Shown here: positions 1 through 64,000 of the stretch, one piece after another
Layout: each line of letters begins with the position of its first letter
How positions within the stretch are numbered: position 1 is the first letter of the stretch
Virus record (IMG/VR): IMGVR_UViG_3300025121_000013
Origin: a virus
Lineage: Duplodnaviria > Caudoviricetes
Reading direction: 5' to 3' (one strand)
Length of the DNA: 64,000 bases
The notes under the pieces: generated by a model
The model's input: the letters and a program-made list of their open reading frames with translations, nothing else
Told to the model about the DNA's origin: nothing
The model's database searches: none
Translations under genes and position numbers: made by a program

Positions 1-24
1 TTTCTTCAAGGGATCAAATAATCT

Positions 25-291
25 ATGGTTTCGTTTAAAGAAATGGAGGCTGGTGTGTACAGAGAAGAAGGTATTATGGTTGTTAGAAGGCATAAAGAAA
101 CATTTGAAGAAATGATGAGGCGCTTCAAAAAGAAGTATTCAAAAAGTGGTATCTTACAAGATTTGAAAAAGGTTATGTTTTTTGAAAAAGATTCTGTCCG
201 TAAACGTCGTAAGCGTTCTGTATCTGAAAAAAGGCGCAAGAAGGAACTTGAAAAAATTTATGAATCAAAAGAAAGAAAGGAATCAAAATAA
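25..291 (+). CDS. rpsU: Ribosomal protein bS21, phage-encoded (alternative start ATG at 76)
   Basis: FEEMMRRFKKKYSKSGILQDLKKVMFFEKDSVRKRRKR matches the bS21 pattern (ALRRFK..V.K.G...E.....YEKPS..RK.K); small and basic. Confidence 0.85.
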   Translation: MVSFKEMEAGVYREEGIMVVRRHKETFEEMMRRFKKKYSKSGILQDLKKVMFFEKDSVRKRRKRSVSEKRRKKELEKIYESKERKESK

Positions 292-292
292 C

Positions 293-574
293 ATGAATAT
301 TAAAGCGGGTTTTGATAAAGTGATTGTTAAGCCTTTTGAGGTCGAAAATAAAGTGGGTTCAATAATTCTTTCAGCGACAACCACTCCTCCTCAATCTTAT
401 GGAAAGGTTTTATCAATTGGTAAAGATGTAAAAACTGATGTTAAGATTGGCGAGGTTGCAATTTTTGCAAGATTCGCAGGGCAAACAATTGTAGTTGGAA
501 AAGAAGAATATCGGGTTCTTATGGATGGAGAAATTTATGGAGTTTTAGAAAACATCGAATCTTTAAATGGTTAA
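293..574 (+). CDS. groES: Co-chaperonin GroES; start reassigned to ATG 293, just after the rpsU stop
   Basis: DKVIVKP...GSIIL...GKVLSIG...VKIGEVAIFARFAGQTIVVGKEEYRVLMDGEIYGV is a typical Cpn10 sequence. Confidence 0.9.
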   Translation: MNIKAGFDKVIVKPFEVENKVGSIILSATTTPPQSYGKVLSIGKDVKTDVKIGEVAIFARFAGQTIVVGKEEYRVLMDGEIYGVLENIESLNG

Positions 575-585
575 GGATACAAAAA

Positions 586-1227
586 ATGAAAAAGGGTCTT
601 GATCATATCATTGTGGTTATAGACAAAAGTGGGTCTATGGATGTTGCTAAAAATGAAACGATTACCGGGTTTAATAAATTCATTGAGGAACAAAAGAATT
701 TAAAAGATCGAAACGCTTTTATCACAGTGATTCAATTTAATACAGATTATAATTTTTATTGCAAGAATATTCCTATCAACGAAGTGAAAGATCTTAATGA
801 AAGTGCCTATAGACCTTATGGGTTCACTGCATATTTCGACGCTTTAGGAAAAGCGATTGATGAAACAGGAATTTATTTAGATGGCTTGACAGAAGATGAA
901 AAGCCAGAAAATGTAATTATGGTTTCAATAACTGACGGGCAAGAAAATGCCTCAAAAGAATATAATTCTGAAAAAATTAAAAATATGATTAAACATCAAC
1001 AAGATAAATATTTGTGGAAATTTATATTTTTATCAGCCGGTGAAGAAGCTTTTAAGACTATTAAATCCCTCAATATAGATCCATCTTTTACTTATAAATT
1101 TGATAATGGCGCTAGAGGAATTAATTCTTCTTATTTATCTATGTCCATGGGGACAACTTGTATGAGAACATCTTGCTACAACAAAAAAGATATTCTAGAT
1201 AAAACTGGGCAAAAAGAAAGCGATTAA
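586..1227 (+). CDS. vWA domain protein
   Basis: MIDAS motif IDKSGS, T..DA (FTAYFDA) and ITDGQENAS. Confidence 0.85.
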   Translation: MKKGLDHIIVVIDKSGSMDVAKNETITGFNKFIEEQKNLKDRNAFITVIQFNTDYNFYCKNIPINEVKDLNESAYRPYGFTAYFDALGKAIDETGIYLDGLTEDEKPENVIMVSITDGQENASKEYNSEKIKNMIKHQQDKYLWKFIFLSAGEEAFKTIKSLNIDPSFTYKFDNGARGINSSYLSMSMGTTCMRTSCYNKKDILDKTGQKESD

Positions 1228-1229
1228 GA

Positions 1230-2018
1230 ATGAATTTAACTTTTATTAATGCCACAACAATTTCAGATTTGTGGTTTCAAGCAATTTATTCAATTATTGA
1301 TAATGGAAAAAGATTTAAGATTGATGAAGGCTCATACGCTGGACAAATGAGATTGGAGTTTGATTATTTTATCGGCCAAATTAAATGTCCATGGGGTGAA
1401 CCAATTCTTCCTGTAATTCCTCCGGGTTTAGACATCCCTCCACCTGTGGAAAATGATTATATTTTTGGTGGAAAAAATTATGATAGATCATATATTGAAT
1501 ATTTAATGACACCGACAAAAATGGCAAATGAATCATATACTTATGGTGAAAGATTAACACAATACAATGTATCAGAATTTATAAAAGAAAAGAGAGATGA
1601 AAAAAAGCATGAAATCGTCAATGTTGAAAAATATGATGATAAGATTTTATTGGCTGATAATTCAAATTTGTTCATCAATCAGATAGAATATGTTATAAAT
1701 AAATATAAGACCTCAGGACATAGAAATAATCAATTGATTTTACAGGTTGGAAATCCTGATGATCTTTTGTTAGTTGATCCACCATGTCTAAGACATATTG
1801 ATACAAGAATTCAAGATAACAAACTTCATTTTTTTGTGTATTTTAGATCATGGGATTTATGGGGTGGGTTGCCAGCAAATTTAGCGGGGATACAATATTT
1901 AAAAAATTACATGTCAAATGAAATTGGGGTAGAAGATGGGGAAATGGTTGTAGAGTCAAAGGGTTTGCACATATATGGTTATGCTGAAGATCTTGTAAAA
2001 TTGAGGTGCGGAAAATAA
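1230..2018 (+). CDS. thyA: Thymidylate synthase-family enzyme (archaeal-like ThyA or dUMP-modifying paralog)
   Basis: YTYGERL, catalytic PPCL, YFRSWDLWGGLPAN, and KGLHIY (S.HIY equivalent). Confidence 0.75.
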   Translation: MNLTFINATTISDLWFQAIYSIIDNGKRFKIDEGSYAGQMRLEFDYFIGQIKCPWGEPILPVIPPGLDIPPPVENDYIFGGKNYDRSYIEYLMTPTKMANESYTYGERLTQYNVSEFIKEKRDEKKHEIVNVEKYDDKILLADNSNLFINQIEYVINKYKTSGHRNNQLILQVGNPDDLLLVDPPCLRHIDTRIQDNKLHFFVYFRSWDLWGGLPANLAGIQYLKNYMSNEIGVEDGEMVVESKGLHIYGYAEDLVKLRCGK

Positions 2019-2019
2019 A

Positions 2020-2667
2020 ATGGAAAAGACAAAGAAGATTTATGTAAATGAATTGATCGTTAGCGATAAATGGATTCTTAATAATAATGAAATAAAAACT
2101 TTGGTCAATCCAAAAACTATTTTAAAAAGTGTTGAATTTGATAAAATTGAAAGACGATCTATTTTTTGTGAAGCGATGTTTTCTTCGGAAAATGCACAAA
2201 CTCAATTTATTAGGGTCGGTGAAAATATTTTTCTAAATGGTGGGTATATCACAGCTAAAGTCGCAACAAAAAATCTAACAGAGTGGTTTATGGCAAGTCA
2301 AAATCATTTTAAAAAAAATAAGTTATTTGAATATGAATATTATAAATTCTTTGAATTAATTTCTTCTATTCCAGAAAATAAATCTTTATTTTATAGAACA
2401 AGTTATCCCGACTATTTATTCATTAAAGAAAATATGAATTCATCTTTTTTTCCGTTAACGCTTACATTTTTAGTAGAACTTTTTTCTATAAATGAAAAGA
2501 TAAGAACTAATATAGAAATTAATAAATTTGAATTGGAACTTTTAACTCAAGACTCTCCTTTTAATTTTGATCAAAATAAAATATTTCTAAGAGATAAATT
2601 TTCTTCTTATGATCCCCGTATGTATAATTTCTTTTGGATGCTTCAAAAATTGGAAATTAATCAATGA
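2020..2667 (+). CDS. Hypothetical protein in the thyA / Q-salvage operon
   Basis: 215-aa ORF tightly packed between neighbours, with an ATGA overlap at its 3' end. Confidence 0.7.
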   Translation: MEKTKKIYVNELIVSDKWILNNNEIKTLVNPKTILKSVEFDKIERRSIFCEAMFSSENAQTQFIRVGENIFLNGGYITAKVATKNLTEWFMASQNHFKKNKLFEYEYYKFFELISSIPENKSLFYRTSYPDYLFIKENMNSSFFPLTLTFLVELFSINEKIRTNIEINKFELELLTQDSPFNFDQNKIFLRDKFSSYDPRMYNFFWMLQKLEINQ

Positions 2668-3515
2668 GAAGTTTTTCAACAATTCAAAATATAATCAATT
2701 TTTCAGAAAATTTCTTAAATTCTAAAAATGATTTTATTAGAATTAATGATGAAGAATATTTTAGTTTATTAGTCTCAAAGATAAAAAACTTTAATTCTAA
2801 TTATAAAAAGATTGAGATAAATCCAAAAATCATTAAACAATTGATTTTAATGACATCCATTAATTTTTGTTATTGGTATGGAAATTCATATCATAGAATT
2901 AATAATTCTTCTTCAAGTAAATTAGGAAATATTATTTATGAAGCCATAGAAAATTCTAATGGATTAAATCATAACGGTATTATAAGAGAAATAATTTCTA
3001 AAATGGTAATGGAAAGATTTCCTTTATTAGATGAGAGAATTAGAATTTTAAAAAGTATTTCTGATTGGGATATAAATTCTATAATTAGAAATGTGACATC
3101 AACTAAAAGTTTGGAAGAAGTTTTTTCTATTTTTCTTTGTACCATTCCACATTTTGGAAATGATTTTTTTCTTAAAAAGGCATGTTTATTTTTTATCGAA
3201 TTGAATAGAATTTTTGGATTATATGAAGATGAAATAAATATGTTGATAGTTCCGGCAGATTATCAAGTCCCAAAAATCCTCCATTATTTTAATTGTTTTC
3301 AATATTCAGAATATTTAAGAAATAAGATAGATAGCGATCTTTTGATTTTACCAAATTCTAAAGAAGAAATTTCAATAAGAACAGCTACAGTTTTTTCTTG
3401 TGAACAATTGAAAAAATTAACTAATAAAAGTATCTCAGATATTGACGAATTTTTATGGGGAAATAGAGATCTTTGTAAAAATCCATTTCATTTAACAATT
3501 ACCACAGATTATTAA
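2664..3515 (+). CDS. Queuosine salvage hydrolase-like protein (DUF2419/QNG1 family)
   Basis: FLKKACL...PADYQVPKIL...YS..L...I....EEISIR.AT...DEFLW...PFHLTITTDY follows the Q_salvage pattern (FYKRAQI...FADYRVPQ.L...EVEIRA...D..LW...PFH.T.SIFY). Confidence 0.8.
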   Translation: MRSFSTIQNIINFSENFLNSKNDFIRINDEEYFSLLVSKIKNFNSNYKKIEINPKIIKQLILMTSINFCYWYGNSYHRINNSSSSKLGNIIYEAIENSNGLNHNGIIREIISKMVMERFPLLDERIRILKSISDWDINSIIRNVTSTKSLEEVFSIFLCTIPHFGNDFFLKKACLFFIELNRIFGLYEDEINMLIVPADYQVPKILHYFNCFQYSEYLRNKIDSDLLILPNSKEEISIRTATVFSCEQLKKLTNKSISDIDEFLWGNRDLCKNPFHLTITTDY

Positions 3516-3562
3516 CATAAAGTTTTAAATGAGTCCATCGGTAACAAAACATAAAAAGGTGA

Positions 3563-4951
3563 ATGTCAATGAGTCAAAAGAAAAGTGGATTCATTTTAGC
3601 TGGAGGGGAAACTTTAAATTCCATTTGTGATAGATATTTAAAAAGTGAAGGCGAGGATTATATTACAAGAGAAGGAATTAATTCTATGTTAAATAAATCT
3701 ATCTCTGGAGTTTTACATTCTTTCGGTGAGGCTTTTGAAAAGAGAAGAAATATAAACACTCATATTAAATCTCATAGAAAAATTTTTCAGTCTATGATAG
3801 ATACAAAAATTTTAGATGGAATTAATATATTTTGTGACTCTGGAGGATTTCAAGCTTCCATAGGAAGGCTCGAAAAAGAATCCACTGATGATTTAATTCA
3901 GGCATATCATAAATTTTTAAGAGAAGAACATAATCTTATTGATAGGGCTTTTGTATTAGATTTGCCCCCAGGCCCAGGGTGCAAAATATTTCATTCTTTT
4001 GAAGAGATATATGAAAAGAATTTAGAAACATATAAAATGGCTTCTGAATTCCCTGATGAAATTAGATCTAAAATGATTTATATTCATCATTTTAGAACAC
4101 CAAAATTATGGAATATATTTAATAGAATTCTTTTTGAAAATGATTTGTTTGAAAAGTTTTCACATTTTGCAACAGGGGGAATTGTCGCAAATACAAAAGG
4201 AGATAGTAATATACCTTGCATAATTTATGTTTTGCCTTTAATTCCCCTTTTAATACAATGTAAAAAAAGAAATATTAAAAAATTAGATTTTCATATTTTA
4301 GGAGGCGCTACATTTAGGGATTTATTTTTTTATGAGATATTAGAAAAACATATAAAAGAAGTTCATGATATTCAAGTGAATTTTACGTTTGATTCTTCCA
4401 GTCTATTTAAAGGGTTGATGATAGGAAGATTTATTGTAATAATTGAAGAAGATGGAACTTTTAGAAAATTAGATTTGAGAAGTTCTTTATTAGATTTGAG
4501 ATTTAAGGGAAAAGAAACTCATAGAACAACATATTTAAAACATTTAAATAAGATGGCTCAGAAATATAATTTTAAACCATTAAATTTAACTGAGCCATAT
4601 TCTAAAGAAACAGGAACTTTTTTTCCAATATTTTCAGTTTATACAATGTTATTTATGCTTGATCAGTTTTCTGAATGTCAAACGATGTTTTCAAAATCCG
4701 CTACAAATTTTTATGAATTATATAAAATGGATAAGATTGAAGAGTTAAATTTTGAAACCAATGAAATTACAAAAAAAATAAACAAAGGAAATATTACAAG
4801 AAAACAAACTGCAAAAAACTTTGGGCTTATAAATTCATTAAAAATAATTACCGAACTAAATTATGATTATTGTGAATATATTGTTAACAAATGTTTATCG
4901 AAAGATGAGTTCATCAATTTATCCGATAGAAAGAAAATTCTAACGTTTTAA
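3563..4951 (+). CDS. tRNA-guanine transglycosylase-fold protein (TGT/DpdA-like)
   Basis: DSGGFQ signature, then VLD, ATGG, HILGG and FDSS in the TGT barrel order; no C-terminal CxCxxC-H zinc motif seen. Confidence 0.75.
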   Translation: MSMSQKKSGFILAGGETLNSICDRYLKSEGEDYITREGINSMLNKSISGVLHSFGEAFEKRRNINTHIKSHRKIFQSMIDTKILDGINIFCDSGGFQASIGRLEKESTDDLIQAYHKFLREEHNLIDRAFVLDLPPGPGCKIFHSFEEIYEKNLETYKMASEFPDEIRSKMIYIHHFRTPKLWNIFNRILFENDLFEKFSHFATGGIVANTKGDSNIPCIIYVLPLIPLLIQCKKRNIKKLDFHILGGATFRDLFFYEILEKHIKEVHDIQVNFTFDSSSLFKGLMIGRFIVIIEEDGTFRKLDLRSSLLDLRFKGKETHRTTYLKHLNKMAQKYNFKPLNLTEPYSKETGTFFPIFSVYTMLFMLDQFSECQTMFSKSATNFYELYKMDKIEELNFETNEITKKINKGNITRKQTAKNFGLINSLKIITELNYDYCEYIVNKCLSKDEFINLSDRKKILTF

Positions 4952-4970
4952 TTTTTAATGGGAGGTTTAT

Positions 4971-6452
4971 GTGATTACAGAATCCTTTTTGGAATCTTGC
5001 TTTTCTATGATTCTTTCTGAATCTTCGAAAATCAAGAAGACAAAAGTTTTGTATCGAGATATATTAGAAATTATCACGTTTTATGAAAAAAGTAAAGAGA
5101 TTAGTATTCCTATCAATATTCAACAAAAAACAGATCTTTTGAAAAAAATTACAGAATTACTTTCTTCAGATAAATCTTTAAATGAATCTATAGATAGCAT
5201 TTTATATAGCGAAAAGTATAAACAATTTTCTGAATATATTGATAATAAAAGAAAAGAAAAATTAAATAGTGGAGAATGGGATAGTATTATTAATCAAATA
5301 CGTTTAAGAAAAAAAATAAATGCGTTATTTAAAAATTTCGATTATTTAAATAATGTAATTGAAACTATAAAAGATGGAACATTTGATAGTTTAGATGATG
5401 CAGTTTTAGATTATGAAAATATGGTTAGAATTTTATTTTCAAATATGATGGATAATAATAGATCGATTTCTTTAGAGGCCGCTTCTTCTTTAGATTTAAA
5501 GAAAGATGATTTTGACGATGTTCTTTCTATGATCATAAAAAAATATGAAAGAAAAAATGTAACCCCAACTGGATTTCCTTTATTTGACAGAGAGGTATTT
5601 AATGGTGGGTTTGAGCCATCGAGATTATATCTTTTTGCTGGCGGGTCAGGCTCAGGAAAATCGACACTTTTATTAAATTTAATTACAAATAGTTCTACGA
5701 ACAATTATTTAAAATTAGTTAATAAAGATGAAAAGCCAAGAGATATTCCAAACGTATATGTTTATATTACAATGGAAAATACAATTGAAGAATCTTTACT
5801 TAGATTGTATATGCAACTTTTTAATAAGACAATTCTTGATTCTCTTGAAGATATAAAAAATCATATAGATATAAAGAAAGAAATTTTAAGATATTTAAAT
5901 ATTACAAATTCCACAATTATAATGAAATATTTTCCCCCAATGTCTATAAGTGCATCGGATATTATGGTCGTTTTAGATGATGCGATAAATGAATATGGAA
6001 AGGACTCTATAAAAGGTCTTTATGTTGATTATTTAGACCTTTTAAAACTTGATGTAAAATATGATATTTATCGTTTAGAATTAGGACATATAACTTTATC
6101 TTTAAAAACTATCGCTGTTCATTATAATATTCCCGTTATAACCGCTTCACAATTGGGAAGGGCTTCATACAGAATAAGTAAAGCGTCAGAATTGAATATC
6201 GACCAAATCGGAGAATCTATTAAAAAGGTTGAACATGCAGATTTCGTTTGTTTAATGGCTAGAAATCTTTTTAATCAAGATATTGTTCATGGAAAGGTTG
6301 GAAAGAATAGAGGCGGAAAATCAAATGTCGATATTCAGTTTAAGGTAGATTTTCAAATATATAAATTTATCAGCGCATCTAAAGAATCTGTTATGAAGGA
6401 TGGAAACATAAGTGAATCAGCAAAGTTCAATACAATCAAATCTGGTTTTTAA
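4971..6452 (+). CDS. Replicative DNA helicase (DnaB/T4 gp41-like)
   Basis: TPTGF..FD...GG, Walker A AGGSGSGKS, YITME, Walker B VDYLD, TASQLGR, ESIKKVEHADF and KNRGG. Confidence 0.9.
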   Translation: MITESFLESCFSMILSESSKIKKTKVLYRDILEIITFYEKSKEISIPINIQQKTDLLKKITELLSSDKSLNESIDSILYSEKYKQFSEYIDNKRKEKLNSGEWDSIINQIRLRKKINALFKNFDYLNNVIETIKDGTFDSLDDAVLDYENMVRILFSNMMDNNRSISLEAASSLDLKKDDFDDVLSMIIKKYERKNVTPTGFPLFDREVFNGGFEPSRLYLFAGGSGSGKSTLLLNLITNSSTNNYLKLVNKDEKPRDIPNVYVYITMENTIEESLLRLYMQLFNKTILDSLEDIKNHIDIKKEILRYLNITNSTIIMKYFPPMSISASDIMVVLDDAINEYGKDSIKGLYVDYLDLLKLDVKYDIYRLELGHITLSLKTIAVHYNIPVITASQLGRASYRISKASELNIDQIGESIKKVEHADFVCLMARNLFNQDIVHGKVGKNRGGKSNVDIQFKVDFQIYKFISASKESVMKDGNISESAKFNTIKSGF

Positions 6453-6471
6453 GATCTGATCTTAAGATTTT
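6448..6471. repeat. Intergenic 24-mer TTTAAGATCTGATCTTAAGATTTT, copy 1
   Basis: Identical to 14091-14114; both copies precede head genes. Confidence 0.85.
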
Positions 6472-6543
6472 GTGAAATATTTTTATGAACAAAATCTAAA
6501 TTGATGGTGTTTTATTTTTAACAATATCTTTGGAGGTAGGGAA

Positions 6544-7338
6544 ATGTCTAAAAGAATGTCTTATCTTGAACTTTTAAGAGAGGCTGTAAATGGTGATATT
6601 GAAACTGTGACGAAGTTTGTTGATACGAAAGGCCCAATGGTTGAGCCTATCTTGTCTTATCGTGGTGAAGGGGAAATGTCCACTCATAAGGATGCCGCTT
6701 CAATTCTTGAAAGATATTATTATAATGAAAATGAGGAGCCTTATATCCAGGTTGAGGATGAGCCAATTGATAATCCTATTTCAACCGTCCCTGAAGAGAA
6801 TCCCGAAGAGACAAAAAATGATATTGAGCAGGCTTTAACTGAGGCTGAGGAAGAGGGTGGAGAAGAGGAAAAAGAAGACAAAGACGAAGATGAAAAAGAA
6901 GAAGATGAAGAGACTGATGAAAAAGAAGAGGACGAAGATAAGAAAGAAGTGACAACCGAAAGTATGGAAAGAACTATTATTGAGAGACTCATCTCTGAAA
7001 TGGAGTCTGAGTCTGAAGAGGATGAAAAGGGTGAGGGAAGTGAAGGAGAAAAGGAAACTGAGACAGGAACAGAAGCAGCCGGTCTTGGAGATGGAAAAGA
7101 AGTTTTAGCAGAGGAAGATGATGAGGAAAATATGGATAAGGAAGATGAAGACGAGAATGATATAGAAGACGAAGATGAGGATGAAGACGAAGATGAAAGC
7201 AAAGTGGATGAGTTTGATGTTGATAATAAAATCTCTGAAGGATTTCCAATAGGTCCGATTTCTAACAGAGAAGAGAAAGATCTTCAAGAAACCTTTAAGA
7301 TTTTTATGGATGAAATAAAGGTTTACAGAAAGAAATAA
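6544..7338 (+). CDS. Highly acidic protein, possibly a prohead core or internal head protein
   Basis: GGAGG RBS; long E/D-rich tracts; lies just upstream of the head module. Confidence 0.6.
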   Translation: MSKRMSYLELLREAVNGDIETVTKFVDTKGPMVEPILSYRGEGEMSTHKDAASILERYYYNENEEPYIQVEDEPIDNPISTVPEENPEETKNDIEQALTEAEEEGGEEEKEDKDEDEKEEDEETDEKEEDEDKKEVTTESMERTIIERLISEMESESEEDEKGEGSEGEKETETGTEAAGLGDGKEVLAEEDDEENMDKEDEDENDIEDEDEDEDEDESKVDEFDVDNKISEGFPIGPISNREEKDLQETFKIFMDEIKVYRKK

Positions 7339-7378
7339 AAAGTCAAAGAAAAGCTTCAACGTAAGGAAAAATACTAAA

Positions 7379-7417
7379 CCCCATTGACCTATGTTATAAA
7401 GATATAGGTCAATGGGG
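7379..7417 (+). terminator. Rho-independent terminator
   Basis: 14-bp perfect stem CCCCATTGACCTAT/ATAGGTCAATGGGG followed by TTTCTTTT. Confidence 0.75.
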
Positions 7418-7446
7418 GTTTCTTTTCAATGAAAGAGAGAATTGAA

Positions 7447-7842
7447 ATGTCAGAGAAAAAGAAAATCTATTTAGCTGGACCGTATTCTCATAAAGAAAAA
7501 GAAATTAGAAATAAAAGATTTGAAGATTTAAATAAAATTTCTGGAATTTTAATTTTAATGGGATATCATGTTTTTAGTCCAATATCTCATTCTCATCCAA
7601 TTGCTGAATCGGTTGAATTACCTACTGAGTTTGATTTTTGGTGTGAATATGATACGTGCTTTATTAATTGGTCTGATGGGATTTTTGTTTATTGTAATGA
7701 TGGATGGAAAATAAGTAAAGGAGTTACAAAAGAGATCGAAATTGGAAAATCTTTAGATAAACCAATATATTATATTTATCCAGAGAATGTGGATTTCGAA
7801 AGAAAAAATCTTTTGGCATTTGTATCGCCACCTTTAAAATAA
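7447..7842 (+). CDS. Nucleoside 2-deoxyribosyltransferase-fold protein (DUF1937-like)
   Basis: IYLAGPYS...VFSP...D.......SDGI....GW..SKGV..EI......KPI. Confidence 0.7.
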   Translation: MSEKKKIYLAGPYSHKEKEIRNKRFEDLNKISGILILMGYHVFSPISHSHPIAESVELPTEFDFWCEYDTCFINWSDGIFVYCNDGWKISKGVTKEIEIGKSLDKPIYYIYPENVDFERKNLLAFVSPPLK

Positions 7843-7853
7843 AAGAGGATACT

Positions 7854-8787
7854 ATGAAAGTTATAACCGTTACAAATCATTCAATTTTAAAAGTTTCTGG
7901 AAAAGTCTTTAGAACTCCAGCAGTTTTCACAATCCACGAAAAAGAGTTGCCATCAGTTTTACTTCAATTAAAACAAAATTCATGTGAATATTTTATTAAC
8001 GAAAAATCTCCAAGGGAAATTAAAAAAGAAAAATTCTCTAAGATTGAAATTACTGATAATAGTATAATTGAAGAGATTGAGGAAACAAAGGAAGGAAAAT
8101 AAATATTATGTATTATACAATTTCAATTTTTTGTAAAGATAAAAATGAACCAATCATTCTAAATATTGAAGAAGAATTAAAAGATGAAGACTTAATCAAA
8201 ATTCAAAACATGTTCACTCAAACAAATATCGTTAGGATAAAGTTAGAGAAAGAAGAAATTCTTATTCGACCCTCAACGATTTTGGCTATTCATATTAAGA
8301 ATAATTTAGAAACAATAAGAGAGATATAAAAATGGAATATCTATTTTTTTATTTAGGATTTATGTTATTTCTTGTTGTAATATCTTTTATTGGGATAAGG
8401 ATTTTAGTTAATTTTTTACATGATAAAAACATCCATCAAAGAATTATGACGTTTGAAACATATATGGTCGTTTTAGAATATCATTTACAAAAGGCGTATA
8501 AAACTATACATAAAGATAATATATTAATTTATTCAATCTCAGCAGTTTATCACAGCGAAAAAGAAATAGATGAGTTAGCTAAAAAATTTGTTAAATTATC
8601 ATATGATTTAATTGGCCCTAATTTGATAAAAGAATTTATAATTCTTTATGGGGATGAATCAACATTTTTGAAAATTGTTTTAGATTATTTTATAGAATCA
8701 TATGAAAATGATGAAATAAGAAAGACTGCAATAAATAATTTAACTAAAGATGAAAATAAAAAAGAGACTAATATTGGGGAAATATAA
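7854..8787 (+). CDS. Three hypothetical ORFs (7854-8102, 8108-8329, 8332-8787; the last has an N-terminal TM helix)
   Basis: Tightly packed, co-oriented ORFs. Confidence 0.65.
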
Positions 8788-11700
8788 ATGGCTTCAATTA
8801 AAGATACGTTTGCAAAGTTAAAAACTTCTATCGTTGGAACAACCACCACAAATATTGATAATAAATTAGATCAGGCTTTAACTGATATTAATTCATATAG
8901 AAATCAAAGTGGTAAAAATGGTTATATTGATTTAATGAAAACTTTGATTTCAAAGAATGTTGATTTTGTTCCCGACGTTGCTAACACCGGAACTGGGTTA
9001 TTTGGGTCTGCTGGTTCTTCTCCAGCTAATTATGGACAAAGTGGCAGAATTTTAAGATATAAAGTTTATCAATCAATTGTTACAAATATTAGTTATTGTT
9101 TTAGAGCATTGGATGTTTTAGTTGATAATATTTTATCTCCAGATGACATTACAAAAATTTCATTAGACGTAAAAGAAATTAAAAATATAAATGATATAAA
9201 TGTTCAAAGTTTGACAGAAAAAACTAAATTATTAATAAATGATATAAAGCTTGAAAAACATTTGCCTTTAATTATTAAAGAGACATTAAAGTTTGGAGAT
9301 TTCTTTGTCGAGATTAGCAATTCAAAAGATGTTTTATTTACAAAAACAATTTTAACTGAAGAGAGTATTTTAGGACAGGATGAAAACAGAGGAAAACAAA
9401 GAATCAAATTACAAGAAAAACTTATTGATGAAAAAGATTCAAAGTTAAAAATTCCTGAAATTTTAATAGATTATAAGATATTAGAAAATGAAAGAAAAGA
9501 AGGAAAAAAAGAAGAGAAAAAATTAACTTCTAAAGATATTAAATTAGTTTTTCATGCCCCTCAAAGAGTGGTAAAATTACAGAGTGTCGCATATCCAATT
9601 TGTTTTGGATATTTAATATTTCCACAATCCTCATTTACTCCAATAGAGATGTTTCAAGACACCACAATAAATAATATTTGTAATCAAATTTTAAAAAATC
9701 TTGAATCAAATATTCCAGCGATGGGTGACTTTGATGCGCCGGATGATTTAAAAGATGTCATCCGTTTAATGATTCAAAATGCCGATCCAACCAGAGCATT
9801 GAGTATTAGATATGTTCCGCCTAATAAAATTGCACATTTTTTGGTCCCATCTTATAAATATTATCCTTATGGAGAATCCATATATGATAGCGCTCAATAC
9901 ACGGCGAAAGTTTTAATCGCTTTAGAAACGGCTTTAGCCATTCAAAGACTTTCAAGATCAACTGAGAAAAGAAAGATCACGGTTGATATTGGATTGCCAA
10001 GAGATGCAAAAAAAGAGATTGAAAGTTTAAAAGAAGTTTTTAGAAAGAGAAAAATCAATTTAGATTCGTTTGGAACTATCGACACTATAGCGTGTTTAGA
10101 TTTGGATACTGAGATTATGTTGACAAATGGCAAATCAATGCCAATAGGAGACATTGTAAAATATTTTAATGAAGGAAAAGAATTTGAAATTTTAGCCTAT
10201 GATAAAGAGTCTGGGACAATTGTTCCTGATAAAGTTGTAAGCGCTAAAATAACTGGAAGAAATGTTAAAACTATAAAGGTGATTTTAGATAATAATGAAT
10301 TTGTAATTTGTACGCCTGAACATTTATTTATGATGAGAGATGGCTCATATAAGGAAGCAAAAGATCTTATTCTTGGTGATTCTTTAATGCCTTTATATAC
10401 ACGATCTTCAAATAGTACAACTTCTAAGGGGTTTACTTATGAAGAAATGTATCAACCTGGGTTAAATACTTGGAAATTAACCCATCAAGTTTTTGGAAAA
10501 TATTTAGGACTTTATGAAAATAAAGATGTTGTGCATCATATTAATAAAAATCCAAGAGATAATAGTTCTTGTAATCTTTTAGGATGTACACATACAGAAC
10601 ATGCTGAGATTCACTCAAATGATAAAGAAAATGGTTATAACGGTGGAAATATTGGAAGGACTCAAATTAGAAAGAAAATAAATTGTGTTATTTGTGAAAA
10701 AGAATTTGAGAAAAATTATTGGGAAGAAAAACTAACTTGTTCCAATGAATGCTTTTTAATTTATAAGAAAAACTATAGCGTAAAGTCTTGGGAAACAAGA
10801 AAAGATCAAAATGAATATGTGCTTCATTCGGAAAAGTGTTTTATTTGTGGGAAAGAGTTTAAGATCACTAGATCTTTATATAATAAGATGATCGACGATG
10901 GTTTGAGATTAGTTTGTGAAAGTAAAAAATGCAAAGAAATTAATAAAGCGGTAAGAAAAGAAAGTTGTCCTATTTTTTATGTAGAATGTGTTAATTGTAA
11001 AAGAAATTTTATATCTGAAGATAAAAATAGAAAGGCTTGCAATGTTTTTTGTTGGAATAAACATATTAAAGAAAATGGGTTTAAACAAAATAGAGTTTCA
11101 GGAAAATGTCAAAACTGCGGAAAAAACGATATAGTATATTCTAAAGGTTTTTATAAAACATGTGATAATAAGAATTGTAAAAAAATAACAAAATCTTTAA
11201 ATACAACTTTATGTAAAAATGGAAATTGTACATTAATTGATTTTACAAAATGTTCTATATGTGGAAAAGATACTGTAATTTCCAAAAAGAAATCTGGATA
11301 CACTTTTGGAACTTGTGGAATAAGATCTTGTAGCCATAAAGCAATGCATAGGGGAATTTATCGAAATAAAGATCTTCAGGTTTTAAGAGAAGGAGTGAAG
11401 ATTGAAAAAAAGATTTTTTCAAATCATAAAGTTGAATCTATCGAGTATTTAAATGAAGGAAGAGATGTCGCAGACATTCAGACATCTAAATATCATAATT
11501 TCGGACTTAAAGCTAGTATATTCGTACATAATTCGCAAATCTCCACATTCGAGGATATCTATATTCCTACCAAGGACGGTAAGGCTTTTTTCGATGTTGA
11601 CACATTTACCGGTGGAAATGTTGATATTAGATCAAAAGTTGATGAGTTAAAATTCCTTAGAGATCAATTAGTTGCATCACTTTCGATTCCACCAGCGTTT

Positions 11701-12132
11701 TTGGGGATAGAAGAAAACGCGATCGTTAAAGCCACGTTATCCGAAGAGAATATTCTTTTTGCTAGAACAATTATTGCAGACCAGAAATTTATTTCTGAAC
11801 AAATAAATGATTTAATAGAAAAGATTTATCAAATTATTGATCCAGAAGAATATTTAACAGCTTGGGAAAATATTAAAATTACTTTGCCTCCGCCAAAGTC
11901 TTTACAATTTGAGAGAGAAGCAAAATATACAAATGATTTAGTCACTTTAGTTGAATCGCTTGAAAGAATAGGGATTCCAAAAAGTTATAGTGTTAAGAAA
12001 TATTTACAAAATATTGACTGGAAAGAAATAGATCAAATAAAAGCTGAAGAAGAAACTGAGGAAAAACTTAATTCAAAAGACAAAGATACAACAGGAGGAA
12101 TGGGTGGCAGTGGGTTGCCTCCTATGTACTAA
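8788..12132 (+). CDS. Portal protein (T4 gp20-like) containing an intein
   Basis: KFGDFF, YGESI, R...TEKRKI.VDIG.LP and EDIYIP..DG....VDTFTGG...DEL..L...L..SL.IP match gp20; lies upstream of the protease and capsid genes. Confidence 0.85.
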   Translation: MASIKDTFAKLKTSIVGTTTTNIDNKLDQALTDINSYRNQSGKNGYIDLMKTLISKNVDFVPDVANTGTGLFGSAGSSPANYGQSGRILRYKVYQSIVTNISYCFRALDVLVDNILSPDDITKISLDVKEIKNINDINVQSLTEKTKLLINDIKLEKHLPLIIKETLKFGDFFVEISNSKDVLFTKTILTEESILGQDENRGKQRIKLQEKLIDEKDSKLKIPEILIDYKILENERKEGKKEEKKLTSKDIKLVFHAPQRVVKLQSVAYPICFGYLIFPQSSFTPIEMFQDTTINNICNQILKNLESNIPAMGDFDAPDDLKDVIRLMIQNADPTRALSIRYVPPNKIAHFLVPSYKYYPYGESIYDSAQYTAKVLIALETALAIQRLSRSTEKRKITVDIGLPRDAKKEIESLKEVFRKRKINLDSFGTIDTIACLDLDTEIMLTNGKSMPIGDIVKYFNEGKEFEILAYDKESGTIVPDKVVSAKITGRNVKTIKVILDNNEFVICTPEHLFMMRDGSYKEAKDLILGDSLMPLYTRSSNSTTSKGFTYEEMYQPGLNTWKLTHQVFGKYLGLYENKDVVHHINKNPRDNSSCNLLGCTHTEHAEIHSNDKENGYNGGNIGRTQIRKKINCVICEKEFEKNYWEEKLTCSNECFLIYKKNYSVKSWETRKDQNEYVLHSEKCFICGKEFKITRSLYNKMIDDGLRLVCESKKCKEINKAVRKESCPIFYVECVNCKRNFISEDKNRKACNVFCWNKHIKENGFKQNRVSGKCQNCGKNDIVYSKGFYKTCDNKNCKKITKSLNTTLCKNGNCTLIDFTKCSICGKDTVISKKKSGYTFGTCGIRSCSHKAMHRGIYRNKDLQVLREGVKIEKKIFSNHKVESIEYLNEGRDVADIQTSKYHNFGLKASIFVHNSQISTFEDIYIPTKDGKAFFDVDTFTGGNVDIRSKVDELKFLRDQLVASLSIPPAFLGIEENAIVKATLSEENILFARTIIADQKFISEQINDLIEKIYQIIDPEEYLTAWENIKITLPPPKSLQFEREAKYTNDLVTLVESLERIGIPKSYSVKKYLQNIDWKEIDQIKAEEETEEKLNSKDKDTTGGMGGSGLPPMY
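10093..11532 (+). mobile_element. Intein (480 aa) with HNH homing endonuclease and Cys-rich repeats
   Basis: Block A CLDLDTEIMLTNG, block B CTPEHLF, HNH VHHINKNPRDN..CNL...H...H, and C-terminal HNF...FVHN followed by Ser. Confidence 0.9.
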
Positions 12133-12147
12133 GGAGATTTTAATATA

Positions 12148-12729
12148 ATGAAAAAAATTGATGAAAAAATACATGATTTAGTAAAAAAAATAAAGACAGA
12201 AACTTTTTCTGACTTTTTTAATGACTATGATAATTTAGGAGATTTTCAAGTAAGTGACAGACCCTATAATACAAATATTCCATATACGTTAGAACAAGAA
12301 GAAGTTCCGACAGATCCATCTTTACCTCAACAACCCCCAGTTGATGATGCATCTGGGATGCAAGATCCATCTTTACAAGGTGGAATGGTTGGAACAGATC
12401 AATATGGAAATCCATTACCAACTGGAGAAGCGGAAATTCAAGATCCCGAAGTTTTGGGAAAAGTATATGAATTAAAAAAGATTTATTCAAGATTGACAGA
12501 CGCTTCTGATTTATTAGAAGGCATCACAGATCCTGAAATAATTCAATTGAAACGTTATACCGAAGAAACTATAGAATTATATCAATTATTATTATCCAAT
12601 GTTGAAAAGTTTGAAAATCAGCTTGATGATATTATTATACATTTTTATAATTTCATCTTAAGAATTTATGAGGAGTTAACAAATTATTATCAAAAAGAAA
12701 AACGTAGGGATAAAGCGGAGGCTAAATAA
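12148..12729 (+). CDS. Head-module protein (prohead core-like position), Pro/Gln-rich linker
   Basis: Lies between portal and protease; AAGGAG RBS; DPSL motif repeated. Confidence 0.55.
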   Translation: MKKIDEKIHDLVKKIKTETFSDFFNDYDNLGDFQVSDRPYNTNIPYTLEQEEVPTDPSLPQQPPVDDASGMQDPSLQGGMVGTDQYGNPLPTGEAEIQDPEVLGKVYELKKIYSRLTDASDLLEGITDPEIIQLKRYTEETIELYQLLLSNVEKFENQLDDIIIHFYNFILRIYEELTNYYQKEKRRDKAEAK

Positions 12730-12730
12730 T

Positions 12731-13390
12731 ATGTCTCATTTTATTATGGAAAGTCCTATTTACCAAGAGCCTAAGGTTTTAAAAGATTCAATACAAAAAG
12801 CAAGATTTCGTATGATTTTACAAGATTTAGACACTATAAATGCGAATAGAAGAATGTACCCTTCAGACGTTATTTCAGAAGGTTTGAATGATTGTAATAT
12901 AAGAATGAAAAGGAAAGCCTTTTTTGGCGAATTGGATCATCCATTTCCAACAGGAAAAGAAGAGTTTGATGCGATTAGACAAACTACAGTTTCTTTAGAG
13001 AAAGTTTCACATTATATTTGTGATTATGAAATTAAAAATAAACAAGTTATTGGAGAGATAGAAACCGCAAATACTAATTCGGGGTATATTTTATTGGGTC
13101 TTTTAAAAGATAAAGCGGGCATTGGCATGTCCATGAGAGGCGTCGCTGAATTAGAAAGAACACGAGAATATAATAGGGTAATGAGACCATTGACCATTAT
13201 CGGCTATGATGCGGTTTCAATGCCCTCCCATACCTCTGCATTGGTCGACTTCAATGAAATGAAATTTGAATCAAAATGTTTGATGGAAAATTCAAGAATG
13301 ATTTGTGTTGGGGGAAAATGTTTCTTGCCTGATTATTTTGATAAACTTGTTGAATCAAAAATTATAACCTTTTTTGATAGGTGGGTGTAA
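12731..13390 (+). CDS. Prohead protease (T4 gp21-like)
   Basis: NANRRMYP, GELDHP, VSLEKVSH, GMSMRG and YDAVSMPS. Confidence 0.9.
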   Translation: MSHFIMESPIYQEPKVLKDSIQKARFRMILQDLDTINANRRMYPSDVISEGLNDCNIRMKRKAFFGELDHPFPTGKEEFDAIRQTTVSLEKVSHYICDYEIKNKQVIGEIETANTNSGYILLGLLKDKAGIGMSMRGVAELERTREYNRVMRPLTIIGYDAVSMPSHTSALVDFNEMKFESKCLMENSRMICVGGKCFLPDYFDKLVESKIITFFDRWV

Positions 13391-14064
13391 ATGGAAATTA
13401 TTATCGAGAATGAAGGAAGAAAATTAAATGATATTGAATTTAAGAATATTGTAGAATCTTTTGCAAAAAGTTTTGACCCTGAAGTTCAGAAACAAATTGA
13501 TAAGTTAGATAAACAAATTTATATCACAGAAGAAAAGTTATCAAGACAAAAAGAATTAATTGCTAAATCAAAGGATTTGAAAGATATGATGATTAAAGAA
13601 AATGATGAATTGGATAATAGAATCTTTTTACTAAAATCTCAAATTTTACAAAAGTTAGGGGGTGACTTGTGAATATCGAAGCAACTGAAATGCCAGATAT
13701 TTTATCTGAGAATATAGATAAAATAAAAGTGAAATTGGCTGATTCATTAATAGATAAAATTAAGCCTTTGGTTAATTTAGGGTATGAAAAAAGAAATAAT
13801 ATAATTAAAGAATTGGAATTAAAGATTTTACAAAATAAGCAAATAATGGAATCTTTAAAAAATAACCTTGTTAGTATCGATAAAGAAAAAAAGAAAAAAA
13901 ATAAAACGATTGAATTATTAGAAAATACCCTTAGATTAGTCTCAAAAGAAAATTTATCAAAATTAGCTTCAAGAAATGAATTGGTCACTTTGATAAATAT
14001 TTCTGATAAAGTGAGTATAGATAGATTGGAAGAACATATTCGATTTATCAAAAATATGTTATAA
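13391..14064 (+). CDS. Two coiled-coil ORFs (13391-13672, 13669-14064), probable scaffold/core proteins
   Basis: Heptad-rich; GTGA overlap; lie between protease and capsid genes. Confidence 0.55.
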
Positions 14065-14114
14065 GATCTGATCTGAATAAATATTTTTAATTTAAGATCT
14101 GATCTTAAGATTTT
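14062..14114. repeat. Partial copy (14062-14074) and full copy (14091-14114) of the TAAGATCTGATCT(TAAGATTT) motif
   Basis: Direct repeats upstream of the major capsid gene. Confidence 0.85.
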
Positions 14115-14208
14115 TTAAGTTCTGTTATATGTAATATTAAAGAACAAAAAAATAACTAAAGTTTATAACTATTTATTGATTTAGATAGCAACCTAAAGGA
14201 GGAAATGT

Positions 14209-15666
14209 GTGATGAAGGAACTTTTACTTGAGGTTTATAAGACGACAAAGAGGCTTACTTCGGTTGACCCCAGTAAGCCAGGAAATTTAAAACCTTTCCT
14301 GGTGGATGACAATGCTTTCAAGACTTATATGGAAGGACTTTGCGAGTCTTTTCAGAACAAGAAGGACCGTGAGGCTTTTATGGTCCTGGCGGAAAATACT
14401 CGAGTTCGTTTACTTGAAAACTCTATGTTCCAAATGAACCCCTATGAATCTTTAATTTTTCCTGTTTTAAGAGTTTTCTATCCAAAGCTTGTTGCCAAGG
14501 AAGCCGTGACTGTGACTCCTATGGACAAGCCTGAAACCGTGCAAGCTATTTTGACAGCGACTTTCACCCAAGCGAATGGCAACACTCAGTATACCGCCCC
14601 CGTGACTTCTCAGGACATTTCCGGTGGGCCTTCTGTGGGAACTCCAGTGGCGGCTTCAATGCCTGTTCCTAGCACAGATTATGATGTTTTGGCTCAGATC
14701 AGCTTAACCAGTACTCAGGCTCATCTTGAGAGAGATTTTGAAATTACTGGCGTTTCTGCCGATGGTACAAATTTTACCTCAGTCTCGATTCAACCCGCTG
14801 TGGAAGGACATTTTGCTTCTTCAGTGACCATCGTTGGAACTGGAACCGATGTCATTACGGGTAAGGTTGATTATCTCAATGGCACGGTTTCTGTGGCTAG
14901 CACAAGCGCAGTCGTGACTTTTATTCGTTACACGGTTACATGTTCCCTCGAAGAGAATAGAATTAACCCGACTGTGACTCTTTCTGTGGATAAGCTCAGA
15001 CTGTACTCAAAGGATCGTCAGATCACTGCGAACTGGAGCGTGAACTTTGAGCAAGATATGCGTTCACTGTTTGACATGAATACCCAAGCTGAAATGGTTA
15101 ATATTATTGGTCAGCAGGTCGCGCTTGATATTGACAGAGAAATCGTCAATGCTTTAATCGCGGCTAACACGAATTTAAATGCTGCCACCCATAGACGGAC
15201 TTTTAATAGAACTCCCCCTGGAACTTACGTGTGGGGCGTTAAGTATTGGCACGAAAATATTATTTCCGATCTGAATATTCTTTCTTCGAGAATTTTTACC
15301 GATACAAATATTGACCAAGGCAATACCATTTTAGCGAATCCCGTTGACGTTGCCATTTTAGAAGATATCAATACTTTCAATTATACCGGTACTTCGAGCG
15401 TTGATGGGGAAGTTGGTTATCGGTCAGCTACCGTGGCCGGTGGAAAATGGAAGATTCTCACTTCCAATGTGGTTCCCGCTGGAAGCATGATTGTGATTTA
15501 CAAACCAGTTGAAGACATGAAAGCCATTTATATTTATGCGCCTTATATTCCGGCTGTGTTGCATCCTTACCCACTGGGTGCTAAGCCCTCCTTGACGATT
15601 TTAAGTCGGTACGCTAATGCCATGGTGAGAAGCAATGGCGTTGCGGTTCTGACAATCGGTGCGTAA
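14209..15666 (+). CDS. Major capsid protein (T4 gp23-like)
   Basis: LIFPVLRV.YP.L.A..V.V.PM..P, R....W......D, DIDREIV and YAPYIP; AGGAGG RBS; visibly higher GC than neighbours. Confidence 0.9.
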   Translation: MMKELLLEVYKTTKRLTSVDPSKPGNLKPFLVDDNAFKTYMEGLCESFQNKKDREAFMVLAENTRVRLLENSMFQMNPYESLIFPVLRVFYPKLVAKEAVTVTPMDKPETVQAILTATFTQANGNTQYTAPVTSQDISGGPSVGTPVAASMPVPSTDYDVLAQISLTSTQAHLERDFEITGVSADGTNFTSVSIQPAVEGHFASSVTIVGTGTDVITGKVDYLNGTVSVASTSAVVTFIRYTVTCSLEENRINPTVTLSVDKLRLYSKDRQITANWSVNFEQDMRSLFDMNTQAEMVNIIGQQVALDIDREIVNALIAANTNLNAATHRRTFNRTPPGTYVWGVKYWHENIISDLNILSSRIFTDTNIDQGNTILANPVDVAILEDINTFNYTGTSSVDGEVGYRSATVAGGKWKILTSNVVPAGSMIVIYKPVEDMKAIYIYAPYIPAVLHPYPLGAKPSLTILSRYANAMVRSNGVAVLTIGA

Positions 15667-15687
15667 TTTACCTTAAAAATTAGCAAA

Positions 15688-15727
15688 AAAATGTCCCGGG
15701 GATGAAGCAAATTCCCCGGGACATTTT
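15688..15727. terminator. Bidirectional terminator between convergent blocks
   Basis: 15-bp stem AAAATGTCCCGGGGA/TCCCCGGGACATTTT with A and T flanks. Confidence 0.85.
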
Positions 15728-15757
15728 CCTCTCGTCGGTTTGAGCCTTCCTTAAACT

Positions 15758-16279
15758 TTATCCTTTAAGATTTTTTATCTCGGCATGAAATTCCTGGATC
15801 GTTTTTTGGAGTCGAGTAATTACCAACCCTTTTTGATAAACTTCTTCCTCGAGTTCTTCAACCCTTTTCTGAAGGGCAAGACATCGTTTTTCAGATGGGG
15901 TAAGACTTCTGTTTCTTGGAATCAATGAGACAATTTCTCCATCGATCCTAATTAATCCCAAATCAATCAAATTTTTAAATAAAGGCAGCCTTACTTTTTC
16001 AACGTTTAATGATCTTCGAGCTTTTCTTAATTCTGAAATAGTGCATGAACCTTTGCACCGTTTTAGAGTTCTTAGAACTGTTGATCCAACTTCCTTACTA
16101 AAATCTCTTGTCAATTTAAATCCATTTTCAACCTTCTCCACACCAGGCTTACGATTTAGACGAATATTTACAAAGGTTTGCGGCAGATCCCATTCGTCCG
16201 CAAACTCTTTATAAGAAATCACCTCCCCAATTTTTTTCATTCCCAAAGCGAGGTTAATCAGCTGAGCTTCTTTTTGCAT
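15758..16279 (-). CDS. Hypothetical protein, possible winged-HTH plus C-terminal coiled coil
   Basis: CTISEL...LFKNLIDLGLIRIDGE resembles a wHTH; heptad-rich tail. Confidence 0.5.
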   Translation of the reverse strand: MQKEAQLINLALGMKKIGEVISYKEFADEWDLPQTFVNIRLNRKPGVEKVENGFKLTRDFSKEVGSTVLRTLKRCKGSCTISELRKARRSLNVEKVRLPLFKNLIDLGLIRIDGEIVSLIPRNRSLTPSEKRCLALQKRVEELEEEVYQKGLVITRLQKTIQEFHAEIKNLKG

Positions 16280-16310
16280 CTTTTTCTCCCCTCTTGTTTA
16301 TGATAGTGGG

Positions 16311-16363
16311 ATAATCTGAGAGTTTGATCAAACGAAAAACACTTGATCAAACTCTCAGATTAT
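16311..16363. repeat. Perfect 21-bp inverted repeat with an 11-nt spacer
   Basis: ATAATCTGAGAGTTTGATCAA / TTGATCAAACTCTCAGATTAT. Confidence 0.9.
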
Positions 16364-16666
16364 TTAGTTTATAATTTTCGATTATGATTCAAATATCAAT
16401 TCATCTGGTTCATCAAGGGGAAATCCTTCTTCATCCCAGTCTTCTTGAAATGTTCTCTCCAAATTCTTTGGGCCAGTTTCTTTATTTTTTCTTGACGATA
16501 AGCGATAGGTTTCGTTCTCAGACCCACCATGATGATATGCCATCTTTTAATCTCCCATTCTGAGAAGAGTGAAGAGAAGAAAATCAAAGATTAATAATGG
16601 AGTTGTTTTCTTTTATGGTACATCTGAAGAAGGGCGGAAAAAATTTTAAATATATCAAATCCTTTC

Positions 16667-16741
16667 TGGCAGACCCGGGAGGATTCGAACCTCCGAATGC
16701 AGGAACCAAAATCCTGTGTCTTACCGCTTGACGACGGGTCT
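16667..16741 (-). tRNA. tRNA-Gln(UUG)
   Basis: Cloverleaf; anticodon arm CAGGA-TT TTG GT-TCCTG; TTCGAAT T-loop; encoded CCA. Confidence 0.93.
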
Positions 16742-16749
16742 TTAGCGAC

Positions 16750-17370
16750 TCAATGAAATACTATATTTATCCATTCTTTAGATTCTTTAGACCATATTTT
16801 CTTTTTTTCTAAAAATATTAAAAGAATAATCAAAGCTTTTTCTATCGTATCTTCTTTAAAAGAGAAACCATTATAATCAACCATAAATTCATTTTCTAAT
16901 TTTGTAATATTAAGTTTAGAATCTGGATATTTTTCAAACATTTTAAAAAGTTGTTCTTTATGTGGAATCCATATGGTATCTTTGATATGACTACCCTCAT
17001 AACCTAAAACATAATCACCTTTTTTAGGAATCCAAAAACTTTGGACTTCTTCAGTACTACATAAATTTATAAACTCATTTGAAAAATCCATAGACTTTTG
17101 ACCCTTTTACTTCTCTTTCCTTTTATTTTTTTGAATCGTCTCTAAAGTTAAAAAAGTTGTAATCCATTTTGAATCATCTTTTTTTTGAATACAAAAAGGA
17201 ATCCAACCATTTTTAATAAATAAATTTTTTATATCTTTGTATTTCAATTCCATATTCATTGTTGGTTGAATTGTGAATGGAGTTCTTGGCCAAATATAAA
17301 TTTTTCCTTTAATCCACGCTTTTATAAAATGAATTAAAAATAAAATTTTCTTCAAATTATATAAGACCAA
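16750..17370 (-). CDS. Two hypothetical ORFs (16750-17091, 17107-17370)
   Basis: Co-oriented with the block; the first has a W.P..EQL motif typical of YopX-like phage proteins. Confidence 0.55.
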
Positions 17371-17578
17371 AACATAATTTCATTTCTATCAAATTCATTT
17401 GTCCCATCTGTGAAATATATCCCATTCCAATATACAATTCTATAATATGGTTTATCAAATTTTTTAATTTTTACAATTAGCTCAGATTCATCTGTTGGCA
17501 TATTCTCAACATCAGACCTAAATCTCATTCTTCAAAAACCTCCTTGAAAATCTTTTATAATTGAAACATTATTTTGTC

Positions 17579-17653
17579 TGGCTCCGGGAGGAGGGATCGA
17601 ACCTCCGACTGTCACATTAACAGTGTGATGCTCTTCCGCTGAGCTATCCCGGA
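17579..17653 (-). tRNA. tRNA-Asn(GUU)
   Basis: TCACA-CT GTT AA-TGTGA; encoded CCA. Confidence 0.93.
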
Positions 17654-17746
17654 GAGTTTGAGGGGCTATAGAAATTAGGCGACGTTTAAGCACAGAGTAT
17701 ATGAATTTTCTCGAAAGTCATTTCTTTCTCCTAGTTTTTTAGTTTT

Positions 17747-17822
17747 TGGTGGAAGCAAAGAGATTTGAACTCTTATCTTTCGCCTTGCAAAAGCGATGCT
17801 TTCCCTATTAAGCTATGCCCCC
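17747..17822 (-). tRNA. tRNA-Ala(UGC)
   Basis: TCGCT-TT TGC AA-GGCGA; G3:U70; A73; encoded CCA. Confidence 0.9.
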
Positions 17823-17829
17823 TAATAAT

Positions 17830-18045
17830 TTAAATAATAGCCTCTATAATATTATTTAGTTCTTTTAGTCTATTTCCTTTTGAATGACCTAAATGCCATT
17901 TCTTACAAAAAGCACATTTATAAACGCTAACAGAAATTTGTTTCTCAAATTTTAATTCTTTTCGAGCTTTTAAGGCGATGTCTTCATTGCTATATTTATG
18001 TTTAAATCGACATTGATTTCTCTTAAGTCTTCGTTTACTTGACAA
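17830..18045 (-). CDS. Small basic protein with YxCxxCxxWH motif
   Basis: VYKCAFCKKWHLGH; GGAGG RBS. Confidence 0.65.
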   Translation of the reverse strand: MSSKRRLKRNQCRFKHKYSNEDIALKARKELKFEKQISVSVYKCAFCKKWHLGHSKGNRLKELNNIIEAII

Positions 18046-18082
18046 TTCAAATTTTATCCTCCTTTCTTTTTTAATTTGTTCA

Positions 18083-18466
18083 TTATAATAATTTTAAATT
18101 CTTTGTTATTTTATCAATATCTTCAGATTTAGCTGGCCCAATAGCAATACATGTTTCTGTTGGAATTCCATGAAATTCTGTTAAGCCTGCATCAATTATT
18201 AAAGATGCTGGAAACCCGTTATCCAAAGCTTTTTGATATATCTCTAATAATTCTTCTTTTGAATTGACTTGCAAACAAATTTTTGTAAAAAGTCCATTTA
18301 ACCATTCTGAAATGTTTTCATCCAATTCTAATGTCCAATTGTCATTATTTATTTTTGACATTTTATCTAATAAAATTTTCATTGACGCATGTGCGCCTTG
18401 AGCGATCATTTTTCCTTTTCTCATATTTAAATCTGTTCTCATTAATATAACTTGTTTAACCTTCAT
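18083..18466 (-). CDS. pth2: Peptidyl-tRNA hydrolase, Pth2 family
   Basis: KQVIL.R.DL.M..GK..AQ.AHA, KICL.V.S..EL, DAGLTE and T..AIGP....ID.IT..LKLL. Confidence 0.92.
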   Translation of the reverse strand: MKVKQVILMRTDLNMRKGKMIAQGAHASMKILLDKMSKINNDNWTLELDENISEWLNGLFTKICLQVNSKEELLEIYQKALDNGFPASLIIDAGLTEFHGIPTETCIAIGPAKSEDIDKITKNLKLL

Positions 18467-19220
18467 ATTTTTCTTTCATTTCTTTTAAAAGTTCTAATTC
18501 ATTGGCTATTTTTTCTATTTGAATCACCTTCATTGATGGCAAAACTATACAAGATAATTTCCCACCCATATCTAAATATGCGGCTCCGGTATCTATACCA
18601 ATTTTTCCATATTTAACATAAATGTCAGATATATATTTTCCTTCAAAAAATGGTGTATGTCCAAACACAATTGTTTTACCAAAATTTGAAAAATCTTTAT
18701 ATAAAAATAAATCTCGAATCCAAAGGATTTCAGTGTAAAATGGTTTTTCAGCACTGGGATCTATTGTGGTTACAATTTCTTCTAAATCAAGATCTTCAAA
18801 TTTAGGATTTGGATTTTTTACCATATTAATTCCGCCATGAATAAAGAAATAATTTTCAGTTACATAAAACTTTTTAAGTTTATTTTTAATAAATTCAATG
18901 TGTTCATCAGGAATTTTATGGTTATAACTTTTAATAGTTTGATATCCGCCATTATATATAAACACTCCTTCATCAATACCCATCATATAATTATTAAACA
19001 TTTCTTCATGATTTCCCATCAAAGGAATGACAGAATTGGGATATTTTGAAACTAGACTTATAATATAAGAAATAACTTTATTCGAGTCTGGGCCTCGATC
19101 AATATAATCTCCGATAAAAATCAATTGATCTTTTTCATAATCAATTTCTTTTTCTATTTTTGCCATCAAAGATATTAACATATCATATTGACCATGTATA
19201 TCTCCGATTACATAGTACAT
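18456..19220 (-). CDS. Ser/Thr protein phosphatase (PPP, lambda-phosphatase-like)
   Basis: GDIHG, GDYIDRG, GNHE, HGG, FGHTP and IDTG. Confidence 0.9.
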   Translation of the reverse strand: MYYVIGDIHGQYDMLISLMAKIEKEIDYEKDQLIFIGDYIDRGPDSNKVISYIISLVSKYPNSVIPLMGNHEEMFNNYMMGIDEGVFIYNGGYQTIKSYNHKIPDEHIEFIKNKLKKFYVTENYFFIHGGINMVKNPNPKFEDLDLEEIVTTIDPSAEKPFYTEILWIRDLFLYKDFSNFGKTIVFGHTPFFEGKYISDIYVKYGKIGIDTGAAYLDMGGKLSCIVLPSMKVIQIEKIANELELLKEMKEKYEG

Positions 19221-19241
19221 ATCTTTTCTCCTTTCAAAAAT

Positions 19242-19430
19242 CTAACTATCAATATATTCTTCATCAAAAGATTCATCCCATAATTGAATTTCTTTTAAAC
19301 AATCATCACATGTGATCATTTCATATCCGTCTCTACCGCCTTTAAATTTAACTATTTTTCCACAATTAACACATTTAAATTTATTTTCATCTATCCTATG
19401 TTTTTCTAATTCTTCAAAAGAAATAGTCAT
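19242..19430 (-). CDS. Small zinc-ribbon protein
   Basis: CVNC...CDDC. Confidence 0.55.
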   Translation of the reverse strand: MTISFEELEKHRIDENKFKCVNCGKIVKFKGGRDGYEMITCDDCLKEIQLWDESFDEEYIDS

Positions 19431-19629
19431 TTTATCCTCATTTCCTTTATTGGAAATAAATAAACAGTTAGTTTTGGGGTTGGATCAGTATTTAAAACTG
19501 CATCTTGAATTACAAACCATTTGCCTTCCTTTTTTATTTTATTTCCAACTATATCAAGGGGTGATTTCCATGATAAACCTTCTTTTTCTTTAGCCATGTA
19601 AAACCCTCTTGAGAAAGAGTTTTATTTTT

Positions 19630-19666
19630 AGGCTGGCTCTAGTCATAAGTCGACTAGAGCCAGCCT
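19630..19666 (-). terminator. Rho-independent terminator
   Basis: 15-bp stem AGGCTGGCTCTAGTC/GACTAGAGCCAGCCT just after the TAXI-like gene. Confidence 0.7.
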
Positions 19667-19692
19667 TTATTAATTGATCAGTATTTTAAATT

Positions 19693-20649
19693 CTACTTCA
19701 AAGGAACCTCATATTTGATCCAAGAAACTTTTTCAGGGTCTTCCACCTCTTGCCAAGCTGGGTGGGATGCCCTATCTTCTTTAATTTCTTCGAGATTCTC
19801 AATGATTGCATTCTTTAGAGCAATTAGATCTGCTGCTCTTTTTCCTTTATAATTCCATACAAACAGTTCATTTTGAACAGACAAACAGGGAAGCCCAAAC
19901 AGTCCCAAATTTTTGTAAGAGACTTTTGTCGGAATATAAAAATTTCCCAGTCTTTGAATATCAGAAGGATCAAAAGCTGCAAGGTTAAACATTTTTCCAT
20001 CGAGTTTTTCTACCCACGAAAGAGGTTTTCCACCCATAGCCAAAAAGGCGACAACCTCATTGTTTTGGAGTTTTGAAATTCCCTCTTCAGGTTTGAAAAC
20101 CTCAATAGCGTCAATGCTTAGCTGAAGACGTTCATTTATAATTGTCGAAGTGGGAAGTGCGCTTCCAAGAACCGCCACTTTCTTTCCACGGAGATCTCTC
20201 ATGTCTACAATGATTTGCCTTTGTTCTTTCGAGGATCCATAACCAAGGAACCCTTCAGAACCTTCCTTCAAAAGAATTCCATTTCTAAGAACAATAATGT
20301 GCATTGTATTTGCATGAAGTGACATGAGAGACCTAATATTTTTTGTTACCATTGAATCGGTTCTTTGAACAATATCAATGGTATCGGACTGTGCAAGACC
20401 AACGTCTGCATTTCTTCGAAGAATATTTAGAATATTATCAAATCCACCTGTCGTATTTGAATTCTCGCATAAATTAGGATAATAAGCGGAAATATTTTTA
20501 AACATCTTTGCATATGTATTTTGAGGATTTCCAGTCGAAAAAATCAAATAATTATCGGGGCATGTTTCTGATGGCTCAGTGGCGAAGCAATAAAAAGGAT
20601 TAATCAAAAAAGAGATTAGGATGAGAAAACCCAGAACCCAACGTTTCAT
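19693..20649 (-). CDS. Secreted TAXI-family (TRAP-type) solute-binding-like protein
   Basis: Signal peptide; STG....TY, TTGG.DN, AD.GLAQSD, L...H.N..HIIV and DLRGKKVA. Confidence 0.7.
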   Translation of the reverse strand: MKRWVLGFLILISFLINPFYCFATEPSETCPDNYLIFSTGNPQNTYAKMFKNISAYYPNLCENSNTTGGFDNILNILRRNADVGLAQSDTIDIVQRTDSMVTKNIRSLMSLHANTMHIIVLRNGILLKEGSEGFLGYGSSKEQRQIIVDMRDLRGKKVAVLGSALPTSTIINERLQLSIDAIEVFKPEEGISKLQNNEVVAFLAMGGKPLSWVEKLDGKMFNLAAFDPSDIQRLGNFYIPTKVSYKNLGLFGLPCLSVQNELFVWNYKGKRAADLIALKNAIIENLEEIKEDRASHPAWQEVEDPEKVSWIKYEVPLK

Positions 20650-20689
20650 GAAAACTCCTTTTCTCCGGATATCAGTGATTTATATAATT

Positions 20690-20857
20690 CTATTTATAAA
20701 ACTTAGGTCCATTATTTATGGGTTGAGATTGTGTAATATTTTCCTCAGAATAAATTTCATTATTTATTGATTTTGTTTTCATGGATCCAAAAATTACAAT
20801 TCCTATGAGAAATATCATGAGAATCAGGCCTACGATTTTAATAACCTTGTAGTACAT
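20690..20857 (-). CDS. Small membrane protein (55 aa; below the ORF-track cutoff)
   Basis: MYYKVIKIVGLILMIFLIGIVIFGSM...; GGAGG upstream. Confidence 0.55.
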   Translation of the reverse strand: MYYKVIKIVGLILMIFLIGIVIFGSMKTKSINNEIYSEENITQSQPINNGPKFYK

Positions 20858-20880
20858 TCGCCCTCCTGGAAAAGATGATT

Positions 20881-21609
20881 CTATTCTCCAGTATTTTCTA
20901 CCAATAGTTCAGTTTTTGCATGCCTAATAAATTCTCCGTCAATTTCCAAATCTGCAAATGCCCTATCAAAATTTTCCGAAATTGCATTGGAGGCTTCTTC
21001 AGCCAATAGGTCTCTGGTAATTGTTTCTTTATCAGTTGACGAAACACTCGAAAGTGCATCAGCGCTAGCAATGGCGAATTCTTGTTGAAATTTTTGTCTT
21101 TCTACCTCATTTTTAAATTCAATTAGGGCTTCTTCAAATTTCTTTAGCTTAGCACTTTGCATCTCAAAGAGTTTTCTCATTTTCTCAAGGGCTTGACGTT
21201 CCTTACTCAAATTACAATTGGGATCTCTTTTTTCTCTTTCTTCAATAAGTCTTTGTAATCCCTGAACTTTTGAAAAAAGGACTTTTGTTCCATTTTTAAA
21301 TATCGCTACATGTTCTGACCGTGCGATAATGGTATTTTCCAATTGTTCAATCGGGTTTTGTCTTGCTTCAACTTTTCTCATTTTAATAATCCAGTTTTCT
21401 AATTTTTGTCCCATAAGAGGAATTGTCATAACCACTCCAGTTCCAACAATTCCGATGGCTCCAATTGCAAAGAGACTGACTGCTGCAACTAGAGCATTAT
21501 AAATAATAAATGAAAAACCGGCTAAAGCGCCAACCATTGTCAAACCAGTTAATGTTTTGATAGCTACAGCCTTTTTATTTATAGATACTTGTGGGAGATG
21601 AGGGGTCAT
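20881..21609 (-). CDS. Membrane-anchored coiled-coil protein
   Basis: Two N-terminal TM helices followed by a long coiled coil. Confidence 0.65.
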   Translation of the reverse strand: MTPHLPQVSINKKAVAIKTLTGLTMVGALAGFSFIIYNALVAAVSLFAIGAIGIVGTGVVMTIPLMGQKLENWIIKMRKVEARQNPIEQLENTIIARSEHVAIFKNGTKVLFSKVQGLQRLIEEREKRDPNCNLSKERQALEKMRKLFEMQSAKLKKFEEALIEFKNEVERQKFQQEFAIASADALSSVSSTDKETITRDLLAEEASNAISENFDRAFADLEIDGEFIRHAKTELLVENTGE

Positions 21610-21711
21610 CCTTCATTCCTTTGACGGGATTTATTAGGGGAGAATTTATTTCACTCTTAATTTTTTTAATGTCTTTAAAATTAAATATAATCGGAGGATT
21701 TAATTCAATCT

Positions 21712-21951
21712 TCAAAGTTTTTCTCGAGGAAAAATTTCAGTGAAAAATCTAAATTTTTTAAAGTCTTCATGAAGAGAGTCATAACATCCATTTATAGTAT
21801 AAATGAACAATTTATCTTTTTCTTCTAAAGGAATAATTCTTTTTACAAAAACCCAATTAGATTCATTTGTATCTTCATCCGTTTCTAGATAAAGAATACT
21901 ATACTTTTTATTAAAAGAATCTAAAATATATTTTACTTGTTCTTTTGTCAT
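21712..21951 (-). CDS. Hypothetical protein; true start at 21951 (the track ORF runs through the tRNA)
   Basis: MTKEQVKYILDSF...; preceded by a short TM peptide ORF (MAFGLILLAIVAIVILAGYLGTKTK). Confidence 0.55.
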   Translation of the reverse strand: MTKEQVKYILDSFNKKYSILYLETDEDTNESNWVFVKRIIPLEEKDKLFIYTINGCYDSLHEDFKKFRFFTEIFPREKL

Positions 21952-22052
21952 TTGGTTTTCGTTCCTAAATAACCAGCTAAAATAACTATTGCTACAATCG
22001 CTAAAAGAATTAATCCAAAAGCCATTCGTTCCTTTCCTTTCTAGATATTTTT

Positions 22053-22142
22053 TGGTGCCGAGGACGGGAGTCGAACCCGTACAGGGATTTCTCCACCGAG
22101 GGATTTTAAGTCCCTTGCGTCTACCAGTTCCGCCACCCCGGC
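22053..22142 (-). tRNA. tRNA-Leu(UAA)
   Basis: AGGGA-CT TAA AA-TCCCT; long variable arm; encoded CCA; no intron. Confidence 0.93.
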
Positions 22143-22161
22143 ACAAGATTATATTAGACTT

Positions 22162-23493
22162 TTAACAGATTGAATTGAAAAAGGTTTTATCTATATGTTT
22201 AGGGCCAAAAGATAATATTTTGATAGGAACTTCAGTTTCTTCTCTTATAAATCTAAAAAATTTACTTTCCCATCCCCTTCCTTGAAAAGTTTCATAAGAG
22301 GGTTTAACAAAAGGTAAATATTTTGTAAGAAAGTTCTCTTCTGAAAGATCATATATTTCATTAGATTGAATATATTCGAAAAACAATTTATCTATATTTT
22401 TTAGTTCATCAAAAACATAATTTGTACAAACCTTTATTTTATCCATTTTATTAAGAAGATCAATATGGGTCAAAGCAATTCCATCTAAACCATTCGAAAT
22501 ATTTAAAGAATATTTCAAAGCAACTAAATCTAAATGTCCAATTCTAAATTTTCCCTGCCATCCATTATTTACATTATGTTTATCAAAAAATCTTAGAGAT
22601 TCATCTTCTGTAATTAATGGGCCATTACCATGTCTTGTGGTAAAAATTCTTGAAATGCCAATCATTTGAATATTTTCAATATCTTTAAAATCTATCGGAT
22701 TAATGGCAACATGTCTTTTTGTTACATATGGCAAGACCCCATATCTTGGGTCAAGAAGATTTCCTTGGGAGCTCTCAAAGATTATAACATCATTTGAAAT
22801 TTCATCGAGCTTTTCAAAAGGAAGATTATGAACATGACTTTCAATATATACTTTAAATTTTTTATATTCAGAATGTAAAAATTTAATATATTTTTTATTT
22901 ATAAAAGTACTAATAATTTTATCTTCTCGTATTGAAGAAGGAAATTCATCTAACAATTCATTTAAAATAAAATTGATTTTATCAAGCAAATATTTATCAG
23001 GTTTAAATAAATCAATGACTTTCAAAGTTGGGATATTTTTTTGTTTAGACCTTACATATTCTCCAACTCCAGCACCGCATGTGCTAAATTTTTTAACCCT
23101 ATCATATTCTCTTTTTCTGCCGAATAAAACATGAAAAGGAAGAATCAATTCACAATTTTCATGGATATCTATTCTTTCCCAAATATTTCTCGTTTTTGTA
23201 TTTAATACTTTCGCTTCTTCCATCATAGTCAAAGGGTCAAAAACCATATCTTCTGAATAAACGGTATTTGACTTTAAGTTTGATAAAGAATTGGAACCGA
23301 AGTGACTAAAACAATGATGAATATTTTTATTTATAACATTATGAGCGGCTTGATGTGCTCCATTAAATCGAATAGCTGTTGAAGGCCCAAACTTATGTCC
23401 AAGGGCATCAATAATACTTCCTTTTCCTTCATCTCCATAATTTAAGCCGAAAATCAAAAAACATTTTTTTCCTTTAAATATTTTATTATTCAT
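22162..23493 (-). CDS. Divergent adenylosuccinate synthetase-family ligase
   Basis: YGDEGKG, RFNGAHQAAHN, FESSQG.LLD, PYVT, TTRHG.GP, THID and SFGP; Asp-binding loop replaced by NNGWQGKFR. Confidence 0.85.
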   Translation of the reverse strand: MNNKIFKGKKCFLIFGLNYGDEGKGSIIDALGHKFGPSTAIRFNGAHQAAHNVINKNIHHCFSHFGSNSLSNLKSNTVYSEDMVFDPLTMMEEAKVLNTKTRNIWERIDIHENCELILPFHVLFGRKREYDRVKKFSTCGAGVGEYVRSKQKNIPTLKVIDLFKPDKYLLDKINFILNELLDEFPSSIREDKIISTFINKKYIKFLHSEYKKFKVYIESHVHNLPFEKLDEISNDVIIFESSQGNLLDPRYGVLPYVTKRHVAINPIDFKDIENIQMIGISRIFTTRHGNGPLITEDESLRFFDKHNVNNGWQGKFRIGHLDLVALKYSLNISNGLDGIALTHIDLLNKMDKIKVCTNYVFDELKNIDKLFFEYIQSNEIYDLSEENFLTKYLPFVKPSYETFQGRGWESKFFRFIREETEVPIKILSFGPKHIDKTFFNSIC

Positions 23494-24394
23494 TTTTATA
23501 TTCAGGATTGAAAGGATATATATAGTTTGGAGTGATTACCGCTTTATGAGATATTTCATCCCCCAAAAGAAAATTTTTATAACCAAGAGATTTCATAAAT
23601 TTTATATCCATAAAATTAGCCATATTATTTGGTTCTACATCTAAAGGAAGGTCTGTCGCTAAAATAGCTTCAGGATCCTTTTTAATAATAAAGTCTAAAT
23701 AAAGGGTGAAGAAATTTATATCATTTAATGAATTTATAAATAAATCTTGCCTCGCTGCCATCAAATTACATTTTAAATCAGAAAGATTTTTAGGGCTTAT
23801 GGTTGTCAAAAGACGAAGCCCTTCCATTGATTCGATTTTTAATATAAGATTAGATTCTGGATAAAGATCTCTTATTATCTGCAGATCTTCATATTTTTCA
23901 AAAAAGGAAATCATAAAATTCTGACAAGAAAACTCTTTACAAGCCTTAATAAATTCTAAATCTTCATTAGTTAAAAACCCGTCAACCTTTAAATTTTTTC
24001 CAATGATATTAACTGATTGCCCTTTTCCTACAGCATACCTCGGAATAGGGTCAACAAAAATTTTATTTCCAACTATTGATTTAATTTCACTTGGTTCAGA
24101 AGAACCTCTGAAATATATTGTAGCGGGGAGATCAACTTTTACATTATGATTTAATAATATATCTCCATATTTTGGAAACGCCCATTCAAGAATTCTTAAT
24201 TGCCTTCCTTTAAGATCAACCCATAAATTTTTATCAAATCTTATGCATTCTCGTGTCAAAAATTCTATTGTTTTAAAAGGAGTTAGATCCGAAGTACATC
24301 CGGTATTATATCTAACATTTTTAATTTTTTCATTTTTTAAAATATCATAAAGAATTTTTGTTTGATATATTGGAGGTAAAGTACAATATAGCAA
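23486..24394 (-). CDS. Pyruvate kinase-like protein (A and B domains only)
   Basis: YCTLPP, RYN, VDLKGRQLR, LKIES.EG, MAARQDL, ATD and LLGDE parallel the PK barrel motifs; no C domain. Confidence 0.75.
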   Translation of the reverse strand: MLYCTLPPIYQTKILYDILKNEKIKNVRYNTGCTSDLTPFKTIEFLTRECIRFDKNLWVDLKGRQLRILEWAFPKYGDILLNHNVKVDLPATIYFRGSSEPSEIKSIVGNKIFVDPIPRYAVGKGQSVNIIGKNLKVDGFLTNEDLEFIKACKEFSCQNFMISFFEKYEDLQIIRDLYPESNLILKIESMEGLRLLTTISPKNLSDLKCNLMAARQDLFINSLNDINFFTLYLDFIIKKDPEAILATDLPLDVEPNNMANFMDIKFMKSLGYKNFLLGDEISHKAVITPNYIYPFNPEYKNE

Positions 24395-24395
24395 T

Positions 24396-25361
24396 TTATA
24401 ATTTTCTTATAGAACTTTTTCTAGAAATATTTGATTGTTCAGGAAGTTTATTTATAGGAACCGAGGGAACTAATGATCTACAAAATTCTCCAAGACTATT
24501 AGAAACATTTTCAATTCTTTCATTTGTTTGTTTTCTATTTTTCATATCATCAATATAACTTGACATATCTCTTGAATTATAAGCCATGGCTATAATTCCC
24601 AAAATAATATCGATCACAGATTTTTCTTCTTTTAGAAGAATAATATTTTGAGAAGGAAGCATTGCTTTCCAAGAGCGAATAATACTTTCTTCAAAATCAA
24701 ATCCCTGATATTTATTTAACAAAACAAAAACATTATTTTTAAATTTTTTCATAAGTTTCGTAAATATTGTTTTTGAGGGGATTTCATTGTTAAGGGTAAT
24801 ATTTAAGATTGATGAACTTATTCTATTTGTTAAATATGAATATGGACTTTCATCAGCGAGAAAGAAAAAGAATGGAAATACATCTTTATGGGTTAATTTA
24901 CATTTTTCATTAAAGTACTCAGCAGCCAATTCATAAGTTTCCGTTTGTTGCCCACCACCACTTCCCTCTAGATATAATTTTTCAATCCATTTTTCATTTT
25001 CAATTCCATAAGCAAAATCAGAAATTTGTAAAGGGGCTGAATCACAATATGCATCTCCAACTGCGGAGAAGGAAAGTTCAAATTCATCTTTTGGCAAATA
25101 ACCTTGTTGTTCAATTTGTCCATGTAACATTGGGGCCTTGTCATAAAATACCTTTGCAAAATTTATATTTGATCCCGTAACGTCAAGCATCAATACAATT
25201 GGATGTTTAGCCGAACATACAATATTTCTTTTTGGGTCTAAATCTTTATGTAATTCCTCAGATTTAAAAATTGTATTGGAAACTGTTGAGGCCATACCAC
25301 TGCCAAAATTGGAAGATGACCTACTGCCATAGACAGGTCTGTCATATGATGAGCCGCCCAT
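24396..25361 (-). CDS. vWA domain protein
   Basis: LDVTGS MIDAS, AVGDAY.D..PLQ, LEG.GGG...E.YELA and FF.ADE. Confidence 0.8.
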   Translation of the reverse strand: MGGSSYDRPVYGSRSSSNFGSGMASTVSNTIFKSEELHKDLDPKRNIVCSAKHPIVLMLDVTGSNINFAKVFYDKAPMLHGQIEQQGYLPKDEFELSFSAVGDAYCDSAPLQISDFAYGIENEKWIEKLYLEGSGGGQQTETYELAAEYFNEKCKLTHKDVFPFFFFLADESPYSYLTNRISSSILNITLNNEIPSKTIFTKLMKKFKNNVFVLLNKYQGFDFEESIIRSWKAMLPSQNIILLKEEKSVIDIILGIIAMAYNSRDMSSYIDDMKNRKQTNERIENVSNSLGEFCRSLVPSVPINKLPEQSNISRKSSIRKL

Positions 25362-25362
25362 T

Positions 25363-26454
25363 TCATATTCCCTTCCCTGGAACTTTATCTAAGAAATCTC
25401 TAAAACGATCTGGTCCAAAATATTTGGTTCTAATTTTTTCTAATTTTTCCCATTCTTGAAAACAATCATCAGATCTTTTTTTAGGATTTGACTCAACCAT
25501 TTTTTGAATTAGAGAATCAAAATCTGGATAATCTTTTATATTTTTTTGATAATTATTTTCATTGTTTCCTGACAACAAATATATCATAGATTTTCCTATT
25601 GAGAATAAATCAGTTCTTGGATGGGGTGAAAGGTCTTTAGTTATTTCTGGAGCTGAAAAATCATTTAATAAACTATATTTTGCATCATTTGAATTAGCAT
25701 CTTGGATCGCTCCGCAAAAATCAATTATGGTTACGTTATGATTATAATGGGTTACAATTAAATTTGAAGGTTCAATGAGGCCATGAATAATTAATTTTGA
25801 ATGTAAATTACCACAGGCTGATAAAATTCTTTCAAGTATCCATACAGCATTCGAAACAGAAATTCCTTCAGTATAAAAATTTTGTAAAGTACAAAAATCA
25901 AACCCCTCAATATATTTAGTTACATTGGCTAAAGAATCATCTGAAAATTTAAAATGATCTAAATAAACAGGAAATGACAATGGGTTTAAATTTTTTTGAA
26001 TATGTATTAACATTTCTTTTTCATGTAAAATTAAATCATTGGAATCTTTTGAAACCTTCATACAAACTTTTATTTTTGCTCCGGTGTGATATTCTCGATC
26101 ACATAAATAAATATTTGAGAAATCTCCTTCTATCATATGTTTTAAAATATGATAAGTTTTATCATTTATTTTAAATATACTTTCATTTTTATCCATTCGT
26201 TTAAAAGGAATATTATTATCGAGACAAAAAAGTACAAGGTCTTTTAATTCAGTTAAATGTCTAAATGCTTCATTTGACAATTCTTGTTCTTTACTTGTCA
26301 TAGGATTACATTTATCTGGATGGAGAATAAACAAAAATGATCGATAGCACGAAATAATTTCTTTTTTGCCTTGATAAAGTATCCCACCAAAAAGATCTTT
26401 TGGATCAATGATTTTTAAAATTTTTTCACAAAAATCTTTTTGTTCTTGATCCAA
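25363..26454 (-). CDS. J-domain fused to a Ser/Thr kinase-like domain (pseudokinase)
   Basis: YR.....LHPDK J motif; MKVS, HEKE, HGLIEPSN (HRD Asp absent), IDF, APE and DLFSIG. Confidence 0.75.
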   Translation of the reverse strand: MDQEQKDFCEKILKIIDPKDLFGGILYQGKKEIISCYRSFLFILHPDKCNPMTSKEQELSNEAFRHLTELKDLVLFCLDNNIPFKRMDKNESIFKINDKTYHILKHMIEGDFSNIYLCDREYHTGAKIKVCMKVSKDSNDLILHEKEMLIHIQKNLNPLSFPVYLDHFKFSDDSLANVTKYIEGFDFCTLQNFYTEGISVSNAVWILERILSACGNLHSKLIIHGLIEPSNLIVTHYNHNVTIIDFCGAIQDANSNDAKYSLLNDFSAPEITKDLSPHPRTDLFSIGKSMIYLLSGNNENNYQKNIKDYPDFDSLIQKMVESNPKKRSDDCFQEWEKLEKIRTKYFGPDRFRDFLDKVPGKGI

Positions 26455-26457
26455 GTC

Positions 26458-27768
26458 TTATATCTTCTCCTTCCAAAATAGATTCAAGGCTAAAGTTGAA
26501 CATCTCTCTTGAAATTGTGCTCCGGTATCTCCATCTCCATCTTGAACTATTTTATTTATTTCATCAGGAAAATCAGAAAGGATTCTTTCAGCGATTTCTA
26601 ATCTACATTTTTCATCAAGAATTGTTAAATGAATAATTCTATCTATTCTTCCGGGCCTTATTGTCATTTTTCCATTTGAGACTTTTGAAGCGATTGCGTC
26701 ATCTAAATGATCTATATTATTTGTAGTTATGAAAGTTAAAATTCCATTTGAATTATAAATTCCATCTATGCAATTTAATAGACAATCAAATGAAAGAGGT
26801 TTTTTTAACATGTCTTGTTTTGATATATTTTCTCTTTTTTTGAACGTTGCGTCAATATCTTCAAAAAGTGCAATACAAGGAGAATTAGAAAGCATTTCAT
26901 TCCAATTTGTTATAAGCTCTTCATTTGATAAAGTTGATAAATCAAAAGACCAAATGGGAAAATCAAATTCTTGCCCAAGAGAACGAACTAAAGATGTTTT
27001 TCCTGTTCCGGGCAAACCATATAATAATATTCCTCTTTTCCAAGGAATTCCTTTTTCTTTAAACCAATCTCTACTTTCTTTCCATGTTTTTATTTCGTTA
27101 ATAATATTTTTTATTTCTTCAGGAAACGCCAAATTTTTTATTGGTGTATTATGAATTGAAGAAGTTATATCATCGAGATCAAAATTAAGTATTCTTTTTG
27201 ATCTAAAAAAATATGAATCTTGTGAAAAATCTATATTATTTTGATTCGGTTGAGAACGCTCAATTGAAGGAGATTTCCCCATTACTCTGGTTACAAAAAA
27301 CCTTTGAGGAAAATTGCCCGCATTGTCATTAAATTCTTTTACTATTTCAGAAATAAATTTATCTGGATCTAAAGTTCCCCTTAAAAAAGTTATAGTAAAA
27401 GAAATGTTATATTCTTCATTTCTAATATGTTTTTGTACTCCATTTATAAATAAAATTTTAAATCCATTTCTAAATATTAAATTAGGAGCATTAATTTTTT
27501 GATAAGAAACGAGAACATTTCTATCTTTTGATTTAGAAAATGTGAAAACAGAATTATAAGTTTTATTTAAGATTTTTAAAGGCTTATAATTTTTTAGTAT
27601 ATTTGAGATTGCTAAATCTATTAAATTATTATTTTCAATTTTTACTGTCACAAAAATTAAACTAAATAAATGTTGAAGAATGGTTTTCACTTTTTCCCAA
27701 AATGCTGCAATGAAGCCGGCTGCGGCACCTCCCAATAAGATAGAACTTCCTGAAAGATTTTCTAGCAT
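26458..27768 (-). CDS. BCS1-like AAA+ ATPase with N-terminal membrane anchor
   Basis: WKRGILLYG.PGTGKTS, FEDID, LLN.IDG, TTN..D.LD.A and RPGRID. Confidence 0.85.
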   Translation of the reverse strand: MLENLSGSSILLGGAAAGFIAAFWEKVKTILQHLFSLIFVTVKIENNNLIDLAISNILKNYKPLKILNKTYNSVFTFSKSKDRNVLVSYQKINAPNLIFRNGFKILFINGVQKHIRNEEYNISFTITFLRGTLDPDKFISEIVKEFNDNAGNFPQRFFVTRVMGKSPSIERSQPNQNNIDFSQDSYFFRSKRILNFDLDDITSSIHNTPIKNLAFPEEIKNIINEIKTWKESRDWFKEKGIPWKRGILLYGLPGTGKTSLVRSLGQEFDFPIWSFDLSTLSNEELITNWNEMLSNSPCIALFEDIDATFKKRENISKQDMLKKPLSFDCLLNCIDGIYNSNGILTFITTNNIDHLDDAIASKVSNGKMTIRPGRIDRIIHLTILDEKCRLEIAERILSDFPDEINKIVQDGDGDTGAQFQERCSTLALNLFWKEKI

Positions 27769-27792
27769 CTTTTCTCCTTAACCTGGTCTGGA

Positions 27793-27828
27793 GGGGCCCC
27801 TCATGAGAAAAGTCTCACAAGGGGCCCC
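27793..27828 (-). promoter_or_regulatory. GC-rich hairpin upstream of the AAA operon
   Basis: GGGGCCCCT..TGAGA/TCTCA..AGGGGCCCC. Confidence 0.5.
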
Positions 27829-27995
27829 ATACAATTCAACGGAAAAACAAACTAATAATTCCATCTAAAATATCTGGTTCTTTTATGAGAAGAATGAAAC
27901 AGAAAAACGAAATCCAAGATATAGTTCTAAAAAATAAATATTTTGTCATTTTAATCCTTTCTATGGATTTATCTCATTCTTTATAATTTTTAGAC

Positions 27996-28661
27996 TTAAA
28001 ACATTCTTTCAAATTCTTCATAACTTTTATCAAATAATAAAAAACATGCTTTATCAATTTCGGAAATATTTTTATCAAAACGAGGAATTGAAGGAAGGAT
28101 CTTATTTTCTTCTAAATTTTTAAAATCTATTAAATTATTCAAAAACTTTTTTCTAATGCTATCCAATAAAATATCAAAACAAATTTTTGTTATTTTAGTT
28201 CCAAGAATTACTAACAAGTCTTCAAAATCTTGAGTATTTTTCTCTATTTTATTTAAGGACGCTTCAATATTTTTCTTATATTCGTCCAATGCTTTATCAA
28301 AAATAATACTTTCATTTTCATCAATTTTATAATCTAATTCTTTTACAACGTTTTTAGCAAATTCTAACCATCCACCATTTATACGTTTTTGTTTATGTAA
28401 TTTTATTTGTTTATCTTCAATATCATTATACTTTTGGAAAATTGCACAAAATTCTTCAATTGTTCTCCTTAGAGAATCTCTCATTGACAGTGATGCAAAT
28501 TTATTTCCATAAATAAATTGAATTTTTTTGATTGAAAATTCACAATTAAACTTATCTAATTCTGAATCTGTTATATTTAAGGAATCAAAAAAAGAACTTA
28601 TATCTATTTCAATAAAATGACTCGTAAAAAATTTTGAGATAGAATCCGAAAATAATTTCAT
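27996..28661 (-). CDS. Hypothetical helical protein
   Basis: ATGA overlap with the upstream TelA-like gene. Confidence 0.6.
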   Translation of the reverse strand: MKLFSDSISKFFTSHFIEIDISSFFDSLNITDSELDKFNCEFSIKKIQFIYGNKFASLSMRDSLRRTIEEFCAIFQKYNDIEDKQIKLHKQKRINGGWLEFAKNVVKELDYKIDENESIIFDKALDEYKKNIEASLNKIEKNTQDFEDLLVILGTKITKICFDILLDSIRKKFLNNLIDFKNLEENKILPSIPRFDKNISEIDKACFLLFDKSYEEFERMF

Positions 28662-29656
28662 TCAATAAATCTTGTATCAGATGTGCTTCCCATTAATTTA
28701 GGTAATTCTTTTCTTAACCGAGCATCTTCCGCAATAACTTTATTTGCGGTTTCGATACATTTTGCTCTTCCGTTTTCGACAGCAGCTTTTACCCCTTCCA
28801 GAAGTTTTATTGTGGATATTGAAACTTGTCCAATTGTTTCAGGAAATATATCCGGAGACGATACCATTTCAGTGACTCTTTTTGTATCCGATGCGATTGT
28901 TTGGCTGCATTGAACGACAAGAGAATTTAATCCATTTCTAACCGAAGTGACTTTCTCACTTGTTAAAGCGTTTCCTAATTGCATGATATATGTGGATAAT
29001 TCGGTTTTAATTAGAACATTTAATTGAGGATAGGTATTTTCGATAAAATCTAAGAGAAGTTCAATTTCTGTTATTTGCCCTCCTAGATGAATAATATTAT
29101 TTTTAAAAATAAAAAGAAATGAATCAATATTTACAAGAGTTTTCTTCAACTTATCTAACATTTTTGAATTATCATTTATATTATTTTCAATATTATCTGA
29201 TTTATTATTTTGGACGTTTTCAATTTCTTTTGATATATCTTTTCTTAAAATATTCAATTCTGAAACTATCTGTTCTGCTTTTGACCCATAACTATAACAA
29301 GTTTCCATTTTAGCTTTAAGTTTGATAGCGTCTTCATCAAATGATTTTTTGATATCTTCCAAAACATCGCTGACCATTTTTCTATCAGTTATTTTTGAAA
29401 CAATGGAACGTTTTGTTTTTTGATAAAATTTATCTATAAATGAAGGAAGAAATTTCGTTTTTTGATCCTTGAGGTTTTCAATGCAGGAATTCATTCTTTC
29501 TATTGTATTTTTCATGTCTTCTAAATCAGCCATATTTGTATTGGCTAAAATTCCATCACTAATTTTTGTCGCCTCTTGAAAAATTACAGAAATTCTTTCT
29601 TTGACTGAAGTATATGCATCGTTGGGGCGAACATAAGAAGAAAGCTGACCCGGCAT
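28658..29656 (-). CDS. TelA-like (toxic anion resistance family) coiled-coil protein
   Basis: Length and helical pattern; C-terminal P.I..ET......L...V....NG..K resembles TelA. Confidence 0.55.
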   Translation of the reverse strand: MPGQLSSYVRPNDAYTSVKERISVIFQEATKISDGILANTNMADLEDMKNTIERMNSCIENLKDQKTKFLPSFIDKFYQKTKRSIVSKITDRKMVSDVLEDIKKSFDEDAIKLKAKMETCYSYGSKAEQIVSELNILRKDISKEIENVQNNKSDNIENNINDNSKMLDKLKKTLVNIDSFLFIFKNNIIHLGGQITEIELLLDFIENTYPQLNVLIKTELSTYIMQLGNALTSEKVTSVRNGLNSLVVQCSQTIASDTKRVTEMVSSPDIFPETIGQVSISTIKLLEGVKAAVENGRAKCIETANKVIAEDARLRKELPKLMGSTSDTRFIE

Positions 29657-29672
29657 GTTTAGTTTCTCTTTC

Positions 29673-30509
29673 TTATGAGATATTCAGTATTTCTAATTCA
29701 TCTTTTCCTGCATGTCAAGAACAACATTCAGGAAAATCTACAATAAATTCTCCATCAGATGAACGTTCTTTAATATATCCAATGCTTTCTGGTGTGACAC
29801 TTCCCCAACTGTATCTTGGGGTAATTCCTTTTTTGACTTTTACGGCTGTTCCTTTATCTAAATAAAATCCTAAACATTGAAAACAATGTTCTATAAATCC
29901 ATCTGAATAATATTTTGTATTTACATAAATTTTTTCTCCATCTTTGAACTTAATTAATATATCCATATGTAATTGACCTAAAAAATGCAATAATAATTTA
30001 TAACACAGATTTGAAATATTAGCCCCTAAAATGTTTAATAAGTTTTTTGTTTCTTTTATGTTTTCAGATAATTTATCAACAATAATACCATAATTATTTT
30101 CAACATCTAAATAAGATTTTTGAAATAATTTTTTATCATCTTTTTCTTTTTCATTAATCATATCTGAGCCGATTAATATTTCTAATTTTTCTGTCATGTC
30201 ATTGATTACTTTTAAAGTAATTTTTGTTTTTCCTATATATTCACATAAATCATCTTGTTCTTTTTGTAGTTTTGTAAATGTTGAATATATCCTTAAAAAC
30301 TCATTGCAACTTTTTAAAATATCTGTTTTATAAATTTCACCTTGATATTTTTTCTGACTTAACAATTGTTTTATTTGCTCTATTGAAAAATCTGAATTAA
30401 ATTTTTTTATAGTATCCGTATCAATTGATTTGAAAAAATCTAATGATTCTCCATCTAATTTATTTTTCTTTTTAAATATTTTCTTATAAAAAGGTGTGTT
30501 AACTGACAT
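29673..30509 (-). CDS. Coiled-coil protein with a C-terminal HERC2/KEG-like SH3 repeat, interrupted by TGA at 29715-29717
   Basis: VKVKKG.TPRYSWGSVT.ESIG.I......IVDFPE, then TGA-H-A-G-K-D-E-L-E-I before TAA at 29673. Confidence 0.55.
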
Positions 30510-30678
30510 TTGAAAATTTAATCAACACACTTTCTTTTAATTTCATTATATCTTTTTTGACAAATAAACAATAATAATCACAAATCCTTATTAAAATACA
30601 TTGTTTACAGTTTAAAAATTTTTTTCCATAATAATGAAAAATCATAGGATTTAAGTCAAACATAATAAATTTGGGCGA

Positions 30679-31026
30679 TTAATCTTTTTCAACTTTATAT
30701 CCTTCTTTAGGAATATTATATGTTTGATATTTTATAATTTTTGTCATTCCACAATGTTCACAAGTTGATGTCTCAACTTCTTCTTTTATTTCTAATTCAA
30801 CATAATTATATCCGTGTCCTGTTTCTGGATCATTTCCGTTTGTTAAATCCACTGAATTCCACCAGACCATTTCTTCATCACAAATTGGACACTTCCATTT
30901 CTCTTGTAAAGGAATTTCATCATCCACCCAAGAATAATTTCCAGTTGGATTTTTTGGATCAAAAGAGTCAAATGAAAATTGATGACCATTTTTACAAAGT
31001 ATTTGATCATAACCTTCATAGGACAT
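30679..31026 (-). CDS. Hypothetical Cys/His-rich protein
   Basis: C.NGH, CPIC and CEHC motifs; AAGG RBS. Confidence 0.65.
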   Translation of the reverse strand: MSYEGYDQILCKNGHQFSFDSFDPKNPTGNYSWVDDEIPLQEKWKCPICDEEMVWWNSVDLTNGNDPETGHGYNYVELEIKEEVETSTCEHCGMTKIIKYQTYNIPKEGYKVEKD

Positions 31027-31089
31027 ATTTGGCGTTTCCTTTCAGAGTTTTTGAGTTCAATTAATATTTTTATTTTAAGATGAAAAGGT

Positions 31090-31166
31090 TGGTCAGGGCG
31101 AGAGGATTTGAACCTCCGACATCCAGCTCCCAAAGCTGGCGCGCTACCAGACTGCGCTACGCCCTG
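31090..31166 (-). tRNA. tRNA-Pro(UGG)
   Basis: CCAGC-TT TGG GA-GCTGG; encoded CCA. Confidence 0.93.
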
Positions 31167-31174
31167 ACTTGAAA

Positions 31175-31474
31175 CTATTTACTTAGAGACTTTATTTTCG
31201 ATTCTTTCCATTCAAAAAGTTTTTCACCACTTTCACTTTGAAGACAGAAGAAATACATTGGGCCGTTAGACCATGGAGTACATTGAACTATTTCTTTTAT
31301 AATTATGCCAGTTTTTGTTTTATATTGTTTTAGACATGGACACCATCCCATATCATTCTCAGTTGGTTGATTATAAATTGTTCCTATTGGGGTTCCTTTT
31401 TTATCTAAATTACAGTTTGTTTTTAACCATTCCTTTGCTTTTTTAGTCAACCCAACTTCCTGGTATGATCTCAT
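31175..31474 (-). CDS. Hypothetical protein
   Basis: AAGGAG RBS; fills the gap between two tRNAs. Confidence 0.65.
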   Translation of the reverse strand: MRSYQEVGLTKKAKEWLKTNCNLDKKGTPIGTIYNQPTENDMGWCPCLKQYKTKTGIIIKEIVQCTPWSNGPMYFFCLQSESGEKLFEWKESKIKSLSK

Positions 31475-31558
31475 GAAACTCCTTGGAGAGGGATTGGATT
31501 GAATGGATTGATTGTGAGATTAGAAATTTACAAAGATGACATGAAAATTAAAAATATT

Positions 31559-31854
31559 TGGCGCGCTCGGAAAGATTCGAACTTTCGACCTACAGCTTCA
31601 TACCACTACGGCTTTCACCGCCAATTAGAAATTGTTTGTGGTCTGGACTTTGCCTTTACCATGCGCAAATATTGCGTTTAGGTACCCCCCGTCAAGTCTC
31701 TACACCTTCCCAAAAATCTTGGGCTTGGCTCGGCGTTACCATCGACTTTACGTTAAGGATTCACCGAGTTTGAGGGAATTCGACATTGAGTTTCCTCAAT
31801 GAAGTCCAATAGTTACATAGAAGGCTGTTGCTCTATCCGCTGAGCTACGAGCGC
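31559..31854 (-). tRNA. tRNA-Arg(UCU) split by a group I intron (exon 1 31819-31854, exon 2 31559-31598)
   Basis: Spliced exons give a 76-nt cloverleaf: GCGCTCG acceptor, ACAGC-CT TCT|AA-GCTGT, TTCGAAT T-loop, G-CCA. Confidence 0.92.
31599..31818 (-). mobile_element. Group I intron (IC3-like, 220 nt, no ORF) inserted after U36
   Basis: 5' exon ends in U and intron ends in G; core strings CAAACTCGGTGAATCCT, GGTAACGCCGAGCCAAG, GAAGGTGTAGAGACTTGACGG and GGTAAAGGCAAAGTCCAG. Confidence 0.9.
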
Positions 31855-31895
31855 GTGATTTATTCTTTATTTTATCACTTTAATAATTTTCTCTC

Positions 31896-33614
31896 CTAAG
31901 AAATTAATTCTTGTTCAATTTCTCTGACCAATCTCAAAAGATTATTTTTTCGGGTAATAGAAGTATTATATTCCCACAATATACCTCTAGTGCTTACTAA
32001 TGCATGAATTGTCGCTAATTCATCATTTGAGGTAAAAGTCCAAATCCAATTTCGATGAGAATAATTTTTTGTCGTATATTGTTTTCCAAATTTGTTTTTA
32101 AAATATTCTTTATTTTTTAAATCTTTTACCCTCTCATGATATTTTTTAATGAAATCGATGTTATTATAGAAAAAACATTCTCTTAAAACATTACTTAAGG
32201 GATCGGTATTATTCTCATCATATGTAACTAAGTTGATTTTCATATAATATTTTCCTTTCAAAGCGGATTTAAAAAACATAAATATTTTTTATCTTGTTCT
32301 TTCGGAATTTCAAAAGTTTTATCTTCATCTAAATAAAATGTCTCAGTTAATCCCACTGTAAATAAAAGACAATCTTTTGTTCTAGTACATGTTTTTATAT
32401 ATCCGTTTCTAAATTTATTAGCCAACCCATAAGATTCTGAACAAAAAATAATTTTTCGACCTTGTATCGATTTTCCCATATCCAATTCTTTTAGGACATC
32501 TGGATGGATATTATCAAAATGATAATGCCACGGAACCCATTTAATAATAACTAAATCTAAAAGAGGTAACATGTATTGATAATTTCCATTAAGAGGGAAA
32601 CAAAAAATTAACCCTTGTTCTTTTAATCTTTTTCCCACTTTTGAACATAAAGGACAAAATAATGTTTCACTCGCAGCTTCTTTTATAAATTCTTGTCTAC
32701 AAGATGCACAATATATTTTTTCTTCCATTTATTTTGACCCCAGAATTTTAGAAGAAGGATTTAATTTTTATTTTAGTTCTATGTATTTTTTCCAGTCACT
32801 ATTATATATTTGAAAAAGTGGTCTCTTACGTATAGTAATTAATTTATCTTTTAAAAATTTATTATATTCAATTGGAAGCAATTTATAAACATAAAATGTT
32901 GATAAAAATAAATCAAAAAATAAATATGCATTATTTATATTTAAAACAAGTCGTTGATCATTTTTATTAAGATGATAAATGATTTTACATTTTTTACAAA
33001 TCATTGTTAAAAGGCTAGTATCATAGTCATCTATAATCTCTAAAAATTGATTTGGACAAAATATACATTTTATCTCTGAAAAATGAGATGAAATATTAGC
33101 TTTTAAAAAATTTTTAGTATTGATACATAAATTATCACAAGAAGGATTTAAAATACATGACGGGCAAGGAAACATATTCTTTTCCTTTCTTTAAAATATT
33201 TTAAAAAATTAATAATTTTCTTTATGTGAACTTCTGGACAGCTGAAGCCGCCAGTCTTCTTCAGACTACAGCTCAATAAAAATTTTAATGTACTGGTTTT
33301 TTAGTTTCAACAAAAGGACAAAATTCTTTCATTTCACGATCCCCACAAAATTCTATATCGTTAATAATCTCAGAAATATCAAAATAACCTTTTTTAAATT
33401 GTTCAGAAAAAGTTTTAAAACATTTTTTAGTATCATGCTTTACGTCAAAACAAAAAGCAATTTCTCCACTAACATCCTGTTGCCAATTATCATCTGAATA
33501 AATTAATGTAAATCCTATTAAAGGATCAATTTCGGCTATAATGCAGGTTTCTATTAAAATATCTTTACTTTGAATCTTGATAACTTTCCCCTTTAATTCT
33601 TTTAAGTCTTCCAT
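31896..33614 (-). CDS. Four hypothetical ORFs (31896-32279, 32258-32728, 32768-33175, and the 33285 ORF with probable start near 33614)
   Basis: Co-oriented; several carry CxxC motifs. Confidence 0.55.
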
Positions 33615-33635
33615 AAGAATCCCTTCTTTTTGAAA

Positions 33636-33711
33636 TGGTGGGCCCACCTGGGTTCGAACCAGGGACCGACCGGTTATGAGCCGGTGGCTCTACCATCTGA
33701 GCTATGGGCCC
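33636..33711 (-). tRNA. tRNA with CAU anticodon, probably tRNA-Ile2 (lysidine type) rather than Met
   Basis: ACCGG-CT CAT AA-CCGGT; paired G1-C72, so not an initiator; body resembles bacterial Ile2 tRNAs. Confidence 0.85.
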
Positions 33712-33726
33712 AAAAAATAGTTTAAG

Positions 33727-35210
33727 TTATTTTTGATTTAATTTATTTTTGATTCTTATGAATAATTCTTTTTGAGTCGCTGAGTCTTTTTCACATTTTG
33801 AAATGATCGCCCCATCCACTACTAAAAACCAATGTTCATCATTTTTTAATATCGTTGCCTCAAAATCACTTTCATTTTTGATTGGGACTCTAACTTTTTT
33901 TCCGTTCAATAATTCATTAAATTTTTCAGTTGGATGATTATCTGAATAATTAATATTTTTTGAAAAATTTTCTAGCGACCTCATACAATTTTTATAAAAT
34001 GAATAAGCATTTCTAATCATTTCAGGATCATTAAGATCAATCAACATCTTAAAAAATTTTTCAACAGTAAAGTTATTGGGAATCGGTCCTTTTTCCTCTG
34101 TCATTTTTTCGTTCCTTTCGTCTCTTTAACCTTTAATTCATTTTTTCCTTTTATTATAATATCTCCTATATTTTTCACAGCTCATTACACAATCGTCTTC
34201 AAGTTCACAGCCATCACAGGGATGGTTTGTTTTAGAATTATTTTTATTCTCAATAGCAATACACTTTTCGTGTCTTAGAGTGCCTTTTTTAAAATCAAGT
34301 TCTAACCCGATCTTTCCGCCCAATTCTTCAGAAAATAATCGGCATTGATATGTTCTGCCCATATTTGAAACGACTAATTGAGGACATTTCACACCACATA
34401 ATTCTTTATTGAAAGGATTGATTGGAACGTAGACATACTTGAGATTTTTCAGATCATCTTCCATATGATAATCTCCCTTTTTGAAGTACCCAGGGCCCTA
34501 TAGTCTGAGAGGCCGGAATGACCCTATAGAGCCCTGGGACTTGTAACTAGCCCGTTTGCCGTGGTGTTGTCGTCTGAATCGGTTTAATTCGGAGGGGAAC
34601 GAGCCATGTTGGCTCCTTTCAGAAAGAGTTAAAATAATTCCTTAAAGGTCGTATATATAATTTCTCAGGGTCGATTCATCTTGAAGATTTGAATTCAAAC
34701 CCTGAGAAAAATCACTTAGTTTCAAACTCCAATCGACACTCAATTCGATTAAGCATTTTATATTCTCTTCTTTTGATTTTTAAAATTTTTCTGGCTTTTG
34801 GCTCTTGACACCATTCTGAAATATAAAATGTTCGTCCTGTATAATTAGAGAAACATATGACTCTGGCGGATTGATTTGATATTGGTAGATTCTTTTTCTT
34901 AGCCAATATCATACTCCTTTCATTGATTTTGATAATTGGAGATTGTGAATGAGATGCCTTTTTCCACTAGCCACAATATATCAGTGAGGAGACAATCAAT
35001 TATATAATGCGGAATGATAATTAATTCGGGACCTTGATTTTTTTGAATTTCCTCGGGAGATTGTTCTCGAAAAGAAAGGTCAATTATTTTTAAATTATCA
35101 TTGAGAAATTTAGATACGGAATCAATGAGGGTTCTAAAACCAATTGATTCATAATCACTATAATCGAATCGAACCTCAACCTTTTCATCAGAAATCTTGG
35201 AAACCTTCAT
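33727..35210 (-). CDS. Four hypothetical ORFs (33727-34104, 34138-34464, 34712-34912, 34920-35210)
   Basis: AAGGA/GGAG RBSs; co-oriented. Confidence 0.55.
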
Positions 35211-35240
35211 GGAACGACCCTTTCCATTCTTAACATATTG

Positions 35241-35329
35241 TGGTGCGGAGGGGAGGATTCGAACCTCCAGTGTTTCCTATGTGCCTGATTTACAGTCAGG
35301 TGCCTTCAACCAGTTCGGCGCACCTCCGC
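35241..35329 (-). tRNA. tRNA-Tyr(GUA)
   Basis: CCTGA-CT GTA AA-TCAGG; long variable arm; encoded CCA. Confidence 0.92.
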
Positions 35330-35356
35330 GTATTTTATCTTAAATAAATTCTTTCT

Positions 35357-36945
35357 TTAATCGTCATCATATTGTTTTTCAAATCCCAATCTAATTCTTC
35401 CTTCATTTTCAATTTGTTCAGTTAAATATTGCATTCTATCTATTAAATCATTGCATTTATCTTGGATCATTTCATTTGCTTTTTCTGTTAACATTCTTTC
35501 TAATTGATCATACATATCATTCAAAGTTTTTCTTGCTGGAATTTTAATTCCATTGACAATTAATTCTACGTCAAACGTCCAATCTTCTCCAGCCTTATGG
35601 TTATTATGAAGATTTTCAACTTTATGGTTTTTAGAATAAAAATCGCCCAAGCATGTCATTACAAACCAATAGAAGAAAGAACCTTGATCATTTTTAAATG
35701 AAAATTCATCTTTATTTTTTTCAATTTCTTCCAATAATTTATTTGCCTTTTCTTTAGCTTGTTCCTGAGCTTCAGGAGACATTCGTTTTCTTAGTTCTTC
35801 GAATGGTTTAGCCATTTATCTCCTTCAATCAATCCAAGGAATCCCAGGGTTATTATAATATGCGCAATACGCTGCGGTTACCACATAATGCTCATCAAAA
35901 TAAGGTTTAAATTTTTTATAAAAAGTTACTTTTGAACGAATAAATGCAGCACATTTAGGGCCTATGCAAAATTCATCATTTCTTCTTGGACATTTTCTTC
36001 CAGAAACAATTCCTTCACTCTGAGCTGATAATGACATTGCAGTATTTTTATTATTAATATTTTTTTGATTTATACTAAGAAAAGCAAGAGAGTCTGGAAA
36101 ATCATGAACGGTCATATTTTCTCCTTTTTGAAGAAAGTAGTCGTTTAAAAATAAATCAATTAAAATATGTTTTATTTATCTTTCTTTCTTTTTTTACCTT
36201 CGGACATTTTTCTAAATGACCATTTATCAAATCCTTTTTTAATTAACATATCTTTATCAGAAATATTTACAATGGGATTTTCCGTTCTAGGCAAAACCCC
36301 ACCAATGAACATTGATAATTCTTGAAAGGCGGTTTGAGCATCCATGACCTTAAAAAATTCATAATCTTTTAACATTGGATTTTTTGTGAATATGCCATTG
36401 ATGCTTCTATCAAGACGAGATATTGGGGGCTCACCTAATAAAATTGGTATTTTATTTTCTACAACATATCTCTTATATTTTTCACTTCCATTTTCTAAAA
36501 AGATGTTATCAAGAATTGTATCATATGAATCTTCTTTTCTCCTAAAGGAGATTTTTTCTAACCATTTCCAATGTATAAATAACTCTTTAATTTTTTCTTC
36601 TTTAATATTATAAGATTCTAATTTTTTTAAAAAGCTTTCTTTTGTATAATGAAAAGAAATTAAGGTTTTAGGATGTACTTCAACCATCTTATAATTTTCA
36701 ATCATAAAGGAAAAAGATAGTCGTATCCCCCTATAATATTTTCCACAGAAAATAATGAAAAACTCATCAATATTTAAATTGTTTCGCATTTTTATAGTTA
36801 TGTAACAATTATGAAAAAGAGGAATGCTTAATTCTTTAATTCCAAAAATTTCATCTTCAAACTTTCTATTAAAAATTAAGGTTCTATCTTGCCCTTGTTT
36901 TTGAACTCCATCATAATAATCATGTCGAGAGTCAATGATCCTCAA
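35357..36945 (-). CDS. Three hypothetical ORFs (35357-35815, 35825-36115, 36172-36945)
   Basis: AAGGAG RBSs; the last carries MRIID..HDYYD and FQELSMFIG...KGFDK.SFRK blocks that look conserved. Confidence 0.6.
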
Positions 36946-36969
36946 TATATATCTCCTTTCTTTTTAAAA

Positions 36970-37041
36970 TGGGGGAGTCATCTACGGGATTGCAACGCAC
37001 TCCCTAGAAAGTCTTTAGAAGACTTTCCGATGACTCCCCCA
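36970..37041 (-). ncRNA. Branched structured element: 12-13 bp closing stem and two internal hairpins
   Basis: TGGGGGAGTCATC/GATGACTCCCCCA; GAAAGTC-TTCTAAA-GACTTTC; GGGA-G-TGC-GTT-GCA-A-TCCC. Confidence 0.55.
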
Positions 37042-37092
37042 AGTAAAATTAGCGATCCTCTTCCGTCTCCTATGGATAGGGAAGGTTTGTTC

Positions 37093-37183
37093 TGGCGCCC
37101 GGATCCTGATTCGAACAGGAAACTCATTTTTCACCTTGGATCGCTCTAGATGAAAATCGCTTTGCCTTTTAAGCTATCCGGGT
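37093..37183 (-). ncRNA. tRNA-like RNA with the anticodon loop expanded by about 15 nt
   Basis: Acceptor ACCCGGA/TCCGGGC-G-CCA, D arm GCTT/AAGC and T arm TCCTG-TTCGAAT-CAGGA; no canonical 7-nt anticodon loop. Confidence 0.7.
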
Positions 37184-37188
37184 CAAAA

Positions 37189-37600
37189 TGGTGGAGGTGC
37201 ACGGGAGCTGCCCCCGTGGTCCGCAATGTTTTTCGCATGAAGATCCTACGCTCATAGTCTTCATAAATACTCACATAAAACAGAAGACCTTTTTATGTGA
37301 GGGAAGATATCCAAAACAACATTCGAAATCAAAAGACCTGGAACTTCCAATTCAGTCTAACGATTTCTATTCCTCTGTCGTTACGCCTCAATGAGACTCA
37401 AAGAGGAAGACAGTCTCAAAGAAACGTGCCCGTCGAGCGGACAATGCTGCGTTAAGCTATTAAGCGGCCAAAGCCACCTCATAGCCATCAGCAGCGGCAA
37501 ACGTGAAGTTCGCGGTTATTTTGTTCCGGCATTTTCGGAAGCCAGGCTCCGGAGCGCACTTCAAAGCTACTAATACACCACGTCGAATCTACGCACCCCC
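37189..37600 (-). ncRNA. ssrA: tmRNA, tag (A)ANFTFAAADGYEVALAA**
   Basis: 5' GGGGGTG..GATTCGAC and 3' CACCTCC-A-CCA with G3:U70; resume context AAATAACC-GCG; tag frame 37460-37513 ending ALAA TAA TAG. Confidence 0.92.
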
Positions 37601-37611
37601 AAAAGTATTCT

Positions 37612-38192
37612 TTAAAGATGGATTTGAGATTCTCTGAACTTATCTAAAAAGATTTTATAATTTTTAACCATGTTTTCAAAGATTTCTTCTTCCCAAGGTT
37701 CATCAGTATGAAATAAATGAATTGTACACATATTTATTTGACAAGAAATTCTAAAAGAATTTAACAAAACAATTATATTTTCTAGGCCACAAATTTTAAC
37801 TATTTCTTTTTCTGTTAAGGATATAATTTTGTTCTTTTTTAACCATGATGCTAGTTCAAAATCATTAACATCGTCACTTGTCCATTTCATGAAATATTTT
37901 AAATATGTTTTTTGTTCATTGAACATATCTCCCTTAACAGAAATACCTAAAAGATAATAATATTTTTTCTCAATCATAAGTTATTATTATCATTATTAAA
38001 TTTAGGATCTTTAATATAAAAGATCCCAGTTCCTCTTGAATTATTAAGCCATTCATCCAAACAATCATGAAGAAACACCCTATGATTTAAATTTATAGAA
38101 TTAAAATCACAACCTTTTGGCTCAATATCTGAATGAACCCAAGTTCCATCTTCTCTTTGATATTCGATCTCAGCTCGTATTTCAGGCATCAA
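37612..38192 (-). CDS. Two hypothetical ORFs (37612-37977, 37974-38192)
   Basis: Overlapping, co-oriented ORFs. Confidence 0.55.
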
Positions 38193-38200
38193 AAATCTCC

Positions 38201-38632
38201 TTAAATTTCTCTATTGGGAACTTCATCATTTCTTTCCCATGGAAAAACTATCCACATATCATTTGAAATTTCTTCGACAAAAACATCTGGCTTAATTATA
38301 GATCGATGTTTATAAAATAATGATGCGGAATATATTTTTTCAAATGCTGAGTTTTCCACAGAAGTCCATTCAATAAAAGTTTTAAGAGTTTTTCCTGTGT
38401 CAACAATATCATCGACAAAAAGTACGGTTTTTTTATCTATAGTAAAAAGATCAAATTCATCAAAAAATGGAATTTTTAAATAATGTGATAAATGAACAGC
38501 AATCGGCAGTCCGCCTCTGACCGGGCCATAAATACCATCAATATGTCTTACAGGAAGGTTTCCTATAATCAATTGTTCTAATCTGTTTAATAAAAATCCA
38601 TATCGTTCATATGTTATGATGTCTTTTTTCAT
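38201..38632 (-). CDS. Purine phosphoribosyltransferase (Gpt/Hpt-like, type I PRTase)
   Basis: RGGL, PRPP loop VLFVDDIVDTGKT and WIVFPWE. Confidence 0.88.
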   Translation of the reverse strand: MKKDIITYERYGFLLNRLEQLIIGNLPVRHIDGIYGPVRGGLPIAVHLSHYLKIPFFDEFDLFTIDKKTVLFVDDIVDTGKTLKTFIEWTSVENSAFEKIYSASLFYKHRSIIKPDVFVEEISNDMWIVFPWERNDEVPNREI

Positions 38633-38699
38633 TCTGCCTCCTTATCAAAGTTAGAACAAAAATTAAATCTTTAATCCATTTTTTGAAAGGATAAAATTC

Positions 38700-39329
38700 A
38701 TGAATGAAGAATCCACAAAAGTGACTTGTCAAATCTGCAATAAAGAATTTAATGTAATCACTCCAGCACATTTGCAAAAGAGTCATCAAATTTCAATGAA
38801 AGAATATCGAAACCAATTTCCAAATTCAAAACTTGTTTCAAAAGAAACTAGAGCCAGAACAGCATATTCTCTTTCCCAACTATTTAAGAATAATCAACAA
38901 ACAAATGAGATTAAAGATTTATCTCCTCAAGAGGAAAGAATTTTCGAAGAAATTTCAACTGATAGGGTTCCTATAATCCAGGAAATAGAAGATATCACTC
39001 CAATAAAAAAAGTAGAAAAGAAAAAAGATATCAAGGAAAATCTTCTTGACATTATTCATAGATATCTTCCTTTCGCAAAGAGAGATTTCTTGATTCGCTT
39101 TCAAGAAAAAGATGGAAGGTTAAGATACGAATATATTTCAGATATTGCTGATCCAAAAAATAAAATATTTTTTGATTTTCCTGAAATGTTTATGCATAAT
39201 AAAGACAAATATATTGATCCCTCAAGAGATGTTCAATTGAAAGATGATGGATGGATTATCATTTCAGTTTTAGGGGCATCGCCCTCAACAAAAACTTTAG
39301 AGGAAGAATTAAAAAAAATAAAATTATAA
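38700..39329 (+). CDS. C2H2-like zinc-finger protein with a DUF559/Vsr-like C-terminal domain
   Basis: VTCQIC.K.F..IT..HL...H.I...EY...FP; C-terminal DIAD......D...MH...D..RD..L...GW.II. Confidence 0.6.
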   Translation: MNEESTKVTCQICNKEFNVITPAHLQKSHQISMKEYRNQFPNSKLVSKETRARTAYSLSQLFKNNQQTNEIKDLSPQEERIFEEISTDRVPIIQEIEDITPIKKVEKKKDIKENLLDIIHRYLPFAKRDFLIRFQEKDGRLRYEYISDIADPKNKIFFDFPEMFMHNKDKYIDPSRDVQLKDDGWIIISVLGASPSTKTLEEELKKIKL

Positions 39330-39452
39330 ACCTTCTCTATCATTTATTAATATATATAGCAAAATATTGCTATACAGATTTATTTTTTAGAACAAATACT
39401 AAATCCGTAAAAAGCATTTTCTCATTAAAGAAAAATACAATGGGAGATTTTG

Positions 39453-41687
39453 ATGAGTATTTATCCCGCTCAGGCTAGGGCTGTTGATCCATATGCATCT
39501 TATGACAGCAATGTGATTAATCGTCTCACACGTTTGATCTCTAAGGGAAGAAATTGCATATTTCATTCTAACGCTGTCGACGTTGCCTTAGATACAACAA
39601 GCCCATCTGATTATGTTGTGGTTACAAATGGACAAATTATTAAAGATGATGTTCTTATAGATTTTACCGGAAACCATAGAGTTCAGATGAGTGATTCCAC
39701 ATATTACCTCCCATTGTCGTCTCCTTTTAGCGAAGCTGGAATATATTATATTGCTTTAAATTATTCATATATAAAATCTAGACCTGCGCCAAGGGCGTCT
39801 ATAAGAATTCTTCTTCCAAGTCAACGAGCAAATATTTCAGATGCCTCATACTTATTTTTAAAAGCAGTGTCAGTAAGTTTTAATGGAGTTTCCTATCAGG
39901 TTGATTCTTTTCATGATCTTGACCCAACAAACAATTCTGTAAAAAGAGAATATACCCAAGTTTGGGCTGGAACAGAAACGACCCTCCCATCTTTCGATTC
40001 AACAAATGATGAATCAAGATTGATATATGTTCAAAATGAAAAGGAATTATATTTTGGAACCTCAACTGGTTGGGAATCTTTTAATTCGATAAGAACGGCA
40101 GCAAATACGTCTTTATGTTCTGTGGGTCAAATGGTTTATATCTCCACAGATGGATTTGCAAGACCGGCAATTGCGACAAATGAATCTTATTTATGCGATG
40201 CTGGAGTTTTGTCTGTTGGAACGGTTTTAGCCGGAACAGGAAAAGTTCGTTTATATGGTTTTGTACAAAGCGTTCCCATAGAATCGGGAAGATCAATTCA
40301 TTACGGAGAAAATGTTTATTTATCTGAAACTGAAGCTGGGTCAATCACTGATTTGGCTCCATCAGATTTTCAACAATTTTTAGGAATCTCAGTAACCGCA
40401 GGCTCCAGTACAACAGTTTGTGATATTTGGTTTATGCCAGCGAGATCATCAATCCCTGGGCCAATTTCTAGATTTGATAGATATCAAGATCTTTTATTAG
40501 CGTCAGTCTTTAAAAGATTGACCGTTGATGATTTTAGCAATTTGGAATACACAGATATGATTTTAACCACTTCGACTTTAAATACAGATAATTATAGAAT
40601 GGAAGGAACTTCAGGAGAACAATTTGTTTCTAAAAATTTAACAGAATCCGGATATGATGGAACATTTATCACATCTGCGCAAATCACTTCAGATAGCACA
40701 GGGGATATAGATTGGTTTATTACAAATGATGGAACGACTTGGGAAAATGCAACTTTAAATTCAATTCATATGTTTGCAACATATTCCCAAACAATATCAT
40801 TGGTCTCAGGAACTTTTATTCCTAATGAACAAGTTTTATATGGAACTTCTGGAAACTCAGCAATAATTGCTGGGACAGATGGAACATCGACTTTATTAAT
40901 TTCAAATGTTTTAGACACAACGGCATTTGAAATCTTTGAGACTATTACCGGTCAAACAAGTGGAGCGATTGCAACCCTTCTTACAAGTGTACAAAAAAAT
41001 AGCGGGTTTGATTTAAGAATCAAAGCGGTTTTTAATGAAACAGGAAATATAAATGATTATGGGGTTATTTACGATCCCGACTTATCTTTGTTTTCAGTCT
41101 TAACGGGAATGGGTTCTGAAGAGGAAGAAGATTTTATAAGAAAGTTCGTTGGTAAATCTGGCGCTGGGTCAGAAATGCCAACATATTCTTCAACAAATTA
41201 TATCTCCCAAAGTTCTTCTTTAGAAACTGCAATTGGAGTTTTAGATAACGAAATGCCCATTGAGCCAGCCTATATAAGAACGTTTATTGGCAAGACCGGC
41301 GCTGGCTCTGAAACTCCGACTTATAGTTCTCATAATATTTTAGTAAATGGGCAGAGTCTTGAAACCTCTTTATCATTATTGGATTTATATCATGGATATG
41401 TTCCATTTCTTGAAAATAATACAACGGGAACGGTTGCAGCTTATAATTTAGTTAATGGAAAAAAAGTTGGATTAATTTCAATGAACGGAACTGACCTCAC
41501 GACTATAACCGGTGGAGATTCTGGACAAATTATAATTTGTTTATTTTTAGCTTCTTGCTCAATTATATCTGGCGCAACAATTCTTCTTCAGGGTGGAATC
41601 GATTTTGATGGTGAAGCTGGGGATACGTTAACAATTTGTTTAACAGCTTTAGGATGGCTCGAAATTGGAAGAAGTGTAAATTCTTAA
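39453..41687 (+). CDS. Virion structural or tail-associated protein
   Basis: S/T/G-rich beta-type sequence; internal ~38-aa duplication; heads the tail cluster. Confidence 0.6.
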   Translation: MSIYPAQARAVDPYASYDSNVINRLTRLISKGRNCIFHSNAVDVALDTTSPSDYVVVTNGQIIKDDVLIDFTGNHRVQMSDSTYYLPLSSPFSEAGIYYIALNYSYIKSRPAPRASIRILLPSQRANISDASYLFLKAVSVSFNGVSYQVDSFHDLDPTNNSVKREYTQVWAGTETTLPSFDSTNDESRLIYVQNEKELYFGTSTGWESFNSIRTAANTSLCSVGQMVYISTDGFARPAIATNESYLCDAGVLSVGTVLAGTGKVRLYGFVQSVPIESGRSIHYGENVYLSETEAGSITDLAPSDFQQFLGISVTAGSSTTVCDIWFMPARSSIPGPISRFDRYQDLLLASVFKRLTVDDFSNLEYTDMILTTSTLNTDNYRMEGTSGEQFVSKNLTESGYDGTFITSAQITSDSTGDIDWFITNDGTTWENATLNSIHMFATYSQTISLVSGTFIPNEQVLYGTSGNSAIIAGTDGTSTLLISNVLDTTAFEIFETITGQTSGAIATLLTSVQKNSGFDLRIKAVFNETGNINDYGVIYDPDLSLFSVLTGMGSEEEEDFIRKFVGKSGAGSEMPTYSSTNYISQSSSLETAIGVLDNEMPIEPAYIRTFIGKTGAGSETPTYSSHNILVNGQSLETSLSLLDLYHGYVPFLENNTTGTVAAYNLVNGKKVGLISMNGTDLTTITGGDSGQIIICLFLASCSIISGATILLQGGIDFDGEAGDTLTICLTALGWLEIGRSVNS

Positions 41688-41699
41688 GGAGTTTTATAA

Positions 41700-42452
41700 A
41701 TGCCTGATTTAAAAGAAGTTAACACAAGACAATATAGAAAAATTTCAACGGGGGCGGATTATAATCGTCCGGTTGGAGTTTTGAAAGATGAGATACTTAT
41801 TGTAGACACTACAGAATCAGGTTATATAGAAATACAAACAGGCTTTTATTATAATATGGGAATCAACGAATTAGAAGTTTATTTAAATGGGATTTTATTA
41901 AGATCAATTCAAACCATCGATGGAATTGATTATGGAGAATATTCTGAATATTCTAATTATTCAGTTTTATTTGAGCCGTTGATTATAACAACTGGAGATA
42001 TTTTAAGATTTAGAGTCACTTCTGCAAATTATAGAAATAATGGGTCTGGACTCATCAGCATTTCAAATATTATTGATTCTTTACAAACCCAACAAAATAA
42101 TATTTTGCGTTTAGCAAGAGAAATTTTTGGATCGAATTATTCTTTTATTGGAGGCGGAGCCACACCCCTTGCTAGAGCCATTGGGGTTATAACCGTTGGA
42201 GATGCGACTCCAGATTTATCTGATAGACATGCTTGGTTTGTTCCTGCATTGGGAGTCACAGTTACAAATTTTGATGGGTGTTTAGAAGGAGATATAAGAT
42301 ATCTCATTTTTCAAGGAAATAACACAATTCAAAATAATGCAAATATTAAGTTAAATAATGCAACAAACTTTTCTGCCGTAAATTTAGATACTTTAACAAT
42401 TATTTTTGATGGAACAATTTGGTATGAATTAGCCAGAAGTGTGAATACTTAA
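41700..42452 (+). CDS. Virion structural protein sharing a C-terminal module with the upstream gene
   Basis: Both end F....DTLT.....W.E..RSVN. Confidence 0.6.
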   Translation: MPDLKEVNTRQYRKISTGADYNRPVGVLKDEILIVDTTESGYIEIQTGFYYNMGINELEVYLNGILLRSIQTIDGIDYGEYSEYSNYSVLFEPLIITTGDILRFRVTSANYRNNGSGLISISNIIDSLQTQQNNILRLAREIFGSNYSFIGGGATPLARAIGVITVGDATPDLSDRHAWFVPALGVTVTNFDGCLEGDIRYLIFQGNNTIQNNANIKLNNATNFSAVNLDTLTIIFDGTIWYELARSVNT

Positions 42453-42496
42453 AAAATATTTTAAATATTTTTTTGAATAAAATGGAGGAATAAAAC

Positions 42497-43147
42497 GTGG
42501 GAAGAAGAGGATTTATAGGGCCTGAAATTGTTGCGACCGAAGCTCTAATTTTAAAAGAAGCTTCGCAGCCAGCCCAAGAAATTGGATTTGGAAAATTATA
42601 TGTCGATACGACAAATAATGATTTATATTATTTACATCCAGTAGATGGTTTATATAATTTGCTTAAATCTTTAGTTCCTATCGGAACAGTGATCGCAGTG
42701 TCTTCTGAAATTATTCCTGACCCAAATACATATTTGGAGTGCAACGGCGCTCTCATTTCAAAAACTGATTTTCCAGAATTATATGCTTATTATTTATTAG
42801 CTGGTGGCGGGGTCACGGCTCTTTATGGAGAAACTGCAACAGATTTTTATTTGCCAGATTATCAAGGGAGATTTTTGAGAGGCTGGGATAATTCAGCTGG
42901 GAGAGATCCAGATGCCGCTTCAAGAACTATGGATCACGGGGCTTTAATTGGAGATTATGTTGGAACAATACAAAGTGATAATGTCGGTGCTCATGATCAT
43001 GATTATTATAGAAGGGTTGACGGTTCTGCAGATAGCGGTGGAAAAGGGCTAGATAACGGTTTGACTACAACGGCTACCGTTAATAATCCAACAGGAGAAA
43101 CTCGTCCATTGAATATCAATGTCATGTATTGTGTAAAGTTTATTTAA
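42497..43147 (+). CDS. Tail fibre protein with a phage tail-collar domain
   Basis: PIGTVI.......YLECNG..IS...FPELY....F.LPD.QGRFLRGWD...RDPD and ETRP.NI.V.Y..K. Confidence 0.85.
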   Translation: MGRRGFIGPEIVATEALILKEASQPAQEIGFGKLYVDTTNNDLYYLHPVDGLYNLLKSLVPIGTVIAVSSEIIPDPNTYLECNGALISKTDFPELYAYYLLAGGGVTALYGETATDFYLPDYQGRFLRGWDNSAGRDPDAASRTMDHGALIGDYVGTIQSDNVGAHDHDYYRRVDGSADSGGKGLDNGLTTTATVNNPTGETRPLNINVMYCVKFI

Positions 43148-43167
43148 AAATATAAAGGGAGATTTAA

Positions 43168-43725
43168 ATGAAAGTTTATTCCTTTGATAGAAATACAAGA
43201 GAATATATCTATGAAAGAGAGGCTAGAGAAAATCCGAGGTCTCCTGGGGATTTTATTATTCCTGCAAATTCAACCACAATAAAGCCTCCAGAACCAGAAC
43301 AAAATAAAAAAGCAATTTTTTCTGGGGAAGGTTGGGAATTAATTCCTGATTATAGGGATCAAATATTTTTTAGTAAAGAGAATGGAACAAAATGTATAAT
43401 TAAAGAACTTGGGTTTGAACCACCAAAAAATTATATTTCTGAAGAACCTCCAAAACATTTTCATAAGCCAAAATATAAATATAATAAATGGACTGAAACT
43501 TCTTTAATTTTTGAAAATGTTTCTGTTGAGACAAAAGAAGATGTTTTAAAAATTATTTATAATAAAATATCTAATTTAGGAGAACAAAGAGCTCAAACCG
43601 AAAAACTTATTTCCATAGAAAAGAACGAACCATGCCCTTTATGGGATGAATTTATTTTAAGAAGAAATGAATTATTAGAGTTGGCCAATAATTTTATTAA
43701 AGATAATGGATTGGATAAGGATTAA
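43168..43725 (+). CDS. Tail fibre assembly protein (Tfa-like)
   Basis: VYSFD..T.EY.......P....F.IPANST...PP......W..IPDYR; directly follows the collar gene. Confidence 0.75.
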   Translation: MKVYSFDRNTREYIYEREARENPRSPGDFIIPANSTTIKPPEPEQNKKAIFSGEGWELIPDYRDQIFFSKENGTKCIIKELGFEPPKNYISEEPPKHFHKPKYKYNKWTETSLIFENVSVETKEDVLKIIYNKISNLGEQRAQTEKLISIEKNEPCPLWDEFILRRNELLELANNFIKDNGLDKD

Positions 43726-43729
43726 AATA

Positions 43730-44287
43730 ATGTATAGTATAAAACCTTCCAATGAATTTTTAGATGAATTAAGAAAGTTAAAAGAGAAAGAAGAATCTTT
43801 AAATATTCAACATACTTTAAAAGCAAAAATTATTCATTTAGAAGAGGAAATTATTATTTTAAAAGAAATATTAAAATTGGGAAAGGTAAATATTAGATAT
43901 AATCCAAGAGCCAAATTGTTCTTTAATTATTTAAACGGAACTATAATGGAGGAAAGCAATGAACCAACAACCCAAGAGTGCTAAAAGCATATGGAGAAAA
44001 ACTTAAAAATGTTACAGATAGAACTTCTTTGTAAAAGACTTTTAGAACAATTACAAAATAAAAGTAAAGGAACTAATTTAATCGAGTCAGTTAACGTAAT
44101 TTGTGAATATCTTGAAAACAAAGAAGATCCTGAGACTTATGAGATCGAGCTAATAAGCGATATGTATCAATTACAAGAAAGACTTAGAATTATTGAATCT
44201 GAATTAAATATGATTTTAAAGAAATCATTAAAGAGAAATTTACTTGGTGAAAAAATAAACGAACTACATAATAAAATAGATTTTTGA
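43730..44287 (+). CDS. Two small coiled-coil ORFs (43730-43984, 43991-44287)
   Basis: Co-oriented ORFs; AAGGA upstream of the first. Confidence 0.55.
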
Positions 44288-44354
44288 ACAGAGATTTAAT
44301 TTATCGAAAAAATAAATATTTTAATAGCTCTTTCTACGGAGGAATAAAAATCTT

Positions 44355-44774
44355 ATGGCTGAAGGCAAGCAATTAAGTCGAGACGATCTTTATTTATTAA
44401 TGTCATCTTATGAAAACTGGATTAAGTCGTATTCAGTGCTTTCAGAACAACAGAAAAGAAATATTGAAAAATCAGATGAAATATATGATTTGATTGAAGA
44501 TATTAAAACGAAAATTGCAGATTTAAAAGATAATGGAAATAAGTCTGAAGATGAATTATGTGATAAAATTTCTGAGTTAGATAAAAGATTGAATGAAAAG
44601 ATTGGCTCTTCAAATGTCGAAGCTATAAAAAATTATAATAGTTTAAAGATAATGTTATGGGGCGCATTCTTTGGAATGGTTGGCATTATAGGAAGTCTTA
44701 TAAAACTGTATTTTGATTTTAAATCTAATTTTGATATTTTAAAAGAATTGATAAAAAGTTTGGGGTTACCTTAA
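44355..44774 (+). CDS. Coiled-coil protein with a C-terminal TM helix
   Basis: GGAGG RBS; IMLWGAFFGMVGIIGSLIKLYF. Confidence 0.65.
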   Translation: MAEGKQLSRDDLYLLMSSYENWIKSYSVLSEQQKRNIEKSDEIYDLIEDIKTKIADLKDNGNKSEDELCDKISELDKRLNEKIGSSNVEAIKNYNSLKIMLWGAFFGMVGIIGSLIKLYFDFKSNFDILKELIKSLGLP

Positions 44775-44794
44775 TAATTTTTTCGGAGGTTGAA

Positions 44795-46090
44795 TTGATG
44801 GTTATGGACGAAAAATCTATTATATATGTCATAGATGATGATATAGCCTCAAATTCTGTTATAAGCGATTGGATAGAAAAATTTTTTCCCAATTGCATTG
44901 TTAAATCTTTTTGTAGTTTTGAAGATGCAAATAAAGATGATTATATTGAATTGGTTGATGTTTTTATAATCGATGTAATGTTAAAAACTTTACCTTACAA
45001 TGGGATGGAACTTTGTAGAAAAATTCATGAAAATAGAAATAAAAGTGCATCGTATCTCTTCATATCTGGTTACGAAGATGGGAGAGATATGGTTGATAAA
45101 GTTTTAGACAATTCAGATTGTTTATTTGATTTTATTTCAAAACCTTTTTTACTTGAGCCCTTTATCAATAGATTAAAACTTTTAATTAAAACATCTCATT
45201 TAACTAGGCAAAATGAAAATAAATACAATTTGAGTGAAGGAAAATTTAAATATTTATATGAGGCTTCAGATGAGGGGATCATTATACATCACAATAATAA
45301 AATAGTTCATGCTAATATTTCGTTTTGTAATTTGTTTAAAATAGATTGTGATAAGATTTTTAAGGGAAGATATAAGGTCACTGATTTTATTACTAAAAGT
45401 GATCATGTTGTATTTTTTGATAAATTAAAAAATAATGAAAAATCAATTTATAAAATCAATGCATTGAAAAATGACAATACAGAATTTTTAGCAGAGTTTT
45501 CAACTGGTTATATGTTAAATAATATTGAAAAATGTGATGAAGAAAATGTTTTGGTCACAACAATTAGAGACTTAAGTGAAGTTAAAAAAGCTAAGGAAAC
45601 CATTTCTTTTATTTGGAGTATATTTAATTATTCTAAATTTTTTGTTTTAGTTTTATCCAATGATTTTAAGGTAAAATTATGCAATTGGTATTTGGCATCT
45701 AGATTAGGATATGATGATGAAACAAAAATTATAGGGTCAGATTGGAGAAGATTTGTCCCTCAAAATTATATTCCAATTTTAGGAAATTTAAGGGATATTA
45801 TTTTAAAAAATAGCGATAATAATTATCAAGAATTTGTGAATGATATTATTACTTTAGATAATAAGGTCATAACCGTTAGATGGTTTAACGGCATGATTCA
45901 AACAAATGGAAAAGGAATATTCTCGATAGGCGTTCCTATTGAGCAAACAAATGCAATTTTAGATTCTGAAGAGTCGATTCGGTCTTATTGGAAAAATATG
46001 ATTTTAAAAGATGGACAAGCCTTAGACATAATGAAAGAGGTTATAAAGGGTCAGCCAAAACAAAATCCAAATTCGTTTCTCGATATATAG
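44795..46090 (+). CDS. Response-regulator receiver plus two PAS domains, no output domain
   Basis: VIDDD, IIDVML, ISG and SKPF; PAS1 LYEAS.EGI.I...I..AN..F; PAS2 VLVL...V...N...LGY...IG..W. Confidence 0.85.
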   Translation: MMVMDEKSIIYVIDDDIASNSVISDWIEKFFPNCIVKSFCSFEDANKDDYIELVDVFIIDVMLKTLPYNGMELCRKIHENRNKSASYLFISGYEDGRDMVDKVLDNSDCLFDFISKPFLLEPFINRLKLLIKTSHLTRQNENKYNLSEGKFKYLYEASDEGIIIHHNNKIVHANISFCNLFKIDCDKIFKGRYKVTDFITKSDHVVFFDKLKNNEKSIYKINALKNDNTEFLAEFSTGYMLNNIEKCDEENVLVTTIRDLSEVKKAKETISFIWSIFNYSKFFVLVLSNDFKVKLCNWYLASRLGYDDETKIIGSDWRRFVPQNYIPILGNLRDIILKNSDNNYQEFVNDIITLDNKVITVRWFNGMIQTNGKGIFSIGVPIEQTNAILDSEESIRSYWKNMILKDGQALDIMKEVIKGQPKQNPNSFLDI

Positions 46091-46101
46091 AGAGGGTTTT
46101 T

Positions 46102-46485
46102 ATGCTAACTGACAATTATAAGACACCTTCAAAAAGTGTTTCAACCACAACAATTGAGAATAGTGTCGTGTTTACAAATAATAATTTACAAGGACAATTT
46201 TATTTTGTTGATGCGACTGGAGAAATAACCGTGACGCTTGAGGATGTTGTGGATTGTATAGATGGAGCCAGTGCCACTTTTAGAACGTTAAACGCTCAAG
46301 TTTTAAATATAAGACCCGATGCGACAGATAGAATTATAAATTCTGATGGAACAGTTTTGGCCGTAGGAAATAAATTGACTTCTTCAGGCGCAGCAGGAGA
46401 TCAGGTTACAATTTTAAAAGATAGTTTAAGTGGATGGTCTGTGGTTGGACGAGGTGAACAGGCATGGACAGATGGCGGGGCCTAA
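46102..46485 (+). CDS. Small beta-rich virion-type protein; start reassigned to 46102
   Basis: AGAGGG RBS; GDQVTI.....W.V..RG...W motif. Confidence 0.55.
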   Translation: MLTDNYKTPSKSVSTTTIENSVVFTNNNLQGQFYFVDATGEITVTLEDVVDCIDGASATFRTLNAQVLNIRPDATDRIINSDGTVLAVGNKLTSSGAAGDQVTILKDSLSGWSVVGRGEQAWTDGGA

Positions 46486-46593
46486 AAAATTTGGCTCATT
46501 TTATATCTGAAAACATAACTTTATCTATAAAAATTATATTTGGTAAAGAACCGTTTTTAAAATCAATGAAGAGAAATTTGGAGAAAAGACATC

Positions 46594-47235
46594 ATGGCTA
46601 ATTTCGAAATCTCATATAATAAAACTTTAAATTTTGAGGGTGGATATGCAAATCATCCAAATGATATGGGTGGGGAAACTTATAAAGGTGTAGCACGAAA
46701 AAAGAATCCAAATTGGGAAGGGTGGCCTATCATTGATCAGATGAGGAATAAACCAGGCTTTCCTTCAAATTTAGATTCTATTTCTGAATTACAAAAATAT
46801 ATAAGAAATTTCTATAAAGCTGAGTTTTGGGATAAGTTTTGGGGAGACAAACAATCAAGTCAAAATATAGCGAATGAATTATTTGATACGTCTATTCTTT
46901 GCGGTCCGGGAACAGCTATAGGGTTTCTTCAAGTTGCTTTAAATGTTTTGAATAAAGGTGGAAAATTATATCCGGAAATAAGTGAAGATGGTAATTATGG
47001 CATGAATACAAATAATTCTATTATAGCTTATTTAAAGAAAGATGATGAAAATCTTTTGTTAAAGATTTTAAATGTTTTATTGGGATATCATTTTATAAAA
47101 TTATCGAGAAATAAAGAAACCCAAGAAGACTTTATTAGAGGGTGGTTTAAAAGAGTTGAATTACCATTAAATGATGATAATGAATTTAGATCACAGGTTC
47201 AAAATGCTTTGACATTTAAACCATTGAGGTTCTAA
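46594..47235 (+). CDS. Endolysin, glycoside hydrolase family 108 with a peptidoglycan-binding domain
   Basis: EGGY.NHPND.GGET..G, FDT...G...A..LQ.ALN, DG..G..T and F..GW..R. Confidence 0.9.
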   Translation: MANFEISYNKTLNFEGGYANHPNDMGGETYKGVARKKNPNWEGWPIIDQMRNKPGFPSNLDSISELQKYIRNFYKAEFWDKFWGDKQSSQNIANELFDTSILCGPGTAIGFLQVALNVLNKGGKLYPEISEDGNYGMNTNNSIIAYLKKDDENLLLKILNVLLGYHFIKLSRNKETQEDFIRGWFKRVELPLNDDNEFRSQVQNALTFKPLRF

Positions 47236-47239
47236 AGCC

Positions 47240-47602
47240 ATGAAAGACGAAACTTTAAAAAAATCAGTAAAAATAAGATTTTTAGAGAATATTATGTCAG
47301 TTAAAGTTTGGATGTATTTGATCTCACTTTTCGTTTTAGGATTTTTTGGGGCATGGATAATTTACAATGATTTTGAATTGGTTTTTAGAGTTTTAAAATC
47401 TGATTTACAACCTGATTCATATGTATATATAGTTGAAATGTCAAGGGTTATAAAGGATACATTTTTAGGTTTATGTATGTCAATAACGAGCTTAGTGGGA
47501 ACTATTGTGGTTGTTAGAGAAACCTTTAAGGTTGGAAAACTAAGAGCCTTGAATAATGAGAAAACTGATAATTCAGAAACCATAAAAAGAATGGATATAT
47601 AA
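47240..47602 (+). CDS. Holin candidate (2 TM helices)
   Basis: Two hydrophobic helices; directly follows the endolysin. Confidence 0.5.
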   Translation: MKDETLKKSVKIRFLENIMSVKVWMYLISLFVLGFFGAWIIYNDFELVFRVLKSDLQPDSYVYIVEMSRVIKDTFLGLCMSITSLVGTIVVVRETFKVGKLRALNNEKTDNSETIKRMDI

Positions 47603-47604
47603 AA

Positions 47605-47997
47605 ATGGATCCAAATTCAATTTTAACCTATGGAAAAGACACTTTAGATTATGTCGATGTTTTAAAATATGGTTTGGGTGGAATAGGCGTCTTTGGAATT
47701 TTAATGTTAATTTTTTCTAAAGGATTAGGCTTTCTATCTAAACGAAATATTCAAAATCATGAAAATACAGTTCAGAATGCGATTCCCTTAATTAACAATG
47801 TTACACAAAAACAAACAGAGGTTTTACAAAAAATTGATGCTTTAGAAAATGTCGAAAAAGATAAAAAAGAAGAAATTAAAAAAATAATCGAAGATACAAA
47901 TCAAGAAGTAAATGAAGCTTTGAATAGTTCTTCATTGAATATGACAAATAATTCTGTGAGGTCTAAATGGGAAGAATTACAAAAGCGGCATCGATAA
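47605..47997 (+). CDS. i-spanin-like protein
   Basis: One N-terminal TM helix followed by a coiled coil. Confidence 0.55.
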   Translation: MDPNSILTYGKDTLDYVDVLKYGLGGIGVFGILMLIFSKGLGFLSKRNIQNHENTVQNAIPLINNVTQKQTEVLQKIDALENVEKDKKEEIKKIIEDTNQEVNEALNSSSLNMTNNSVRSKWEELQKRHR

Positions 47998-48533
47998 TTT
48001 GTTTTTTACTTTTTTTTAGTTTATCCTGTGCTTCTGCTCCCTATGAAAAACAATTAATTCCTGAACCAAACTTTCCTGAAAGTTTTAATTCTCCAGAAAT
48101 AAAAATAGATCCGAAGGAATTTTTAAAACAAATTAAAATTCCTGATATGCCCAATTTTATATTTGTTAATATTGATCAAACAGGAAAGATCATTCAAGTT
48201 CCTGATAATCAAATTGATGATGCAAAATACATTTTAATGACAGATGATGGATATAAGAAATTAGATGCTTTATTAAGCATTATTTTAAAATATGAAGAAT
48301 TGATGATAGCAAATGGAGAATTAACAAATATAAAAATTGAAAAAATTAATTTGTTAATTGATGCTTTAAAATTTGAAAGATATAAAGCTGATACATATAA
48401 AAGTTTATGGCAAAACACGGAAGAAACTTTAAGAAAAGAACAAAAATATAATAAATTAAGAGAAAGTATAGATAATGGAGTTTTTAGAGTTTTATCAGTT
48501 GGAGCGATAATCGCTTTAATAATGAGTTTATAA
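47967..48533 (+). CDS. Spanin-like lipoprotein with an additional C-terminal TM helix
   Basis: Signal MGRITKAASIICFLLFFSLS-C, Pro-rich linker, coiled coil, VFRVLSVGAIIALIMSL; overlaps the upstream gene. Confidence 0.55.
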   Translation: MGRITKAASIICFLLFFSLSCASAPYEKQLIPEPNFPESFNSPEIKIDPKEFLKQIKIPDMPNFIFVNIDQTGKIIQVPDNQIDDAKYILMTDDGYKKLDALLSIILKYEELMIANGELTNIKIEKINLLIDALKFERYKADTYKSLWQNTEETLRKEQKYNKLRESIDNGVFRVLSVGAIIALIMSL

Positions 48534-48548
48534 GGAGCCAAAAAATAT

Positions 48549-50894
48549 ATGCATCTTATTGGCCGAATCGGAATCATGCCTTCAGGAACTCCACCTGGCC
48601 CCACTTATATTTTGAATATGCCCCTTTTATTAAATTTTACGGATACGATTAGCAGTACATCTGGAACGACTTCTAGAACTGGCTCGGGCATGAATCCAAC
48701 CGGAGGTATTTTAGTTCAAGACACAGAAAATCAACCTGTTTTTAATGATGGATTAATTTATGTGCCACAAATTACAAATTATAGCATTGGAGAAACTTTA
48801 AGTAGTTCACAATATTGGAATTATATAGATGTGAGTATTGGGTCTGGAATTATCTCTTCGCCTTTATCTGGAGTCAATTCAGATTCAATTCAAGCGATAA
48901 ATGGTTTTGGTGGTTTCGGGCTTCATCTTCTTTTTGGAAAATATTCGGGAAGCAGAATCCCTGCTGTTGAAAATGATAATTTTTTAGTCATGGCGGCAAC
49001 GAAAAATGGGATATATAATGGAGCGTTAGGATTTAATTTTAGCAATAGCGGTGTCCCAGTTTCTTTACCTGTCGCTGTGGTAAATAATGGCGTAATCACT
49101 CTTGAGACAGATCTTCTTTCCGCTGGAGGAACTTTTAATTTTTCTGGCATAATTTCTTTATCAAATGGGTGGAGTATTATTTATATCTCAGGAACGGCTC
49201 CTGCCGGAATTGATGGCATGGAACCAACAATCGCCATTTTTGATGGAAATAATCCATCTGTTAATGGAACCGGAACAAATGATTTTTATGTTTTTGGACT
49301 TTTGACTTTAAAAACAGATTATCCCCTTCCTATTTTAATAAGAGATGTTATTTTACCAAAAGTTAATTTTGGAGATTATTCAGATCATACTTTAATTACA
49401 GATTTAAATTGGGTTTATGGACCGGGTTGGGAAATTATGTCATCGACATTAATTAACCCAAATGTTCCAAATATTGATCCCGGAGAAGAAATTGTAAATT
49501 ATGATTTTTCAACTTGGACAGATCCTCAATGTCCAGATGGTTGGGCTTTAGAGTTCACCCCGGATTTAAATAATTATGTTGAACAAAGTGTGAGCGGGCA
49601 TCTTCATATTGTTTCAAATGGAGATACTAGAGTTATTTTATCCAAAGGTTTAAATACGTTATTTAATTATCTTTATCATCAAATTATTTTTACGTTAGAA
49701 CCTGGTGGAGGCGGTGTCATAGATCTTATATCAATCGGAAGGGATTTTTCAGGAGGGTATCCTTATATTAATAGAGATATCTCTGCAAATTTTACAATTG
49801 CCTCTATAGGAATTGGGCAAGGAGTTTTAAATGATGCGCTATTTCTCAGAGCTGGAGAAGTACTTGATTTAGTTGTAGAATCTATTTCATCGAAGCCAGT
49901 CACTGATATTGAAAATTGTTTAGCCTGTGTCACGACACAAGACTATACCGATAGTTTTGAAATTGAGTGTGCAGTGGGAGGCCAGGGTGTTGGTGGATTA
50001 TTTATGATGGTGGACGATCCAACAAATCCTCAATATGGAGTTTTTGCCATAACTAATCGAGGAGGGGGATTTATAATCGCCTTAGTCGCTGGGGCGTACG
50101 CTCTTATCGATTCAATTTTTATTGGAGACTATGATCCTAAAACTATAAATTTCGCAATTACACAATTACCTTCTGGTGGAGGCTTACAAGTTAGAGCAAT
50201 TTTCTCTCCTACTCATTGGGTCACTGCCAATATTGACGATTCAATTTATACCTTTGGAAATAATGGATATTATGGCGTAACGACAATTACTTGTTCAAGT
50301 AATGAAATGAGTTTTTATAATTGTGATTTTCCTTTACCAGATTTTAATAGATCTGAGGATATAAATACTTTTGTCAGAACCGCAAGTTTAGATAATGCGC
50401 TTTCAGATGAAGGGACATGTGTGGCTCAGATTATCCCATGGTTTGACTCGAGTGATCAGAGTATTTGGGATGAAGCCGCTGCGACCCCTCCGGGAACAGT
50501 GATTGATTTAGTTAATTTAACCTCGACCATAGGTGGAGGCATGAGTCTATATTTTCCGGCTGGAGGTTCATCAACTGATATTGTTTTAATTTATCTTGAT
50601 TTAGGAACATTTACAGCTGCGTCAGTTTCGTGTGAATTTACACGATTTGAGACTTTTTGGATTGGAATTCAATGGAGAAATAACGGAACTGAAGTTAGAA
50701 TGTGCAGACGTTTTAATGGCGAAGATTGGGTTTATGGCGCGTGGACGGCTACTACAGGTTTTGATTTAAGCAATCCAAATATGATTATTGGCGGTTCAGG
50801 AGGGGCTTCAAAAAGACCTTTCAAAACAAAAAATTTAAAAGCTACGGATTCTGTTTTGGATGTTGCCACTATGAACTCTCAATTTGGATTCTAA
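48549..50894 (+). CDS. Large beta-rich virion or receptor-binding protein
   Basis: 781 aa, G/S/T/N-rich, acidic, lectin-like segments. Confidence 0.55.
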   Translation: MHLIGRIGIMPSGTPPGPTYILNMPLLLNFTDTISSTSGTTSRTGSGMNPTGGILVQDTENQPVFNDGLIYVPQITNYSIGETLSSSQYWNYIDVSIGSGIISSPLSGVNSDSIQAINGFGGFGLHLLFGKYSGSRIPAVENDNFLVMAATKNGIYNGALGFNFSNSGVPVSLPVAVVNNGVITLETDLLSAGGTFNFSGIISLSNGWSIIYISGTAPAGIDGMEPTIAIFDGNNPSVNGTGTNDFYVFGLLTLKTDYPLPILIRDVILPKVNFGDYSDHTLITDLNWVYGPGWEIMSSTLINPNVPNIDPGEEIVNYDFSTWTDPQCPDGWALEFTPDLNNYVEQSVSGHLHIVSNGDTRVILSKGLNTLFNYLYHQIIFTLEPGGGGVIDLISIGRDFSGGYPYINRDISANFTIASIGIGQGVLNDALFLRAGEVLDLVVESISSKPVTDIENCLACVTTQDYTDSFEIECAVGGQGVGGLFMMVDDPTNPQYGVFAITNRGGGFIIALVAGAYALIDSIFIGDYDPKTINFAITQLPSGGGLQVRAIFSPTHWVTANIDDSIYTFGNNGYYGVTTITCSSNEMSFYNCDFPLPDFNRSEDINTFVRTASLDNALSDEGTCVAQIIPWFDSSDQSIWDEAAATPPGTVIDLVNLTSTIGGGMSLYFPAGGSSTDIVLIYLDLGTFTAASVSCEFTRFETFWIGIQWRNNGTEVRMCRRFNGEDWVYGAWTATTGFDLSNPNMIIGGSGGASKRPFKTKNLKATDSVLDVATMNSQFGF

Positions 50895-51171
50895 AAAAAT
50901 GAATGAGAATATGAATAAAGCCCAAGAATTGTTTTTTGAAATGGTTGAATATTTAGTGAACAAATATAATTGTGAAATAGAAGAAATGAAATTAGATTCT
51001 TTTAATCTTCATGTTAAGATAAATGGAAATAAAAAAGATCAATCTCTTTGTTATATTGAAATAGATGTTTTATATAAATTGATTTATCAAAGAATGATGA
51101 CTGATTCTGATGATGAAAATGAATTGGATGAAAATAATACTTTTGACAATTGGAAACATTTGATTGTTTAG
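50884..51171 (+). CDS. Hypothetical acidic protein
   Basis: ORF fills the gap between two virion genes. Confidence 0.5.
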   Translation: MDSKKMNENMNKAQELFFEMVEYLVNKYNCEIEEMKLDSFNLHVKINGNKKDQSLCYIEIDVLYKLIYQRMMTDSDDENELDENNTFDNWKHLIV

Positions 51172-51183
51172 TAGGGGAATCCT

Positions 51184-51843
51184 ATGCCTATAAGCCAAAA
51201 ACAAATAAGAAATTTAGTTTTTTCATCTGTCTCTGAAGCTGAGAATAATGGAAATAATGGAGAATTTTGCGTTGTGCTTTCAACGAGAATGTTTTATAGA
51301 TATATAAAATATGGGGCGGCATATACAATTGATCATGTTGTGGTTTTAGAAACCGGCAATGGTGGAGATACAAGATGGGTTGCTGAAGCACATGGAAATT
51401 TGTACGGTTTGGATAGTGATGATCATCCACAATATTTATTGAGAACAGATAATATAAAAACCATTGGGCTGTCTTTATGTGATAAAGATACGGCGTTAAC
51501 AACGGGGCTTGAAAAGATTTGTCTTCCTATTCCCTCAGAATATGATCAATGGTATATTATCAATGTTCAATTACATGCGTCAACGGCTTCCACATCAGGA
51601 GGGGTTGAATGCAATTTAGATAAAAAAAGTATTTCAGATGATTCGACTTCTGAGATTTTAACACAGAATGTTTTTTTAGATCAAGATGAAAGGGACAGCT
51701 CTTCTGCTACGACCCAGCCAACAATTGATATTTTAAATAACCAGGTTTTTACCGGGGATGAATTATGGCCAGGAGTCATAGATGATGGGACTGGAGCAAA
51801 AGGGGTTATTATGACTATCACTTTAAGCCTCTATCAGATTTAG
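51184..51843 (+). CDS. Virion/fibre-associated protein with the MPISQKQ N-terminal module
   Basis: First ~65 aa paralogous to 53280-53789. Confidence 0.6.
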   Translation: MPISQKQIRNLVFSSVSEAENNGNNGEFCVVLSTRMFYRYIKYGAAYTIDHVVVLETGNGGDTRWVAEAHGNLYGLDSDDHPQYLLRTDNIKTIGLSLCDKDTALTTGLEKICLPIPSEYDQWYIINVQLHASTASTSGGVECNLDKKSISDDSTSEILTQNVFLDQDERDSSSATTQPTIDILNNQVFTGDELWPGVIDDGTGAKGVIMTITLSLYQI

Positions 51844-51853
51844 GAAAAAATAA

Positions 51854-52282
51854 ATGGCTGCGACTATTGAATTTTTAATTGCAAGAAGAGATGAAATTGA
51901 AGAGCATAGATGGAAACAAGGAGATATTATTGGAGCACATTTATCTCCTCATGCATGGGGAACAAAAGAACTTCTTCATTATTTGGTTGTTCCAGCAACA
52001 GGAATTTCTTTTGATAATGCAAGAAAATTAGCTGTGGAACTTTTAGAAAATGAAGATTTTTTAATTTCAAGAAGAATTGCAAAAAGAAAATATAAAATAC
52101 CATTAGAAATTATAAAAGATGGTTGGTATCCTGAAATGAGCATTCCTTTGATCTCTGATAAAACATTTGGAGATCAACCCCTTAAAGCTAATAATATTGT
52201 GATAGATTTTTCTGAACATGTATCAATTTGTTTTGACAAACAAAAAAATTCTTTTAAATATTTGACTAAAAAGGTAAAATAA
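51854..52282 (+). CDS. Hypothetical virion-cluster protein
   Basis: Tightly packed in the cluster. Confidence 0.55.
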   Translation: MAATIEFLIARRDEIEEHRWKQGDIIGAHLSPHAWGTKELLHYLVVPATGISFDNARKLAVELLENEDFLISRRIAKRKYKIPLEIIKDGWYPEMSIPLISDKTFGDQPLKANNIVIDFSEHVSICFDKQKNSFKYLTKKVK

Positions 52283-52286
52283 GAAT

Positions 52287-53240
52287 ATGGCCTCAGCCTG
52301 GATTATGCCATCAAGTTATAATATCAGTACATATGGAACTATTGGATACGATTATACTTTGCTTTCAGCGTGGGAAGGGGATACCGATATTAATCTTGTG
52401 CTTGCGGCAAAAGGAGAAGTTCTTCAATGTGCTGAAGGACTTTATGATGACAAAGTGGATATTAGTGCGGCAACTGCAAATACAAATTATTTTAGAGTTA
52501 TTATGCCAATTTCAGGACAAGAAAATGATGGAACCGCATTGACAGGCCCTAGATTTAATTGGACAACAAATGATTTATCTAACCTTTCATGGGCTTTTAC
52601 AATGACAGGGGAAAATGCTCCAGGATTTTATGGGGTGTCAATCACATCGACAAATCAAAATACTGCGGATAATATTGGAAATATTTTTATAAATGGATGT
52701 CCTAACGCAAAAGTTATTTCTTGTATAGGAAATGGCGGAACGAATATTGGTTCTGGAGCGTACTCAGGTTTACATGTTTATTCTATGGGGGGAGGAAACG
52801 CATATATTGTAAATACTATTATTTATAAAACTGAATATGGCTTTATTTGTAATCCAGTTGGGGGAACAGGGTATTTTTATAATTGTGATACTATTTCTTG
52901 TACTCAAGTTGGGTTTTATCTTGCCTCTGGAGTTGGTGTTTCAAAAAATTGTATATCTGAAAGCAATGGAACAAATTGGTTTGGGGCATGGACAAAAACT
53001 AATTTCACAGATGGCGGAGGGGTGGTTTTTCTTGATGCTTTGAATGATAATTATCATTTAGATCCCACTGACACAATTGCCAGGGGTCAAGGCTCTGATT
53101 TATCATCAGATCTTTCATATCCTTTTAATGACACAATTGAAAAAATCTTAAGAACTGCTCCTTGGGATATAGGCGCGACACAAGACGCTTCTTCCCCCCC
53201 TGTTACAGAGATAAAACAACTTTATTTTTATTTTATGTAA
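52287..53240 (+). CDS. Parallel beta-helix (pectin lyase-like) tailspike-type protein
   Basis: Repeating N..I/GF beta-helix rungs; C-terminal D.HL...D..A...G.DL....D.....R..PWDIGA. Confidence 0.65.
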   Translation: MASAWIMPSSYNISTYGTIGYDYTLLSAWEGDTDINLVLAAKGEVLQCAEGLYDDKVDISAATANTNYFRVIMPISGQENDGTALTGPRFNWTTNDLSNLSWAFTMTGENAPGFYGVSITSTNQNTADNIGNIFINGCPNAKVISCIGNGGTNIGSGAYSGLHVYSMGGGNAYIVNTIIYKTEYGFICNPVGGTGYFYNCDTISCTQVGFYLASGVGVSKNCISESNGTNWFGAWTKTNFTDGGGVVFLDALNDNYHLDPTDTIARGQGSDLSSDLSYPFNDTIEKILRTAPWDIGATQDASSPPVTEIKQLYFYFM

Positions 53241-53279
53241 AAAAATAAGATACCCTTGAGTTTTTGATAGGAATTTAAC

Positions 53280-53789
53280 ATGCCTATAAGTCAAAAACAA
53301 GTTAGAAATTTAATTTTTAATTCTATTGCACAAGCAGAAACAGAGGGAAGAAATGGAGAATATTGTGTCATATTAGAAGTCAATTCAATTTATAAATTTA
53401 TAAAATATGGATCTGAATATGTGATAGATCATTTAAGAGTTTTAGAAACGTCACAAGGAGAAGAATCTAGATGGGTTTCTTTTGCTGGAGAATATTCATA
53501 TGTGGACATAAAAAATTCTATTTTAATAAAACCATCTGATTATTTGATTAAAGAAATTGATCATACAATTTTAATTAATGGAAGTTTAAATTCTGTAAAT
53601 ATTTCTTTACCACCATCAAATGGTTTAGAAGGGAAAAAATATAATATAAAATGTATAAATGATTCTTTTCAATGTTCTGTAACCCCACATGGCCTTGAAA
53701 CTATTGATAACGAAAATTCCCCCATCACTTTAATTCAAAATGAGTCAGTCACAATTCAATCTGATAATACAAATTGGTGGATTATTTAA
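53280..53789 (+). CDS. Virion protein with the MPISQKQ module and a small C-terminal fibre domain
   Basis: Paralogous N-terminus; I.LP...G.EG..Y.IK...ETID...ESV.IQSD..NW.I. Confidence 0.65.
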   Translation: MPISQKQVRNLIFNSIAQAETEGRNGEYCVILEVNSIYKFIKYGSEYVIDHLRVLETSQGEESRWVSFAGEYSYVDIKNSILIKPSDYLIKEIDHTILINGSLNSVNISLPPSNGLEGKKYNIKCINDSFQCSVTPHGLETIDNENSPITLIQNESVTIQSDNTNWWII

Positions 53790-53837
53790 CCCAACCTTTT
53801 AATTTTTTCGAAATTTCCTTTAAAAGTTTTTTGTAGT

Positions 53838-55270
53838 TTGGAGAATATTCAAATGACAGTTTTACGGAAAATACATTTGACTGATTCTAATGAAATGAAC
53901 ATTGTTTCTAAAGAAGATATTAATGGAGATTTTAATCTTGGGGTTTCTGTAATTCAAAGTTGCCATATTGATCTAAATAATAGTTCTGAAGAAAATTTGA
54001 TAAGCAATGAAACATATATTGGATCGTCAACATGCACAGAAAATTTTACTGGAGTTCAAGTATGTTTAAAAACTGATCAAAATTGTATTGTATATTTGGA
54101 TCAATCTCATGATGGAACAAATTGGGACATAACAAATGATTTTGAATATTATTATTCAATGGGAGGAAAAGGCTGGATAATTCAATCAGTAACAATGTTT
54201 ATACGGGTTCGTGTTACAAATTTAAGTACAAATAACACAACCGTTTTTAGATTGCAAACAAGTTTTTGCCCAGTTTTATCGACTCTACCAAAAAGTCTAG
54301 ATAAAAAGGGACGTTTGAAAACCACAACAAGAATTATAGATTCAGAGAATGAAAAAGAAGTTTATATTACTTATGCCAGAGAAATGAAAACTATGCAACC
54401 AACAAGATTAATAGGAACGGCATTTCACGATAATACAAAAGATACAAATTTTTGGACAGAAACTGTGACTGGTTCTGGTTCAGCTTCTCAATCTGGAAAA
54501 ATAGTTTTAGGAACCGGGGCAACGGCAAATTCTACGGTAAAATATCAATCGAATAGAAAAGCAAGAAATATTGCCGGAACAATTAATAGTTTTAGAGGAG
54601 CGGTGTCTTTCACTTCAGACGCGACAAGTGACAATGTTAGAAGAGTTGGGTGTTTCGATTCAAATAATGGTTTTTTCTTTCAATTATCTGGAAACACTTT
54701 AAGTGTCGCAAATAGAGATTCTGGATCTGACACAATAGTTTCTTCAGGAGATTTTAATGGGACATATGGAAATGATTTTTTATGGATAATAATTATCATT
54801 GTTTAGTAATTGATTATTCCGCTATGGGGGCACAATTTTATGTCGATGAAATTTTATTACATGCAATAATCTGTGGCCTTGGCCCTTTAACAAATAGTCT
54901 CGTTTTTCCTTGCACTGTCGAAAATATAAATTCAAATGGGTATGGAGCGAATATTTTATTTACAATTCGAATGATGTCAATTAGTAGCTATGCAAAAATG
55001 TTAACCCTTCCAGTATATAAACATATTTCAACCTCGACCACAACTATTTGTAAATATGGCCCAGGCATGTTACATAAAATAGTTTTAAATAATCCGACAA
55101 ATAATTTTATTACAGTTTATGACAATACTGCGGCTTCAGGAAATATAATTGCTATTATTGATCCCGATGCCAGCGCAACACCAATTGGTTTAGAATATAA
55201 ATGTCCTTTTTTCACAGGGTTAACAATTGTGACAGAGGGAACTCCAGATTTGACTGTTATTTATGAATAA
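53838..55270 (+). CDS. Virion/lectin-like protein split into two frames (53838-54806, 54782-55270) at T-TTT-TTA
   Basis: A -1 shift at 54776-54782 fuses the two ORFs into a continuous beta-sandwich-like sequence. Confidence 0.6.
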
Positions 55271-55422
55271 TTTTTAAAAAATAAAATCTTAAAATTTTTA
55301 GTTTTAGTCTTTAACTTTTTTGGGAAAACTATTTAGATATATTTACAAAAAGTATGAACAAATTTTAAACCCCTTCTCAGGGTTGACTTTGAGCTTTTAA
55401 CCAAAAAAGTTGGAGGCTTATA

Positions 55423-56655
55423 ATGGGTAATGATTATTCAAAATTATATGATTTTGTTTTAACAAGTATTAAAGAAAATAAATCAAGACGAGAAACTTAC
55501 GAAAAAGCTGTTAATGATTATGAATACAAATCATCTTTTGAAGGCTTTAAAACTTTATGGAAAAGAGTTAATCGAAAGTTCAATAATTCAACCCCAATTA
55601 TAAAAAAATGGTTTCCCACTCCTGAAGAATTTAAAGAAAGTGTTATTCAAGATAATTCCTTTATAGATATCATTAAGAAAAAGAAAAATATAAAAATAAC
55701 AGAATTATGTGATTTGTTATATTGTCCCCCTATACGCATAATTGAATTTGTGGATTATTATAGATCAAAAGGTTATGAGATAAGTGTGTTTTCAGATTTT
55801 GTTTGTCTGAGTAAAGACGCCCCAAATTTAAATGTTTCAAAGGTTGAAAAATTAGAAGATAAAGAAATTATCTTTGGCGTTGCCTCTGATATTCACTTCG
55901 GTTCAACATCCTGCCAAATCACCGCTTTAAATGAATTCGCTGAGATATGTAAAAACAATAATGTTAAATATATGTTTTCTCCAGGAGATTTAGTTTCTGG
56001 AATTAAAATGTTTCCAGGTCATGAATATGACGTTTATGAAATGTCAGCCGAAGGCCAAGAAAATTCCGCAATTATAAATCTTCCAAAAGGTTTTATCTGG
56101 TATATTCTTGGCGGAAATCACGATTATTCTTTTATCACAAAAGGAGGCGGACATAATCCTTTGTTAAGAGTTTCATCAGAAAGAGAAGATGTAAATTATG
56201 TTGGGTATGATGAAGTCGATATTCCTATATTAAATGGTGTGGATATGAAAATGTGGCATCCTTCAGGTGGGGTTCCCTACGCTATGTCTTATAGATTACA
56301 AAAAGGAATTGAACAAGCTGCCTATAATGAATTATCTAGCATCGCTAATGGTTTGAAAAATAAACAGAGTTTGAGATTTGTTTTATGTGGTCATTTACAT
56401 ATTCAATTACAAGCAATGTTTGGCTCTATTTTTGGAGCACAATGTGGAACGTTTGAAGGAAAAACAAACTATTTAAAAAAGAAAGGTTTGACTCCAAATA
56501 TCGGCGGATATATTATCAAGGCTACATTAGATAAAAATGGAATGTTCAAAAACTTCTCAGCAAAATTTTATGTATTTCCTGAGATTGAAAATGATTGGAA
56601 AAATTATAAACATTCAGTAACAAATAATAAAATAGAAAAACCTATTTTTGGATAG
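55423..56655 (+). CDS. Calcineurin-like metallophosphoesterase with an N-terminal HTH-like region
   Basis: ASDIHFGS, PGDL..G, GGNHD, WHP.GG and GHLH. Confidence 0.85.
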   Translation: MGNDYSKLYDFVLTSIKENKSRRETYEKAVNDYEYKSSFEGFKTLWKRVNRKFNNSTPIIKKWFPTPEEFKESVIQDNSFIDIIKKKKNIKITELCDLLYCPPIRIIEFVDYYRSKGYEISVFSDFVCLSKDAPNLNVSKVEKLEDKEIIFGVASDIHFGSTSCQITALNEFAEICKNNNVKYMFSPGDLVSGIKMFPGHEYDVYEMSAEGQENSAIINLPKGFIWYILGGNHDYSFITKGGGHNPLLRVSSEREDVNYVGYDEVDIPILNGVDMKMWHPSGGVPYAMSYRLQKGIEQAAYNELSSIANGLKNKQSLRFVLCGHLHIQLQAMFGSIFGAQCGTFEGKTNYLKKKGLTPNIGGYIIKATLDKNGMFKNFSAKFYVFPEIENDWKNYKHSVTNNKIEKPIFG

Positions 56656-56661
56656 GAAAAT

Positions 56662-57410
56662 ATGATGCTAATCGAAGAAAACTTGAGAAGAAATAATTCT
56701 TTTCTGGAGTGTGATCAAAAAGATAAATGTTTCTTTTGTGATATTCCTTTAATAGAAATTTGGCAGAGAATAACTGAAGAAACAAAAGGTTCAATTTCTG
56801 GACCAATTATGTATGAATGTAAGATATGTAAGCAGAAGTATTTAACACGAACATTTTTATTGAAAGGAAAAGAAAATGTCATCATTTAAAACGGAAGATG
56901 TTGTTGTACTGGTTATCGCGACTGTATGTTTTTCCACTGAGTCGGAAAAATTTTTTAAGATTATCTCGATACCTGGAAATATTCCTCCTTATGTGAAAGA
57001 AGTTTCTGTTGATTTTATATCTGTTCCTTTAAAAGAAATATTTTTAGACATTGATGATAAACAATACAAATTTTATAAATTTTTAGGTTTAGATAAACAA
57101 AAAACTTTTTTGGAATATAAAGAATTGTTTATATCTAGAGGTTGGGTTAAAAAGAACTGAAATGAAAAAAGAACTTGATGGAAATATTGTAGATATAGAT
57201 TTAGAAAATGTGAGATGTGAATTAAAAGATTTAGGGTTTTATTCTTTTCCAAAGGAATATTTTTCATATGATAAAATCCATCTAAATTATAATTTTAAAA
57301 TCTATTTTGAAAATAATCAACTATTATTTGAAGATAAAACACCTATCCCTGAAACAGAAGAAAATTTTATAGACTTATTGTATATCAAAGAACAGATGGA
57401 AAGGCTATAA
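56662..57410 (+). CDS. Three small hypothetical ORFs (56662-56889 zinc finger, 56876-57160, 57162-57410)
   Basis: Overlapping or abutting, co-oriented ORFs. Confidence 0.55.
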
Positions 57411-57411
57411 A

Positions 57412-58278
57412 ATGGATTTTAAAATTGTTATAGAAACTGATTCTCATTTTGAGAATATCTCTAATATATTAATCAATAATTTTAAAAGATTGAATTGTAA
57501 GGTTGAAGAAATAAAATATATTCCTTTTTCTTTGAAAGATAGCTATAATAATCTTTTTACTGGAGAATATATGTTTCCCTTAGGATCCATCAATATGATG
57601 AGATCATTACAGAGATGTGAAAAGAAAGAAAATTTGATTGATTTTTGTGGATGGCCTTTATTCTCTTTTACAAATTGTTTTATGAGTTATTCTCAAACTA
57701 CAAAAAATGAAAAACATTTTTTTAATTACCCTTTTATGGTTAGAGAATATTCTTTTTTAGAAAATGAAAATAGTATTATTTTTGGAGAGTATAAAGATAA
57801 TGGACATATTTTTATAAGGCCAGATAGTTCTGATAAATGTTTTGCAGGAAAGATATTTGATTTAAATTCTAGAGATTATAAAGAGGCTTTACAAAAAGCT
57901 ACAGATTGGTCATGTGAAGATGTTGAATATATTATCATTTCAAAACCAAAATATATTATGCAAGAATGCAGATTTATTATTTATAATAAAAATGTTATAA
58001 CCAGTTCAATATATAAAAACAATGGAAAAAATGTTAGTTATCCTGAAGAACAAACTCCTCAAGAAGCGGTAGAAAAAGCAAGGTATTTTTCAAATTATTA
58101 TTCTCCATATCCTTTATTCGTTTTAGATTTAGCTTGTGATGAAAATAATGTTTGGAAAATATTAGAGATTGGAAGCATTCATGTTTGTGGTTTATATAAT
58201 TGTAATCTTAAAAAAGTATGTGAAAGTATTTCAGATTATATGAAGAATTTAAAAGGAAAGGGGGTGACGTTTAACTAG
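57412..58278 (+). CDS. ATP-grasp domain protein (DUF4343-like)
   Basis: FIRPD...K.F.G, IS.P..I..E.RF.I....V...S.Y, FVLDLA and ILEI.....GLY. Confidence 0.75.
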   Translation: MDFKIVIETDSHFENISNILINNFKRLNCKVEEIKYIPFSLKDSYNNLFTGEYMFPLGSINMMRSLQRCEKKENLIDFCGWPLFSFTNCFMSYSQTTKNEKHFFNYPFMVREYSFLENENSIIFGEYKDNGHIFIRPDSSDKCFAGKIFDLNSRDYKEALQKATDWSCEDVEYIIISKPKYIMQECRFIIYNKNVITSSIYKNNGKNVSYPEEQTPQEAVEKARYFSNYYSPYPLFVLDLACDENNVWKILEIGSIHVCGLYNCNLKKVCESISDYMKNLKGKGVTFN

Positions 58279-58408
58279 GAGGAAAATAAATGCTTTTTAG
58301 ATTAATTATAAAAATGTGGGATATCTGGAATAATTTTAAATGGCTATTAGATGGTGAAGCCCCTAGAACTCCAAACTGGATCTTTAATTTAAAGAAAAAG
58401 GTTAAAAA

Positions 58409-59141
58409 ATGTTCTTAAAAATCATGGATCTATATAACAATACTGAAATATTTTTTATATATTATCTTACCACATTTTTGATTTGTTGTGGGTGGATAGT
58501 TTATGGTTATTTATTTTTATTAATTTGGAATTATTTTTTTGTAAATAAAAGTGTTATTAAATTTGTGATAGGGGTATTTTTAACTTCTATATATTTATTG
58601 TCCATAATTTTAGGAATAATTTTTTCACCAGTTATTTTTGAAACTGTAAAATTTTCCTTAGAAAATACTTTAATATAAAGGATTGAAAAATGCCTCTTTT
58701 TTTAGTTTTGGGACTTTTCTTAAGTAGTATTTTATCATTTTGCATAGTTTTAAAAATGGCTAAAATGGAGAAGATAAAGTTTCCTGAAAACAATTGGCAT
58801 GTAGTTCTGTATATTTCATTTTTATTTATGAGCATTTTATATTTTATTATTGCTGTGATTAGTTCTCTATTTCTATTTTTAAATTTTCTTTTGACGGGAA
58901 TCTAGAATTCTAAAGGAGTTGAGAAATGTCTATATTGGTGTTATTATTATTTATAGTTTTGGGGGTTGTTTTAGGAATTATCTCATTTTATCTATTTGAT
59001 ATATTTCACGATCCTGAACATATAATGGACTTAACTTTAAAATATATTTTTCTAATTTCATTTTTCATTTCTTGTGGAATTGTGATAGCCTCTTTCGGAA
59101 AAATATGTTTCAGAATTTTTGAAGCGATCTTTTTGATTTGA
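58409..59141 (+). CDS. Three small 2-TM membrane proteins (58409-58678, 58690-58905, 58926-59141)
   Basis: Highly hydrophobic; AAGG/AGGA RBSs. Confidence 0.55.
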
Positions 59142-59345
59142 TGGGAATGTTTTGAAATGAAGAAACTGAAAAGTCCCAATTCTTCTCAAGAAAAATCTCT
59201 ACCTGAAGATAAATCTTTAGTTGTATGTCGTGAAAATCATTTAGATAAACACATCATTCGTCAAATTCCTCTTTCTATTTGGGATAAATCAAAAAATAAC
59301 AAAGTTCCTAAATCACTCGATAAAAGAGATAAGAAAGGAAATTCT

Positions 59346-59642
59346 ATGCTCAGTATTAAGGAATGGCAAAAAGAAATCCATCAATGTGCTAAGGATCATG
59401 GATGGTGGGAGACAGAAAGAAATTTTCCAGAAATGCTTTGTTTAATTCATAGTGAAATATCTGAAGCTTTAGAGGGTTATATAAAAGGAGACGATGAAAA
59501 TATTAAGGAAGAATTAGCCGATGCAGTGATTAGAATTTTAGATTTGTGTGAACATATGGGGTTTGATTTAGAATTAGAAATTTCAAAGAAACATACGTAT
59601 AATCTAACTCGTCCTTATAGGCATGGCGGAAAAAAATGTTAA
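59346..59642 (+). CDS. MazG-like NTP pyrophosphohydrolase; start reassigned to 59346
   Basis: GWW, LIHSEISEALE, EELAD..IR..D and YN..RPYRHG; AAAGGA RBS. Confidence 0.85.
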   Translation: MLSIKEWQKEIHQCAKDHGWWETERNFPEMLCLIHSEISEALEGYIKGDDENIKEELADAVIRILDLCEHMGFDLELEISKKHTYNLTRPYRHGGKKC

Positions 59643-59893
59643 CTTTTCCATACATTTGTGAAATGTTAATTGATCAAAATAAATATATCGGTGAAGATCC
59701 AATTGGTCATAGCTGTTCAAATAAAGCGCGGTTTACAAAAGATGGTTATTTAATATGTGAAAAATGTTTAATGATTTTAGAGAATGAACCTGAGAGAATT
59801 ACTTTTCCAAAATGTGGGCATGGAAAAGAATTTCAAGATGAAATAATTAGAAATGCTTTGATAGAAATCCAAAGGACTTTTTCTTATGATTAA
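59636..59893 (+). CDS. Small Cys-rich hypothetical protein
   Basis: C..., C and CEKC motifs. Confidence 0.5.
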   Translation: MLTFPYICEMLIDQNKYIGEDPIGHSCSNKARFTKDGYLICEKCLMILENEPERITFPKCGHGKEFQDEIIRNALIEIQRTFSYD

Positions 59894-60359
59894 AATTTAT
59901 ACTGATGGGGCTTGTTATAGAAACCCAGGGCCTTCTGGTTGTGCTTGTATGATAATTCAAGATAATTTCATTTTTGAATTCTCAAAATACTTGGGATTTA
60001 AAACAAACAATTTTGCCGAATTAGCAGCCATTGAATTAGCTTTAAAAAACGTTAGAGATAAAGATTTGAAAGTTACATTGTATTCAGATAGTGAATATGC
60101 GATTAATATCTTAACAAAAGATTGGAAAATTAAAAAACATGTTGAATTTATAAATAATATAAAAAGTCTAATTGGAGAATTTAAAGATTTATCATTTGAA
60201 TGGGTCAAAGCCCATAATGGACATCCAGAAAATGAAAAGGTAGATCAGCTTTGTAAAGATAGTATTAATAATAAGAAAAAAGGAACATATACCGAAAGAG
60301 TTTATATAATTCAAGAAAATAGTATTCCATCTTTGATTATGGAAAGCACTTTTTTTTAA
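59886..60359 (+). CDS. rnhA: Ribonuclease HI
   Basis: YTDGAC..NPGP.G, TNN.AEL.A, YSDSEY and WVKAH.G...NE.VD. Confidence 0.93.
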   Translation: MIKIYTDGACYRNPGPSGCACMIIQDNFIFEFSKYLGFKTNNFAELAAIELALKNVRDKDLKVTLYSDSEYAINILTKDWKIKKHVEFINNIKSLIGEFKDLSFEWVKAHNGHPENEKVDQLCKDSINNKKKGTYTERVYIIQENSIPSLIMESTFF

Positions 60360-60375
60360 AAAGGAAAAAGAAAGA

Positions 60376-61159
60376 ATGTCGATTGTTGATTATTACAATT
60401 CTTGTGATGATTGTAATTTAAAAAGAACTATTAAAAAATTAACTGATGAGATTGATTTTTTAAGATGCAAAAATAGAGTTTCATTGATTGTTTGTGATAT
60501 GATTAAAGATAAAGAACATAATCCATTCATTTGTGATGGAAAAGCGTCTAGACCCTTTTGGTGTCCAAGGAAAGGACTTTTAAATGTCAACAATGGTTTG
60601 GGTTGATACATTGAATTATAAGACATTTCTTAAATTTGTTAAAAGAGGAGAATTAAAATTTGTTCCTGATGATTATCATATTTTAAATAATCACAGATGC
60701 CCAAATCATTCTTGTAGAACTGAGATCGTTTTTCTTCATGGTAGATTTGAAGATAAACGCGAAGTTCATGTTTTTCAGCATGGTGATAAATTAGCAGAGA
60801 AATTTGTATTTTATGATGATGAGTACAGAGATGAAATTAGAAGAGGATATAAAACTTGTTTTAACTGCAAAGATGAAATACATTATAGAATTGTAAATAA
60901 CCCACAATCTAGCCATGATCTACCTTTTAAGATAGAAACTAGGGTTTTGCCTAATAAGAATTCATTGAAAATTGATTTTGAAAAAGATCCCATTATTAAT
61001 TACCAGAATATAAAATGTATATTTTGTGATCTAGAATTAAAAAAGAGTCAGATAAAAGAAATAAAAAATAAAAAGGCAACCGATGATAATAAAATTAAAT
61101 TAACTAAATATAGTTGTGAAATTTGTAAACAGGAATATATAAGGACAGATTTGATATGA
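60376..61159 (+). CDS. Two Cys-rich hypothetical ORFs (60376-60606, 60584-61159)
   Basis: Multiple CxxC motifs. Confidence 0.55.
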
Positions 61160-61536
61160 GCTCGACAATCATCGCTGGATCAAGAAATATTCAAGATTAT
61201 GAATTAGTCAAATATGCAATCGAAATCTCTAACCTTCAAATCGATCAAATTATTTCTGGAGGGGCAAAAGGTGTTGATATTTTAGGTGAAAGATATGCTA
61301 AAGAAAATAATATTCCTTTTAAGAGATATCCAGCTAATTGGGGTAGAGATGGAAAAAGAGCTGGATTTTTAAGAAATCAAAAAATGGCTGAAAACGCTGA
61401 TACTTTAATTGCTATATGGGATGGAGAATCAAAAGGGACAGAACATATGATTTCAATCATGAGAAAAATGAATAAGAAAATTTTTATATTCAACATGAAG
61501 AATATAGATTTAAAACCAGATATGTTTTTTGATTGA
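61156..61536 (+). CDS. SLOG-family protein (YspA/DUF2493-like)
   Basis: IIAGSR, ISGGAKGVD, AG..RN..MA and WDG.SKGT..MI. Confidence 0.85.
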   Translation: MSSTIIAGSRNIQDYELVKYAIEISNLQIDQIISGGAKGVDILGERYAKENNIPFKRYPANWGRDGKRAGFLRNQKMAENADTLIAIWDGESKGTEHMISIMRKMNKKIFIFNMKNIDLKPDMFFD

Positions 61537-61741
61537 TAAGAGGATAAATATAAAATGAATAAAATAAAAATTCATTTAAAAGAAATAAAGAAAGATACTA
61601 AATTATGTTTTGAATGTAATGAAGATATAAATATCAATGATATTGATTTTAGAGATGAAGAATCTGCAAGAAAAACTTTTTTAGATGTGTTCAGTGATAA
61701 ATTAATATCTAAGCAATAAAAGTTAGAAAGGCTTACTATCA

Positions 61742-62434
61742 ATGTCAGACGCTCAGGAAAGAAAAGATATCTATAAGGTACTTAGTATACTAAAAGATAG
61801 CCAATACTGTATAGAGGATTTTAAACGGAATGAGAATGGTAAACAATTTTTATTTGAAATAGAACAAAGAGTGAAATTGAATATTTCTGAAAATTTGAAT
61901 ATTGTTGAAAAACTAAAATTGATTAATTATGACATAATCAATTTATCATTCAATATTGTTAAAACTATAATTCAAGGAAAGAAGATTTTGATTTTTGGTA
62001 ATGGTGGTAGTGCATCAGATTCTCAACATTTTGCTGCAGAAATGGTAAATAGATTTAAATACAATCGACATTCGTATCCAGCGATTTCTCTAAATACCGA
62101 TACATCAATTATAACAAGTATTTCAAATGATTTTGGATATGAATATATTTTTAAGAGACAGATAGAATGTTTAGGAAATCAAGGAGATATGGCGATAGGA
62201 ATCTCGACAAGCGGAAATTCTAAAAATGTTATATTAGGGTTAAAAGAAGCTTTTAAAAATGGTTTATGCACTGTTTCTTTTATAGGGAAAAATAATTCTT
62301 TTGTTAAAGAATTTTCAGAAATTGTTATCTCTGTTGATAGTGATGATACTCCAAGGATTCAAGAATGTCACATTCTAATAATTCATATAATATGTGATCT
62401 TGTTGAAAGGATCATGGAAGGGATAGACTTTTAA
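61742..62434 (+). CDS. gmhA: Phosphoheptose isomerase (with N-terminal extension)
   Basis: FGNGGSASDSQHFAAE, ND.GY..IF.RQ, GISTSGNS.NV and TPRIQE.H....H..C. Confidence 0.92.
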   Translation: MSDAQERKDIYKVLSILKDSQYCIEDFKRNENGKQFLFEIEQRVKLNISENLNIVEKLKLINYDIINLSFNIVKTIIQGKKILIFGNGGSASDSQHFAAEMVNRFKYNRHSYPAISLNTDTSIITSISNDFGYEYIFKRQIECLGNQGDMAIGISTSGNSKNVILGLKEAFKNGLCTVSFIGKNNSFVKEFSEIVISVDSDDTPRIQECHILIIHIICDLVERIMEGIDF

Positions 62435-62436
62435 AA

Positions 62437-63007
62437 ATGAACTTAGGAATTATTCTAAACGAAGATAACAAAATCATTAATCATAGATCATTATTTAAAG
62501 TTCTCTTTAATCCTTTTTTTAGAACAATGGGGTTCGAAGTCGCAACTATAGGAGATGATAAAAGACTGTATAAAAGAGTGATTCAACGTTGTAAAAAAAG
62601 AAAATTAAAATTTCATTTTCATTATGATATGTCTAGAAAAACAAGAATTTTAAAAAGTCGAATCTTTTAGCTATAACTTTAACAATCTTTTAATATAAGG
62701 AAGGGTTTTAAAAATGAAAAGAGATCTTATAAAAAGATATTATCATCTATCAAAAATATATCCAATTTTCTTTTGGAAAGAATGTTCTTCTTGTAATAAA
62801 GAATTTAGGAGAGAATGGGGATGGAAAGTTAAAGTTGAGATGAATAAAATATATTTATGTAAAACATGTGCTGAAACAGAAAATGAAGTTTATAATTTTG
62901 TACAAAAATCCTTAAGACCACAATTACCAAAGTCAACTGTTCCAAACATATCCTTGATTCCCCCTCCGCCTCCAAGAAGTTGGAGTTATGAAGATTTAAG
63001 ACAATGA
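62437..63007 (+). CDS. Two hypothetical ORFs (62437-62670, 62714-63007)
   Basis: Co-oriented; the second has CxxC pairs and a Pro-rich tail. Confidence 0.5.
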
Positions 63008-63380
63008 AATAAAATCCAAAGAAGAGGAGAGGAAGAATCTCAATATTAAAATTTTTAGATTGACATAGATATCCTACAGGTTTGGGCATAAACTTCATTT
63101 TCATCAAAAAACGATGAAAAAATGGGTATAGATCTAATCTTAAGACAATTTTTAAAAATTGCTAAAATTTTTTAAAGTTGATAGGGAGCAACCTACATAG
63201 AAAGGAGAAATAAAAATGAATCTTGTCAGATCTATTGCTTTTATTTTCTTTTCAGCAATTGAAAAAATCAGATATGGGATTTGGGTACTTAAAGGAAGGA
63301 AAGGAAAGAAACCTGTTCCTTTTATCTCTTTATAAGAAAGGAATATTTCTTTGACTATCATTAGTAATTTTTGGAGAAAA

Positions 63381-63716
63381 ATGATGAAGAAAAATATTGA
63401 GATTATATTTGTAGACAAAGAAAAAATATTTCCTAATTATGGCCGTACAAAGATCTTTCCTAATTATGCTAGAATCATGATAAGAAATGACTTATCAAAT
63501 ATTGTTACAAAAAGTGTTTTGAAACATGAGCAAATTCATGCTAATAGATTATTAAAAGGGGAAGATACAGAAAATATTTTGTGGGAAGAAATTATTGCTA
63601 ATTGGGAATCTTTTAAATTTTTTCCTTTAGGATGGATTATATGTCTTTTATCTACAATGACAGATAAAGATCGTTTGATTTGGTATTTGAACAAATATCT
63701 ATTAAATAAAAAATAA
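63381..63716 (+). CDS. Putative zincin-like protein (HExxH)
   Basis: VLKHEQIHA...EE..A. Confidence 0.45.
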   Translation: MMKKNIEIIFVDKEKIFPNYGRTKIFPNYARIMIRNDLSNIVTKSVLKHEQIHANRLLKGEDTENILWEEIIANWESFKFFPLGWIICLLSTMTDKDRLIWYLNKYLLNKK

Positions 63717-63773
63717 TGGGGTAGAGAAGACAGAATAATCAACAATATGATTAAAAAATGAAAGATTGATAAA

Positions 63774-64000
63774 ATGACAAGAACAGGAAAATTTCTAAGA
63801 TTTTTAGAAGAGACTAATGTTCTTCAAAAAGGAGAATTTCTTTTAAAAGATGGTTCTAAATCTAATAAATTTTTTAATTTTGGAAATATTAAAAATGGAA
63901 GAGATTTAATAGAATTAGGAAAGTTCTATTCTGATTATATTTATTTAAAAAAGATTTATGAAAAAATAGATTTTATTTTTGGGCCATCATATAAAGGAAT
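63774..64000 (+). CDS. pyrE: Orotate phosphoribosyltransferase (partial; runs off the window)
   Basis: GEF.LK.G..S..FFN.G ... IFGPSYKG. Confidence 0.8.
   Translation, partial: MTRTGKFLRFLEETNVLQKGEFLLKDGSKSNKFFNFGNIKNGRDLIELGKFYSDYIYLKKIYEKIDFIFGPSYKG

Follow-up and report, generated by a model that had tools for sequence, protein, structure and literature searches.

The uncultured 265-kb phage studied here carries a Qng1-type gene adjoining a very divergent TGT/DpdA-type gene. The two open reading frames (ORFs) lie at positions 2664-3515 and 3563-4951 of the window, the 64,000-nucleotide stretch of DNA that was analyzed, in the same orientation (+ strand) and exactly at the coordinates given beforehand. 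An earlier note had described them as adjacent, co-oriented genes carrying QNG1/DUF2419 motifs and the DSGGFQ motif of TGT enzymes, and this was borne out by ORF calling, by the Pfam match of the first product (PF10343 Q_salvage, E = 1.1e-18, 68.2 bits, cutoff 25), and by the sequence FCDSGGFQ in the second. We favor the view that the 462-residue product of the second gene is a new DpdA-type DNA transglycosylase devoid of the zinc site and supplied mainly by de novo synthesis, the Qng1 homolog probably being an accessory base recycler. Salvage would be no more than a side branch of a phage DNA modification of an ordinary type. The analysis established gene identities, folds, conserved residues, synteny, and which pathway genes are present. 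Phage 7-deazaguanine DNA modification and the enzymes DpdA1 to DpdA4 are already known, and descriptions of Qng1 to date concern a micronutrient-salvage enzyme of eukaryotes and bacteria.

The 462-residue protein (3563..4951, + strand; public gene calls place the start at 3569, giving 460 residues) was annotated as a divergent TGT/DpdA-fold transglycosylase from its fold, its motifs, and a weak PHROG match. It is confidently predicted to fold as a TGT-type (β/α)8 barrel, as the earlier note had anticipated. Indeed, the top match of its AF2 model (pLDDT 89.5) in a Foldseek search of the PDB is DpdA (PDB ID 7ui4), and VIA-align superposes the model on QTRT1, Z. mobilis TGT, and arcTGT with Z scores of 17 to 18 and an rmsd of about 4 Å over 306 to 334 residues. 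The profile-level link to TGT or DpdA4 that the note had suggested looking for did not emerge: searches against Pfam (E ≤ 10), NCBIfam, and PDB sequences returned zero matches, TGT (PF01702) included, and ten distant members of the family matched neither Pfam TGT nor DUF6610 (PF20314, DpdA4). The only PHROG model matching the family, phrog_887 (“queuine tRNA-ribosyltransferase”), matches the protein weakly (1.9e-6). The family itself is sizeable, with more than 500 proteins in 343 clusters at 50% identity.

Across 31 homologs no variation is seen at residues D92, S93, G94, Q97, D133, H176, G205, G206, and D277, and in the AF2 model all of them lie at or just past the C-terminal ends of predicted β strands. 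The active-site residues of DpdA are D95, D130, D256, H181, and G206/G207 (PMC10164549); D95, D130, H181, G206, and D256 have invariant, similarly spaced candidate counterparts in the 462-residue family. For the catalytic aspartates that the note had asked to see aligned, D92, D133, and D277 are the candidates by their invariance and DpdA-like spacing, and the motif, spacing, and strand position point to D277 as the putative nucleophile. The zinc site CxCxxC...H, kept in TGTs and bacterial DpdA (PMC10164549), is not present in the sequence of the protein or in its family, whose only conserved cysteines are C140, C219, and C437.

Compared with bacterial DpdA (S. Montevideo, 7ui4) and phage DpdA1 and DpdA2, the protein likewise has a TGT-type TIM barrel, with putative counterparts of the DpdA catalytic Asp pair, base-reading Asp and His, and GG loop, and its gene shares their association with QueC, QueD, and QueE. 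It differs from DpdA in lacking both the Pfam TGT match and the zinc motif, and in having about 50 to 100 additional residues, with a helical C-terminal region. DpdA3, a very divergent TGT homolog of Cellulophaga phage phiST (gp042/CGPG_00065) and Campylobacter phage CP220, is likewise missed by Pfam and lies in the replication/nucleotide module of phages with CDG-pathway genes (PMC10516641). However, phiST DpdA3 has 259 residues versus 462 here, and hhalign of the two, in which the single-sequence template limits sensitivity, gave a probability of 0.1. The family profile had no match in the phiST, CP220, and nt-1 genomes, where uninformative searches with phrog_887 and PF01702 had none either. 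The family would represent a further TGT-fold lineage beside DpdA1 to DpdA4, invisible to Pfam.

The genomic setting bears on what the enzyme modifies. Across 34 contigs from related jumbo phages, the TGT-like gene belongs to the core and lies beside DnaB, in the order polB - QueE - S21 - Cpn10 - ThyA-like - ... - TGT-like - DnaB, with DnaB downstream in 30 of the 34 loci; these uncultured jumbo phages, of roughly 250 to 310 kb, form a deep-branching clade. QueC scores above the Pfam cutoff in 17/29 related contigs, QueD occurs in 10/29, and FolE2 is found in 7/14; searches of 14 larger relatives found QueF and type I FolE in none. In the phage itself, a 262-residue thymidylate-synthase-like gene (1230..2018, + strand; PF00303, 1.7e-11; PHROG thymidylate synthase), present in about half of the related loci, is followed by a 215-residue ORFan (2020..2667, + strand) whose last 4 nt overlap the start of Qng1. 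The ORFan has no Pfam, NCBIfam, or PHROG match and a poor atlas model, and it is present only in this phage, being missing from 34/34 related loci. A DnaB-family replicative helicase (4971..6452, + strand; PF03796, 8.7e-17) begins 19 nt 3′ of the TGT-like gene. Since the only terminator-like hairpin within positions 1-7500 of the window lies at 7379..7417 (+ strand; a 17-bp stem, then a T run), at least the genes between 586 and 7338 probably form one transcription unit; matches resembling promoters did not exceed the chance level.

DNA is the likelier target of the TGT-like enzyme, because its gene is core in a replication module (polB, QueE, DnaB) and co-occurs with 7-deazaguanine synthesis genes in relatives, and on this point the preference expressed in the earlier note stands. 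The competing idea is that the pair acts like eukaryotic Qng1 plus TGT, restoring or installing bases of the Q type at position G34 of GUN tRNAs, those of the phage or of its host, and so tuning translation. ARAGORN finds both of the phage tRNAs that the note had listed, tRNA-Asn(GUU) at 17579..17653 and tRNA-Tyr(GUA) at 35241..35329 (both − strand), which would be candidate substrates only if tRNA is the target, and the phage invests in translation with S21 and a 551-residue protein with an S1 domain. The best structural Z score is to QTRT1, yet bacterial TGT equals it to within 1 Z unit. Against a tRNA target, the position of the gene, after polB/QueE and before DnaB, is maintained; QueC, QueD, QueE, and FolE2 occur alongside it, but QueF was not found in the 14 larger relatives; its product lacks the zinc subdomain motif; and most relatives keep the enzyme without Qng1. 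Moreover, Hutinet et al. (PMC10516641) report that all phages known to have 7-deazaguanine DNA modifications possess a DpdA-type transglycosylase, and they read the modifications as post-replicative. Action on tRNA is therefore improbable in our judgment. P0276, a 969-residue protein taken for a DpdA-DnaB fusion, seemed to support a DNA role as a Rosetta stone but was dropped as a code-4 gene-call artifact: residues 457 and 967 correspond to in-frame TGA codons, the true stops of two adjoining genes.

The base supply looks different from what the window suggests. The statement that no folE, queD, queE, or queC gene appears there is literally correct, but a 234-residue QueE homolog, located immediately behind polB and starting 672 nt ahead of the window (G000:5643-6353), has its 3′ end at 1..38 (+ strand), and QueC and FolE2 lie outside both the window and the 139-kb contig first searched. 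The QueE homolog carries the WQGEG motif and a Cx8CxxC cluster; its top 5 NCBIfam matches are all QueE models (best 9.2e-14, under the curated cutoffs), and it matches phrog_2076 “QueE-like” (4e-29). A truncated QueC is encoded 18 kb upstream (PF06508, 9e-30); since it lacks the C-terminal Cys cluster, its activity is uncertain. FolE2 is located about 155 kb away (NF010200, 1e-65, above cutoff). QueD was not located by tblastn with the QueD proteins of six relatives over about 186 kb (70%) of the genome, nor near the PurA-like gene where synteny with the relative G007 predicts it, and of the 2,087 matches of a profile search in a 5.8-billion-protein set, none of the best 120 bore the contig signature of this phage. 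Synthesis elsewhere in the genome, which the earlier note had weighed against its own proposal of salvage in place of synthesis, is thus largely accounted for by QueE, QueC, and FolE2, and that proposal does not stand.

The 139-kb contig (233 ORFs called) had been negative with the Pfam models for QueC, QueD, FolE, radical SAM, and TGT, and reading this as pathway absence was overturned by these finds. The negatives are due to the contig edge in the case of QueC and FolE2 and to divergence in that of QueE, whose Cx8CxxC variant escapes PF04055. Negatives from one window or a partial contig can thus mislead, three pathway genes being either outside it or too divergent for a generic Pfam model. 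They had nevertheless seemed to favor, together with the adjacency and predicted cotranscription of the two genes, a phage with no de novo route, in which degradation of host tRNA provides the queuine that Qng1 frees and that the TGT-like enzyme puts in phage DNA. We consider this very unlikely. The same phage encodes QueE, QueC, and FolE2 on full-length contigs, the TGT-like gene is core whereas Qng1 is rare, and the pocket residues W48, Y93, W94, and W299, which accommodate the cyclopentenediol, are apparently not kept, making queuine doubtful as the base. In addition, we roughly estimate that host Q-tRNA would cover only a few percent of guanines per burst of 265-kb genomes; because this pool is too small, extensive replacement with queuine is unlikely.

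The 283-residue Qng1 homolog (2664..3515, + strand) was assigned from PF10343 and its structure to the Qng1/DUF2419 family of N-glycoside hydrolases, as a short phage type. Its AF2 model (pLDDT 90.9) shares the full-length fold of Qng1/QNG1, aligning over 271 to 272 of its 283 residues with 7u5a/7u91 (Z 25.4, rmsd 2.9 to 3.0 Å) and scoring comparably against human 7ugk (Z 25.1) and Sphaerobacter thermophilus 7u07 (Z about 25; 7u91 is from the same species). StQng1 residues K199, I203, D231, Y232, D298, W302, and Y323 correspond to K171, L175, D199, Y200, D261, W265, and Y283 of the phage protein. The HhH-motif Lys and the nucleophile Asp (K171 and D199) are invariant in 24 phage-type homologs, and the 7-deazaguanine clamp is kept as D261-x3-W265, a correspondence made by motif outside the HMMER-aligned stretch. 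Also retained are the Tyr that stacks on the ribose and the Tyr at the C terminus: the protein ends in ...TITTDY, and the model aligns residue 283 to chain residue 323. Tags at the C terminus inactivate Qng1 (PMC9881137). In contrast, the phage protein is about 40 residues shorter, and its cyclopentenediol-pocket residues are not recognizably kept: HMMER, whose alignment is weak here, places a 5-residue gap at Y93/W94 and a Glu at the position of W299. This suggests that the pocket for the 7-substituent, and hence the specificity, is altered.

The same protein might have nothing to do with its neighbor. It could serve as a general hydrolase for scavenging or for the nucleotide pool, or it could act as a DNA glycosylase directed against competitors, its position being incidental. 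Conservation of the pair in other phages, which the earlier note had suggested testing, was not seen: Qng1 lies at a distance of up to 10 kb from the TGT-like gene in 0/34 relatives and elsewhere in 4/29 related contigs; only 4 of 35 Qng1-bearing phage contigs also have the TGT-like family. Qng1 occurs without that family in at least 31 other phage contigs, including two complete huge genomes with no canonical TGT either and weak QueC-like matches, and it adjoins ribonucleotide reductase in G013 and G021, a nucleotide-metabolism context, and stands among glycosyltransferases in G027. Since Qng1 is absent from most relatives and present in huge phages without the TGT-like family, its role need not be tied to DpdA. 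Its HhH glycosylase fold also recalls the HhH glycosylases that attack 7-deazaguanine DNA as host defenses (10.1101/2025.10.29.685425), but the model scores Z 25 to Qng1 and no more than 13 to DNA glycosylases, and a DNA-glycosylase role is unlikely.

Other observations speak against an unrelated Qng1 altogether, and we think such independence unlikely, though more plausible than action on tRNA. The residues that recognize 7-deazaguanine, D261 and W265, are kept, and adjacency to a given gene by chance has a probability below 1% among the 233 ORFs of the 139-kb contig. There is also a second, independent adjacency: in G058, an unrelated T4-like contig, Qng1 lies directly 3′ of QueC and is followed by UvsW. 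Phage Qng1 is thus tied to 7-deazaguanine genes twice independently, through its TGT-like neighbor here and its QueC neighbor in G058. The 288-residue gene before QueC in G058 was rejected as a DpdA; its N terminus has a GIY-YIG-like motif by eye, and it shows no similarity to the 462-residue protein or phiST gp042.

For the DNA transglycosylase that we favor, action on DNA, the nature of the base inserted, and any passage of base from Qng1 to the enzyme are inferred from the above. After replication, the 462-residue protein would act on phage DNA, putting a 7-deazaguanine base in place of guanine by double displacement, as in TGT and DpdA, with D277 as the nucleophile, D92 as the acid/base, and D133 and H176 reading the base, roles suggested by motif, spacing, and strand position. 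The base would come mainly from the phage's own route, FolE2, then QueD (from the host or not yet found), QueE, and the truncated QueC, with CDG, ADG, or preQ0 as candidate products. The Qng1 homolog most likely hydrolyzes 7-deazaguanine ribonucleoside 5′-monophosphates, which would be released when host Q-tRNA or another modified nucleic acid is turned over, and would add the free base to the pool. Eukaryotic queuine salvage (Qng1 with QTRT1/QTRT2) likewise combines a Qng1-type hydrolase with a TGT-fold base exchanger. Unlike in that system, the phage genes are adjacent in a probable replication operon and accompanied by de novo 7-deazaguanine genes, with DNA, not tRNA, as the likely substrate.

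We tentatively speculate, with less assurance than for the enzyme itself, that this phage-specific Qng1 subfamily strips 7-deazaguanine from ribonucleotides (from Q-tRNA breakdown or of the preQ0/ADG type) and feeds, at the replication fork, the zinc-less DpdA lineage. Base salvage would extend from tRNA to DNA modification, provided that the link is functional; if true, this would be the first known salvage branch feeding DNA hypermodification, supplementing the FolE2/QueE/QueC route. We found no paper describing a phage-encoded Qng1.

Just beyond the terminator-like hairpin lies a DUF1937/nucleoside 2-deoxyribosyltransferase-like gene (7429..7842, + strand; PF09152, 1.3e-14; phrog_355, 1.5e-13), an accessory gene absent from 34/34 related loci. 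Neither the two proteins nor the DNA had a match by tblastn/blastn in 50,697 GenBank phage records, and the major capsid protein has a single remote match among GenBank phages.

Our survey of the genome around the Qng1/TGT-like gene pair indicates that this phage encodes QueE, QueC and FolE2 itself. The earlier note, seeing no de novo que genes in the window, had proposed that the phage may recycle queuine through QNG1 and install it with a TGT/DpdA-fold enzyme. Its underlying observation is confirmed and its interpretation partly supported, but the salvage-only route is rejected, since the genomic context holds de novo pathway genes.

The window corresponds to bases 6316-70315 of a 139,369-bp IMG/VR contig (completeness, 45% by CheckV; GC content, ~29%), and the same phage is present on public contigs of 264 to 274 kb. 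The two ORFs, 2664-3515 (Qng1-like, 283 aa) and 3563-4951 (TGT-like, 462 aa), are both present in the same orientation and separated by 47 nt. They belong to a densely packed gene series comprising VWA-like, ThyA-like, 215-aa ORFan, Qng1-like, TGT-like, DnaB, and 264-aa unknown genes, with no terminator-like hairpin upstream of 7379-7417. Just beyond this operon terminator lies a DUF1937/nucleoside 2-deoxyribosyltransferase-like gene (7429-7842), found in none of the 34 related jumbo-phage loci. It is a further accessory gene close to the transglycosylase, and its predicted product would act in the chemistry of bases or nucleosides.

The 283-aa protein is a member of the Qng1 family, as had been claimed. 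It scores 68.2 bits against Pfam PF10343 (cut-off, 25), and its AF2 model (pLDDT, 90.9) superposes 271 of 283 residues on crystal structures of Qng1 from Sphaerobacter and from human (Z 25, versus 13 at most for HhH DNA glycosylases). Each StQng1 functional residue named by Hung et al. (PMC9881137) has a phage counterpart: K199, the HhH-motif lysine orienting the ribose (K171 in the phage); I203, which stacks on the base (L175); the nucleophile D231 (D199); Y232, which stacks on the ribose (Y200); D298, which recognizes the base (D261); and the base clamp W302 (W265). The aromatics of the cyclopentenediol pocket (W48, Y93, W94, and W299) have no recognizable counterparts, with a 5-residue gap at Y93/W94 and a Glu at W299 in a weakly aligned region. 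This suggests that specificity for the 7-substituent may be altered. The protein falls in a short subfamily of 280 to 300 aa (85 members in a large protein collection and 36 loci in IMG/VR) with an invariant C-terminal Tyr and the consensus HLTITTDY. We found no paper describing a phage Qng1 in the literature.

The TGT barrel claimed for the 462-aa protein is upheld by structure prediction, from which the protein is modeled to have the TGT/DpdA fold (AF2 pLDDT, 89.5; pTM, 0.89). Foldseek against the PDB ranked bacterial DpdA (7ui4) first and then TGTs, and VIA-align against QTRT1, bacterial TGT, and arcTGT gave Z scores of 17 to 18 over 306 to 334 residues. In the Foldseek viral library, uncharacterized phage proteins, one of them from Vibrio phage nt-1, came top, and annotated phage "queuine tRNA-ribosyltransferases" also matched. 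There were no Pfam, NCBIfam, or PDB sequence matches, even at an E value of ≤10 and even as a 31-sequence profile, the sole sequence-level signal being a weak match to phrog_887, "queuine tRNA-ribosyltransferase" (1.9e-6). No profile-level link to the 259-aa DpdA3 of phiST, used as a single-sequence template, was found, nor did the family profile match in the CP220, nt-1, or phiST genomes. Among 31 homologues with 44 to 49% identity to the protein, D92 (in FCDSGGFQ), D133, H176, G205/G206, and D277 are invariant, all at or just past the C-terminal ends of predicted strands and with spacing similar to that of the DpdA active site (D95, D130, H181, G206/G207, and D256; PMC10164549). The zinc site CxCxxC...H, conserved in TGTs and bacterial DpdA, is missing. 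With no profile match to PF01702, DpdA4, or DpdA3 and no zinc site, the protein is best placed as a new form inside TGT/DpdA. The family is large, with 531 matches in a 90%-identity collection and 343 clusters at 50% identity.

Exact-protein look-ups along full-length contigs of the same phage located the pathway genes. The QueE homologue (234 aa) lies immediately 3' of polB, ends at window base 38, and carries WQGEG and a Cx8CxxC cluster. Its top five NCBIfam matches are all QueE models, each under its curated cut-off, and it matches phrog_2076 at 4e-29; PF04055 gives no match, which explains an earlier negative search for a radical-SAM gene. QueC (192 aa; PF06508, 9e-30) lies 18 kb upstream, past the end of the 139-kb contig, and has the SGGADS PP-loop but is truncated, without the C-terminal Cys cluster. 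FolE2 (NF010200, 1e-65; 221.9 bits, cut-off 215) is ~155 kb away, adjoining an RNA polymerase subunit gene. The scan of the rest of the genome that the earlier note called for yielded these three pathway genes; QueD was not found in the ~186 kb (70%) examined. As to neighbors, a 406-aa ORF (L045:10557-11777) without Pfam, NCBIfam, or PHROG matches overlaps the QueC 3' end by 23 nt, and part of it is kept (62% identity) beside QueC in G006, a relative. This ORF is a candidate for another enzyme of the pathway. FolE2 (GTP cyclohydrolase IB) directly follows the gene for an RNA polymerase beta subunit of the Rpb2 type (the pair at L075:1583-2428 and L075:1-1436), and a Cys-rich 134-aa ORF comes next.

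The position of the TGT-like gene is constant across the 34 related IMG/VR loci, the usual order being polB, QueE (~220 to 240 aa), S21, Cpn10, ThyA-like, variable genes, TGT-like, small zinc-ribbon genes, and DnaB, with the portal gene farther along. A public 969-aa protein (P0276, L074:441-3350) that seemed to fuse DpdA-like and DnaB parts was rejected as two adjoining genes joined by a code-4 gene call, with in-frame TGA codons at residues 457 and 967. Gene fusions that databases list for these phages should be checked before Rosetta-stone use. Relative contigs encode QueC above the Pfam cut-off in 17 of 29 cases, QueD in 10 of 29 (10 of the 12 longer than 110 kb), and FolE2 in 7 of 14; neither FolE type I nor QueF was found in the 14 larger relatives. 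One complete relative (G025, IMGVR_UViG_3300032046_000001; L030; 312,420 bp with terminal repeats) has TGT-like and QueE-like genes and no clear QueC, QueD, FolE2, or Qng1. Pathway content varies within the clade, and the inserted base probably does too.

Co-occurrence of the pair in other phages, which the earlier note had suggested testing, was rare: none of the 34 related loci has Qng1 within 10 kb of the TGT-like gene, 4 of 29 relative contigs carry PF10343 at another site, and only this phage species has the two genes side by side. Only the four already known relatives among 35 Qng1-bearing phage contigs carry the TGT-like family, and none carries a canonical TGT. A second, independent link of phage Qng1 to the 7-deazaguanine pathway comes from an unrelated T4-like contig (G058) with the order QueC, 84-aa ORF, Qng1, UvsW; no transglycosylase was identified in the 125 kb covered. 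In that locus (L109:8788-12116), a methyltransferase gene and one with a GIY-YIG-like N-terminal motif, seen by eye, precede QueC, and gp32 lies beyond the UvsW helicase. QueC is also ~7 kb from Qng1 in G006 and present in four other Qng1 contigs, and in two further contigs (G013 and G021) Qng1 adjoins the ribonucleotide reductase large subunit gene. Qng1 is also encoded by two huge phages with complete genomes (548 and 461 kb), in which QueC-like matches are only weak and the TGT-like gene is absent, so the role of Qng1 is not strictly tied to DpdA.

The evidence best supports a DNA modification system of an ordinary kind in an unrecognized form. The DpdA-type transglycosylase would replace G in the phage DNA with a 7-deazaguanine base synthesized by phage FolE2, QueE, and QueC, with QueD supplied by the host or by the rest of the phage genome, much as in systems combining DpdA with QueC, QueD, and QueE. 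We infer DNA as the target, as the earlier note favored, from the replication-module synteny, from the searches of 14 larger relatives that did not find QueF, and from a published association, by which all phages with known 7-deazaguanine modifications in their DNA have a gene for a DpdA-type transglycosylase (PMC10516641). The inserted base may be CDG, ADG, or preQ0, all of which stay candidates because QueC is truncated. Qng1 would serve as a recycling side branch, most likely hydrolyzing 7-deazaguanine nucleoside 5'-monophosphates to the free base; its action on duplex DNA is disfavored by the Qng1-specific C-terminal tail. By rough estimate, host Q-tRNA would cover no more than a few percent of guanines per burst, so salvage alone would be insufficient for extensive replacement.

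Several other features of this phage were observed. The family B DNA polymerase immediately before QueE, just upstream of the window (L001:2459-5701), has an N-terminal UDG-family domain (PF03167, PF03104, and PF00136), and the same 1,077- to 1,085-aa polymerase gene precedes QueE in several relatives. Ribosomal protein S21 and Cpn10/GroES are encoded at 25-291 and 293-574, with QueE on one side and the ThyA-like gene on the other, an arrangement shared with relatives, and a 551-aa S1-domain protein is encoded elsewhere (L042:10630-12285). An intein with an HNH endonuclease domain interrupts the T4-type portal (gp20) gene (8788-12132; PF14890, PF13392, and PF07230). The gp23-type major capsid protein (14209-15666) has a single remote tblastn match in 50,697 GenBank phage records, to a 595-kb uncultured phage, covering 47% of the protein at 23% identity; the phage clade branches deeply.

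Follow-up and report, generated by a model that had tools for sequence, protein, structure and literature searches.

Adenylosuccinate synthetase (PurA; EC 6.3.4.4; PF00709; E. coli 1ADE/1CG0, H. pylori 6ZXQ/8QWA) uses a core of five residues, D13, K16, H41, Q224 and D333, to bind GTP, deprotonate the lactam N-H and phosphorylate the oxygen. Phage-borne PF00709 homologs with altered substrate use have been described as PurZ and PurZ0; PurZ is the 2-aminoadenylosuccinate synthetase of Z-DNA phages and travels with DatZ, MazZ, DutZ and DpoZ. Phages can also reconstitute NAD+, by way of NARP1 (Adps and Namat) or NARP2 (NAMPT and NMNAT), and NrtR is an ADP-ribose-sensing repressor. The TerY-P triad of a TerY vWA protein, a Ser/Thr kinase and a PP2C was reportedly described by Anantharaman et al. 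in 2012, within Ter/TelA stress systems that are said to include predicted nucleoside-like metabolite synthesis. Ter/TelA systems are found in jumbo phages (PMC7824862). About 200 cultured phages, the cluster C1 mycobacteriophages, carry the trio of genes that concerns us here in the same order as our locus (Bxz1 gp248 region; I3 gp270, gp271 and gp273). There the genes have been annotated by similarity alone, as a Ser/Thr kinase, a hypothetical protein and a 'PurA-like adenylosuccinate synthetase', and we found no experimental work on the trio in the literature. A literature search for adenylosuccinate together with vWA, kinase, phage, mycobacteriophage or 'PurA-like' likewise returned no description of the cassette.

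The window, a 64-kb stretch of DNA from a huge phage, contains a five-gene operon on the minus strand. From its first gene onwards it encodes an AAA ATPase of 436 aa (26458..27768), a J-domain pseudokinase (25363..26454), a vWA-fold protein of 321 aa (24396..25361), a mini pyruvate kinase (mini-PK) of 302 aa with a TTG start (23486..24394) and a PurA-family ligase of 443 aa (22162..23493). Successive genes are separated by 3, 1, 1 and -8 nt: the pseudokinase starts 3 nt past the AAA ATPase stop, the TTG start of the mini-PK lies 1 nt past the vWA stop, and the mini-PK and ligase genes overlap by 8 nt. No Shine-Dalgarno sequence precedes these last two genes. The intergenic region 5' of the operon (27769..27995, minus strand) holds a perfect 16-bp GC-rich hairpin (27793-27828; dG -32.6 kcal/mol, z -4.2), followed on its 3' side, ahead of the AAA ATPase start, by a strong Shine-Dalgarno sequence, AAGGAG. 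A search of the whole window found GGGGCCCC in this upstream region only, and a sigma-70 scan of the region stayed at chance level and yielded no promoter. The five genes are one translationally coupled operon, the phage's version of a widespread mobile module. An earlier note on this DNA, made from the sequence alone, had placed vWA and kinase-like genes rather than purine-pathway genes in the operon. The vWA fold, the kinase fold and the AAA ATPase were all found, and the operon is not one of the purine pathway.

The ligase (P0001) shares the PurA fold over its full length, with a PF00709 match of 198 bits over residues 14-433. In the alignment to E. coli PurA it retains the GDEGKG motif (D13), K16, the catalytic His of AAH (H41), Q224 (FEGAQG has become FESSQG), Thr239, the guanine-specifying D333 (TKLD has become THID) and Ser414. 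Since P-loop, Asp, His, Gln224, Thr239, Asp333 and Ser414 are kept, GTP-dependent phosphorylation of a ring oxygen probably persists, and the retained Gln224 and Asp13 suggest that the ring is purine-like. The aspartate loop GATTGRRRR, on the other hand, reads NNGWQG-KFR: the positions of Thr300, Thr301, Arg305 and Val273 (TRVG to TRHG) are taken by W, Q, F and H, and Arg303 is deleted. Residue by residue, this agrees with the earlier note, which had reported the retained Asp and His, the rewritten loop, N38 to Q, T129 to C and the THID motif; the deletion of R303, the change of R305 to F and the lack of conservation of R143 come in addition. R143 is the IMP-phosphate arginine contributed by the other subunit (PMC11571797). 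Going by the contact table of H. pylori AdSS (PMC11571797, Table 3) for what each position does, three of the four ligands of the IMP 5'-phosphate are changed (Asn38 to Q, Thr129 to C in IGTTG to FSTCG, and R143' lost), and Thr239 is kept.

The same signature is present throughout a clade of 146 non-redundant sequences and is therefore not a product of phage decay. D13, H41, Q224, H273 and the gap at R303 occur in 146/146, Q38 in 145 and D333 in 142 of them; T300 is replaced by W, Y or F, T301 by Q, and R305 by F, L or M. I3 gp273 falls inside this H273 clade. The ligase scores well below the cut-offs of all the purA equivalog models in NCBIfam (NF002223, 169 versus 402 bits; TIGR00184, 148 versus 395.6 bits) and below that of the PurZ model NF038379 (32.9 versus 300 bits). 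In four free-living carriers it is a paralog that coexists with a canonical PurA of 587-612 bits. Asp13 is replaced by Ser in 100% of 147 phage PurZ sequences (PMC12884076). PurZ has Ser and still uses aspartate, whereas the ligase keeps Asp13 and has lost the aspartate pocket. Judged by residues and model scores, the clade belongs with neither the housekeeping PurA enzymes nor PurZ, in accordance with what had been claimed before, and the label '2-aminooxy adenylosuccinate synthetase', a PurZ-like name that RefSeq and PHROGs give it, is misleading. The replacement of the aspartate pocket throughout the clade also bears out the suggestion of a different amine donor: the alignment strongly indicates that aspartate is not the nucleophile.

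The constant partner of the ligase is the vWA protein, not the pyruvate kinase with which the earlier note had paired it. Among the clade loci a vWA-family gene was found in 101, a kinase gene in 65 and a PK-like gene in 10, and none of these at canonical purA loci. The vWA gene lies within 7 kb of the PurA-like gene in nearly every clade locus with enough flanking sequence, nearly always upstream and on the same strand, mostly directly adjacent and often overlapping the ligase gene. The pattern of a PurA-like gene with an upstream, same-strand vWA gene whose product starts with Met-Gly, usually preceded by the J-domain pseudokinase, was seen in 91 paired loci. The window shows the same pattern, with the mini-PK gene placed between the vWA and PurA-like genes. 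The cluster C1 loci differ from it in having neither mini-PK nor AAA ATPase, and in a 112-aa gene between vWA and PurA-like. Every other gene family recurs in at most 15 of 87 module loci. Upstream of the operon, at a distance of 890 bp, there is a gene that weakly resembles TelA. This gene, its two paralogous neighbours, P0007 and P0008 were considered as parts of the module and rejected for little or no recurrence: P0007 recurs in two phage loci only, and the TelA-like protein, its neighbours and P0008 are absent from the other module loci.

The assignment of the vWA fold comes from structure prediction and not from sequence profiles; the family profile has no PDB match, and Pfam vWA matches none of 44 members. 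The AF2 model (pLDDT 86) has integrin beta-I and vWF A domains as its best Foldseek matches (prob 1.0), and the MIDAS motif reads D60-x-T62-G-S64. At E 1e-10 the family comprises 2,077 cluster representatives from huge phages, about 200 cultured mycobacteriophages, CPR/DPANN cells and actinomycetes.

The kinase-fold protein combines a J domain (HPD motif; DnaJ weak, 14.4 bits) with a protein-kinase fold (Pfam Pkinase, 54.5 bits). The catalytic Asp of HRD is lacking in the window's copy and is present in only 3/62 family members; the family counts for other motif residues are 47/64 for beta3 Lys, 53/64 for alphaC Glu, 46/62 for DFG Asp and 47/72 for HPD. The AAA ATPase (Pfam AAA, 63 bits; phrog_7485) has a hydrophobic N-terminus, belongs to the classical FtsH/CDC48/BCS1-type clade and is confined to this phage among about 165 loci. 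The pairing of a vWA protein with a kinase fold, tied to a nucleotide-type biosynthetic enzyme and here with the TelA-like gene upstream, resembles TerY-P. It differs in that the vWA protein has no PADLOC TerY match, the kinase is catalytically inactive and fused to a J domain, and the operon is without a PP2C. In contrast to the Ter systems, moreover, the enzymes are PurA-like and PK-like, and not a PRTase, ATP-grasp, HpcH or HAD protein.

The mini-PK (P0002) is a true pyruvate-kinase-fold protein with intact catalytic residues. Pfam PK scores 20.9 bits against a cut-off of 30 and the NCBIfam model 32 against 432 bits; the family profile, however, retrieves E. coli PykF at E 2e-15. Foldseek, queried with the AF2 model (pLDDT 88.6), places nothing but pyruvate kinases among its first 50 matches (TMq 0.61-0.73, E about 1e-14). 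With pyruvate kinase proper (EC 2.7.1.40; PF00224) it shares the A-domain TIM barrel, the PEP, Mg and K ligands and the catalytic Lys, Glu and Asp: R28, N30, D60, K62, R67, K186, E188 and D217 are invariant and correspond to PykF R32, N34, D66, K68, R73, K220, E222 and D246. It differs in size (about 300 aa versus 470-530), in its B lid, which is shorter than that of PykF, in the absence of the allosteric C domain, and in a near-invariant Ser at the position of T278 (37 members aligned). The description of the overlapping upstream gene as an A+B barrel without C domain was thus correct. The change of GD to QD noted before holds for the window's copy but not for the family, which has the consensus ARDDL at this site. 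The family numbers 327 proteins. In all eight contexts checked outside this phage the gene belongs to the PurA-like cassette and does not stand among genes of glycolysis. Of about 100 module loci, 10 have the mini-PK, and its carriers group on the PurA-like tree as the nearest relatives of the window's ligase; it is an accessory of one subclade.

A further regularity concerns NAD. Nudix or NrtR-type ORFs were found at 15/87 clade loci (17%), versus 0/58 canonical purA loci. A Pfam-confirmed NrtR adjoins the module in Streptosporangium, Streptomyces and two phages, and a NadM-Nudix gene does so in another phage. On five CPR-type contigs the gene strings that contain the module also hold NadE-NMNAT fusions, NadA, NadB, a PRK-type kinase, PRPP synthetase and NrtR. 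Because the module stands repeatedly beside NrtR and inside NAD-synthesis operons, a role in NAD+/ADP-ribose stress is the most likely one. For this phage the link rests on the relatives, as NUDIX, NAPRTase and NMNAT-type (CTP_transf_like) genes are absent from its 139-kb record (about 45% complete). There is some likeness to NARP, in that the module is phage-borne, its relatives are linked to NAD/ADP-ribose genes and regulators, and a role under NAD+ depletion is plausible; no module protein is homologous to a NARP enzyme, though, and NAMPT, NMNAT and Nudix are absent from the record. Two more literal connections were considered. That the ligase is a NAD synthetase was set aside because the same CPR operons already contain NadE. 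Anomeric phosphorylation as a route by which ADP-ribose and nicotinamide are joined again to NAD+ is chemically conceivable, but would require a binding mode other than that of PurA, and no specific finding speaks for it.

Taken together, we see a little better than an even chance that the operon combines a re-tooled GTP ligase, its vWA partner and a GDP-recycling mini-PK in a module that serves in NAD+/ADP-ribose stress. Going by its residues, the ligase would use GTP to O-phosphorylate a 6-oxopurine-type ring, and a nitrogen nucleophile would then displace the phosphate. This nucleophile would not be aspartate, the ring would be attached to something other than a bare ribose 5'-phosphate, and the ligase would act with, or on, the vWA partner. 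The pseudokinase may be a nucleotide-binding regulator that recruits DnaK. The mini-PK most probably regenerates GTP from GDP, although its phosphoryl acceptor could be other than GDP; it would spend PEP to turn the ligase's GDP back into GTP and so power the ligase in an energy-poor cell. In the phage, the role of the module would be to cope with host immunity that depletes NAD+. Against this scheme, the near-invariant Met-Gly of the vWA protein and its MIDAS ligand are left without explanation.

A rival reading takes the ligase to be directed at a protein. The vWA family begins Met-Gly-Gly-Ser-Ser-Tyr: M1 and G2 are invariant in 44/44 aligned partners, an MG start is present in 141/150 cluster representatives that were called independently and share no more than 50% identity, and 134 of those 141 have an aromatic residue at position 6. 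After removal of Met, the alpha-amine of Gly2 could be the nucleophile that is joined to the activated purine nucleotide, and the N6-linked conjugate would switch the vWA/pseudokinase pair. Disorder is predicted for the N-terminal tail, some 30 residues long, the vWA gene is the upstream and often overlapping neighbour of the ligase gene, and the pocket has lost precisely the carboxylate-binding arginines, which would be dispensable for a peptide amine. There is also a weak association between the loop subtype of the ligase and residue 3 of the vWA protein (7/13 versus 4/55, Fisher p 4e-4), which ignores phylogeny, the subtype being roughly one clade. The conserved N-terminus could equally well be a degron, an intramolecular ligand or a peptide on which the pseudokinase or DnaK docks, and the NAD-operon context is not explained. 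When the PurA-like and vWA proteins, both entered as alignments, were modelled as a complex together with GDP and Mg, the score was 0.00, which counts neither way. We regard this reading as unlikely, and just as doubtful its fuller form, in which a GTP-driven protein ligase would set a purine-N6-linked mark on the vWA protein under ADP-ribose/NAD+ stress, fuelled here by the PEP-dependent GTP-recycling kinase.

The earlier note had itself proposed that ligase and mini-PK between them produce a purine nucleotide outside the canonical set and phosphorylate it up to the triphosphate, for phage DNA or for signalling. The altered nucleophile pocket and the translational coupling of a catalytically intact PK-fold enzyme to the ligase agree with this. 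Pyruvate kinases act on NDPs, however, so that the mini-PK could not by itself take an NMP product to the triphosphate; the NMP kinase step is missing, the mini-PK is found in only about 10% of the module loci, and the 5'-phosphate site of the ligase is itself altered. Within 10 kb there was no sign of a dedicated polymerase, of a hydrolase that clears dATP or dGTP, or of a lyase, and DatZ, MazZ, DutZ, DmtZ and DpoZ are all missing from the precomputed Pfam matches in that range of a partial phage record. That CPR bacteria have the cassette within NAD operons of their own genomes, and that actinomycetes have it adjoining NrtR, points away from DNA modification. The proposal is in our opinion decidedly improbable.

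Yet another possibility is a phage-borne defence or superinfection-exclusion system, in which AAA ATPase, pseudokinase and vWA protein would sense a competing phage or stress and the ligase would deplete or poison the nucleotide pool, as happens in abortive infection. In PADLOC the kinase fold matches the PD-T4-6 and MkoA models and the AAA ATPase matches IetA (50 bits), the TelA-like gene is near, and the module moves between phages and many bacterial phyla. Yet no PADLOC model matches the ligase, the mini-PK or the vWA protein, 59/62 relatives of the kinase are catalytically dead, the CPR copies are embedded in housekeeping NAD-synthesis operons and not in defence islands, and the module is near-universal in the lytic cluster C1 mycobacteriophages. 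We give this explanation little credence. It is hardly credible, finally, that the locus is an ordinary auxiliary metabolic cassette, in which a divergent but working adenylosuccinate synthetase boosts AMP and the PK yields ATP or GTP, as the full-length PF00709 match and the database name adenylosuccinate synthetase would have it: every aspartate-binding side chain is replaced in 146/146 clade members, including T301, of which Gorrell et al. reportedly showed in 2002 that the T301A change alone abolishes aspartate-supported catalysis in E. coli PurA, the scores are far under the equivalog cut-offs, there is no purB-like partner, and carriers hold a separate canonical PurA.

The only re-tooled branch of PurA with a known job so far is PurZ, which rewrites phage DNA. 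The PurA-like clade would be a second and much larger one, with a new nucleophile pocket. Its placement beside NrtR and in NAD operons makes the module a candidate for a part in the contest over NAD+ that phages wage with bacterial immunity, and in the NAD metabolism of ultra-small bacteria. If the protein-directed reading were true, the conjugate of nucleotide and protein, linked through purine N6, would be a new kind of post-translational mark. The cluster C1 mycobacteriophages offer a ready genetic test bed for the module.

The 443-aa PurA-like protein (22162-23493, minus strand) is covered end to end by PF00709 (198 bits); the NCBI purA equivalog models give it 148-169 bits against cut-offs of about 400, and the PurZ model 33 bits against a cut-off of 300. 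In an alignment to E. coli PurA, whose residue numbers are used here, all substitutions named in an earlier note (a replaced aspartate-binding loop, N38 to Q, T129 to C, TKLD to THID) were borne out, and V273 is in addition changed to His, R303 is deleted, R305 is changed to Phe and the trans-subunit R143 is lost. According to the crystallographic contact table of H. pylori AdSS, the IMP 5'-phosphate is bound by Arg135*, Thr230, Asn37 and Thr121 (E. coli R143', T239, N38 and T129), the ribose is contacted by Val264 and Arg294 (V273 and R303), the aspartate site is lined by Arg294 and Arg296 (R303 and R305), and N1 of the base is contacted by Asp12 (D13) (PMC11571797). By these roles, the PurA-like enzyme has kept its base-activating and GTP-binding residues and has lost both the aspartate site and the greater part of the phosphate clamp.

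The nearest relatives (30-37% identity) carry the same motifs, which points to a feature of the clade and not to decay. Thinning to <=62% identity left 185 sequences, 146 with His273 and 39 canonical ones that retain the textbook residues; two changes of the His273 label suffice on a FastTree phylogeny of this set. Within the His273 sequences D13, H41 and Q224 are invariant (146/146) and D333 nearly so (142/146), N38 is replaced by Q in 145, T129 by C in 124, T300 by W, Y or F in 137 and T301 by Q in 141, the R303 position is a gap in all 146 and the R305 position is hydrophobic. Four free-living carriers (Plantactinospora, Actinomadura, Streptomyces and a Verrucomicrobiaceae MAG) encode a canonical PurA (587-612 bits) alongside the paralog (190-236 bits), and a Saccharibacteria genome has the paralog without a canonical PurA. 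In 2026 a survey of PF00709 proteins in phages defined PurZ by a change of Asp13 to Ser, present in 100% of its 147 phage sequences, and the other phage homologs served solely as an outgroup (PMC12884076), so that the clade appears unstudied in the literature searched. Clade genes of cluster C1 mycobacteriophages (RefSeq, e.g. NC_067270 I3 and NC_031080 Tonenili; phrog_1211) are labelled '2-aminooxy adenylosuccinate synthetase', a PurZ-type name. Since Asp13 is retained in them and the aspartate loop is missing, this label looks like a propagated mis-annotation. A short phage subtype (14 phage loci, within L129-L168) has PurA-like proteins of 355-390 aa with the loop [VI]R[YF]SGGxQAG; the kinase gene is absent, and a conserved helical protein of ~115-125 aa, for which no Pfam match was found, is encoded directly upstream of the vWA gene (e.g. 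L134:5782-6120).

The window is part of a 139-kb IMG/VR virus record (~45% complete), and its proteins are also present on contigs of 264-274 kb. A gp23 capsid gene of the T4 type, together with seven tRNA genes, marks it as a huge phage; its G+C content is ~29%. Five minus-strand ORFs lie head to tail, encoding an AAA ATPase (26458-27768), a kinase-fold protein (25363-26454), a 321-aa protein (24396-25361), a pyruvate kinase-like protein or mini-PK (23486-24394) and the PurA-like protein, with spacings of 3, 1, 1 and -8 nt. Good Shine-Dalgarno sequences precede the first three genes and none was found before the last two, which, on this sequence evidence, must be translationally coupled. A tRNA-Leu gene lies 19 nt past the stop codon of the PurA-like gene and may share the operon's transcript. 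Small ORFs are scattered among the seven tRNA genes (Gln, Asn, Ala, Leu-UAA, Pro, Met, Tyr; 16667-17822, 22053-22142 and 31090-35329) on the minus strand. At the operon head (27793-27828), 24 nt before the AAA start, lies a perfect 16-bp GC-rich hairpin (dG -32.6 kcal/mol, z -4.2) without a U-tract, in which two GGGGCCCC palindromes flank GUGAGA/UCUCAU; GGGGCCCC is absent from the rest of the window, and the hairpin may serve in RNA stability or processing. Further upstream (27996-30509, minus strand) a 332-aa protein (28658-29656) with a weak full-profile TelA match (23.5 bits, cut-off 30) sits between two proteins (221 and 264 aa) that are paralogs of each other; a search of other module loci found none of the three, so that a link to the operon is at best tentative. 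TelA is a component of the Ter stress and phage-exclusion systems. Encoded 3-4 kb downstream of the operon (18083-19220 and 19693-20649, minus strand) are a peptidyl-tRNA hydrolase of the Pth2 type and a Metallophos phosphoesterase. The phage has, in addition, a gene for a secreted protein that resembles TAXI-type solute-binding proteins (P0008; TIGR02122, 45 bits, below cut-off).

The clade alignment retrieved 160 loci from genome and viral collections, whose six-frame ORFs were searched with the window's five proteins. The 321-aa family was found at 101 loci, nearly always 5' of the PurA-like gene on the same strand, mostly directly adjacent and often overlapping, the kinase-fold protein at 65 and the PK-like protein at 10. 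The earlier note had paired the PurA-like protein with the PK; its real partner is the 321-aa protein. The AAA ATPase matched only in this phage and is a phage-specific addition. No partner protein was found at canonical purA loci except two short kinase-fold fragments >5 kb away, and when 87 non-redundant loci were clustered all against all, no other family recurred in more than 15 of them. Sequence searches of Pfam and PDB gave no match to the 321-aa protein; by its AF2 model (pLDDT 86) it resembles integrin beta-I and von Willebrand A domains (probability 1.0), and it has a DxTGS MIDAS motif, in line with the vWA gene already proposed for this operon. Relatives of the kinase-fold protein mostly retain the ATP-binding Lys, the Glu and the DFG Asp, have the HRD aspartate in just 3 of 62 cases and carry an N-terminal HPD (J-domain) motif in 47 of 72, the window copy included; judged from these motifs it is a pseudokinase.

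The vWA family is large (2,810 cluster representatives at E 1e-3; 2,077 at 1e-10) and its N-terminus is constrained. Met1-Gly2 is present in 44/44 aligned partners, the start codon is followed by Gly in the vWA gene of 91 paired loci, and MG opens 141 of 150 independently gene-called cluster representatives (mutually <=50% identical; consensus MG[GSY][GS]x[WYF][SD]). The most striking alternative, that this glycine would itself be the nucleophile of the ligase, we consider rather unlikely.

The window's mini-PK (302 aa) scores 20.9 against a Pfam cut-off of 30 bits. The pyruvate kinase fold without C domain proposed earlier is nevertheless sound: a profile of 37 relatives matches E. coli PykF at E 2e-15 (residues 8-76 and 133-318), and the 50 best PDB matches of the AF2 model (pLDDT 88.6) are pyruvate kinases exclusively. 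The lid is short, and the family invariants align to PykF R32, N34, D66, K68, R73, K220, E222 and D246; the reported GD to QD change holds for the window copy but not for the relatives, which have 'DD'. The family counts 327 proteins, nearly all of ~300 aa and many from CPR/DPANN metagenome-assembled genomes, and a clade PurA-like gene adjoins the mini-PK in 8/8 other contexts opened. By its sequences this is a dedicated, cassette-specific accessory family with intact catalytic residues. On the PurA-like tree, loci with a mini-PK group together (4 changes, shuffled mean 9.7) and are the window's nearest relatives, so the phage cassette belongs to the mini-PK subtype that is also present in ultra-small cells. 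The closest relative of the window's vWA, mini-PK (51% identical) and PurA-like genes is on a 180-kb phage-like contig (L171, JGI 3300038466), which also holds a radical SAM enzyme, a T4 Rnl2-type RNA ligase and a Ro60-type vWA protein; no kinase gene lies directly upstream. GDP is a product of the PurA reaction and pyruvate kinases phosphorylate NDPs from PEP, so the simplest role of the mini-PK would be local GTP regeneration. The earlier idea of a modified DNA base or non-canonical NTP fits the evidence less well and seems improbable.

The surroundings of the module point to NAD metabolism. By Pfam, an NrtR (Nudix plus NrtR winged helix) lies beside it in Streptosporangium, Streptomyces and two phage contigs, and a NadM-Nudix protein in one further phage; Nudix/NrtR-type ORFs occur within 7 kb at 15/87 clade loci versus 0/58 canonical purA loci. 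On five CPR-type contigs the cassette shares a gene string with a glutamine-dependent NAD synthetase-NMNAT fusion, NadA, NadB, a PRK-type nucleoside kinase, PRPP synthetase or NrtR. No Nudix, NAPRTase or NMNAT-type gene was found in the phage's own 139 kb (~45% complete), so that here the NAD link comes through module homology and not from local context. A phage-borne defence system agrees less well with the evidence and is improbable, and an ordinary PurA also fits less well and is very improbable.

On balance, we lean towards an active, re-tooled GTP-dependent ligase in a regulated complex, with a role under NAD+ depletion. The conserved core argues for an enzyme in which GTP would phosphorylate a lactam-type ring oxygen and a nitrogen nucleophile would then displace the phosphate. 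Given the aromatic, uncharged side chains of the new pocket (W/Y/F, Q, F, H), the nucleophile would be one that lacks the carboxylates of aspartate, and given the altered phosphate clamp, the ring would be attached to a group other than a plain 5'-monophosphate. The strict linkage of the ligase to a MIDAS vWA protein and to a dead, nucleotide-binding J-domain kinase suggests that the enzyme would act within a regulated complex. Finally, the NrtR and NAD context suggests that the module may act when NAD+ is consumed and ADP-ribose rises; in the phage, the matching situation would be NAD+-depleting immunity.

Follow-up and report, generated by a model that had tools for sequence, protein, structure and literature searches.

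Pairs of a vWA protein and an AAA+ motor are common, as in CbbQ/CbbO, NorQ/NorD and BchI/BchD, and in the TerY-P triad the vWA protein TerY is combined with a Ser/Thr kinase and a PP2C phosphatase. Re-tooling of PurA by phages to synthesize DNA bases is known, and in phage PurZ position 13 has changed from Asp to Ser in 100% of 147 sequences (PMC12884076). Among the NAD+ reconstitution pathways of phages (10.1101/2024.02.11.579819), NARP1 consists of Adps and Namat, NARP2 of NadV and NMNAT, and NARP3 of PnuC and NadR. The last four genes of the phage operon analyzed here are a copy of a widespread cassette whose four families, a J-domain pseudokinase, a vWA/MIDAS protein, a mini pyruvate kinase (mPK) and a PurA-like enzyme (PurAL), recur as a set in distantly related bacteria and archaea and in phages.

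The operon occupies positions 22162-27768 of the window, the 64,000-nucleotide stretch of DNA that was analyzed, and comprises five consecutive ORFs, all on the minus strand. The carrier of this tightly packed five-gene operon is a giant groundwater phage. Its first gene (26458..27768, minus strand) encodes a classical-clade AAA+ ATPase of 436 aa (PF00004, 4e-17 over residues 247-362; phrog_7485, 6e-36) whose N-terminus is hydrophobic and whose N-domain is uncharacterised. The preliminary description had called this protein BCS1-like; BCS1 is indeed the top solved-structure match, but only level with p97 and NSF (all at ~1e-24), and the BCS1_N domain is missing. The ORF list and the junction sequences bear out the spacings given earlier, namely gaps of 1-3 nt or an 8-nt overlap. 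The TAA stop of the AAA+ gene is followed after 3 nt by the TTG start of the pseudokinase gene, whose GGAGG-type ribosome-binding site lies within the AAA+ 3' end; the pseudokinase TGA stop is separated by 1 nt from the ATG of the vWA gene, and the vWA TAA stop by 1 nt from the TTG of the mPK gene, a start that lines up with Met1 in the family consensus. The mPK and PurAL genes overlap by 8 nt. As described before, the operon ends ahead of a tRNA-Leu(UAA) gene on the same strand (22053..22142, minus; ARAGORN; Rfam tRNA, 56.8 bits), which lies 19 nt past the PurAL stop and delimits the coding block on its downstream side.

A 227-nt spacer separates the operon from the next gene upstream and contains a strong 16-bp GC-capped hairpin (27793..27828, minus strand), 24 nt ahead of the start codon of the AAA+ gene. 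It folds at -33.8 kcal/mol (z = -4.05), occurs only once in the window, and it was matched in 0/100 shuffles. No U-tract follows it, and it is likely to be an operon boundary or a processing/regulatory element; a riboswitch search returned no match naming a ligand. No terminator-like sites were found on the minus strand within the operon. The run of four tight junctions is the longest in the window, yet 36% of all same-strand junctions in the window are <=3 nt and about one such run per window is expected by chance, so packing alone is no evidence of a module. It is conservation that makes the case for a module.

The four downstream genes of the operon constitute the conserved cassette. A cellular survey yielded 82 non-redundant loci, spread over CPR bacteria, archaea (DPANN and methanogens), Clostridia, Acidobacteriota, Myxococcota and other groups; these loci, which are phylogenetically non-independent and contain mPK by construction because it served as the seed, encode the vWA protein in 76 cases, PurAL in 54 and the pseudokinase in 45. 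Gene order is fixed in cells: in 42 loci the pseudokinase gene immediately precedes the vWA gene, and in 48 PurAL immediately follows mPK. Among 80 likewise non-independent viral loci from IMG/VR, seeded on the vWA gene and therefore carrying it in 80/80 cases, PurAL is present in 74, the pseudokinase in 25 and mPK in 3. The vWA and PurAL pair is also found in ~200 Bxz1-like mycobacteriophages, and gp249, gp250 and gp252 of Bxz1/Catera are a trio from the same cassette. Since most phages possess the vWA protein and PurAL without mPK, a PEP-driven NTP supply cannot be essential to PurAL. The taxonomic spread of the cassette is very patchy (>10 phyla plus phages), and we found no paper on it. 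The gene-neighbourhood survey thus upholds four genes of the single five-gene module proposed earlier, while the AAA+ gene does not share their conservation.

The pseudokinase (25363..26454, minus strand; 363 aa, TTG start; Pkinase, 1.5e-14) combines an N-terminal J-domain-like segment bearing HPD with a kinase fold that keeps the ATP/Mg ligands but has the catalytic Asp replaced (HGL in the phage, HGN in the family consensus). In the family alignment, Pkinase is matched by 35/35 members and Pfam DnaJ by 20/35; conservation extends to the HPD, the beta3 Lys and the alphaC Glu, and HGNIxPxN is the sequence of the catalytic loop. The phage protein itself gave no match to the DnaJ model at E<=0.01. 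With HPD kept, the catalytic Asp replaced and DnaJ matched in the family, its earlier designation as a J-domain pseudokinase stands. Hsp70 is encoded in 5/5 host genomes checked.

The vWA-fold protein (24396..25361, minus strand; 321 aa; phrog_2971, 3e-29) has no Pfam match, but its fold is clear from structure comparison: an AlphaFold2 model (pLDDT 87.8) retrieved integrin beta-I and CMG2 vWA domains with Foldseek at ~1e-6. The complete MIDAS motif (D60-x-T62-x-S64 ... D170) is invariant in the family alignment and, together with the fold match, confirms the previous assignment. The family comprises 626 representatives at E<=1e-10. Its phage member begins with a conserved tail, MGGSSYDR, and a tail of the form M-G-x-G-S/T-aromatic is present in 99/103 vWA proteins paired with PurAL versus 3/27 of those without PurAL. 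This co-variation of the Gly-tail with PurAL is new here. The cassette has its hub in the vWA protein, a putative metal-binding adaptor.

The mPK gene (23486..24394, minus strand; 302 aa, TTG start) scores weakly against the PK barrel (20.9 bits) and falls under the Pfam and TIGR cut-offs, but its product is clearly recognizable by fold. The AlphaFold2 model (pLDDT 88.1) matches PKM2, rabbit PK and PykF in Foldseek at E ~1e-14, with a TM of ~0.7 over the query, and is limited to the A (TIM barrel) and B (lid) domains, without the allosteric C domain. Its invariant residues R28, N30, D60, K62, R67, K186, E188 and D217 occupy PK motif positions. Full-length PK is also encoded in the host genomes checked, which makes mPK an extra paralog.

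PurAL (22162..23493, minus strand; 443 aa; PF00709, 2.8e-58) keeps the P-loop GDEGKG (Asp13) and the equivalents of Lys16, His41, Gln224 and Asp333. Retention of the P-loop Asp, catalytic His, Gln224 and guanine-binding Asp suggests that GTP-dependent O-phosphorylation is likely preserved. Asn38 is replaced by Gln, the equivalents of Thr129, Arg131 and Arg143 are lost, and the aspartate loop TTGRxRR has become WQGKFR in the phage and WQGxFR family-wide; comparison of family and canonical motifs showed that the loss of this loop and of the IMP 5'-phosphate contacts holds across the family. PurA equivalog models give 148-169 bits against cut-offs of 395-402, the NCBIfam PurZ model (NF038379) gives 33 against 300, and PurAL forms a separate clade with support of 1.0. 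Judged by its sequence, PurAL belongs neither to PurA nor to PurZ.

In cells, the recurrent neighbours of the cassette are genes for NAD synthesis. Among the 82 cellular loci, the gene string shared with the cassette includes NadE in 31, NMNAT/NadD in 34, a Udk-like (uridine-kinase-like) kinase in 25 and the ADP-ribose-sensing repressor NrtR in 9; at least one of these is present in 61/82. Because it adjoins NAD-building genes, the cassette probably makes or restores a nucleotide cofactor. The 139-kb phage fragment (45% complete) contains no NMNAT, NadE, NAPRT, PRK-type kinase, Hsp70 or PurB, so the NAD link is borrowed from the cellular loci. We give a probability of about 45% to the reading that the operon is a phage copy of a cassette for making or restoring a cofactor of the adenine-nucleotide or NAD type, best seen as a putative PEP-powered nucleotide/NAD-linked module that a vWA adaptor would control together with a remodeler driven by ATP. 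The earlier suggestion, taken as a scaffold or remodeler controlling two nucleotide enzymes, remains the most economical reading of the domain architectures. In such a module, mPK would convert PEP and NDP to NTP (GTP/ATP) free of the usual sugar-phosphate control, as it has no allosteric C domain. PurAL would use GTP as PurA does, phosphorylating a substrate oxygen, after which a nitrogen nucleophile would displace the phosphate; its second substrate is predicted not to be free L-aspartate, and its nucleotide would be held unlike IMP. The vWA adaptor would hold the enzymes, its N-terminal Gly-tail either docking into PurAL or serving as a PurAL substrate, and assembly may be controlled by host DnaK, recruited via the J-domain pseudokinase, or by AAA+; the phage encodes both the pseudokinase and an AAA+ protein. 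During infection, the module could keep or rebuild the host adenylate/NAD pool.

An alternative, to which we give clearly less than even odds, is that the AAA+ gene is an unrelated adjacent phage gene and only the four-gene cassette is a functional unit. No relative of it adjoins the cassette in 85 cellular or mixed, 5 phage and 80 viral loci, nor was one found by a direct IMG/VR search, and about a third of the junctions of this phage measure <=3 nt anyway. Against this, the gap to the pseudokinase gene is just 3 nt with the ribosome-binding site of the latter inside the AAA+ 3' end, the hairpin and the 227-nt spacer mark off five genes as one block, and AAA+ motors are common partners of vWA proteins. 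Moreover, an independent, different classical AAA+ holds the equivalent slot, directly upstream of the vWA gene, in 5-6 cellular cassettes that lack the pseudokinase, and in some of these AAA+-bearing loci one vWA gene precedes each enzyme. The phage AAA+ gene belongs to the unit by position only, and its membership is weakly supported. For the enzymes, it is unlikely that the operon simply boosts purine salvage, with PurAL acting as a true, if divergent, adenylosuccinate synthetase (IMP + Asp + GTP), mPK as a true PK, both raising AMP/ATP for replication, and the vWA protein and pseudokinase as regulators. Such a role would agree with the PurA fold, the full set of phosphotransfer residues and guanine-specifying Asp333, the PK catalytic set of mPK, the PurA-like label given to the mycobacteriophage gene by SEA-PHAGES annotators, the abundance of reduced-genome salvagers among cassette hosts, and one Parcubacteria genome in which PurAL is the sole PF00709 match. 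It fits poorly with the family-wide exchange of the loop that binds the aspartate carboxylates for a Trp/Phe-containing one, with the loss of the Asn38, Thr129 and Arg143 contacts to the IMP 5'-phosphate, and with the separate clade and scores far below every PurA equivalog cut-off. In addition, canonical PurA is present beside the PurAL paralog in 3/5 host genomes checked, PurB is not recurrent beside PurAL and is absent from the phage fragment, and many viral PurAL members are truncated to ~350-400 aa.

A Ter/TerY-P-type conflict or stress signalling system, in which a vWA sensor and a kinase control a nucleotide-derived signal or toxin for defence in cells and counter-defence or takeover in phages, is less probable still. 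The vWA gene beside a kinase-fold protein recalls the TerY-P triad and the patchy spread suits a conflict system; the TCAD9 ternary-complex domain is matched by three pseudokinase family members, and in PADLOC the kinase fold matches PD-T4-6, MkoA and mad6 and the AAA matches IetA. PADLOC, however, has no match for PurAL, mPK or the vWA protein, the catalytic Asp is missing from the kinase throughout the family, and the genes that recur beside the cassette encode NAD enzymes of housekeeping type and NrtR. The Ter-type link drawn in the preliminary description is not borne out by these neighbours: no phosphatase and no TerD, TerB or TelA family recurs in 162 loci. Its TelA-like upstream gene (28658-29656) scores 23.5 bits against a cut-off of 30, among coiled-coil matches, and its link to the module is not supported, as relatives of this or other upstream genes occur in 0/85 related loci. 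We consider it highly improbable that the phage follows a PurZ-like route to build 2-aminoadenine or a similar modified base into its DNA. PurAL matches PHROG 1211, which has a PurZ-type label, at 9e-55, and DNA-base synthesis by a re-tooled phage PurA has precedent (PMC12884076), but the Asp of GDEGKG, which is Ser in PurZ (PMC12884076), is kept here and in 69/74 viral relatives, the aspartate loop needed by PurZ is gone, the PurZ model score is far below its cut-off, and the same cassette is also cellular, adjoining NAD genes.

The preferred nucleotide/NAD-linked module resembles several known systems in part. PurAL shares with E. coli-type PurA (PF00709/TIGR00184) the fold over its whole length and the phosphotransfer and guanine-binding residues, but it differs in the aspartate loop and the IMP contacts, and it is encoded beside a vWA protein, whereas PurA stands alone. 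Like PurZ/PurZ0 of the 2-aminoadenine pathway, it is a phage-borne, re-tooled PurA paralog with a common PHROG 1211 label; PurZ, however, has Ser for Asp13 and still uses aspartate (PMC12884076), and in place of DatZ/MazZ-type partners, none of which were seen, PurAL has the vWA protein, pseudokinase and mPK. In its A+B fold and its Arg, Asn, Asp-x-Lys-Gly, Lys-x-Glu and Asp motifs mPK resembles PykF/PKM, from which it differs by lacking the C-terminal allosteric/tetramer domain, by Leu and Arg-Gln at the monovalent-cation site positions, by its vWA gene neighbour, and as a paralog with sub-cut-off scores. With NARP1-3 the phage operon shares the theme of phage-borne nucleotide-cofactor genes, the cellular cassettes being tied to NAD synthesis and the ADPR sensor NrtR, but none of the NARP enzyme families named above is present in the operon or the 139-kb fragment. 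As in the TerY-P triad, a vWA gene is directly coupled to one for a kinase-fold protein and the spread is patchy; the cassette kinase, however, is catalytically dead and has a J domain, phosphatase and Ter genes are missing, and the constant partners are biosynthetic enzymes. The AAA+/vWA activases and metal-insertion pairs (CbbQ/CbbO, NorQ/NorD, CoxD/CoxE, BchI/BchD) likewise place a MIDAS vWA adaptor beside an ATP-driven motor and a target enzyme, a putative one in the cassette, and the cassette loci with one vWA gene per enzyme extend the likeness. The cassette motor, however, is not MoxR-type: a classical AAA (PF00004) fills this place in some loci, but much more frequently it is taken by a J-domain protein, which putatively borrows Hsp70, and the putative targets are nucleotide enzymes.

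The operon comprises five consecutive minus-strand genes that encode a AAA+ protein (26458-27768), a kinase-fold protein (25363-26454), a vWA protein (24396-25361), a C-domain-less pyruvate kinase, here termed mini-PK (23486-24394), and a PurA-like enzyme, PurAL (22162-23493). In gene order, the first three junctions are gaps of 3, 1 and 1 nt and the fourth is an overlap of 8 nt; a tRNA-Leu(UAA) gene lies 19 nt downstream of the operon. The ORF list and the junction sequences bear out the tightly joined five-gene run reported in the preliminary description. This tight packing is real, yet by itself it is no evidence of function, because junctions of ≤3 nt make up 36% of the same-strand junctions in the window, where chance alone would give about one run of four. 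The window belongs to a 139,369-bp IMG/VR record judged 45% complete; its low G+C content (~29%) and scattered tRNA genes are consistent with a giant phage. At the DNA level the operon matched none of 50,697 phage records, and an Rfam scan of the operon and nine cellular loci detected no riboswitch at the cassette, only tRNAs and an unrelated glmS ribozyme.

The 227-nt leader or spacer that precedes the AAA+ gene (27769-27995) contains a perfect-ended, GC-capped hairpin of 16 bp (GGGGCCCC...GGGGCCCC; 27793-27828, minus strand; -33.8 kcal/mol, z = -4.05). It is located 24 nt before the AAA+ start, is not followed by a U-tract and is the sole such element in the 29% G+C window. It may represent a processing or regulatory site, or an operon boundary. 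The same spacer harbors a 37-codon ORF (27836-27949, minus strand) for a very hydrophobic peptide (MTKYLFFRTISWISFF...), with an AAAGGA-type ribosome-binding site ahead of it and its end a few bases before the hairpin; the product may be a small membrane protein or a leader peptide. The gene at 28658-29656 (minus strand) encodes a 332-aa coiled-coil protein that matches TelA at 23.5 bits (cut-off 30), amid matches to other coiled-coil proteins such as FAM184 and LmuB; none of the related loci encodes a relative of it. Its TelA label is doubtful.

Mini-PK relatives, about 300 aa long, are frequent among CPR bacteria and DPANN archaea, and strings of kinase, vWA, mini-PK and PurAL genes were present already in the first three contexts inspected. 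A gene-neighbourhood survey of phage and bacterial genomes, as envisaged in the preliminary description, established the co-occurrence of the four genes that follow the AAA+ gene, referred to here as the cassette (82 cellular and 80 viral loci). For the cellular survey, one genome from each GTDB species was searched with a mini-PK profile (268 loci, 80 kept). The 82 non-redundant loci encode the vWA protein in 76 cases, PurAL in 54 and the pseudokinase in 45, and their order is fixed, with the pseudokinase gene directly upstream of the vWA gene in 42 loci and the PurAL gene directly downstream of the mini-PK gene in 48. The hosts include Patescibacteria, Woesearchaeota, Methanosarcinales, Clostridia and Bacilli from gut MAGs, Acidobacteriota, Myxococcota, Planctomycetota, Chloroflexota, Leptospiraceae and Gammaproteobacteria. 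Relatives of the AAA+ gene, the TelA-like gene and the other upstream genes of the window were found in none of these 82 loci.

De novo clustering, combined with Pfam and NCBIfam assignments, identified several recurrent neighbours of the cellular cassettes, namely glutamine-dependent NAD synthase NadE (31 of the 82 loci), adenylyltransferases of the NMNAT/NadD type (34), a uridine-kinase-like kinase (25) and the ADP-ribose-responsive repressor NrtR (9). At least one of these is encoded in 61 of the 82 loci. In Chloroflexota, Myxococcota, Acidobacteriota and Planctomycetota, the dominant arrangement is a second architecture, NMNAT-vWA-mini-PK-NadE, which lacks both PurAL and the pseudokinase (loci L054-L083, e.g. 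L083:6302-11015). The host genomes also contain canonical PurA and full-length pyruvate kinase and, in Chloroflexota, a second NadE, which indicates that the cassette enzymes are extra paralogs.

In phages, a protein search of the 50,697 records revealed the vWA protein and PurAL in ~200 mycobacteriophages of cluster C1 (Bxz1-like). Mycobacterium phage Catera encodes the pseudokinase (gp249), the vWA protein (gp250) and PurAL (gp252) without mini-PK (L087, 148907-152623), a trio that ~200 cluster C1 phages have in common. For Catera gp250, the annotated GTG start precedes the conserved MGSGAW start by 12 codons, and the annotated protein is probably too long. A 2009 paper goes no further than noting an adenylosuccinate synthase homolog in Bxz1-type phages. 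A pseudokinase-vWA-mini-PK string is present in a 485-kb uncultured phage and a vWA-PurAL pair in Vibrio phage phiTY18. A survey of IMG/VR seeded on the vWA profile returned 160 loci, 80 of which were kept; the PurA-like gene is directly downstream in 74 of these, the pseudokinase is encoded in 25, mini-PK in three and a AAA+ protein in one, 6 kb away. These counts define vWA plus PurAL as the phage core. The single-sequence scan of IMG/VR for mini-PK retrieved nothing, and the profile scan retrieved one locus. With all four cassette genes plus the AAA+ gene, the window is unusual.

Two features of individual viral loci deserve mention. On a 243-kb IMG/VR contig (L086:7118-10144), a single in-frame TAG interrupts the PurA-like gene and the vWA gene is fragmented; either this cassette is decaying or the stop is recoded. 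In one viral group (L141-L164, e.g. L152:9348-14304 and L155:1781-2584) and in L002:11021-15284, the vWA/PurA-like pair lies near genes of RNA-repair type, which encode a Pol-beta/RlaP-like nucleotidyltransferase, a P-loop kinase+HD protein and a DUF2828/Ro60-like vWA protein; L002 additionally encodes an RNA ligase of the T4 Rnl2 type. This proximity is probably lineage-specific synteny, and an RNA-linked role may be an alternative.

The AlphaFold2 model of mini-PK (pLDDT 88) superposes on the A and B domains of PKM2 and PykF (Foldseek E ~1e-14, TM ~0.7), with both the A-domain TIM barrel and the B lid present. Its 302-aa chain stops at the end of the barrel and is devoid of the C-terminal alpha/beta domain that carries the allosteric site and the tetramer interface. 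Residues R28, N30, D60, K62, R67, K186, E188 and D217 are invariant among 30 family members and correspond, in the alignment with PykF, to the pyruvate kinase motifs R-x-N, D-x-K-G-x-x-x-R and K-x-E and to the metal-binding Asp. Sequence scores fall below the cut-offs of both PF00224 (20.9 vs 30) and TIGR01064 (25 vs 306). A search for fused, longer forms of mini-PK found none, which is weak evidence.

PurAL (443 aa) matches PF00709 over residues 14-433 (2.8e-58), and its closest solved relatives are bacterial PurA proteins (~1e-31). The P-loop GDEGKG, with the catalytic Asp13 and Lys16, and His41 of the GHN-type motif align with those of Escherichia coli and Yersinia PurA. A comparison of 49 cassette-linked PurAL sequences with eight canonical PurA proteins showed that GDEGKG, His41, Gln224 and Asp333, the guanine-binding residue in E. 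coli PurA structures, are retained. The segment TTGRxRR before GWLD, the aspartate-binding loop of PurA, is intact in 8/8 canonical controls, whereas the phage PurAL has WQGKFRIGHLD and the 49 cassette-linked sequences share the consensus WQG-x-FR. Asn38 is replaced by Gln across the family, and the positions of Thr129, Arg131 and Arg143 are not conserved; in the E. coli structures, Asn38, Thr129 and Arg143 (the last from the partner subunit) contact the 5'-phosphate of IMP. The PurA equivalog models are missed by a wide margin (NF002223, 169 vs 402; TIGR00184, 148 vs 395.6). A FastTree phylogeny of 153 sequences separates the canonical clade, with 41 members, from every one of the 50 sequences linked to the cassette (support 1.0); we relied on this unrooted split because midpoint rooting was misleading.

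The defining mark of the phage enzyme PurZ is a Ser at the Asp13 position, a replacement found in 100% of 147 phage sequences, and these account for 147 of the 481 phage PurA homologs counted, the remainder being undiscussed (PMC12884076). Asp13 is retained in the window PurAL and in 69 of 74 viral relatives. Judging from sequence, PurAL is neither PurA nor PurZ; it represents a third, uncharacterised branch of the PurA superfamily that is locked to its vWA partner.

The kinase-fold protein matches the Pkinase family of Pfam. Its 35 relatives retain an HPD motif, the beta3 Lys, the alphaC Glu and the Mg-binding Asn, and the catalytic loop reads HGL in the window phage, HGA in Catera gp249 and HGN in the family consensus, so that the Asp of HRD/HGD is absent. 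The pattern around HPD, which in J domains joins helix II to helix III, is also conserved in the family, and PF00226 (DnaJ) is matched by 20 of the 35 members (best 4.6e-7), the window protein not being among them at E≤0.01. The protein is accordingly predicted to be a J-domain pseudokinase. Hsp70 is encoded in 5/5 host genomes checked, archaeal ones included; neither Hsp70 nor PurB genes were found in the 139-kb phage fragment.

The AAA+ protein of the window has a single classical PF00004 module, with BCS1 as its best solved relative (1.1e-24, tied with NSF/p97); no BCS1_N domain was detected with Pfam, the first 200 aa carry no domain assignment, and no relatives of this protein were found in IMG/VR. 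A third architecture places a classical AAA+ protein of 610-890 aa directly upstream of the vWA gene, in the usual slot of the pseudokinase (L035, L047, L048, L060, L063 and L070). Seven cellular loci bear this AAA+ gene; six of the seven lack the pseudokinase, and in five the AAA+ gene was scored as directly upstream of the vWA gene. L035 and L048 encode two vWA paralogs, one before the mini-PK gene and one before the PurA-like gene. The exchange of AAA+ protein and pseudokinase in one slot supports the idea of a remodeler.

The vWA protein has no Pfam match at E≤0.01, and its model (pLDDT 87.8) finds integrin beta-I domains and the CMG2 vWA domain as the top 50 solved matches. The MIDAS residues (D-x-S/T-x-S ... 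D) D60, T62, S64 and D170 are invariant. The family stands apart from generic vWA proteins and numbers 626 representatives at E≤1e-10 in a set of 1.84 billion. Although the N-terminus is modelled as disordered, the residues at its very beginning are conserved. PurAL-linked vWA proteins start with M-G-x-G-S/T-aromatic (MGGSSYDR in the window, internal MGSGAWDSY in Catera gp250), and those of the PurAL-less NMNAT-vWA-mini-PK-NadE loci with MYSWxDDTSDW. This glycine-rich tail is present in 99 of 103 vWA proteins with PurAL vs 3 of 27 without (Fisher p = 6e-19, kinship ignored) and does not track the pseudokinase (25/80 viral loci).

PurA chemistry requires a primary amine nucleophile, and Gly directly after the initiator Met would be exposed upon Met removal. 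Because PurAL has in addition lost the residues that hold the aspartate carboxylates, the tail is a candidate docking peptide, or even a substrate, of PurAL. In the boldest version, which we regard as a long shot, PurAL would be a GTP-dependent protein-nucleotide ligase and not a small-molecule synthetase. The alpha-amine of the vWA Gly would replace L-aspartate and attack a 6-phosphorylated purine nucleotide, leaving the vWA protein with an N6-linked adenylate (+330.2 Da), and the Udk-like kinase, mini-PK, NadD/NMNAT and NadE paralogs of cellular cassettes could extend this handle to protein-tethered ATP or NAD. If true, this would explain the aromatic residues in place of the two carboxylate-binding arginines of PurA, the tracking of PurAL by the tail, the universality of the vWA/PurAL pair in phages and the retention of extra paralogs of ordinary enzymes in the cassette.

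Our main reading, to which we assign a probability of about 45%, is that the module is a biosynthetic or restorative unit linked to nucleotides or NAD. Mini-PK would supply NTP from PEP free of allosteric control, and PurAL, acting on substrates different from IMP and aspartate, would use GTP for an O-phosphorylation that precedes N-displacement. The vWA protein would serve as adaptor, and an ATP-driven remodeler, either DnaK recruited by the J-domain pseudokinase or a AAA+ protein, would control assembly, as AAA+/vWA activases do. The NAD link is drawn from the cellular loci only; NMNAT (PF01467), NAPRTase-family proteins (PF04095), NAD synthase and a PRK-type kinase had no match in the 139-kb record, which is 45% complete. 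Among the reactions considered, PurAL could join ADP-ribose to nicotinamide or nicotinate, or could re-aminate deaminated adenine nucleotides (ITP, deamino-NAD) against deaminase defences.

Plain purine salvage would agree with the PurA fold and the retained catalytic residues of PurAL; PurB is not recurrent beside the cassette in clustered cellular or viral loci, and we consider salvage unlikely. A housekeeping identity of PurAL and mini-PK was rejected because canonical paralogs exist beside the cassette enzymes. Base modification in the manner of PurZ would fit a phage PurA homolog and is barely credible, synthesis of the Z base having been rejected because PurAL keeps Asp13 and has lost the aspartate loop.

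The preliminary description viewed the operon as a single module in which a chaperone or scaffold complex controls nucleotide enzymes, and pointed to the vWA-kinase triads of Ter-type stress systems. This view is borne out in part: the module is real, with a probable scaffold or remodeler logic; the Ter connection did not survive, as Ter genes do not recur. A conflict system akin to Ter or TerY-P would account for the vWA and kinase folds and is quite improbable, since de novo clustering of 85 + 80 loci revealed no recurrent phosphatase or Ter family; a Ter/TelA system proper was discarded for lack of conserved Ter genes. A subsidiary question is whether the AAA+ protein of the window is merely a neighbour of the cassette. 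With its relatives missing from the surveyed loci on one side and AAA+ proteins in the pseudokinase slot on the other, we hold this to be somewhat doubtful, with an appreciable chance of being correct.

Members of the PurAL branch occur in phages by the hundred and in numerous lineages of cellular organisms. Should their chemistry prove distinct from adenylosuccinate synthesis, it would constitute a new nucleotide-ligase reaction and may give phages and small-genome microbes a new route by which adenine or NAD cofactors, on which phage-defence research currently focuses, are made or protected. Two further rarities of the cassette are a pyruvate kinase that naturally lacks the C domain and a bacterial pseudokinase with a J domain. 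The question can be tested at the bench because the Bxz1/Catera group of mycobacteriophages has the trio and grows on M. smegmatis.

A literature search found no paper describing the cassette, which is undescribed and built from known folds. New here are the viral survey with vWA plus PurAL as the phage core, the AAA+/pseudokinase slot swap and the N-terminal tail correlation. The gene pairs of the phage NAD+ reconstitution pathways NARP1-3 (Adps+Namat, NadV+NMNAT and PnuC+NadR) were not found in the 139-kb record, 45% complete. The TerY-P triad (vWA protein TerY, Ser/Thr kinase and PP2C phosphatase) likewise has a vWA protein, but the kinase here lacks the catalytic Asp and there is no recurrent PP2C phosphatase or TerD/TerB/TelA neighbour. 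In contrast to full pyruvate kinase, mini-PK lacks the C-terminal domain and scores under the curated cut-offs but has the A and B domains and the catalytic set. PurAL shares with PurA the fold, GDEGKG and His41 but not the aspartate loop, the IMP 5'-phosphate contacts, the equivalog score or the clade. From PurZ, whose trait is the replacement of Asp13 by Ser, PurAL differs in scoring 32.9 vs a cut-off of 300 with NF038379 and in keeping the Asp.

Follow-up and report, generated by a model that had tools for sequence, protein, structure and literature searches.

The described introns that are closest in architecture to the one analysed here are those of the classical tRNA-Arg(CCU) genes (Agrobacterium tumefaciens type; 'Arg.5Ug' in Williams, 2020), which are inserted after the third anticodon base, between positions 36 and 37, as at our locus. 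They share with it the layout of P1, in which the anticodon pairs with an intron guide that follows UU, and the organisation of the 3′ domain, in which AGUCCAGACCAC is followed by a GNRA-capped hairpin and then by GUGGUAUG. They differ from it in the anticodon (CCU rather than UCU), in the guide (UUGGG there, UUGGA here, which provides a Watson-Crick partner for U34) and in the phage genome that carries our example. A second point of reference is the IC3 ribozyme in the pre-tRNA-Ile(CAU) of Azoarcus sp. BH72, which likewise interrupts its tRNA at 36/37 and has no ORF in its roughly 200 nt. A search confined to bacterial and archaeal assemblies has distinguished 21 tRNA/site types in bacteria, including Arg.5Ug and Arg.3Ug (Williams, 2020; bioRxiv 10.1101/2020.01.27.920355), the latter of which resides, like our intron, in tRNA-Arg(UCU) but at 34/35. 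Intron-split tRNA-Arg-TCT genes have also been reported from Beggiatoa (BOGUAY) and Thiomargarita (Flood et al., 2016; PMC4853749).

For phages, Hausner, Hafez and Edgell (2014; PMC3984707) placed all introns found to that date in protein-coding genes, despite the many tRNA genes that phages carry. Introns in phage tRNAs were called previously unreported by Devoto et al. (2019; PMC6784885), who described those in the tRNAs of their own Lak megaphages as 'enigmatic', and Al-Shayeb et al. (2020; PMC7162821) do not mention introns. The Lak introns resemble the present case in that they lie in very large phages and were missed by bacterial tRNA finders, but they were left unclassed and one of them may itself encode a tRNA (PMC6784885), whereas the intron at our locus has what appears to be a complete ribozyme core. 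A search of the full-text literature found no description of group I introns in phage tRNA genes. Within its known intron family the locus presented here is unremarkable, and its setting in a phage tRNA gene is common in sequence data while being undescribed in the searchable literature.

The split tRNA-Arg(UCU) gene and its phage

The source of the split gene is an AT-rich giant groundwater phage (29.5% G+C), whose IMG/VR virus record is 139,369 bp long and has a completeness of 45% according to CheckV. The 64,000-nt stretch that was analysed (the window) encodes a DnaB-like helicase, a portal protein and a major head protein, each with a match in PHROGs, as well as a tmRNA. The contig as a whole carries 13 other tRNA genes, all of them uninterrupted and seven of them in the window, which lie together with the tmRNA on the same strand as the split gene. 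DNA of this phage is present in metagenomes from seven studies, which sampled groundwater and soil, and none of the sequencing runs listed for it is an RNA run. Contigs of four DNA runs were compared at the locus, and the identical intron-bearing sequence was found on contigs of two further runs from other groundwater samples; no contig joined across the intron, a DNA-level result that does not bear on expression. No relatives of the two flanking small ORFs were found in IMG/VR, and there is consequently no syntenic intron-less locus with which to compare this one.

Read directly from the strand, the tRNA-Arg(UCU) gene runs from 31854 to 31559 on the minus strand, has its CCA encoded and is interrupted between U36 and A37. 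Its parts are as follows.

31819–31854, minus strand: tRNA-Arg(UCU) 5′ exon, nt 1–36 (sequence; ARAGORN with introns enabled)
31599–31818, minus strand: predicted group I intron, 220 nt, IC3 type, without an ORF (covariance models, fold)
31562–31598, minus strand: tRNA-Arg(UCU) 3′ exon, from A37 to the discriminator G73 (sequence; ARAGORN with introns enabled)
31559–31561, minus strand: 3′ CCA, genomically encoded (sequence)

The 36-nt 5′ exon comprises the acceptor strand GCGCUCG, the D arm GCUC-AGCGGAUA-GAGC, the anticodon stem strand ACAGC, the loop nucleotides CU and the anticodon UCU, and its 3′ end therefore reads CUUCU. The insert (31818–31599) starts with AUGUAACUAUUGGA and its last letters are GGUAUG. 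The 3′ exon continues with AA, the stem strand GCUGU, a 5-nt variable loop AGGUC, the T arm GAAAG-UUCGAAU-CUUUC, the acceptor strand CGAGCGC and G73. When introns were enabled, ARAGORN reported a tRNA-Arg(tct) of 76 nt with an intron of 220 nt at position 36-37 ('cttct-Intron-aagct') at exactly 31559–31854, which is the arrangement that had been proposed from the sequence alone, and with the insert removed the exons form a cloverleaf in which all four arms are paired and the 7-nt anticodon loop is CUUCUAA. Moving the boundary one base to the right (A/A) gives the same mature tRNA; only the 36/37 boundary places a U before the 5′ splice site together with a G as the final base of the intron. 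Arginyl-tRNA synthetase recognises A20 and C35 as identity elements of tRNA-Arg in E. coli, and both are present in the mature tRNA, the former in the D loop AGCGGAUA and the latter in the anticodon. Annotated phage tRNA-Arg genes share 92% identity with the 5′ half of the tRNA, and among the exons compared, those of tRNA-Arg(CCU) genes are the most similar to the tRNA at the locus (82–85% identity). The split gene is a tRNA-Arg(UCU) of a phage. Sites resembling promoters occurred no more often than in shuffled sequence, and no site resembling a terminator was found.

Standard scans pass over this gene, as the sequence-only reading had anticipated. Default ARAGORN called the seven other tRNAs of the window but not the split tRNA-Arg, and Rfam at its gathering thresholds returned seven tRNAs and the tmRNA in the window, with neither a tRNA nor a group I intron at the locus. 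The gene in question serves the arginine codon that the phage uses most: across the 94 long ORFs of the contig, 70% of Arg codons are AGA, at 24 AGA per 1000 codons, which bears out an earlier impression that this codon is frequent. Since neither default ARAGORN nor Rfam at its curated thresholds detects the tRNA for such a codon, tRNA inventories of large phages are incomplete. It had also been proposed that the decoding of AGA would depend on splicing. In favour of this, there is no other tRNA-Arg on the 139-kb, 45%-complete contig, but the dependence is conditional on the tRNAs that the host itself supplies.

Predicted anatomy of the intron

Both its sequence and its predicted structure identify the insert as a compact group I intron that lacks an ORF and is of the Azoarcus/IC3 kind. 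Its elements are listed below in intron numbering, where i equals 31819 minus the window coordinate, with the basis for each in brackets.

31805–31808, minus strand: guide UGGA, i11–14 (direct pairing)
31784–31801, minus strand: P2, a 7-bp hairpin with a GAAA tetraloop, i18–35 (fold and covariation)
31772–31777, minus strand: 5′ strand of P3, UCCCUC, i42–47, followed by J3/4 AAA (pairs with GGGGGG at i129–134)
31730–31767, minus strand: P4, i52–57 with i84–89, around P5/P5a, i61–80 (fold and covariation)
31704–31729, minus strand: P6/P6a, i90–115, GCC-AA-GCCCAA...UUGGG-AA-GGU (RF00028 alignment, pairing)
31695–31700, minus strand: 5′ strand of P7, G-(A bulge)-GACU, i119–124 (pairs with AGUCC at i170–174)
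31685–31690, minus strand: 3′ strand of P3, GGGGGG, i129–134 (covariation, pairing)
31658–31683, minus strand: P8/P8a, i136–161, ACC-UAAA-CGCAA...UUGCG-CAU-GGU (fold and covariation)
31645–31649, minus strand: 3′ strand of P7, AGUCC, i170–174, preceded by J8/7 AAAGGCA (RF00028 alignment, pairing)
31602–31642, minus strand: 3′ domain with helix ACCAC/GUGGU, i177–181 with i213–217 (fold and covariation)
31599, minus strand: terminal guanosine, omega G, i220 (sequence)

All pairs of P1, P2, P3, P4, P5, P6, P7, P8, P9.0, P9a and P9b are standard in the locus intron. P1 consists of U34-A14, C35-G13, the wobble U36.G12 at the 5′ splice site and A1-U11, and these pairs can be read directly together with G220, in agreement with the initial proposal that UCU/A pairs with UGGA, that a U.G pair marks the splice site and that the insert ends in G. 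P10 would comprise about two pairs (A37-U11 and A38-U10). Because P1, with three exon pairs and one intron pair, and P10 are both short, alignment of the exons would lean on the anticodon stem. A short P1 helix is also seen in other tRNA introns.

The core pseudoknot is made up of P3 and P7. The 5′ strand of P7 sits in the string GUAGAGACU and, by homology, would be the site of the guanosine-binding pocket; the string is invariant in all relatives, which were selected by a string that includes P7. The ACCAC/GUGGU helix of the 3′ domain encloses the P9a hairpin (i186–196) and P9b (i198–211), which is capped by a GAAA tetraloop. P5/P5a is receptor-like (CCUUAAC...GAUGG), and P8 (CCUAAA...CAUGG) resembles the 11-nt tetraloop receptor. 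We take the GAAA loops of P2 and P9b and the CCUAA-type motifs of P8 and P5 to mirror the two tetraloop-receptor braces of the Azoarcus structure. The hallmarks of the IC3 kind are all to be found here, namely the length of 220 nt, the anticodon-loop site at 36/37, GAAA on L2 and L9b, and receptor-like P8 and P5.

The sequence-only reading had likened the core strings to those of the Azoarcus tRNA-Ile ribozyme, and the match to the Azoarcus row of Williams' alignment (Aol6.Ile2.5Ug) is indeed close: CAAAUUCGG.GAA, CGCCGAGCCAAG, AAGGUGUAGAGACU.GACGG and AGUCCAG are common to both. A further point in common is the presence in Azoarcus of GAAA loops on P2 and P9, with CCUAA-type receptors in P8 and P5. 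The two differ in their 3′ domains, since in Azoarcus the P9 hairpin comes directly after P7 (AGUCCAGGGAGUGGCGAAAGUCAC), whereas here the ACCAC/GUGGU long-range helix encloses two hairpins. The Azoarcus intron furthermore resides in another host tRNA and has a much higher G+C content than the locus intron (44–45%).

The absence of a homing ORF, which had been noted from the outset, holds for the intron and extends to the surroundings tested. The insert contains no ORF of at least 50 aa on the tRNA strand, Pfam gave no match to its three short antisense ORFs, and the neighbouring ORFs tested (29.7–36.9 kb against Pfam; 28.7–33.6 kb against PHROGs) gave no match to a nuclease family. A homing endonuclease is therefore present neither in the intron nor, in recognisable form, among these neighbours.

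The assignment to group I draws on two covariance models. In E-value mode on 500 nt, the full RF00028 model (1–253) matched 31831–31625 with 37.4 bits (E 4.7e-8), which is below its gathering score of 50; over the 139-kb record the locus is the single match (E 3.1e-9). None of the seed sequences of RF00028 is bacterial (Williams, 2020; bioRxiv 10.1101/2020.01.27.920355). In view of this seed composition and of the score below gathering, a family model was built from relatives of the intron. This model, R1 (alignment A2), comprises 23 other viral tRNA introns with the locus intron excluded. It matched the locus over its full length with 157.4 bits (E 2.5e-38), as the sole match in the 64-kb window, although the score is somewhat inflated and partly circular because the relatives used for R1 and for covariation were collected by a 20-mer from the locus intron. 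The matches to RF00028 and R1 are far better than chance would give.

Covariation among the relatives points to the same structure. Applied to 24 non-redundant viral tRNA introns, RNAalifold recovered the helices P2, P3, P4, P5, P8 and P9, and 23 of its 40 pairs show compensatory changes, which fall in P2, P3, P4, P5, P8, P9.0 and P9b. P7 is invariant among the relatives because the selection string includes it. P3 is paired in all 24 relatives with up to five pair types and takes forms as different as CCUGUC/GGCAGG, CUUCUC/GGGAAG, CUCAUC/GGUGAG and UGCUUC/GGAGCA, while P2 shows up to six pair types per position. The long-range helix of the 3′ domain also covaries, with ACCAC/GUGGU in some relatives and ACUAC/GUAGU in others. 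When the relatives were placed on the locus intron's own structure, 90.7% of cells were paired. Of the helices, only the pseudoknotted P7 and the P6 stem of three pairs are absent from an unconstrained minimum free energy fold of the intron (-65.3 kcal/mol, z -2.6). A disrupted P3–P7 core on covariance alignment would have spoken against a group I intron; P3, P7 and J8/7 are all intact.

Relatives in viruses and bacteria

IC3 introns are frequent in phage tRNA genes. The 20-mer AAGGUGUAGAGACUUGACGG, taken from the intron core, occurs in at least 120 IMG/VR contigs, and intron-aware tRNA calling was carried out on those listed. Among these 120 matches listed, 39 lie in tRNA-Leu(UAA) genes and 13 others in tRNA-Arg(UCU) genes, with fewer in tRNA-Lys(UUU), tRNA-Ser(UGA) and tRNA-Thr(UGU). 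In the other viral tRNA-Arg(UCU) genes among the matches listed, the intron lies at 33/34 or 34/35. One more viral case at 36/37, the only other one found here, came from a second pattern scan and lies on a 235-kb contig (L140) that is rated 95% complete, so that across viral contigs the loop of tRNA-Arg(UCU) is interrupted at three different positions. Some viral tRNA introns carry HNH ORFs (as in L003), which the locus intron does not.

Four near-complete jumbo phage records contain one to three such introns each, with R1 scores of 127–194 bits. These introns belong to the same family as ours and share with it the kind of genome and the anticodon-loop setting, and their presence in near-complete records argues that they are not misfiled bacterial fragments. 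The published huge-phage records LR756501 and LR756511 also have tRNA-Leu(UAA) genes with such introns, which are unannotated in GenBank; neither of these two loci gave an RF00028 match at E ≤ 0.01, though they plainly hold introns of the same family. A blastn search of INPHARED returned no relative in a tRNA-Arg gene and matched only tRNA-Leu introns and unrelated intron cores. Judged by the literature (PMC3984707; PMC6784885), such an intron is unusual in a phage; sequence data do not bear this out.

The sequence-only reading had further regarded tRNA-Arg(UCU) as an unusual isoacceptor for such an intron, and this did not survive. Of 120 pattern matches listed from the genomes of bacterial species, at least 24 proved to be tRNA-Arg(UCU) genes with an interruption at 36/37, carried mainly by Rhodothermales and in part by Chloroflexota and Bacteroidota. 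With the published cases and the 13 other viral genes among the matches listed, these bacterial examples mark the UCU isoacceptor as a common host for introns of this kind. Matches to the same pattern in Pelagibacter proved to be coding sequence rather than introns.

The bacterial tRNA-Arg(UCU) introns share isoacceptor and site with ours, but their guide is GGG. Together with the intron of L140, which has the 36/37 site in common with the locus, they form a clade with a support of 100/99 that is characterised by an Azoarcus-type 3′ domain and the GGG guide. The locus intron, which is at most about 70% identical to anything sampled, falls outside this clade in free trees and its placement is unstable: one tree sets it, weakly placed, beside a viral Leu intron and another groups it with a long-branched viral Lys clade. 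A single clade of tRNA-Arg(UCU) 36/37 introns was nevertheless not rejected by the AU test (p 0.29).

The guide deserves separate comment. The place that GGA takes at the locus is occupied by GGG in the tRNA-Arg(CCU) relatives, and this difference hints at an anticodon change that was carried through with the intron in place, which we regard as a lead rather than a finding. The guide UUGGA pairs U34 with A, whereas the bacterial UCU introns keep GGG and would pair U34.G. That the latter manage in this way weakens the reading of GGG-to-GGA as a compensatory change.

Splicing, alternative explanations and wider significance

From the anatomy, the homology, the covariation in relatives and the phage context, we estimate with roughly 85% probability that the insert is a functional group I intron, self-splicing or protein-assisted, in a working tRNA-Arg(UCU) gene. 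The gene would be transcribed as a 296-nt precursor in which the intron folds into a P3–P7 pseudoknotted core and a P4–P6 domain. By homology with the Azoarcus ribozyme, the P2 and P9b GAAA loops would dock on the receptor-like P8 and P5 and so stabilise this fold. The anticodon U34-C35-U36 would pair with the guide GGA to form P1, and free guanosine bound in P7 would attack after the U36.G12 wobble. G220 would then occupy the same P7 pocket and U36 would be joined to A37, releasing the intron and leaving a normal 76-nt tRNA with the loop CUUCUAA. Throughout, the anticodon stem would help to keep the exons together, much as it helps to hold the exons of the Anabaena pre-tRNA according to Zaug et al. 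(1993) as cited in PMC3984707. On the simplest view, the intron would be a selfish element that the phage can tolerate thanks to its splicing.

A G+C content of 44–45%, much below that of the Azoarcus ribozyme, suggests that the intron may need help in folding. One alternative is accordingly that this is a true group I intron whose folding under physiological conditions depends on a host or phage protein, such as an RNA chaperone or a tRNA-synthetase-like cofactor. Many group I introns do need protein cofactors in vivo (CYT-18, Cbp2 and StpA are examples), and the low G+C content of an intron in a 29.5% G+C genome and the shortness of P1 and P10 would fit such a dependence. Small IC3 tRNA introns of the same architecture, however, self-splice in vitro (those of Azoarcus, Anabaena and Agrobacterium), both tetraloops and the receptor-like motifs appear to be present here, and the neighbours include no recognisable candidate for a cofactor gene. 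On this balance we consider strict dependence on a protein rather unlikely. As a compact ribozyme of low G+C content, the locus intron is well suited to splicing assays.

It is also conceivable that the intron owes its retention to a benefit for the phage: it might gate the supply of the tRNA (through GTP, Mg2+ or timing), shield the precursor from anticodon nucleases, as the sequence-only reading had proposed, or protect the DNA of the tRNA gene against homing nucleases with which competing phages target tRNA genes. The recurrence of one to three split tRNA genes per near-complete jumbo phage genome in four records, the splitting of tRNA-Arg(UCU) at three loop positions in different viral contigs and the fact that the split tRNA reads the dominant Arg codon of the phage could all be taken in this sense. 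Selfish elements spreading through phage tRNA genes, however, would be expected to recur just as much; once spliced, the tRNA would have an ordinary anticodon loop that a nuclease could still cut, and no nuclease gene is recognisable nearby. A benefit to the phage as the reason for the intron's retention therefore seems distinctly unlikely.

That the insert is an inactive relic in a tRNA pseudogene, with splicing absent or too poor and the phage relying on host tRNA-Arg(UCU), is very improbable, since against the short P1 and P10, the lack of a homing endonuclease in the intron and tested neighbours that could maintain or spread it and an RF00028 score (37.4 bits) under the gathering score stand an undamaged core (canonical helices, U.G wobble, terminal G, J3/4 AAA, GUAGAGACU/AGUCC and both GAAA loops intact), exons that still form a flawless cloverleaf with CCA, a family-model score as good as those of introns in near-complete jumbo phage genomes, and the expectation that a dead intron in the gene for the most used Arg codon should decay or vanish.

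The reading of the locus as a spliced, selfish intron can be set in a wider frame. With IC3 introns as frequent as they are in phage tRNA genes, and with tRNA-Arg(UCU) invaded at three positions, phages are a plausible vector for ORF-less tRNA introns, whose sporadic distribution in bacteria has long been a puzzle. A more far-reaching version would see phage tRNA genes, above all those of jumbo phages, as a large and so far undescribed reservoir and vehicle of IC3 introns, and the locus as the outcome of an anticodon switch from CCU to UCU with a matching change of the guide from GGG to GGA, in which the intron followed or drove the conversion of a split gene of the tRNA-Arg(CCU) type into a UCU reader. 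The intron could then also help the phage, through the timing of tRNA supply or the protection of gene or precursor from tRNA-directed nucleases. Taken as a whole this version is tentative and on the improbable side, but if true, a phage reservoir could explain the patchy occurrence of ORF-less tRNA introns among unrelated bacteria.

Patterns that span the intron–exon junction gave a further observation. The 14-mer junction pattern AGTGGTATGAAGCNG had 119 matches in IMG/VR, all of them due to chance, with the intron core upstream in none, and the combined core-plus-junction pattern had 0 matches there. In metagenomes, the core-plus-junction pattern recovered tRNA-Arg(CCU) genes only, at 33 loci that have the 3′ domain and the junction in common with our intron, with UGGG or UUGGG as the guide.

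Group I introns in viral tRNA genes

Introns related to that of the window interrupt tRNA-Arg(UCU) at three positions of the anticodon loop across viral contigs (33/34, 34/35 or 36/37), as was seen when contigs L024, L028, L034 and L035 were set against the window and L140, a 235-kb viral contig whose tRNA-Arg(UCU) gene is also split at 36/37. In the P1 helix of the 34/35 group (L024), the last U of the exon seemingly faces an A and not a G. Three consecutive intron-split tRNA genes occupy less than 1.5 kb in a jumbo phage genome that is 92% complete (L067, IMGVR_UViG_3300022935_000005, 281 kb), and all three match R1, the covariance model built from 23 other viral tRNA introns, with scores of 155-180 bits.

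G002:C1:212914-214380: split tRNA genes of L067, namely Arg(tct), Leu(taa) and a tRNA with a UCA anticodon

A longer intron was found in a GenBank record that carries no annotation.

L003:574-1270: group I intron of ~690 nt in a tRNA-Leu(UAA) gene of LR756511.1, a 595-kb huge phage

Within this intron lies an ORF whose CPNCH motif is HNH-like. The Rfam group I intron model RF00028 did not reach an E-value of 0.01 here.

A core match in a capsid gene and split tRNA genes in Alphaproteobacteria

The core of the same intron family is matched by positions 19653-19807 of the cultured pelagiphage HTVC120P (MH598807.1). Because this match falls within the annotated capsid protein gene, the sequence suggests that the gene harbours an unannotated group I intron. 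Introns of the family also split tRNA-Lys(UUU) at 34/35 in Pseudolabrys and other Alphaproteobacteria (L176, L190, L219 and L228), where ARAGORN wrongly types the genes as Asn or Lys(ctt).

Other genes of the phage contig

Window 8788-12132 (+): ORF of 1114 aa, with a portal protein match in its C-terminal part
Window 22162-23493 (-): PurA/PurZ-like adenylosuccinate-synthetase homologue (phrog_1211, E 9e-55)
Window 37189-37600 (-): phage-encoded tmRNA (RF00023, 88.9 bits, full model)

The portal ORF also matches a virion structural protein in its middle and includes a short HNH-endonuclease-like stretch (aa 578-615), which could be an insert in the portal gene, for example an intein or a nuclease fused to it. 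The PurA/PurZ-like homologue is adjoined by an uninterrupted tRNA-Leu(UAA) (22053-22142), and the tmRNA shares a minus-strand block with the tRNAs. Outside the window, at G000:C1:90921-91007, ARAGORN reports a tRNA to which it assigns no type and whose anticodon (ggcc) has four bases; with introns enabled, this tRNA becomes instead a tRNA-Ser(tga) with a 13-nt insert. A second tRNA-Leu(UAA) immediately adjoins it.
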